In this document: piece after piece, positions 1 through 22,473 of the stretch
How the letters are laid out: each line of letters begins with the position of its first letter
Numbering within the stretch: the stretch's first letter is position 1
Source of the DNA: a virus
Lineage: Duplodnaviria; Heunggongvirae; Uroviricota; Caudoviricetes
Reading direction: 5' to 3' (one strand)
IMG/VR virus record: IMGVR_UViG_2778261256_000004
Span: 1-22,473 of that record
Length of the DNA stretch: 22,473 bases
Notes under the pieces: generated by a model
Databases searched by the model: none
The model's input: only the letters and a program-made list of their open reading frames with translations
Told to the model about the DNA's origin: nothing
Position numbers and translations under genes: made by a program

Positions 1-7302: not shown

Positions 7303-8200
7303 GCACTGGAAAAACATTACTATTTATAAACTTTCTCGTGAGGCGGATCTGACCGACTTAGAAGATAAAAAGAAAATGATCCTTTTCACGCCATGCGGTA
7401 GTCAGGATATGGCCAAGTTCGGTTTTGTATCGCCATTTGGTGATAATTCCGAAGTTATCGCTATGCATGGAAATGGTTTTATCCTTGTTGAAGCAAAGCG
7501 CGAAACAAAAATTCTTCCCCCGCCGGTTATCCAGCGAGCTATTCAAGAAAAAATTGAAAAACTTGAGCAAGAACAAGCGCGTAAACTGAAGAAAACAGAG
7601 AAGGACTCCCTGAAAGACGAAGTTCTGCATTCTCTTCTGCCACGGGCTTTTTCAAAGTTTTCTGTTATCCAGGCGATCTACGACGGTTCAACTAAACGTA
7701 TCTATATCAATGCCAGCGCGCGGCAGGCAGAGGATATGCTCGCGCTTATGCGTAAGTCTCTGGGTTCTCTTCCTGTTGTTCCCCTGAGTGTTGAAAATCC
7801 CATTGAATTAACGCTGACCGACTGGGTACGTGATGGTAGTGCTCCACAGGGATTTCAAATGGGGGATGCGGCAGAACTTAAGGCAGTGCTTGAGGATGGC
7901 GGTATTGCCCGAGTGAAAAAGCAGGATTTGGGAAGCGATGAAATTTCCACACACCTGGAAGCTGGCAAGCTCGTCACTAAGTTGGCACTCGACTGGCAGA
8001 ACCGCATTAAATTTACACTGGACCATAACTTCAGCCTTACCAGCGTCAAATTTGCGGATGAATTGCTTGAGCAGAACTCTGATATTGATAGTGAAGATGT
8101 TGCGCAGCGACTGGACGCAGATTTCTTCCTGTTGACCAGTGAAATTTCGTGCCTGGTTGATGCTCTGGTAAATGCCCTTGGTGGAGAGGCTAAGCAGTGA
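7295..8200 (+). CDS. hrdC: RdgC-like recombination-associated protein (P1 HrdC)
   Basis: 301 aa from the ATG at 7295. Strong collinear similarity to E. coli RdgC as recalled, including blocks [63 protein letters not shown] and a C-terminal GGEA. The track ORF from 7181 is an upstream extension. Confidence 0.88.
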
Positions 8201-10461
8201 AAGAGCTGTGCTATGGATCTGTTTGCAGTGGAATTGAAGCCGCGAGTATTGCCTGGGAACCGTTGGGTATGCGTCCGGCGTGGTTTGCTGAAATCGAGTC
8301 TTTTCCATCTGCCGTTCTTGCGCACCGCTGGCCCCATGTCGCGAACCTTGGCGACATGACAAAACTCGCCCAAAAAGTCCAGGCTGGAGAAATTGAAGCC
8401 CCTGATGTGCTCGTCGGGGGTACGCCTTGTCAGGCATTCAGTATCGCGGGCTTACGTGGTGGGCTTGATGATGAACGCGGCGCGCTAACTTTGAAGTATG
8501 TGGAGCTTGCAAATGCAATTGACGACAAACGGTCTGAGTCCTTCCTCAAACCGACAGTTATCGTCTGGGAAAATGTCCCAGGAGTCCTGTCATCAGCAGA
8601 CAACGCGTTCGGATGTTTCCTTGCCGGATTGGCTGGAGAAGATGCGCCATTCGAACCTGGTGATCGACCTGAATCACGAAAAAGTAACACGTTCTGGCGG
8701 TGGGATGTCAAAACCGGTTGCCATGCTCCAAAGTGGCCGCAGTGTGGTTGTATTTATGGACCGCAGCGAAAGGTGGCCTGGAGAATCCTTGATGCCCAAT
8801 ACTTCGGAGTGGCACAACGACGCCGACGCGTGTTTGTTGTCGCAAGTGCTCGAACAGACCTCGATCCCGCAACGGTACTTTTTGAGTTCGAAGGCGTGCG
8901 CCGGAATATTGCGCCGAGCCGAAAAAAGAAGGAAATCGCTTCCGCCATTACTGCAAATGGCGCTGCAATCAGTGGCGAAAGCCTAAATCCATGCCTACAC
9001 GCTGGCATGTCCCCCGATATGAAATCGACGAAAGCCGTAAACGGTTTCAGGATGGCGGCATTTGGGGAATATATTGACGATGAAACCGCATCGACAGTAA
9101 AGGCAAGAGACTTTAAAGATGCCACTGACCTTGCCGTTTTTAGCAGCACTGGAGCAGGTTTTTGGTCAGAAGGGCATGGTACATTGCGGGCGCGTGAGCA
9201 AGAAAGCCATGAGCATCTTGTTACATTGGCTTTTCCTGAGCGTATGAGTGGTACACAACATGCAGCAACTAAGAATACTTCACCATCTCTAATGGCTCAA
9301 AATCCAACTGCTGTTTGCTATGAAGTAAGAAACGAAGAAGTAGCTGTCCGCCGTCTTACCCCTGTCGAATGTGAGAGACTTCAAGGTTTTCCTGATGGAC
9401 ATACGTTGATCCCTACGGAAAAGCGTAAAAAAGTTAATTCAGATGAACTGGCATATCTGCGCAATCACTATCCAGATTTAAGCGAAGAAGAGGCCGCGAT
9501 GCTTGCAGCTGACGGACCGCGTTACAAAGCGATCGGCAATAGTATGGCGATACCAGTAATGCGCTGGATTGGCGAGCGGATTACCAAGGCTGCATGTCGG
9601 CAGAATGAAGGGCGTGAAACAAAAGAGCGAAAAGTTAAACCAGCGGCAGAATTCGAACGGTCCATATTCAAATGGGCTGGTGGAAAATTTGGTGTTCTGG
9701 AACAAATCTTTCGCTATTTGCCAGAAGGGAAGCGCCTGATCGAACCTTTTGTCGGTGGCGGAGCTGTCTTCACGAATGCCGGATACCAGGAAAATCTGCT
9801 AAATGATGTGAATGCTGACCTGATTAACTTTTACAAGACTCTGCAACGCGAGGCGCATTCACTTATCACACTGGCGCGTCGGTTTTTCCAGGACTACAAC
9901 ACACAGGAAGGATACCTGGCAGTACGGAATGCGTTTAACAAACAAGTCTATGATGATTTACATCGCGCAGCGGCGTTTTTGTTCCTGAACCGACATTGTT
10001 TTAACGGATTGACGCGTTACAACCAGGCCGGTGAGTTCAATGTCGGTTATGGGAAGTATAAAACTCCGTATTTCCCATTACAGGAGATGGAAGCCTTCCT
10101 CGGTGCGGAAGGGTGTTCTGAGTTTGTATGTGGTGATTTTGCTGCGGTGATTGAAGCTGCCGGAGAAGGAGATGTCATCTTCTGTGATCCGCCGTATGAA
10201 CCGCTTCCAAATACAGAGGGATTCACGAACTATTCCGGTCATGACTTTAAGTTTGAAGAGCAAAAACGCCTAGTGTCTCTGTTGACGGATGCTCATCGCC
10301 GAGGTGCAAAGGTTCTCATTACTAACAGTGGCGCGCCAAACATCAGAGAGCTTTATCATGACAATGGCTTCAGAGTGGAGCCTCTTTTTGCCAGACGTTC
10401 TGTGTCTTGTAAGGGGGACACTCGAGGTGTTGCTCATGACGTTTTAGGTATATTGCTCTAA
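8197..10461 (+). CDS. dmt: Bifunctional DNA methyltransferase: N-terminal C5-cytosine MTase fused to C-terminal Dam-like N6-adenine MTase (P1 Dmt-like)
   Basis: 754 aa with GTG start overlapping the hrdC stop, behind a GGAGAGG RBS. C5 motifs [12 protein letters not shown] (PCQ), VIVWENVPG (ENV), [12 protein letters not shown] and [10 protein letters not shown]. The C-terminal 270 aa align block by block with E. coli Dam ([42 protein letters not shown], catalytic FCDPPYEP). Confidence 0.92.
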
Positions 10462-10479
10462 TAAATTTATTAGTGTAAT
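10452..10479. promoter_or_regulatory. Overlapping bipartite C1 operator at the dmt stop codon
   Basis: ATTGCTCTAATAAATTT at 10452-10468 is a 17 of 17 match to the recalled C1 operator consensus and includes the dmt TAA stop. An inverted second copy, AAATTTATTAGTGTAAT at about 10463-10479, matches 15 of 17. Confidence 0.65.
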
Positions 10480-10642
10480 ATCGCCTCAATGAATCGTGAT
10501 TTATAGAGCGATTTAGCTGTTAGCCGCGACAGGCGCGGCGGTAAGCATGGCTGGGCCTAGTCCTCCCAGACAAACCACCGAGTTGCCAGGTTGACCATGC
10601 GCCTAAGTGGCAACGCCGAAGTGCGTTACGAGCTTCCAGTTT

Positions 10643-10668
10643 GCCCATCTTCGGGTGGGCGTTTTTTT
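10643..10668 (+). terminator. Strong intrinsic terminator (UUCG tetraloop hairpin plus U tract)
   Basis: GCCCATC-TTCG-GGTGGGC gives a 7-bp stem with one G-U pair and a UUCG loop, followed by GTTTTTTT. About 180 bp downstream of the dmt stop and the operator pair. Confidence 0.7.
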
Positions 10669-11133
10669 CAGGGTTTTCGTCATGGTTAGCGACTTTGCGG
10701 CGGTTTAGAAACTGACCATTAAAGTAAATGCAAACGATGATCTGATGATGGTAGCGGCCTAAGAAGCCAGACGCCACGGGGTATGAGTCGTCCCCCGTCA
10801 AAAAATCGACCGCAGAGTGTCCCCGTCTGTGTATTAGGGAACGGGGAGGCACAACAGGTAAGGGCGCTGGTGTGATTAACCAGATGAACGAGAAGGGGCC
10901 ATCTGTTGGTCAGCGTCCTTTCCTGTTGCGTCTTCTTTTCAGCGTAACAGCGGTGCTTAACAGCACTTTGGGTACAGTTCCACGAATTTACGGGTATATC
11001 CCGTCATGCTGAAGGCGCTAATCACGCTGGAAGCCAGGGTTGTGCATCCCCTGTTACCGAATTGCAGCCAGGGCGCGGTGCGCCGAAAAGCATACGGAGG
11101 TGGAAGCCCTCGCCGGAGACGTACCCGGCAAGT

Positions 11134-11209
11134 GATGGTGTAGCTCAGCGGTTAGAGCGGTTGACTGTTAATCAACGGGTCGATGGTTCAAATCCATCCG
11201 CCATCGCCA
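11134..11209 (+). tRNA. tRNA-Asn (anticodon GUU)
   Basis: 76-nt canonical cloverleaf folded by hand: acceptor GATGGTG/CGCCATC, D-arm GCTC-AGCGGTTA-GAGC, anticodon arm GTTGA-CTGTTAA-TCAAC, T-arm GATGG-TTCAAAT-CCATC, encoded CCA. The anticodon loop is identical to E. coli tRNA-Asn. Confidence 0.88.
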
Positions 11210-11211
11210 AT

Positions 11212-11287
11212 GCCGGTTTAGCTCAGTTGGTAGAGCGCCTGCCTTGTAAGCAGGATGTCAGCGGTTCGAGTCCGTTAATCGGCACCA
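11212..11287 (+). tRNA. tRNA-Thr (anticodon UGU)
   Basis: 76-nt cloverleaf 2 nt after tRNA-Asn: acceptor GCCGGTT/AATCGGC, anticodon arm CCTGC-CTTGTAA-GCAGG, T-arm AGCGG-TTCGAGT-CCGTT, encoded CCA. Confidence 0.88.
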
Positions 11288-12214
11288 ACACAACAGGTAA
11301 GGGTATTTTGCGACGTCGGAGATCGCCGTGCTTGGCAGAGGGTTCGAATCCCTACGAAGTACCCTTACCGTTGTGATGAATGCGCAGGCTGATGCGCGAA
11401 AGACATTGCAGCTATTGCGGAAAAGAGCTGTTCGGCGGGGCAATTAAACGCCCGTGAGAGTCTGAAATAACCGCAAGCCGGAGATCAGCACCGGTCATCA
11501 CAACACAACAGGTAAGGGCATTCTCCCTTATGGGGCTTGGCTTAAATGCATCGAGTGCTCTTACCGTTGTGATGAAGTGCAGCTCTTTGAAGCAACCAGA
11601 AGATAAGCATCTGGCTTCACAACATAAACCGCAGGAACGACCAATAAACGGTAGTCCGTATGGAGAACACCCCGTTGAGGAAGAGGCCTGGCCGGAACCG
11701 TAACCGGCACTACAACGTTGAGAACACTGGCGTAACGGGGTCATATCCCAATCTACGAATAAATGTTGCGTTGCAGCGTGACAACCAGTGTTCTCAACAT
11801 TGTGGTGAATGCACAGGCTGATGTGCCGCAACTACAGTAGTGCGCGCTTTGCGGGGCTTGCTACAACCCTGTGTCGGAGTTCAGCACCGACCATCACAGT
11901 TTGATTCTCTGGCATGAGCATAACGCTGAAATAAGTCCAGTCTGGTGCGGCCCGATCACCCGCCGTTAGCTCCACGAAACGGAGCACGTAACAGGTAAGA
12001 GCATTCTCCTGTAACGGGTTCATATCCCAATCTACAGGTCCACCAGGAATGCTCTTTCCGTTGCGGTGAATGCGGCTAAGCGCACGCGGAACAGTTAAAA
12101 CAATCCTCCTTAATGGTTAAACATTCCGGCGTTAATTGTTAACTGGTTAACGTCACCGGGAGGCACTCGGCACCGCAATCTAATAAATATGTCACTTTTA
12201 TTGAGGGATAACCA

Positions 12215-12649
12215 ATGTTCGGTAAATTGTTCGGCAAGAAAGTCGCTTCTGCAAAAGTAGAGCTGAAAAAAGTTGAGAATCGCGATCTGATGGAGGCCAT
12301 CATCGGTGGCTGTTTGTTGGTGTCTGCCGCTGATGGTGAAATCGAAAAAGAAGAAACAGCGAAACTTGATCAGCTTGTCCGCTCTAATCCGCGTCTTAGT
12401 CATTTTGGTAACGAAATTACTGCAACAATTACCCGCTTTACCGAGCAACTGGAAGCTGGCTTCCGTGTTGGTCGCATGAATATCCTTCGCGAAATTGAAG
12501 ATATCAAAAACGATCCAAAAGAAGCGGAAGAAGTATTCGTTAACATGCTGACAATTGCAGAAGCGGACGGTGAAATCGAGCCAGCAGAACACAAAGTACT
12601 GGAAGAAGTAGGCCGTCGTTTAGGTCTTCGTGTGGAAGATTATCTGTAA
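12215..12649 (+). CDS. tciA: TerB-like tellurite-resistance family protein (P1 TciA-like)
   Basis: 144-aa ORF with ATG at 12215 behind a GAGGGA RBS. Duplicated A(A/E)ADGEIE motif and acidic helical character typical of the TerB fold. Followed by two tiny overlapping membrane-peptide genes, as in the P1 tci cluster. Confidence 0.8.
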   Translation: MFGKLFGKKVASAKVELKKVENRDLMEAIIGGCLLVSAADGEIEKEETAKLDQLVRSNPRLSHFGNEITATITRFTEQLEAGFRVGRMNILREIEDIKNDPKEAEEVFVNMLTIAEADGEIEPAEHKVLEEVGRRLGLRVEDYL

Positions 12650-12813
12650 TGGCAAGCAAGGCACGTATCGCAATCGCCATTGGTTTTCTCTTGCTGTCCG
12701 TGCTGGTGGATTTCACCAGCACAATCCTGTCAGTTTTATCGGACGGGGCGTTGGTGGCAGTAGCTGTAACATTGGTATGGCCGATATTAAAAACAGCTTC
12801 TAAGGATCAGTGA
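12649..12813 (+). CDS. Small hydrophobic peptide, 54 aa (tciB-like)
   Basis: ATG overlaps the tciA stop (TAATG). Sequence MASKARIAIAIGFLLLSVLVDFTSTILSVLSDGALVAVAVTLVWPILKTASKDQ is two predicted transmembrane helices. Below the ORF-track size cut-off; found by hand. Confidence 0.55.
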   Translation: MASKARIAIAIGFLLLSVLVDFTSTILSVLSDGALVAVAVTLVWPILKTASKDQ

Positions 12814-12920
12814 TGGGCTTCTGGGATTTTGCTGACAAGCATCCAATTGTTCTCGTTGTCATTGCTGGCATAGTTGTAGGCGGTATTGCTGGCGTCATAG
12901 AAGCACTCAGGAAACAGTAA
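12813..12920 (+). CDS. Small hydrophobic peptide, 35 aa (tciC-like)
   Basis: ATG overlaps the preceding stop (TGATG). Sequence MGFWDFADKHPIVLVVIAGIVVGGIAGVIEALRKQ is a single predicted transmembrane helix. Found by hand. Confidence 0.5.
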   Translation: MGFWDFADKHPIVLVVIAGIVVGGIAGVIEALRKQ

Positions 12921-12923
12921 TCC

Positions 12924-12999
12924 GGCCCTTTAGCTCAGTGGTTAGAGCTGGCGACTCATAATCGCACGGTCACCGGTTCAAGTCCGGTAGGGGCCACCA
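12924..12999 (+). tRNA. tRNA-Ile (CAU anticodon, lysidine type; host ileX-like)
   Basis: 76-nt cloverleaf: acceptor GGCCCTT/AGGGGCC, anticodon arm GGCGA-CTCATAA-TCGCA, T-arm ACCGG-TTCAAGT-CCGGT, encoded CCA. Near-identical over most positions to E. coli tRNA-Ile2 as recalled, which favours Ile over Met. Confidence 0.8.
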
Positions 13000-13285
13000 T
13001 ATTTGGTTGTAACACGGCGTCTGGCACATGCGTCGTTAGCGGTCTGGTGACGTTAAAAGGGGGGAACCTTGCCCCTAGCTCAGGCAACGAACCAGGTAGC
13101 CGGAATGTGCAAGCCACCGTTTGTTGTTTCTCGGGTAAAGGGATTCACCATCCTGGCGATTCGGTGTGACAGCCGGGAAGAGTCCGGCGCATTAATCCTG
13201 ATTTTCTGGTGATGACTCATATCGTTAGGAGTGATTTGAGTATGCCGATTATATCTGACATTCAGCACGCCTGGGTGGAGTGCTA

Positions 13286-14650
13286 ATGTCTGCATCCCCT
13301 CTTGAATCCATGCCAAATTCCCTTAGTGCAGAACAAGCTGTACTTGGTGGCTTAATGCTTGATAACTGCCGCTGGGATGAAGTTGCAGATCGTATAGTTG
13401 CTGATGATTTTTATACCAGTGCTCATCGTGAAATTTTCAGTGAGATGGAGAGGTTATTAAGTCATGGCAAACCGATTGATTTGATAACACTTGCTGAAGC
13501 ACTTGAACAGAACGGTAAATTAGAACGCGCCGGTGGTTTTGCGTACCTTGCGGAGATGTCAAAGAACACGCCCAGCGCGGCAAATATTTGTGCTTATGCG
13601 GATATCGTTCGTGAACGCGCGGTTGTTCGTGAAATGATTTCCGTCGCAAATGAAATAGCCGAAGCTGGATATGCGCAGGATGGCAGGGGCAGCAATGAAT
13701 TGCTGGATATGGCCGAGCGCCGCGTTTTTGAAATAGCTGAAAAACGACAAAAGAGCGGTAGTGGTCCAAAAGATATCGCCAGCATTCTCGATGCAACGGT
13801 ATCTCGCATAGAAGAGTTGTTTCAGCGACCGCATGATGGTGTAACGGGGCTTGATACCGGATTTACCGATCTCAATAAGAAGACGGCAGGACTTCAGGCG
13901 TCCGATCTCATTATTGTCGCCGCCCGCCCATCGATGGGGAAGACTACGTTTGCGATGAATCTCGTCGAAAATGCCGCAGCCCGTAACGATAAGCCCGTAT
14001 TGGTTTTTAGCCTTGAGATGCCGAGCCACCAGCTGATGATGCGCTCACTGGCTTCTCTTGCACGCGTTGATCAGACTCGTATTCGAACAGGGCAACTTAA
14101 CGACGAGGATTGGGCGCGGGTTTCTGGCGCAATGGGGATTCTGTTGGACAAGCAGAATATTTTTATTGATGACTCAAGCGCCCTGACACCTACAGAGCTT
14201 CGTTCCCGCGCTCGTCGTGTTTATAAAGAAAATGGTGGTTTGAGCATGATTATGATCGACTACCTGCAACTTATGCGCGTCCCCGAGCTGCAAGATAACC
14301 GAACGCTGGAAATTGCCGAGATTTCTCGCTCACTGAAGGCTTTGGCGAAGGAATTACAAGTACCGGTGGTGGCATTGTCACAACTTAATCGATCGCTTGA
14401 ACAGCGTGCGGACAAACGACCGGTAAATTCAGATTTACGTGAATCAGGAGCAATTGAGCAGGACGCAGACCTGATCATGTTTCTGTATCGCGACGAAGTT
14501 TATCACCCGGATAGCGAAATGAAGGGCATTGCCGAGGTGATTATCGGTAAGCAACGAAATGGCCCAATTGGCACGGTGAGATTGGCTTTTAACGGCCAAT
14601 ACTCACGGTTTGATAACTATGCCGGTGCTGACTGGCAAGAGGATTATTAA
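13286..14650 (+). CDS. ban: Replicative DNA helicase, DnaB family (P1 Ban-like)
   Basis: 454 aa from the ATG at 13286 behind a GGTGGAG RBS (the track frame starts at GTG 13280). Collinear with E. coli DnaB over the whole length as recalled (SAEQAVLGGLMLDN, Walker A ARPSMGKTTFAMNL, IDYLQLM, SQLNRSLEQRADKRP, IIGKQRNGPIGTV). Confidence 0.93.
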   Translation: MSASPLESMPNSLSAEQAVLGGLMLDNCRWDEVADRIVADDFYTSAHREIFSEMERLLSHGKPIDLITLAEALEQNGKLERAGGFAYLAEMSKNTPSAANICAYADIVRERAVVREMISVANEIAEAGYAQDGRGSNELLDMAERRVFEIAEKRQKSGSGPKDIASILDATVSRIEELFQRPHDGVTGLDTGFTDLNKKTAGLQASDLIIVAARPSMGKTTFAMNLVENAAARNDKPVLVFSLEMPSHQLMMRSLASLARVDQTRIRTGQLNDEDWARVSGAMGILLDKQNIFIDDSSALTPTELRSRARRVYKENGGLSMIMIDYLQLMRVPELQDNRTLEIAEISRSLKALAKELQVPVVALSQLNRSLEQRADKRPVNSDLRESGAIEQDADLIMFLYRDEVYHPDSEMKGIAEVIIGKQRNGPIGTVRLAFNGQYSRFDNYAGADWQEDY

Positions 14651-15648
14651 TGCAATGGAATGAGGAAAAGCCGATGAACATCCTGATCATTGGGCGAAAA
14701 TTTGAAGCTATCAGTGATGTGAAAACATATACGGAAATGTGGGCTTATAACCTGGCCTGCGCCTTTAGTGAGGCAGGGGTAACATTGCAATACCATCGTC
14801 CATATTCCCCCAGCGTCGAAAGCCAGGAGGATTATGTTGAAGCTGTGTTGACCGCTGCGACCTCGTGTTCTGCGAAAGCCATTTTAGCGCCAGGATTGCG
14901 GTATTTTACTACGGTGCCCAGGGAAATAGGAGTGCAACTGCGTCGTCGATTCACTGGATGGGTAGCCCAGGTATACGACGGTTCTATGCTGGATTCGGCA
15001 CCAGTCGATATTACTTTTACTGTCCGCGATGATACCTGGCGGTACCTGGATAATCCCGGCAGGTTAGAGCGTCATAATCGCTTTAACAAACATGTTGGAT
15101 GGGCAGCGAATCAGGATCTGTTCCATCTGGAAACCAAAACAGACGATGTTCTGCGTATTTTTGTAGACCACGCTGCATTTGATGTTAGTGGTTTTGATCA
15201 CTCCTTAAGTATCCTTATGAACCTTCAGCGTCTGACCGTTCCGTATGAGGCCAGAACGTTGACTGATGATGGATTGGTTACCATTGATCCGGGGAATATT
15301 TCGGTAACTCCATACAGACGGACGCCGGTGCCAGCAACCGAATTTGCAGCTGAATTGCGTAAGAGTGACGTTTTTATCGTTACGCATCCCGAAAGCCTTG
15401 GATTAACTGTTCTTGAGGCGGCAATGTGCGGGGCGTTGGTATTAACGCCTCCCGATTGCCTTCCGCCAGATCGCCTGGCTTTGGTGAACCATATGGTTAT
15501 CAAGTCGCGGATTGATTGGGATGAGGTTATTGCTCGCGTTGATCGCGTGAAAAATGCTGAAAAGGTCCAGTGTCACACCTGGTCGGCAATTGCGGAAAAG
15601 ATGCTTGAGACGTTTATCACGCAGAAACCGTCGTGCGGTAACGGATAA
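14650..15648 (+). CDS. Glycosyltransferase-like protein (GT-B fold C-terminal motif), co-transcribed downstream of ban
   Basis: 332-aa ORF whose ATG overlaps the ban stop. An alternative ATG at 14674 has a better GAGG RBS. The C-terminal HPESLGLTVLEAAMCGALVLTP matches the E-x7-E region of group-1 glycosyltransferases (motif inference). Confidence 0.65.
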   Translation: MQWNEEKPMNILIIGRKFEAISDVKTYTEMWAYNLACAFSEAGVTLQYHRPYSPSVESQEDYVEAVLTAATSCSAKAILAPGLRYFTTVPREIGVQLRRRFTGWVAQVYDGSMLDSAPVDITFTVRDDTWRYLDNPGRLERHNRFNKHVGWAANQDLFHLETKTDDVLRIFVDHAAFDVSGFDHSLSILMNLQRLTVPYEARTLTDDGLVTIDPGNISVTPYRRTPVPATEFAAELRKSDVFIVTHPESLGLTVLEAAMCGALVLTPPDCLPPDRLALVNHMVIKSRIDWDEVIARVDRVKNAEKVQCHTWSAIAEKMLETFITQKPSCGNG

Positions 15649-15670
15649 AAATTGAACCCATTATAAAAGA

Positions 15671-15690
15671 AAAGCCCGATCGCCGGGCTT
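15671..15690. terminator. Bidirectional intrinsic terminator between convergent operons
   Basis: GCCCG-atcgc-CGGGC hairpin flanked by AAAAGAAAA on the left and TTTTCTT on the right, so it has a U tract on either strand. Sits between the dbn-like stop (15648) and the minus-strand gene ending at 15694. Confidence 0.7.
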
Positions 15691-15693
15691 TTC

Positions 15694-18840
<3,147 letters not shown>

Positions 18841-22473: not shown

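Follow-up and report, generated by a model that had tools for sequence, protein, structure and literature searches.

The interval between dmt and the tRNA genes of a P1-like replicon appears to carry an RNA gene that is fused to the start of the ban operon. We lean toward the view that this gene is repressed by C1 and gives rise to an RNA of about 180 nucleotides, a counterpart of long DicF, that ends at a leaky terminator. The DNA analyzed here, referred to as the window, comprises 22,473 nucleotides (positions 1 to 22,473 of the IMG/VR virus record IMGVR_UViG_2778261256_000004). The best reading of this RNA is that it would be a variant of the DicF cassette with a different 3' end, in which the RNA part is new and the control elements are known. 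The most interesting lead is a tmRNA-like element, here termed module B, that lies just beyond the interval covered by the original prediction for this DNA.

The locus in P1 and related elements

The window reproduces the gene order of phage P1: dmt (8197-10461) is followed by approximately 670 nucleotides without genes, by tRNA-Asn and tRNA-Thr, with plp/upl on the opposite strand, and then, as in P1, by tciABC, tRNA(CAU), ban, and dbn. Past the terminator, the ban operon opens with tRNA-Asn and tRNA-Thr (11134-11287, plus strand) as its first annotated genes. Positions 10300-11300 are 99% identical to P1 (GenBank AF234172, positions 68515-69514) and likewise to many P1-like phages and plasmids, and at least 80% of a query spanning 10440-11135 was covered in 457 plasmid records. 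A comparison with the equivalent P1 interval, suggested in the original prediction, revealed only two differences within 10432-10700: one at position 10446 and one additional T in the U tract.

The region between the operators and the terminator had been described as protein-free, and our results agree. The sole open reading frame of at least 60 amino acids that touches it (10520-10852, minus strand) is broken in five relatives, namely P7, D6, and three P1-like plasmids, each of which has at least two stops in all frames; we rejected it as a gene. In a search of the whole window with all 4227 Rfam families at their gathering cut-offs, only three tRNAs were found.

C1 operators and the ban promoter

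The C1 operator Obana (formerly Op72a; ATTGCTCTAATAAATTT, 10452-10468, plus strand) matches the consensus at 17/17 positions and overlaps the dmt stop codon (TAA, 10459-10461), and an inverted second copy, Obanb (formerly Op72b; 10463-10479, minus strand), matches at 15/17 positions and shares 6 bp with it, in line with the operator pair that had been proposed from the sequence. The window contains four C1 sites with up to three mismatches, versus 0.10 expected. The accompanying proposal that the operator pair overlaps a promoter agrees with the P1 annotation: on these bases, record AF234172 places the divalent operator Obanab (formerly Op72ab), annotated as controlling ban expression, together with the sigma-70 promoter P1ban. 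When mapped from this annotation, P1ban occupies 10453-10481 (plus strand), with a -35 hexamer TTGCTC (10453-10458) and a -10 hexamer TAATAT (10476-10481) separated by a 17-nt spacer. These are the same bases as in the annotated promoter; they match the consensus at 7/12 positions and were not called by a consensus scan. The same annotation predicts a second promoter, P2ban, at 10436-10467. Transcription from P1ban would start at approximately 10488-10489.

The same operators are present in P7, and no P1-type operators were found within the flanks examined in D6, pSa1423, and the Escherichia fergusonii plasmid. Judged by its sequence, the control region is the known Obanab/P1ban element of P1 in a P1-like replicon and is not new; control of ban by C1 from Obanab is taken from the P1 annotation and older literature. 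The novelty claimed for this locus was thus overstated, because AF234172 already carried annotations for operator and promoter as well as for a "dicF-like region".

A conserved pseudoknotted RNA domain

A BLAST search with 10480-10670 showed that, outside P1-like elements, only 10524-10618 is conserved, with 75-79% identity to lambdoid phages, for example mEp460, cdtI, and Stx2 phages. We gave the name module A to the conserved segment 10523-10616 (plus strand), which corresponds to no public family; a search of 10400-11140 against Rfam at E values up to 10 returned no family matching it. Module A consists of three hairpins, H1 (10523-10539, GCCGCGACAGGCGCGGC), H2 (10551-10569), and H3 (10580-10616). 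The position of H1 had been predicted correctly, whereas the arms of H3, previously placed at 10573-10604, were off by approximately 9-10 nt: GTTGCCA is located at 10582-10588 and TGGCAAC at 10608-10614. The H1-H2 junction (10540-10550, GGUAAGYAUGG) pairs with part of the H3 loop (10595-10603, CCAURCGCC) in a nine-pair pseudoknot helix, and the domain carries the invariant loop sequence CAGGUUGACCAURCGCYURAGUG.

The structure was derived from an alignment of 23 distinct copies, from which RNAalifold selected the long-range pseudoknot helix unaided. In the proposed structure, 93% of cells pair, a figure that falls to 36-51% when the partners are shifted against each other. Compensatory double changes between P1 and lambdoid copies occur in each of H2, H3, and the pseudoknot, and the copy from E. 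fergusonii adds GUGAUCA/UGAUCGC in H3; because two clades account for most of the divergence, the number of independent compensatory events is small. A covariance model built from these copies scored 103.7 bits in the window, 125.6 bits in Qin, and 67.4 bits in the E. fergusonii plasmid, which was outside the training set, and it found no further match in 87 kb of sequence that included the whole HK022 genome. Module A is a structured RNA domain under selection.

A cassette related to long DicF

In mEp460, a genuine DicF (76.7 bits with Rfam) and dicB lie directly 3' of the homologue of module A (about 76% identity), in the repressor-proximal early operon; in the Qin prophage of K-12, module A is likewise immediately 5' of dicF. 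Published Northern blots revealed two DicF species, one of 190 nt with a 5' end generated by RNase III and one of 53 nt generated by RNase E. Counting back from the 3' end of DicF in Qin, the 5' end of the 190-nt species falls approximately 20 nt upstream of H1; thus, long DicF consists of module A plus DicF. In all 153 sampled instances (78 distinct tails), a stable hairpin followed by a T-run was found within 48-104 nt after module A. The body between module A and this terminator is not constant: besides the canonical DicF, it can be of the cdtI/Stx2c type, of the P1 type, or of several further types.

In the window, about 180 nt separate the P1ban start (~10488) from the end of the U tract, and the P1 unit would therefore be a counterpart of long DicF. 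The "dicF-like region" of the P1 record, 100 nt beyond the operator and promoter, corresponds to approximately 10576-10677. Identity of the P1 3' body with DicF itself is ruled out: the DicF model (RF00039, gathering threshold 48 bits) had no match in 10400-11140 at E values up to 10, whereas the same tool detected DicF in mEp460. The position of the DicF body is occupied by a P1-specific 3' body (10617-10642, plus strand) made up of a small hairpin, GAAGU/GCUUC (10618-10636), and the linker CAGUUU. As it folds into this hairpin next to the terminator, it offers little single-stranded seed. Pairing of the P1 3' domain with the ftsZ start region ranked 26-27 among 41 start regions and did not exceed that of shuffled sequences, in a comparison where the DicF control was itself weak (rank 7, p ~0.1). 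A Rho-independent terminator at the 3' end, after module A, is present as in DicF.

A discrete P1 RNA is plausible, since the interval is homologous to an RNA that accumulates as 190-nt DicF in E. coli. The repressor-controlled small RNA of about 190 nt in the original prediction is consistent with this homology, and its length from start to terminator becomes approximately 180 nt. Literature searches for P1 expression data, for P1 together with dicF, and for the P1 transcriptome returned nothing relevant.

The leader and its terminator

A 5' leader hairpin is predicted at 10489-10515 (AUGAAUCG...CGAUUUA, plus strand), with a five-codon AUG...UAG frame at its start. At the other end of the unit, the intrinsic terminator (10643-10668, plus strand) consists of a 7-bp stem, GCCCAUC/GGUGGGC (10643-10649/10654-10660), a UUCG loop, a G, and seven U residues (T7 at 10662-10668). 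This hairpin, with the tetraloop and 7-U tract noted at the outset, was called by a terminator scan and has a predicted energy of -12.8 kcal/mol. The leader as a whole folds no more stably than shuffled sequences (z = -1.5).

As an alternative, the leader and terminator had been proposed to gate read-through, possibly by terminator/antiterminator pairings. A classical attenuator of this kind, in which an alternative pairing within the leader decides between termination and read-through, could make use of CCGAAG (10616-10621), which is able to pair with CUUCGG (10649-10654) before the 3' arm of the terminator is synthesized. However, this is the sole competitor of the terminator, whose pair probability in the ensemble is 0.99-1.0, and the terminator-free structure is 9 kcal/mol worse. 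No conserved antiterminator pairing was found: CCGAAG/CUUCGG is missing in the E. fergusonii and D6 variants, both of which keep the hairpin. No sensor element is evident either, and we regard attenuation as extremely improbable; a switch of this kind is not supported.

Neither dmt nor the P1-type operator nor module A is present in D6 and pSa1423, yet both are more than 90% identical to the window from approximately 10640 through tRNA-Asn. In both, the terminator hairpin has been inherited jointly with the downstream RNA sequence (~10672-10848). Since the ban operon and its terminator are kept in these elements without module A, module A is dispensable for the ban operon. On the one hand, this distribution would suit a plain leader and insulator, in which the hairpin merely stops dmt or late transcripts and trims the output of Pban, while module A is a passenger acquired from a lambdoid prophage, with no role of its own in P1. 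The terminator is located 180 nt past the dmt stop codon, and the mosaic junctions are as expected from recombination. On the other hand, such a passenger does not sit well with the changes that preserve structure in H2, H3, and the pseudoknot while distinguishing lambdoid copies from those of P1, or with the 457 plasmid records that cover most of the region, and the strict coupling of module A to a terminator (153/153) points to a functional cassette. We consider a plain leader unlikely.

The same coupling could be read in another way, namely that module A acts in cis, like the put RNA of HK022, by modifying RNA polymerase or the efficiency of the terminator and letting a set fraction of polymerases pass. 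Module A always stands directly before an intrinsic terminator, beyond which lie genes that are needed (dicB in prophages, tRNA-tci-ban in P1); its pseudoknotted fold is compact, and its loop sequence is invariant. Both put and module A would be structured elements of nascent RNA that belong to an early operon of a phage and precede terminators that have to be passed. However, put RNA consists of two stems in about 70 nt near its promoters, whereas module A has three hairpins and a pseudoknot in about 95 nt, and in D6, which has no module A, both terminator and operon are kept. HK022 gave no match to the model of module A at E values up to 10, and identity with put RNA was rejected on this result from a covariance model built for the purpose. 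A put-like role is thus quite improbable. Our preferred reading, an RNA gene of the long-DicF type ahead of the operon, treats the terminator as the 3' end of the RNA.

A tmRNA-like element downstream of the terminator

Module B (10669-10848, plus strand) begins directly after the terminator and lies outside the operator-terminator unit. The segment ~10672-10848 is 70-88% identical to unannotated DNA in approximately 290 phage records from unrelated groups, including Ackermannviridae, Gamaleyavirus/N4-like phages, and Drexlerviridae (T1-like), where it is often found inside tRNA clusters. It contains a tag frame (10730-10762, plus strand) that runs from a GCA resume codon to TAA, has a degron-like tail, and encodes ANDDLMMVAA* with the codons GCA AAC GAU GAU CUG AUG AUG GUA GCG GCC UAA; the frame has no start codon and there is an in-frame stop upstream. 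The tag has 10 codons and a stop in 129 of 130 loci, with 21 peptide variants (e.g., ANDDVVLMAA, ANDEQFLAVA, and ANEEMYLAVA), and it is the sole frame that stays open throughout the 36 distinct contexts. In the tag frame, the synonymous fraction is 0.22, versus 0.02 and 0.11 in the other frames, with synonymous turnover of the alanine codons. The element GGUUUUCGUC matches the D-loop analogue of tmRNA, and a PK1-like region is also present. The tag is followed by an H-type pseudoknot (~10783-10819, plus strand), for which we observed at least seven variants of stem 1 and at least four of stem 2, all of them complementary, and then by a hairpin with a conserved loop (~10828-10845, plus strand).

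The tRNA-like domain of a tmRNA (an acceptor stem with G3.U70, a T-arm, and a CCA end) was not detectable in module B. The Rfam model of permuted tmRNA (RF04321) matched below its gathering threshold of 47 bits in every phage examined, with 24.1 bits for the window and 27-33 bits for the others; no tmRNA model of Rfam reached its gathering score. ARAGORN was negative for the window and for phiEa2809, phiMAM1, Bp4, CS01, L199, and L218, yet in other viral contigs it identified permuted tmRNAs whose tags are similar. When these were aligned with the P1 sequence using MAFFT, GGGUGGGCG of P1 fell on the 5' strand of their acceptor stem and GGUUUUCGUC on their GGUUUCGAC motif, in both cases with thin support.

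This alignment bears on the nature of the hairpin upstream of module B. One explanation treats the P1 3' body together with the "terminator" as a vestige of the acceptor piece in a permuted (two-piece) tmRNA gene, with a T-arm-like hairpin (10618-10636) and an acceptor stem closed by UUCG, so that the hairpin would belong to the downstream RNA and not to an RNA of the DicF type. The hairpin does go with module B in D6 and pSa1423 despite different upstream DNA, and the MAFFT placement of both P1 elements on features of permuted tmRNAs agrees with this. However, the T-loop and CCA are missing, the G.U pair is at position 2 instead of 3, ARAGORN makes no call, the alignment support is thin, and in other phage families unrelated hairpins precede module B. 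We find this explanation very doubtful.

A broader version, in which the terminator serves both RNAs, can be put forward tentatively, although we do not regard it as likely. The terminator may also be the 5' hairpin of an undescribed phage class of tmRNA-like RNAs without a tRNA-like domain; in P1, such an RNA would arise solely when polymerases that start at the C1-controlled promoter read through the terminator. The unit would then gate an RNA that reprograms or interferes with host trans-translation, or the hairpin and the small hairpin preceding it would form a minimal acceptor piece. We found no published description of an RNA of the module B type in the literature covered, which was incomplete, and searches for phage-encoded tmRNA and tmRNA-like elements returned nothing relevant; a 2014 survey of ssrA genes listed mycobacteriophages and Bacillus phage G as the only phages.

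Beyond module B, a long stem (ACAGGUAAGGGC.../...GUCCUUUCCUGU, 10849-10947, plus strand), also outside the operator-terminator unit, is followed by a near-invariant stretch specific to the P1 lineage that reaches to tRNA-Asn (after 10947, to 11133, plus strand). A bacterial Y RNA (YrlA) was considered for the long ACAGGUAAG stems and rejected, as the published GNCGAA motif is missing and Rfam gave no match.

The pseudoknotted domain common to lambdoid prophages, the non-DicF 3' body, and the evolutionary link between the hairpin and the tmRNA-like RNA were all absent from the original prediction.

Proposed mechanism and implications

In the reading that we prefer, the C1-controlled RNA gene at the front of the ban operon would work as follows. 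According to the P1 annotation, C1 would fill the overlapping operators in the lysogen and block P1ban. Upon derepression, RNA polymerase would initiate at ~10488 and transcribe the 5' hairpin, then module A with its three hairpins and pseudoknot, and finally the short P1-specific 3' body. Most polymerases would halt at the UUCG/U7 terminator, freeing an RNA of approximately 180 nt, while those that read through would produce the tmRNA-like RNA, the tRNAs, tciABC, and ban. The terminator would thus determine how much small RNA is made relative to the operon transcript. We infer that the RNA accumulates, that termination is partial, and that the P1 RNA acts in trans.

If this is confirmed, phage P1 gains a repressor-controlled small RNA of the DicF lineage, and the old annotation of a "dicF-like region" becomes a testable RNA domain. 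Long DicF would then have a conserved pseudoknotted 5' domain that is common to a plasmid prophage and lambdoid prophages and whose 3' ends are interchangeable. Confirmation would also mean that the terminator decides how much polymerase flows to a widespread tmRNA-like phage RNA. Should that RNA truly engage ribosome rescue, it would represent a new phage route to host translation quality control.

Comparison with known systems

The control region is the known P1 Op72ab (Obanab)/P1ban element: in both, the inverted operators overlap in the same way at the end of dmt, the genes that follow agree, and the sequences differ by one upstream base. Module B shares with two-piece (permuted) tmRNAs a start-less 10-codon frame that opens with GCA AAC GA. 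and closes with hydrophobic-Ala-Ala and a stop, as well as UAAAU before the resume codon, the GGUUUUCGU motif, and a pseudoknot after the tag. It differs from them in having no T-arm, CCA, or acceptor piece, in its sub-threshold Rfam score, and in being negative with ARAGORN.

With small RNAs that arise by premature termination in leaders, the P1 unit shares a single promoter, an intrinsic terminator within the leader, and operon genes beyond it. Its differences are that no ligand-sensing or switching element was found in it and that its conserved domain is common to processed prophage RNAs. The long (190-nt) DicF of Qin and the lambdoid dicBF loci has the same 5' module A, a 3' domain that bears a terminator, and a similar overall length, and both it and the P1 unit are located upstream of genes that affect cell division (on the P1 side, according to the annotation of tciA). 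The two differ in their 3' bodies, as that of P1 has neither the sequence nor the stem-loops of DicF and gave no sign of pairing with ftsZ in what was a weak test. They would also differ in how the 5' end is made: P1 would use a repressor-controlled promoter, whereas Qin DicF results from an RNase III cut of a polycistronic RNA.

A tmRNA-like RNA downstream of the terminator

Directly downstream of the terminator hairpin, the window contains a tmRNA-like RNA (10669-10848) with a 10-codon tag frame, ANDDLMMVAA* (10730-10762), which has no start codon and is preceded by UAAAU; a covarying H-type pseudoknot lies 3' of this frame. No tRNA-like domain was detectable in this RNA, it scores under the thresholds of the Rfam tmRNA models, and ARAGORN makes no call on it. 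The module is retained in approximately 290 phage records from unrelated families. Almost none of the listed records annotates it, and a few give only "hypothetical protein."

A long stem is found at 10849-10947 in the window and in other records, including L343 and two sequences without an ARAGORN tmRNA call, L199 and L218; its motif is ACAGGUAAGRGC ... GCYCUUUCCGWUG. In T1-like contigs, this stem lies on both sides of the tmRNA-like module and holds variable inserts, some of which contain a T-arm-like GAGGGUUCGAAUCCCU. Cutting at the P1 stem GGGCGCU/AGCGUCC would yield G1-C72, G2-C71, and G3.U70. The following stretch of approximately 180 nt (10950-11133), which adjoins the 5' end of tRNA-Asn, shows almost no variation across P1, P7, D6, and three divergent plasmids. 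BLAST found no homology to this stretch beyond the P1 lineage, and its GGAAGCC...GGG/CCC motifs recall tmRNA pseudoknot 3.

Variant loci and the leader 5' end

In D6, approximately 750 nt of non-coding DNA (L129 753-1500) that includes a long hairpin, AAGAAAGAAGCCGACU...AGUCGGCUUCUUUCUU, lies upstream of the shared terminator hairpin. This is a different RNA module, also present in pSa1423, that occupies the place of module A, the pseudoknotted domain of the C1-controlled leader. The tag stop codon has been lost in pSa1423 (L248; GCC AGC TCA...), and another record, L093, carries other sequence in place of the tmRNA-like module 3' of GCGGCGGTTTAG; both variants look decayed.

The predicted 5' end of the leader transcript (10489-10506) reads AUG AAU CGU GAU UUA UAG, a possible leaderless mini-ORF (MNRDL*). 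The copy in an E. albertii plasmid differs by a synonymous change (CGU to CGA), and the observation may be due to chance. Two further C1-operator-like sites, at 6930-6946 on the plus strand (16/17 match) and at 20518-20534 on the minus strand (15/17 match), are presumably other known P1 operators.

Comparison with permuted tmRNAs

Beside the tmRNA-like module, ARAGORN calls an odd "tRNA-Cys(ACA)" gene of 92 nt in phiMAM1 (L007 1280-1371) and one of 79 nt in Bp4 (L008 1673-1751); both seem to be tRNA-like elements of a degenerate or non-standard kind. It also calls complete permuted (two-piece) tmRNA genes in six IMG/VR viral contigs (L163, L165, L224, L240, L244, and L130), which may be phage-borne or host flank. 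Their 10-residue tags (ANDNSYRMVA, ANDERFLMAA, ANDNAFLMAA, and others) are similar to those of the phage tmRNA-like module.

Follow-up and report, generated by a model that had tools for sequence, protein, structure and literature searches.

An array of structured RNA modules with a cloverleaf-like core in the tRNA region of a P1-type phage

Introduction

What is encoded by a stretch of the classic phage P1 genome that has been annotated for twenty years as two hypothetical proteins? We addressed this question in 22,473 nucleotides of a P1-like phage (IMG/VR record IMGVR_UViG_2778261256_000004; this whole stretch is called the window below), in which we re-read the corresponding DNA as an array of structured RNAs. 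A first-pass annotation, made from the letters alone, had described here diverged repeats around a pair of tRNA genes and had proposed that they are novel non-coding or tRNA-derived RNAs, with possible roles as decoys or as processing or antitermination signals. All of the structural features that it listed were found in the sequence, and its interpretation as a whole was partly supported.

STnc100 is a prophage small RNA (sRNA) related to PasD (bioRxiv 10.64898/2026.05.13.724894), and both are Hfq-associated prophage sRNAs (PMC8550237; bioRxiv 10.64898/2026.05.13.724894). The present analysis places these little-understood sRNAs in a far larger family, in which one fold is conserved and two loops hardly vary and whose members come from temperate and virulent phages of three proteobacterial classes. 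Such conservation usually signals contact with core host machinery, and the family thus offers an accessible way to study a new phage-host RNA interaction.

Results

Annotation and coding potential of the interval

The first-pass annotation had seen no credible open reading frame (ORF) in the interval and had doubted that the array exists in canonical phage P1, and both points were corrected. ORFs of 139 and 63 aa on the − strand and of 104 aa on the + strand exist, and the interval is already annotated in reference phage P1, as plp, upl (two of these ORFs) and a “dicF-like region.” Reference phage P1 also carries the array, minus one unit: reference P1, D6, P7 and SJ46 lack exactly 196 bp between two 17-nt repeats (CTTACCGTTGTGATGAA). 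As judged from these genomes, the repeated arms recombine with each other, and whole units are gained or lost in this way. P1-like phages also differ in the tRNA genes of the array, which is a mosaic, with tRNA-Ser(UGA) in D6 and P7 and tRNA-Tyr in Ro157c2YLVW at equivalent places.

We then considered the − strand proteins themselves, Plp (a putative lipoprotein; 139 aa, 11412–11831) and Upl (63 aa, 11832–12023), which follow the reference phage P1 annotation and are annotated in both NC_005856 and RCS47. As an explanation of the interval they are hardly credible. No significant Pfam match was obtained (none for Plp and a sub-threshold E of 0.078 for Upl). Plp starts with TTG, its translation is rich in Cys, Arg and Ser, its C-terminal third is completely different between the window and reference phage P1, and in the latter it runs antisense through tRNA-Thr. 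Both genes have been left out of P7, D6 and the re-annotated phage P1, neither behaved as a conserved protein gene in our comparison, and the same DNA holds the covarying + strand helices described below. CRISPRi knock-down of plp, upl and trnT in phage P1 left plating unaffected (PMC10695390); both genes are therefore non-essential, and the array is dispensable in the laboratory. A tiny arginine-rich ORF that starts from helix B (MNAQADARKTLQLLRKRAVRRGN, 11377 onward) was also rejected, as its downstream sequence varies freely and it has no Shine-Dalgarno sequence.

Organization of the array

Five long hairpins, termed H0, three complete cores and one degenerate core are real repeats on the + strand of the window (10850–12180). 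Two tRNA genes lie among them, and the array is immediately preceded by a tmRNA-like tag module. In our reading, the interval holds four copies of a modular phage non-coding RNA, three of them complete and one degenerate, together with one orphan hairpin.

The module has two parts: H0, a long irregular hairpin with a variable insert, and a core, a four-way junction arranged like a tRNA cloverleaf. On the 5′ side of the core, a closing helix of exactly 7 bp (helix P1) is followed by a 3-nt AAU linker and by the 5-bp hairpin B (GCGCA-GGCUGA-UGCGC); on the 3′ side, a variable arm is followed by an N-A-A/U linker and by the 5-bp hairpin C (GCCGG-AGAUCAGCA-CCGGC), which abuts the 3′ strand of helix P1. 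The variable arm (24–166 nt across the family) occupies the position of the anticodon arm, and helix P1 and hairpin C form a stack of 7 + 5 bp that resembles the acceptor and T arms of tRNA. The loops of B and C are complementary (GCUGA/UCAGC) and both near-invariant, and could kiss in the style of the D and T loops. The “short GC hairpin” reported earlier is present; it is helix B of a junction that closes 100–135 nt further on, so the unit is larger than had been drawn.

All elements of the array lie on the + strand. The H0 of unit 0 (CACAACAGGTAAGGGCGCTGG ... CAGCGTCCTTTCCTGTTGCG; 10850–10931, −37.9 kcal/mol) has no recognisable core 3′ of it. A helix C-like hairpin (GCCGG AGACGUAC CCGGC; 11112–11129), read from the sequence and not matched by covariance model R1, is found 4 nt upstream of tRNA-Asn(GTT) (11134–11209), which is followed by tRNA-Thr(TGT) (11212–11287); ARAGORN and Rfam called both tRNAs, at 72–73 bits. 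As the earlier annotation had stated, both tRNAs lie inside the array and its unit 1, here copy A, begins 2 nt past the CCA of tRNA-Thr. The H0 of copy A (11289–11375, −40.8 kcal/mol) also holds the T-arm-like sequence that had been noticed (GGTTCGAATCC at 11341–11351; AGGGTTCGAATCCCT in the insert). In the core of copy A (11370–11504), helix P1 pairs 11372–11378 with 11496–11502 (UGUGAUG/CAUCACA) and encloses AAU (11379–11381), helix B (11382–11397), the variable arm (11398–11476) and helix C (11477–11495). This core is a seed member of the superfamily defined by R1 (87.8 bits) and is 97–99% identical to elements of lambdoid phages and Klebsiella phage IME207.

The H0 of copy B′ (the earlier unit 2; 11504–11571, −34.5 kcal/mol), whose insert recurs in Felix O1-like tRNA arrays, is followed by a degenerate mini-core (11566–11623) that is 75% identical to 11473–11508 and scored 10.4 bits with R1 (E 0.33). 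The mini-core has a P1-like helix (UGUGAUG/CUUCACA, 6 of 7 pairs), a B-like hairpin (11578–11594) and a C-like hairpin (CCAGA-AGAUAAGCA-UCUGG, 11597–11615), and the variable arm is absent; calling it a family member is a weak and doubtful call. Copy C′ (the earlier unit 3) has an H0 (11708–11807, −47.9 kcal/mol) and a second seed core (11799–11900, R1 71.2 bits), in which helix P1 pairs 11801–11807 with 11892–11898 (UGUGGUG/CAUCACA, one G-U) around helix B (11811–11826) and helix C (11873–11891); its minimum-energy fold reproduces the same four-way junction. A small conserved hairpin, GCUCCACGAAACGGAGC (11968–11984), which is also found 5′ of H0 in other contigs, precedes the H0 of copy D (the earlier unit 4/5; 11987–12067, −34.7 kcal/mol). 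The core of copy D (12060–12179) is of STnc100 type, with helix P1 at 12062–12068 and 12171–12177 (UGCGGUG/CACCGCA), a B-like hairpin at 12072–12087 and helix C (CCGG-GAGGCAC-UCGG) at 12156–12170; it matched R1 at 28.9 bits (E 6e-6), has divergent loops and stands outside the seed. From its end to the start codon of tciA, a gene that matches the TerB family, there are 36 nt.

Five units with shared arms had been reported. Exact arms were found in only three to four of the five: the left arm CACAACAGGTAAGGG begins at 10850, 11289 and 11504 and, in the variant form CGTAACAGGTAAGAGC, at 11987, and the right arm CTTACCGTTGTGATGAA is exact at 11364–11380 and 11560–11576 and diverged at 11793, 12054 and 10917. 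The arms of copy C′ are quite unlike those of the other units, yet they pair, and the inverted repeat noted in them extends to 23-nt arms (11708–11730/11785–11807) that are 91% complementary. The hairpins at 11382–11397 (GCGCAGGCTGATGCGC) and 11811–11826 (GCACAGGCTGATGTGC) were as described. The H0 hairpins of unit 0 and copies A, B′, C′ and D gave z = −4.85, −5.44, −5.66, −8.32 and −5.94, respectively, with none of 200 shuffles folding as well, and on the − strand they were weaker by 5.6–9.5 kcal/mol. The cores alone showed a modest folding excess over shuffles (z −1.8, −0.7 and −2.2).

Covariation of the core helices

A generic descriptor search for the fold returned mostly chance matches and was replaced by the covariance model. 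Pairing of helix P1 was tested in 97 unique family members that had been located without using this helix. Positions 1–7 pair in 90–99% of the members, pairing at positions 8–9, beyond the helix, is at chance (0.60 and 0.40), and permuted partners at positions 5–7 gave 0.52–0.68.

Alignment A1 consists of 56 sequences selected for perfect helices, so that its percentage paired is by construction; it showed changes on both sides in 11 of 22 pairs (79 cells). Its covariation score was 0.259, compared with 0.106 ± 0.006 for shuffled alignments, none of 500 of which reached 0.259, and at most 0.114 for slid controls. An independent set was assembled with the 22-mer of helix B alone as the query, which gave 105 matches in 100 bacterial species. 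All 100 species had a full-length R1 match (32–90 bits), and because every genome retrieved by the 22-mer matched, R1 is validated independently. In this set 98.7% of cells pair, double changes occur in 13 of 17 pairs, and the score was 0.269 against 0.084 ± 0.005, with 0 of 500 shuffles as high.

The stem of helix B occurs as GCGCA/TGCGC, GCGTA/TACGC, GCGAA/TTCGC, GCACA/TGTGC, GCCGG/CCGGC and GCAAA/TTTGC; the compensatory change noted earlier in the GC hairpin thus recurs family-wide, with pairing kept in all of these variants. The arms of H0 are wholly different between contigs and their complementarity is kept, and where H0 extends into helix P1, 3.39 of 4 positions pair, compared with 2.51 ± 0.09 when permuted. 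G-U pairs are numerous in both alignments. The G-U pairs, the better folding of H0 on the + strand and the same-strand tRNAs indicate RNA structure on the + strand. These results showed that the helices are real by covariation, on the + strand and over a wide distribution, and the proposed selection on RNA pairing was borne out by covarying pair counts far above both controls. Contact between loops B and C showed no covariation in these alignments; both loops hardly vary, loop C differs in some members, and the loops of the STnc100-type copy D have no complementarity.

The same data bear on whether the units have no RNA function of their own and are instead the remains of tRNA genes, or scars of recombination at the DNA level such as cassette-swap linkers. 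The mosaic array of P1-like phages, the gain and loss of units between 17-nt direct repeats and the T-arm remnants in the inserts would fit such an origin. It is nonetheless very improbable, since four helices are kept paired by compensatory changes across 100 species, the G-U pairs and strand bias indicate RNA, and an identical 22-mer in three proteobacterial classes is unlike neutral decay.

Matches to known RNA families

Copy D (12062–12177) matched the Rfam STnc100 model (RF02076) with 43.0 bits (E 2.9e-7), short of the gathering score of 47. In EPEC E2348/69, the PasD1 locus scored 37.7 bits with this model, likewise below the gathering score. Copies A, B′ and C′ gave no match to RF02076 at E ≤ 1, and nor did the more than 200 relatives of copies A and C′ found here. 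At the level of sequence and fold, copy D is shown to be homologous to STnc100, and the other copies form a sister family. The array is thus new only in part: its last copy is a near-threshold STnc100 match, and the other copies gave no match in Rfam 15. The Rfam alignment, the minimum-energy folds and R1 agree that copies A, C′ and D share the STnc100 architecture.

Several other candidates were rejected. PasA and PasC of EPEC reached only 10–14 bits with R1, on the wrong strand, and only PasD is linked, via STnc100. In phi80, R1 found nothing significant, and the M3 RNA, which is a known RNase P substrate, is an annotated oop homologue elsewhere in the genome. A C/D-box or kink-turn reading (GUGAUGA...CUGA) failed on inspection: GUGAUG is a strand of helix P1 and covaries, most members have GUGGUG, and the “C box” is not conserved. 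A hammerhead-like CUGAUG...GAAA was set aside on similar grounds, GAAA not being conserved and no Rfam ribozyme matching.

CACAACA is the published target consensus of the GcvB R1 region, and AgvB is a prophage anti-sRNA (PMC4104026). The CA-rich 5′ flanks of the array could sponge GcvB as AgvB does, or its GU-rich GUUGUGAUG could mimic the GcvB R1 seed. Five of the seven CACAACA copies in the 22.5-kb window are on the + strand within 10850–11624, the right arm CTTACCGTTGTGATG differs from GcvB CTTACGGTTGTGATG at 1 of 15 positions, and the RIL-seq partners of PasD1 include gltI and yhdW, which have CA-rich sites (supplement of PMC8550237). Duplexes with GcvB R1, at −19 to −23 kcal/mol, did not, however, surpass the 1st percentile (−23.7 kcal/mol) of the background energies from the window, and the motifs are base-paired inside H0 or helix P1. 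There was no match in the window to the Rfam AgvB/anti-sRNA families (RF02702 and RF02703) at E ≤ 1, and in relatives whose hosts are GC-rich the same segments have covaried into sequences of no similarity, so that the motif is not a family feature. We regard a role in the GcvB regulon as quite a remote prospect.

Upstream promoters and the tag module

Transfer of the reference phage P1 annotation (locus 1475–1520, offset 8961) placed the C1-controlled promoters P1ban/P2ban and the operator Oban (Op72) at 10436–10481 (+), the presumed start of the array-carrying transcript; a local consensus promoter scan called no promoter at these positions. The “dicF-like region” (10576–10668, +) gave no Rfam DicF match at E ≤ 1 and ends in a strong intrinsic terminator (stem 10642–10661 plus a T run). 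This terminator (10642–10668) lies between the ban promoter and the array and counts against the transcription that we propose in the Discussion. Between 10700 and 12200, promoter prediction and a terminator scan found no promoter and no strong terminator.

The tmRNA-like tag module (10683–10849, +) consists of a conserved leader, a 10-codon frame and hairpins after it. The frame at 10730–10762 reads GCA AAC GAT GAT CTG ATG ATG GTA GCG GCC TAA (ANDDLMMVAA*), with a GCA resume codon and a hydrophobic, A-rich C terminus as in tmRNA tags. Sixteen loci carry ten variants of the frame, all of 10 codons and of the form AN[DE]...[AV]A*, with a synonymous last codon (GCC, GCT or GCG). The tag module precedes the array module in phage P1, HK620, N4-like, Ackermannviridae and Felix O1-like phages. 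Its matches to the Rfam tmRNA_permuted, beta_tmRNA and alpha tmRNA models are weak and cover the tag region only, and the ARAGORN tmRNA search was negative at the default and 90% thresholds. Relaxing ARAGORN to 80% recovered the tags with many false positives, and this search was discarded. Helix P1 of the array cores has U3-A70 instead of the G3-U70 of the tmRNA tRNA-like domain, and no CCA. The tag module next to the array raises the possibility of phage interference with ribosome rescue.

Distribution and genomic context

Hundreds of proteobacterial phages and prophages carry the module, and only its STnc100/PasD branch had been described; more than 200 relatives were found here. Genomes of alpha-, beta- and gammaproteobacteria share the 22-nt B motif without a single difference, as do many families of phages, and the hosts of the module include temperate and virulent phages. 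Its usual site is a leader after a cI-like repressor (48 loci) or after Q (14 loci), and it also lies before lysis genes and in tRNA arrays.

These two commonest contexts are the two classical lambdoid antitermination positions, namely the leader right after the repressor where there is no N-like gene (as in mEp460) and the stretch between Q/PR′ and the lysis genes. The module might therefore act in cis from operon leaders and alter the RNA polymerase that transcribes it, by put-like processive antitermination or pause control, with its invariant loops touching this highly conserved enzyme. An identical 22-mer across alpha-, beta- and gammaproteobacteria fits a universal partner, and terminator-like sites lie within 150 nt downstream in 26 of 153 loci, against about 3 expected. 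However, in phage P1 the only strong terminator is upstream of the array, with none between the array and ban, many members are in virulent phages beside tRNAs, and STnc100/PasD accumulate as free Hfq-bound sRNAs. The early-operon leaders of HK022, the presumed location of putL and putR, also gave no R1 match; the only match in HK022 was a weak one of 20 bits in the nin region (the record has no put annotation). We consider this explanation unlikely.

A tRNA is found within 1 kb in only 14% of family loci. Of the 38 loci that have any tRNA, 33 have it within 1 kb, and in 31 of these 33 it is on the strand of the module. This adjacency, the acceptor/T-like geometry of 7 + 5 bp, the elbow-like complementary loops, the true T-arm consensus in some H0 inserts and the tag module that comes before the array module in several phage groups would suit a tRNA mimic, acting as a decoy for host defence nucleases or maturation enzymes or, with the tag module, in a trans-translation-like system. 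Against it, helix P1 lacks G3-U70 and the T and D loops are not canonical. CCA follows helix P1 in just 7 of the 97 members, so that tRNA-like end maturation is not encoded. The replacement of the anticodon arm varies freely, so that one anticodon cannot be mimicked, and the outer pairs of helix P1 vary, which leaves no single aminoacylation identity. Neither ARAGORN nor the Rfam tRNA and tmRNA models call the module; over the window, ARAGORN and the Rfam tRNA model called three genuine tRNAs and no array unit. The “tRNA-derived” label given by the first-pass annotation was thus not sustained, despite the tRNA-like core geometry and the T-arm consensus, and the mimic is in our judgment improbable.

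Discussion

Our best guess is that the module provides leader-embedded RNAs that are matured with the tRNAs. Taken as a whole, the explanation that we prefer, with a probability of roughly 0.5, is a modular phage non-coding RNA array that is processed and acts in trans. The array would be transcribed from the C1-controlled ban promoter, by reading through the terminator at 10642–10668, and would be cut into discrete stable RNAs alongside the tRNAs, with a tRNA-like shape that serves the nucleases of tRNA maturation. Once released, they would act in trans, either as Hfq-associated riboregulators like STnc100/PasD or as binders of a conserved proteobacterial host factor; with such a partner, the near-invariance of the loops would be accounted for. 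The same 4 nt can pair either with the 4 nt 5′ of H0 or with the 3′ strand of helix P1, and given this competition the module may switch between two folds.

A bolder reading has some chance, albeit a small one, of being correct: through the invariant tRNA-shaped junction, often accompanied by the tag module, phages may engage a universally conserved host machine such as the ribosome/SmpB, RNase P or RNA polymerase. If this is true, the junction would represent a new class of viral RNA effector in phages of alpha- to gammaproteobacteria, rather than an ordinary base-pairing sRNA.

Among known systems, the AgvB/AsxR anti-sRNAs of EHEC prophages are phage-borne and come from the same “moron” region downstream of PR′ (PMC4104026). 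AgvB carries CACAACA, the sole 7-nt motif in common with the array. They are primary transcripts of 51–60 nt with a terminator and are encoded convergently, whereas in the array the motif is mostly paired. The T7 RNase III hairpins between early genes, and tRNA punctuation, likewise consist of diverged structured units that separate functional RNAs in one transcript; RNase III sites do not have the conserved four-way junction and invariant loops of the array.

The tag module resembles tmRNA in its GCA resume codon after AUAAAU, in a stop codon within a hairpin and in a tag, AN[DE]xx..[AV]A, that is similar to the E. coli tag ANDENYALAA. Unlike tmRNA, it has no tRNA-like domain (G3-U70, CCA), and its ∼170 nt are embedded in a longer transcript. 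The array core shares with tRNA the four-way junction, the linker-free stacking of a 7-bp closing helix on a 5-bp 3′ hairpin, the short junction linkers, a possible D/T-like loop contact and the adjacency to tRNA genes, and differs from it in lacking an anticodon arm, canonical T and D loops and CCA.

The closest relatives are STnc100, PasD1 and PasD2, sRNAs that associate with Hfq and come from lambdoid prophages of Salmonella, EHEC and EPEC. They have in common with the array a closing helix of the form ...GGUG/CACC..., AAU, a first hairpin, one or more variable arms and a last hairpin that abuts the closing helix. They also occupy the same niche in temperate phages, the leaders of late or early operons close to genes of the TerB family. 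STnc100/PasD have a 3′ seed tail and a terminator, the predicted seed of PasD being in the 3′ tail before the terminator, whereas the phage P1 copies have neither; the terminator scan of the window found none 3′ of any copy. Copies A and C′ and their relatives are distinguished from STnc100 by their near-invariant, mutually complementary loops (GGCUGA/AGAUCAGCA) and by being preceded by H0, arranged in tandem and placed beside tRNAs, and their range includes virulent phages as well as alpha- and betaproteobacteria.

The interval between dmt and tciA

In the window, which is P1-like phage DNA, dmt ends at 10461 and tciA (TerB family) starts at 12215. The 1753-bp interval between them is 97–99.6% identical to P1-like phages, with near-full coverage in 12 records; reference P1 (NC_005856) covers 83%, split into two pieces. 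tRNA-Asn and tRNA-Thr occupy 11134–11287, and a third tRNA, with a CAT anticodon, lies at 12924–12999. The reference P1 annotation places C1-controlled ban promoters and an operator at the dmt end, together with a "dicF-like region," both tRNAs, and the minus-strand CDSs plp and upl. With these features the interval already carries annotation, and canonical P1 does have the array.

That the interval is coding, as the plp and upl calls would have it, is in practice excluded. A Pfam search gave no significant match for Plp or Upl, both genes are left out of other annotations, and a CRISPRi screen found neither to be essential (PMC10695390). Plp has a TTG start and a translation rich in Cys, Arg, and Ser; its C-terminal third is wholly different between the window and reference P1, where it passes antisense through tRNA-Thr. 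We infer that plp and upl are probably artefacts of ORF calling on structured RNA.

A conserved core with tRNA-like geometry

A 40-nt stretch around the short GC hairpin of the array gave BLAST matches in ∼190 highly varied phage records, including lambdoid, P22-like, T1-like Klebsiella, N4-like, and Ackermannviridae phages; the insert of unit 2 was found also in Felix O1-like tRNA arrays. Scanning IMG/VR for exact copies of GTGAATGCGCAGGCTGATGCGC yielded at least 120 contigs, nearly all with unique flanks, which were aligned on the motif. These contigs share a fixed plan. After a long hairpin (H0), the 5′ strand of the helix that closes the core (the P1 helix) leads through an AAU linker into hairpin B (GCGCA-GGCUGA-UGCGC). 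Next come a variable arm of 24–166 nt, a second linker with A-A/U as its last bases, and hairpin C (GCCGG-AGAUCAGCA-CCGGC), to which the 3′ strand of the P1 helix is joined without a linker. In the window the core is complete in copies A (11370–11504), C′ (11799–11900), and D (12060–12179) and degenerate in copy B′ (11566–11623); unit 0, the first hairpin upstream, is a hairpin without a core.

By stacking directly on helix C (5 bp), the 7-bp P1 helix recreates the 12-bp acceptor/T-arm stack found in tRNA, and the short linkers and four-way layout match the cloverleaf, with the variable arm at the position of the anticodon arm. Loop B (GCUGA) is complementary to loop C (UCAGC), so the two loops could kiss, as at the elbow of a tRNA. 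Near-invariance of both loops leaves no covariation that could prove the contact, and the complementarity is missing in a few members and in the STnc100-type copy. A rival explanation takes this geometry to be that of a tRNA or tmRNA mimic; CCA follows the P1 helix in just 7 of 97 members, and the trailer is A/C-rich.

Covariation in the core helices

Hairpin C was placed by its own loop motif, with the P1 helix not used, in 97 unique members. Positions 1–7 of the P1 helix were paired in 90–99% of them, and pairing fell to 0.60 and 0.40 at positions 8 and 9; randomly re-partnered strands gave 0.52–0.68 at positions 5–7. The outer pairs alternate among UA, GC, AU, and CG. This pattern of pairing, drop, and switching defines a helix of exactly seven pairs. 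In a scan anchored on hairpin C, the B stem covaried (GCGTA/TACGC, GCGAA/TTCGC, GCACA/TGTGC, GCCGG/CCGGC, and GCAAA/TTTGC), confirming the single compensatory change first noticed in the GC hairpin.

A 56-sequence alignment showed changes on both sides in 11 of 22 pairs (79 cells), and its covariation score of 0.259, compared with 0.106±0.006, was reached by none of 500 shuffles (slid controls, ≤0.114). As this alignment was picked for perfect helices, its percentage paired is so by construction. For an independent test, the B motif alone was used to collect 115 loci from species genomes, and 100 of these were searched with R1, the covariance model built from the 56 sequences. All 100 contained a full-length match (32–90 bits). 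Among 105 R1 matches, 98.7% of cells were paired (88.8% when shuffled), double changes occurred in 13 of 17 pairs (142 cells), and the covariation score was 0.269 versus 0.084±0.005. The analysis shows the units to be plus-strand RNA structures under strong purifying selection; that they are neutral scars is in practice excluded.

Long hairpins and repeat arms

All elements listed in the first-pass annotation were recovered in place. The plus strand carries five H0 hairpins (10850–10931, 11289–11375, 11504–11571, 11708–11807, and 11987–12067), with folding energies of −34.5 to −47.9 kcal/mol (z, −4.85 to −8.32; 0 of 200 shuffles as good). Minus-strand folds of each were weaker by 5.6–9.5 kcal/mol, as expected if G-U pairs matter. 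The proposal of shared arms held in part: the left arm is found unchanged at three places and the 17-nt right arm at two, and the remaining units have diverged. The arms of unit 3 are unrelated to those of the other units, with pairing kept, and between contigs the arms can be wholly different and still complementary (ACGTTGAGAACA/TGTTCTCAACGT, TCGGAGGTCGGC/GCCGACCTCCGA, and ATAAAATAGCC/GGGTTATTTTAT).

The P1 5′ strand also pairs, through its first 4 nt, with the 4 nt that precede H0 (3.39 of 4 versus 2.51±0.09 when permuted), and the two segments switch together (CACA/TGTG, CAAC/GTTG, CATC/GATG, and TGCA/TGCA). The P1 3′ strand needs the same 4 nt as this flank, and thus two mutually exclusive helices are both maintained, an arrangement suggestive of a conformational switch or of folding in a set order.

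Conserved inside H0 inserts is a small T-arm-like hairpin (GGG-7 nt-CCC) with the motif ACGGG-N-YCAUAWCCCAAUC, located at 11735–11756 in unit 3, at 12014–12035 in unit 4, and also in mEp460 (L003, 2722–2745) and other contigs. Separately, five of the seven CACAACA heptamers on both strands of the 22.5-kb window fall within 775 nt (10850–11624, plus strand), and the right arm CTTACCGTTGTGATG has 14/15 identity to the host sRNA GcvB itself, whose published target consensus is CACAACA (PMC4104026). Another rival has the units act on the GcvB regulon; the predicted duplex energies of the array CACAACA and right-arm segments with GcvB were unremarkable.

The array is a mosaic

A 196-bp segment between identical 17-nt direct repeats CTTACCGTTGTGATGAA (11364–11380 and 11560–11576), comprising core A and the next H0, is present in the window, RCS47, JL22, and OP279344 and exactly missing from reference P1, D6, P7, and SJ46. 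Core A is 98–99% identical to the copy in lambdoid phages and Klebsiella phage IME207, a likeness that suggests cassette exchange. At the equivalent place in the array, D6 (L005, 1907–1993) and P7 (L007, 2076–2162) carry an extra type-II tRNA-Ser(UGA), and Ro157c2YLVW (L006, 1553–1639) carries an extra type-II tRNA-Tyr(GTA). Because P1-like phages carry extra tRNAs there, the array is a site of tRNA cassette turnover. Whatever role the RNA has, whole cassettes evidently recombine at the conserved arms.

A tmRNA-like tag module upstream of the array

Directly upstream of the array lies a tmRNA-like tag module (10683–10849; AUAAAU-GCA AAC GAU ... GCC UAA), whose tag frame (10730–10762) encodes ANDDLMMVAA and a stop. 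The module recurs before H0 and core in HK620, a Klebsiella Ackermannviridae phage, N4-like IME11, Felix O1-like Sf16, and several viral contigs. The 10 different tags, among them ANEEMYLAVA, ANDNTFLAVA, ANDDVVLMAA, and ANDEQFLAVA, each have 10 codons with an AN[DE] start and an [AV]A end; changes in the last Ala codon are synonymous, and a covarying hairpin lies 3′ of the stop codon. A tRNA-like domain with alanine identity (G3-U70/CCA) was not found at the module (ARAGORN negative at default thresholds). If the module takes part in ribosome rescue, it would be more remarkable than the repeats themselves.

In the 13-tRNA array of Shigella phage Sf16 (L012, 1300–1550), the tag module (ANDNVFLAVA and two stops) comes before an H0-type hairpin that has an insert matching the one in window unit 2 (11524–11562) and lies directly 5′ of tRNA-Arg and an HNH homing endonuclease gene. 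Near tag module and core, Klebsiella phage UPM 2146 (L010, 1063–1137) and IME11 (L011, 1709–1777) carry compact elements that resemble a tRNA lacking its anticodon arm: the acceptor stem, the D arm, and a canonical T arm are present. ARAGORN does not call them.

Distribution, genomic context, and proposed expression

The exact 22-mer was found in Enterobacterales, Pseudomonas, Halomonas, Xanthomonadales, many Burkholderiales and other betaproteobacteria, some alphaproteobacteria, and a few MAGs of other phyla. Neighbouring ORFs were clustered for 235 loci. Upstream, 48 of them had a cI-like S24 repressor (∼1 kb away, same strand) and 14 had a Q antiterminator; downstream, lysozyme genes were present in 26, spanin genes in 17, and holin genes in 10. 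tRNA genes were within 1 kb in 33 loci, on the same strand in 31 of these, and where a locus had any tRNA it was nearly always this close. Terminator-like sites were enriched upstream and immediately downstream of the module. From these contexts the module is a leader or "moron"-region RNA, at times a free-standing sRNA gene and at times part of a tRNA array. The HK620 element lies between PR′/qut and the annotated late terminator, and that of mEp460, an example of the class with a cI-like repressor upstream, is in the leader of the leftward early operon, without an N gene; a further rival makes the module a cis antitermination element. In the HK022 nin region (L319, 11582–11693), a weak core-model match (20 bits, E 0.0016), whose ends read AGUGAAUGCGAAGG... 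and ...GCCAC, may be a diverged member between replication genes and Q.

The "dicF-like region" (10576–10668), for which no Rfam DicF match was found at E≤1, ends in a strong intrinsic terminator (10642–10661 and a T run) only ∼170 nt past the ban promoters. From this position, most transcripts may stop there, and the array, tRNAs, and ban would need read-through. No promoter-like or strong terminator-like site lies inside 10700–12200. In the favoured reading, transcription would start at a C1-repressed ban promoter and have to read through the terminator (10642–10668) to reach the array, and the transcript would be matured together with the adjacent tRNAs into discrete stable RNAs, with RNase P and related enzymes putatively recognising the tRNA-like geometry. 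These RNAs would then act in trans, as riboregulators like STnc100/PasD or as binders of a conserved host factor.

Relation to STnc100 and PasD

Copies A and C′ and many relatives matched no Rfam 15 family at E≤1. A copy-A variant is carried by 845 of 5426 complete E. coli genomes and annotated in none of the 845, and a literature search found no paper containing the motif. Copy D scored 43.0 bits (E 2.9e-7) against Rfam STnc100, just below the gathering score of 47, and R1, built without copy D, matched it at 28.9 bits (E 6e-6). In prophages, the sRNA STnc100 neighbours TerB-family and late genes; a 2026 preprint (bioRxiv 10.64898/2026.05.13.724894) links it to PasD1 and PasD2, Hfq-dependent sRNAs of EPEC (PMC8550237; PMC12370729). 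The PasD1 locus scored 37.7 bits on the STnc100 model, and its predicted seed UGUGAG sits in the tail between junction and terminator; PasA and PasC were not members in the R1 search. Taken together, the near-threshold match and the lack of an Rfam family, annotation, or paper place the array with STnc100, as a new and much larger variant of its kind. At one end, the family shares homology with an sRNA family that associates with Hfq, and the Rfam consensus of STnc100 has the same layout as copy D.

Follow-up and report, generated by a model that had tools for sequence, protein, structure and literature searches.

The window analysed here, which is the whole 22,473-nucleotide stretch of a Caudoviricetes virus record (IMGVR_UViG_2778261256_000004), carries an ORF of 332 codons (ATG...TAA) next to ban, a gene for a DnaB-type replicative helicase (Table 1). 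As judged by sequence comparison, this ORF is dbn of a P1-like phage, a gene that had already been annotated. A comparison with P1 dbn, proposed in the preliminary description, gave 96% amino-acid identity, with 12 substitutions that leave the conserved motifs untouched, and DNA identity over ban-dbn was 97.7-99.0% (99% to RCS47). The gene is listed as 'function unknown, possible glycosyltransferase' in P1, 'glt' in P7, 'putative glycosyltransferase, Dbn' in RCS47 and 'glycosyltransferase family 4 protein' in RefSeq. It is the same gene with the same neighbours in all three phages: tciA/TerB, a tRNA and ban lie upstream and gene 5 downstream, as in P1, and ban is annotated at the matching position in P1, P7 and RCS47 (the mechanical ORF of ban begins at GTG 13280, and the P1 annotation begins at the ATG equivalent to 13286). 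Apart from the 12 substitutions, the window differs from P1 in that its pmgP is cut by an IS10-family element.

Table 1. Features of the ban-dbn region and of the 3' end of the window (positions in the window).
Feature	Position	Strand	Evidence or remark
ban, DnaB-type replicative helicase	13286..14650	+	Pfam DnaB_C 359 bits, DnaB 121 bits
GAGGA, Shine-Dalgarno-like site	14639..14643	+	6 nt before ATG 14650
TAATG, ban stop and first dbn ATG, one-base overlap	14648..14652	+	read from the sequence
dbn (P7: glt)	14650..15648	+	predicted 332-aa (or 324-aa) soluble GT-B glycosyltransferase, phrog_2518
GAGGA, Shine-Dalgarno-like site	14662..14666	+	7 nt before ATG 14674
Alternative start M9	14674..14676	+	conserved start of the family, in frame, 24 nt downstream
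N-terminal Rossmann-like domain, about residues 9-165, presumed acceptor side	14674..15144	+	model; approximate boundaries
D173-H174	15166..15171	+	invariant in 71 sequences; end of the first strand of the C-terminal domain
Pfam Glycos_transf_1 region, donor-binding, residues 229-315	15334..15594	+	25.1 bits
EX7E motif E248...E256, nucleotide-sugar binding signature of retaining GT4	15391..15417	+	H246-P-E248-S-L-G-L-T-V-L-E256-A-A
Hairpin, 12 bp, flanked by an A-run and a T-run	15667..15695		between convergent dbn and gene 5
pmgO, GT42/DUF115 (MptE-like) transferase-like	21582..22244	+	phrog_4603, E 4e-74
pmgP, 5' part, first 85 codons, DUF115-like	22142..22396	+	matches P1 PmgP to residue 85
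End of IS10/ISVsa5-family insertion sequence, interrupting pmgP	22397..22473		window ends inside

A PHROG profile search matched phrog_2518 over the whole ORF (E 5e-238), dbn was intact in 83 of 84 P1-like loci, and strong purifying selection was evident among 50 dbn alleles (dN/dS 0.12), with 31, 14 and 76 variable sites at codon positions 1, 2 and 3, respectively. By these sequence measures, dbn is a genuine gene and not a chance reading frame. The hairpin 3' of dbn (fold energy -18.9 kcal/mol, z -3.46 against shuffles), which was missing from the list of a simple terminator scan, is probably a two-way intrinsic terminator closing the ban-dbn transcript. Further downstream, a gene that the P1 annotation names pmgO is followed by the truncated pmgP, where homology to P1 ends at 22397. 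The last 77 nt match, with 100% identity, a repeat found in 3028 plasmid records; in plasmid R100 this repeat lies 31 nt before the gene for an 'IS4-like element ISVsa5 family transposase'. The window does not reach pmgQ.

The start codon of dbn overlaps the ban stop codon, as had been described: the last A of the TAA at 14648-14650 is also the first base of the ATG at 14650-14652, and translational coupling here is suggested by this stop/start overlap in the sequence alone. A GAGGA lies 6-7 nt ahead of both candidate ATGs, so the sequence by itself does not decide which start is used. Nearly all Dbn homologues begin at the equivalent of M9 (MK/NILIIG), homology between the window and eight P1-like loci breaks exactly at ATG 14674 to leave a gene of 324 aa, and residues 1-5 are disordered in the AlphaFold2 model. 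Stop/start overlaps of one or four bases are common in the window, and Dbn homologues in other phages overlap whichever gene comes before them. The ORFs at 12215-12649 and 12649-12813 overlap in the same way as ban and dbn.

The AlphaFold2 model of Dbn (pLDDT 88.1, pTM 0.85) alternates strands and helices in both halves, with the pattern E10-14, H27-41, E45-49, H59-72, E77-80, H91-100 and E104-109 in the N-terminal domain. Foldseek matched it to GT-B/GT4 enzymes at probability 1.0, with 81 PDB and 103 viral matches at E<=1e-3. GlgM, PimB', BshA, GtfC/Gtf3 and a glycosyltransferase of phage HY126 (9ir0) were among the matches at probability 1.0, as was a Tupanvirus glycosyltransferase (E 4e-18, TM 0.76/0.80); WaaB-type lipopolysaccharide (LPS) glycosyltransferases ranked 30 and 33, and UDP-GlcNAc 2-epimerases, which also have the GT-B fold, were found as well. 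The fold check proposed in the preliminary description thus came out in favour of a predicted GT-B glycosyltransferase fold, which the model confirms. In sequence, Dbn appears to be a borderline, divergent member of Glycos_transf_1, scoring just below the curated cut-off (E 1.5e-5, cut-off 26.4 bits). Some relatives and fusion proteins exceed this cut-off, and precomputed PF00534 matches are on record for the proteins P0001, P0013 and P0018.

The C-terminal GT-B-type motif, for which a chance match had been considered, is present and conserved: across 71 relatives sharing 22-59% identity, E256 is invariant and E248 is found in at least 90%. It aligns with the same motif in chains 3c4q/3c48, deposited as 'Predicted glycosyltransferases', which we take to be MshA, and in the AmGGT glucosyltransferase 8xsg (E 3e-4). 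AmGGT is a retaining UDP-glucosyltransferase (PMC12159676). In the N-terminal domain, which by the general working of GT-B enzymes would bind the acceptor, as we infer, D110, G150 and W151 are near-invariant. The invariant pair D173-H174 (D165-H166 in M9 numbering) presumably stands where classical GT4 enzymes carry the G-R...K (Arg/Lys) diphosphate-binding motif, an equivalence of sequence place only. Dbn lacks a transmembrane segment (the maximum Kyte-Doolittle value over 19-residue windows is 1.53) and is acidic (pI 5.6; N-terminal domain, pI 6.1), and it matched no PADLOC defence-system protein model at E<=1.

We also assessed the loci of Dbn homologues in other phages. With tblastn, homologues of PmgO (phrog_4603), PmgP (phrog_2111), Dbn (phrog_2518) and PmgQ (phrog_1962) were found to be mutually adjacent in the contigs L005, L093 and L088 and in coliphage EP_H11 (L100). 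In L004, a Citrobacter record of 95 kb that also encodes a PmgS-like protein, 5 kb separate Dbn from PmgP and PmgQ upstream of it, and five large-phage contigs carry a phrog_1962/PmgQ-like gene directly 3' of the Dbn homologue. Citrobacter phage phiNP has the order Rz - PmgO - PmgP - PmgQ - minor tail protein - terS; because Dbn is missing there, Dbn appears to be an optional member of this cassette. The PmgO homologue of phage D3, orf7, is flanked by the major head protein gene and head-tail adaptor genes. P1 encodes all four cassette genes, non-contiguously: about 6 kb of minus-strand tail genes separate dbn from pmgO in P1-like phages, ppp fills the slot between pmgP and pmgQ, and pmgO-pmgP-ppp-pmgQ lie downstream of LPpmgL, a late promoter annotated upstream of pmgL in the P1 record. 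Within P1-like loci, Dbn was full length in 81 of 81, PmgO in 69 of 72 and PmgP in 68 of 70. Dbn homologues elsewhere sit among genes for glycosyltransferases, sugar-nucleotide synthesis, pyruvyl-transferases and methyl-transferases, and some members of the family are fused to a second GT1 domain or a methyltransferase. No flippase-, polymerase- or ABC-transporter-type Pfam family was found among the genes called in the phage loci with a Dbn homologue. The conserved partners of dbn are pmgO, pmgP and pmgQ, about 6 kb away, and not the adjoining helicase gene; dbn itself was known before, and its link to the cassette appears to be new.

Sequence identities connect the P1-like genes with the cassette of contig L005: the window PmgO is 39% identical (E 2e-42) to the product of the second gene upstream of the Dbn homologue, P1 PmgP is 55% identical (E 5e-78) to that of the adjoining phrog_2111 gene, and P1 PmgQ is 48% identical to that of the phrog_1962 gene. 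PmgO and PmgP resemble GT42/DUF115 transferases. The best match of their joint profile, a weak one (E 0.08-0.2), was the Campylobacter jejuni sialyltransferase Cst-II, and both match Pfam MptE-like, a family that takes its name from a pyrophosphokinase, below the cut-off (23.4 bits for PmgO). A weak precomputed Pfam match to the WaaZ Kdo-III transferase family is on record for DUF115-like partners, in a Colwellia locus. PmgQ is predicted from its model to be a GT8-like GT-A enzyme: the model is a compact GT-A domain (pLDDT 95), the DLD motif is invariant in the family, and Skp1 alpha-galactosyltransferase, glycogenin, LgtC and GlyE were matched at probability 1.0. Its fold matches also include WbbM, which, like LgtC, is a lipooligosaccharide/O-antigen enzyme.

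The preliminary description regarded the coupling of a sugar transferase to a replicative helicase gene as an odd pairing. It is highly improbable that TAATG reflects a functional tie, either through a fixed stoichiometry of Dbn and Ban or through modification of Ban or another replication protein by Dbn. The overlap itself, the common operon with its probable terminator 3' of dbn and the retention of the ban-dbn arrangement in 73 of 81 P1-like loci would suit such a tie. However, a 101-aa ORF (phrog_12809) stands between ban and dbn in the eight P1-like loci where dbn starts at M9, and a Ban-like gene was found in none of the 14 loci carrying a Dbn homologue outside the P1 genus. The conserved start, 24 nt further on, is preceded by a Shine-Dalgarno site of its own, neither ban nor dbn is essential, and P7 glt contains a nonsense codon although P7 ban is intact. 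The comparison across loci indicates that the pairing is an accident of layout, ban being an upstream neighbour and not a functional partner. It would be just as surprising if Dbn glycosylated phage DNA against restriction, as the T4 alpha- and beta-glucosyltransferases or the HY126 enzyme do, with the position beside a replication gene reflecting this role. The T4 and HY126 enzymes have the GT-B fold in common with Dbn, the HY126 glycosyltransferase being the second-best PDB fold match, but GT-B enzymes are all alike at this level (TM about 0.55 to 9ir0). The place of dbn after a helicase gene, the large-phage homologues near RecA and DEAD-box helicase genes, and Dmt, encoded upstream in the window, whose C5-cytosine methylase domain could in principle feed a TET-type pathway, also point towards DNA. 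The acidity of Dbn and its GT8-like and GT42-like partners, which are not base-modifying, point away from it. The T4 and HY126 enzymes require 5-hydroxymethyl- or 5-hydroxy-cytosine in DNA; HY126 DNA contains arabinosylated 5-hydroxycytosine (PMC13326640). In contrast, no hydroxymethylase, hydroxylase or TET-like gene was found in a Pfam scan of 12 window ORFs. Ordinary restriction enzymes cut P1 DNA, in which methylated bases are the only modifications known, and we know of no pathway to hydroxymethylated or hydroxylated bases in P1. In published work, dbn, pmgO, pmgP and pmgQ were all scored non-essential by CRISPRi (PMC10695390), and in-frame deletions of each were viable with a normal restriction phenotype (PMC9024508), which argues against DNA protection. 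For the dbn deletion, which bears on the restriction test proposed in the preliminary description, normal plating and 'normal restriction' were recorded on EcoA, EcoB and EcoK hosts, all type I systems, in a Dar+ background (PMC9024508, Table S3), and modification of DNA, as that description had suggested, is therefore not borne out.

We tentatively propose instead that Dbn catalyses one step of a non-essential, four-enzyme glycan pathway in the cytoplasm. Dbn would be a soluble cytoplasmic GT-B enzyme of the GT4-like EX7E type, for which a retaining mechanism is expected; its C-terminal domain would hold a host nucleotide-sugar, presumably a nucleotide-hexose, and pass the sugar to an acceptor on the N-terminal domain. 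Together with PmgO and PmgP (GT42/DUF115-like) and PmgQ (GT8-like GT-A, DLD motif), it would build a short oligosaccharide, one sugar per enzyme, on an acceptor accessible from the cytoplasm during lytic growth, and this single pathway would be dispensable in the laboratory. The lack of a transmembrane segment in Dbn and of transport families in the phage loci was counted in favour of the cytoplasmic location. In P1, dbn occupies the 3' end of the C1-repressed ban operon, and pmgO-pmgP-ppp-pmgQ stand about 6 kb off, 3' of LPpmgL. Several observations speak against the pathway. The ban operon is early and C1-controlled, whereas the other genes lie 3' of an annotated late promoter, so that co-expression of dbn with pmgO, pmgP and pmgQ is assumed. 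Moreover, PmgO and PmgP resemble known transferases only weakly (E about 0.1 to Cst-II), the window pmgP is broken by the IS element although dbn is intact, and the Dbn family has D-H at the presumed R/K site and scores below the Glycos_transf_1 cut-off.

Several known systems share parts of this design. Like Dbn, the retaining GT-B enzymes of GT4 (PimA/PimB', MshA, BshA, GlgM and Agt/AmGGT) have two Rossmann-like domains and the EX7E motif, but Dbn is only about 10-13% identical to them, is small (324 aa) and differs in its sub-cut-off Pfam score and its invariant D-H at the presumed R/K place. The enzymes of serine-rich-repeat adhesins (GtfC/Gtf3 of GT-B type and GlyE-type GT8) glycosylate protein stepwise in the cytoplasm; GtfC and Gtf3 are Dbn fold matches of similar size, GlyE, glycogenin and the Skp1 galactosyltransferase, which are among the PmgQ fold matches, all extend protein-linked glycans, and both the adhesin system and, as proposed, the P1 set comprise several soluble transferases and no flippase. 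This likeness is structural only (TM 0.5-0.6), however, and the P1 set is without a priming GtfA/B-type enzyme and an identified serine-rich acceptor. The Gtr systems (GtrA/GtrB/GtrC) are likewise phage-encoded and non-essential. They consist of a membrane flippase, a bactoprenol-linked GT-A enzyme and a periplasmic GT-C enzyme expressed in the lysogen, whereas Dbn has no membrane segment and PmgQ is modelled as a compact GT-A domain; no Gtr-type flippase or integral-membrane glucosyltransferase Pfam family was found among the genes neighbouring Dbn homologues in phage loci.

As to the acceptor, a phage virion protein is our first guess, a tentative one, followed by a glycolipid of the host envelope, for instance the LPS core, which we hold to be more doubtful; the rest of our expectation falls to something else. 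It is possible, if uncertain, that P1 and many unrelated phages of Gram-negative bacteria have in common three or four soluble glycosyltransferases, a conserved set encoded together with late or structural genes and building an oligosaccharide on virion protein from host nucleotide-sugars, CMP-Kdo possibly among them. Coliphage EP_H11, large environmental phages and lambdoid prophages (Citrobacter phiNP, for example) would be among these phages, and the set would comprise two GT42/DUF115-like enzymes, one GT8-like enzyme and, optionally, the GT-B enzyme Dbn; D3-like Pseudomonas phages have at least the PmgO homologue. If this were true, pmgO, pmgP and pmgQ, 'putative morphogenetic' genes for twenty years, would constitute a virion-glycosylation pathway with dbn. 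We found no report of a glycan on P1 virions or on the LPS of P1 lysogens. A precedent exists in mycobacteriophages, which encode soluble glycosyltransferases that glycosylate capsid and tail-tube proteins and that the phages can grow without (Freeman et al. 2023, as cited in PMC12619734), but those enzymes belong to other families and act in other hosts, and no cassette phage, P1 included, is known to bear a glycan.

Alternatively, Dbn, PmgO, PmgP and PmgQ might act on the cytoplasmic side of the inner membrane to remodel a glycoconjugate of the host envelope, the candidates being an undecaprenyl-linked glycan and the inner or outer LPS core, which contains the P1 receptor. After export by host transporters, the product would mask the receptor, leading to superinfection exclusion or keeping progeny from binding debris. 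We also count for this alternative that E. coli K-12 is not known to have a CMP-activated sugar other than CMP-Kdo. We consider it a doubtful but serious possibility. The Colwellia homologue (40% identity) lies in a capsule-type locus with ABC2_membrane, ABC_tran, Poly_export, GT1 and MptE-like/WaaZ_KDO_III genes, which favours a lipid-linked polysaccharide acceptor, although this copy has an in-frame stop and is a pseudogene. The weak WaaZ match of DUF115-like partners, the resemblance of PmgQ to LgtC and WbbM, and the WaaB-type enzymes among the Dbn fold matches point the same way. Against it stands the position of the cassette, with late or structural genes around it in phiNP and D3 and an annotated late promoter 5' of it in P1; newly made LPS would then have little time to get to the surface. 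Because the ban operon is repressed in the wild-type P1 prophage, classical lysogenic conversion is unlikely, and the large-phage contigs with the Dbn-PmgQ pair may be lytic, in which case seroconversion would be without obvious value. Lipid-acceptor GT-B enzymes typically have a basic membrane-binding surface, whereas Dbn and its N-terminal domain are acidic. It is improbable that the glycosyltransferase likeness is superficial, with Dbn being an inactive relic or a Rossmann scaffold for a non-glycosyl reaction (an epimerase or binding protein). The sub-threshold Glycos_transf_1 score, the epimerases among the fold matches, D-H at what we take to be the place of the GT4 R/K motif, the lack of a laboratory phenotype of the dbn deletion and the disrupted copies in P7 and Colwellia speak for this reading. 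However, the low dN/dS of dbn, the retention of EX7E over 22-59% identity, the consistent placement of homologues among sugar-related genes and the fusions to a second GT1 domain or a methyltransferase argue against it.

The gene that follows ban is the dbn gene of bacteriophage P1, and its glycosyltransferase label is already public. The window is part of a P1-like phage-plasmid; its ban-dbn stretch (13280-15700) has counterparts of 97.2-99.0% identity in 18 phage records, the closest being Escherichia phage RCS47 (99.0%), with P1 at 97.7% and P7 at 97.5%; the window and P1 Dbn proteins are 96% identical (320/332). The gene is labelled 'function unknown, possible glycosyltransferase' in the P1 record, 'glt, encodes putative glycosyltransferase' in the P7 record, 'putative glycosyltransferase, Dbn' in the RCS47 record and 'glycosyltransferase family 4 protein' in RefSeq. 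Because the P1, P7 and RCS47 records already list it, the glycosyltransferase-like gene after ban, as reported in the preliminary description, was already known and adds nothing by itself.

The hairpin between dbn and gene 5 probably ends the transcripts arriving from both sides. Matches to the promoter consensus were less frequent than chance predicts (2 found, 4.1 expected), and an internal dbn promoter has no independent support, because one of the two sites is P2dbn, itself a prediction in the P1 record. The GC content across dbn (0.48-0.49) equals that of its flanks and gives no compositional sign of recent acquisition. Upstream of the tRNA genes and ban, the window carries the TerB-like genes tciA/tciB (12215-12813), as do P1 and P7; in RCS47, the closest relative over ban-dbn, a 'putative serine protease' gene (L003 291-1118) takes their place, indicating local mosaicism. 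The tRNA gene at 12924-12999 (+) was called tRNA-Met (anticodon CAT) by ARAGORN, and its equivalent is annotated as tRNA-Ile2 in the P1 record.

Features of the dbn region, the cassette partners and the cassette of contig L005, which has a lambda-type head module (identities and E values compare the P1 protein with its L005 counterpart)
Feature	Position	Strand	Details
TerB-like gene and three tRNA genes	ahead of ban		
ban, DnaB-type helicase	upstream of dbn		Pfam DnaB_C, 359 bits
dbn ORF	ATG 14650 to TAA 15646-15648	+	332 codons
Hairpin, 12 bp, with A-run and T-run flanks	15667-15695, between dbn and gene 5		-18.9 kcal/mol, z -3.46
Baseplate and tail genes 5, 6, 24, 7, 25	downstream of dbn, convergent	-	
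pmgO equivalent	21582-22244	+	MptE-like (Pfam); phrog_4603, E 4e-74
pmgP, 5' part	22142-22396	+	
Insertion sequence, IS10/ISVsa5 family	22397-22473		window ends inside
pmgQ	L105:4650-5351 (P1 record)		
L005 run, gene 1	L005		phrog_4603; MptE-like; PHROG label 'alpha-2,3-sialyltransferase'; PmgO, 39%, E 2e-42
L005 run, gene 2	L005		phrog_2111; MptE-like; PmgP, 55%, E 5e-78
L005 run, gene 3	L005		weak GT-A-like ORF
L005 run, gene 4	L005		Dbn homologue; Dbn, 56%, E 1e-116
L005 run, gene 5	L005		phrog_1962; PHROG label 'glycosyltransferase'; PmgQ, 48%, E 3e-67

The overlap of the dbn start with the ban stop was confirmed, the ban stop (14648-14650) and ATG 14650 forming TAATG. A second in-frame ATG at 14674, encoding M9, corresponds to the start common to the Dbn family, nearly all homologues beginning with MK/NILIIG at this position. 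In the model of the long form, the first five residues have pLDDT < 50 and the first strand starts at residue 10. Homology between the window and eight other P1-like loci (L078-L085) ends exactly at ATG 14674; in these loci, ban and dbn are separated by a 101-aa ORF (phrog_12809, function not assigned; e.g. L078:7699-8004) whose stop codon forms an ATGA overlap with the dbn start. Since GAGGA is found 6-7 nt upstream of both ATG codons, either or both starts may be used.

Dbn is a soluble, dispensable protein with a GT-B fold and a conserved EX7E signature, and it is under purifying selection. From the sequence alone, the case for a glycosyltransferase was thin: the Pfam Glycos_transf_1 score was 25.1 bits against a cut-off of 26.4, the PHROG family of Dbn (phrog_2518) carries no assigned function, NCBIfam gave no usable match, a direct search against PDB chains returned only noise, and a profile of close homologues matched mostly KtrA Rossmann domains in the PDB. 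From the predicted structure, the case is clear. The AlphaFold2 model (17 sequences; pLDDT 88.1, pTM 0.85) consists of two alternating strand/helix halves, and Foldseek matched it with probability 1.00 to GT-B enzymes in the PDB, including the maltose-1-phosphate synthase GlgM, a glycosyltransferase of phage HY126, PimB', a sucrose-phosphate-synthase-like protein, BshA, GtfC/Gtf3 and MurG. The top match among predicted viral structures was a Tupanvirus glycosyltransferase (E 4e-18, TM 0.76/0.80).

A profile search of 1.84 billion representatives yielded 373 Dbn relatives at E<=1e-3. In an alignment of 71 relatives with 22-59% identity to the window Dbn, D173, H174, H246, E256 and G261 (332-aa numbering) were invariant and E248 was present in at least 90%, E248-x7-E256 being the EX7E signature. 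The D-H pair may replace the classical diphosphate-binding motif of GT4 in this family. The EX7E match to the PDB, recovered by the wider profile only, aligned the motif with that of AmGGT (8xsg, E 3e-4), a retaining GT-B UDP-glucosyltransferase (PMC12159676), and with chains 3c4q/3c48. Dbn would operate in the manner of the retaining transferases of GT4; compared with these, it has the fold and EX7E but lies narrowly below the Pfam cut-off and is a borderline family member. The suspected glycosyltransferase fold and motif were therefore upheld; with the fold found and the motif conserved, the reading of the motif as a chance match falls. The protein has no hydrophobic segment and is acidic (pI 5.6). 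Family members are fused to a methyltransferase, to a second GT1 domain and, by a hint, to an alpha/beta-hydrolase, which fits glycan chemistry and names no acceptor.

The genes to which Dbn is genomically linked in other phages, one of them GT8-like and two GT42/DUF115-like, are all present in P1 as well. The Dbn homologue of L005 lies inside a five-gene run, and two further contigs (L088 and L093) and coliphage EP_H11 (L100) carry the same four-gene set without the extra ORF. In tblastn searches, homologues of PmgO, PmgP, Dbn and PmgQ were adjacent in L005, L093 and EP_H11, and also in L088, where the order is different. A 95-kb Citrobacter record (L004), which also encodes a PmgS-like protein, has PmgP and PmgQ at a distance of 5 kb upstream of Dbn; two genes ahead of the Citrobacter homologue, of 231 aa and 167 aa, were considered as DUF115 partners and rejected as unrelated. 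Five contigs from large phages, about 36 to 281 kb long, have a PmgQ-like gene (phrog_1962, E 9e-33, in L094) immediately after the Dbn homologue (26-30% identity), the pair lying amid genes for sugar-nucleotide synthesis, pyruvyl-transferase, GT8-like, GT47-like and methyltransferase proteins; RecA and DEAD-box helicase genes are also present in these contigs, and a terminase gene in one of them. The metagenomic contigs L094-L099, L102 and L103 (about 36 to 281 kb) represent a large-phage clade in which the Dbn-like/PmgQ-like pair sits within a bigger glycan cluster that also holds GT8-like and GT47-like genes and genes for a CTP_transf_like+MannoseP_isomer enzyme, SAM methyltransferases and a polysaccharide pyruvyl transferase, joined in one contig by a radical SAM gene; the cluster adjoins the RecA and DEAD-box helicase genes.

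Citrobacter phage phiNP (L108 5001-6770) has the order Rz, PmgO, PmgP, PmgQ, minor tail protein and terS, and no Dbn homologue was found in it, indicating that Dbn is an optional member of a PmgO/PmgP/PmgQ core. The PmgO-like ORF of phiNP is unannotated in its record. In Pseudomonas phage D3, the PmgO homologue orf7 (L107 5951-6409) has the major head protein gene on one side and head-tail adaptor genes on the other. Further PmgO homologues are encoded by phages of Caulobacter, Brevundimonas, Klebsiella, Serratia and Xanthomonas whose records measure 265-356 kb. The diverse contexts of Dbn homologues were taken from contigs encoding Dbn-family proteins; a scan of genome contigs gave only one P1-like copy and a 209-bp fragment, and a scan of viral contigs gave only P1-like copies. 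In our literature search, no publication assigned a function to dbn, pmgO, pmgP or pmgQ or described a link among the four, and both this link and the spread of the cassette across unrelated phages, as judged from gene neighbourhood and fold prediction, seem to be new.

A Pfam scan of the remaining window ORFs overturned the idea that P1 Dbn is a lone transferase stripped of its cassette partners. In P1, pmgO, pmgP and pmgQ are annotated only as 'putative morphogenetic function'; ppp, encoding a NinI-like phosphatase, lies between pmgP and pmgQ, and dbn is 6 kb away across a tail-gene block. The partners are conserved in the P1-like loci too, 69 of 72 having a full-length PmgO and 68 of 70 a full-length PmgP. 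In the window, the insertion sequence cuts pmgP after codon 85, and one putative dbn partner is therefore broken in this element while dbn is intact. The PmgQ model (43 sequences; pLDDT 95.0, pTM 0.91) matched retaining GT-A enzymes with probability 1.00, among them Skp1 alpha-galactosyltransferase, glycogenin, LgtC, GlyE, WbbM and xyloside xylosyltransferase, and D79-L80-D81 is invariant in its family. PmgO and PmgP align with each other and share SGPS, AVN and NS...LxGxD motifs. Their joint profile best matched the Campylobacter jejuni sialyltransferase Cst-II, weakly (seven top hits, E 0.08-0.2), and their matches to the Pfam MptE-like family, which takes its name from a pyrophosphokinase, were all below the cut-off and recurred in seven proteins. 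The partners are glycosyltransferase-like, PmgQ being a GT8-like GT-A protein and PmgO and PmgP being GT42/DUF115-like; on sequence comparison, the reading of the partners as TRANSFERASES is probable, not proven, for PmgO and PmgP, because the Cst-II match is weak and the MptE-like matches are below the cut-off.

The preliminary description called the pairing with a replicative helicase gene odd and suggested that the transferase could modify DNA or a host target. The glycosyltransferase part of that reading stood; the pairing proved incidental and a DNA role unlikely. A function tied to the helicase would draw on the ban-dbn overlap, but such overlaps are common: ORFs 12215-12649 and 12649-12813 of the window overlap in the same way, and Dbn homologues in other phages overlap whichever gene precedes them. 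In addition, tblastn found no Ban-like gene in 14 loci outside the P1 genus with a Dbn homologue, ban and dbn are separated in eight elements within the genus, and dbn has the same composition as its flanks. We conclude that the pairing is an accident of genome layout, that a helicase-tied role is very improbable, and that the pairing as a mark of a DNA-modifying enzyme can be dropped. Glycosylation of DNA by Dbn is similarly remote. Gonzales et al. deleted dbn, pmgO, pmgP, ppp and pmgQ in frame; all of the resulting phages were infectious and, on hosts with EcoA, EcoB and EcoK, were scored as having 'normal restriction' (PMC9024508, Table S3), so the proposed check of restriction sensitivity is essentially answered, negatively, for these type I systems. 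Nor does Dbn correspond to a T4-type DNA glucosyltransferase system or to a Gtr-type seroconversion module, and PADLOC gave no match of Dbn to a catalogued defence protein. CRISPRi likewise found ban, dbn, pmgO, pmgP, ppp and pmgQ non-essential (PMC10695390), and, according to a preprint, dbn is one of the transcripts deregulated in an hfq mutant 20 min into infection by P1vir. That Dbn is a non-enzymatic relic has little credibility: dbn is intact from M9 in 83 of 84 P1-like copies and has a dN/dS of 0.12, versus 0.055 for ban, in the P1 lineage. The sole disrupted copy is P7 glt (L002, AF503408.1), where codon 31, TGG (W31), has become TGA; glt is for this reason annotated from a later start, and the initial strand and helix of the fold are probably missing from its product.

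We propose that PmgO, PmgP, Dbn and PmgQ may form a single pathway in which each protein transfers one sugar from a host nucleotide-sugar, with Dbn as a putative retaining hexosyltransferase. A phage virion protein is our first-ranked, tentative guess for the acceptor, because the cassette keeps company with late or structural genes (flanked by lysis genes and terS in phiNP, represented by the PmgO homologue between head and adaptor genes in D3, and downstream of the annotated late promoter LPpmgL in P1), because no flippase, polymerase or transporter is listed among the genes called in the phage versions, because Dbn and PmgQ resemble cytoplasmic extenders of protein-linked glycans (GtfC/Gtf3, Agt/AmGGT, GlyE, glycogenin and the Skp1 transferase), and because mycobacteriophages offer a precedent for virion glycosylation (Freeman et al. 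2023, as cited in PMC12619734). For tailed phages with Gram-negative hosts, our literature search yielded no paper on glycosylated virions. As the acceptor, host LPS or another lipid-linked glycan ranks second, a guess only slightly less favoured than the first. PmgQ also resembles LgtC and WbbM, and a 40%-identical Dbn homologue on Colwellia sp. metagenomic contigs (L089:7713-8702) belongs to a capsule-type locus that includes ABC transporter, Poly_export, GT1 and MptE-like/WaaZ-like genes, but this copy has an in-frame stop after codon 63, the same truncated protein recurring on 15 contigs.

Through the cassette, four genes of a classic model phage that are non-essential and had no explanation become a single pathway open to testing, at little cost, since strains with in-frame deletions of each of the four are already available (PMC9024508). 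If the virion were the target, virion glycosylation would extend from mycobacteriophages to the main phages of enterobacterial genetics; if LPS were the target, the pathway would be a new route of receptor remodelling.

Elsewhere in the window, ORF 8197-10461 (+) encodes Dmt (754 aa), which combines a C5-cytosine DNA methylase domain (E 2e-36) with a D12-class N6-adenine methylase domain (E 6e-56), as the P1 record also states. In the plasmid maintenance region, the parA-like and repA-like (Rep3) genes flank an ORF of 269 aa that has a T5orf172 domain (2413-3222, -). ORF 20840-21418 (+), equivalent to P1 pmgM ('putative morphogenetic'), has a weak VRR-NUC match and a match to phrog_5702 (labelled Holliday junction resolvase, E 5e-27), which suggests a nuclease rather than a structural role.
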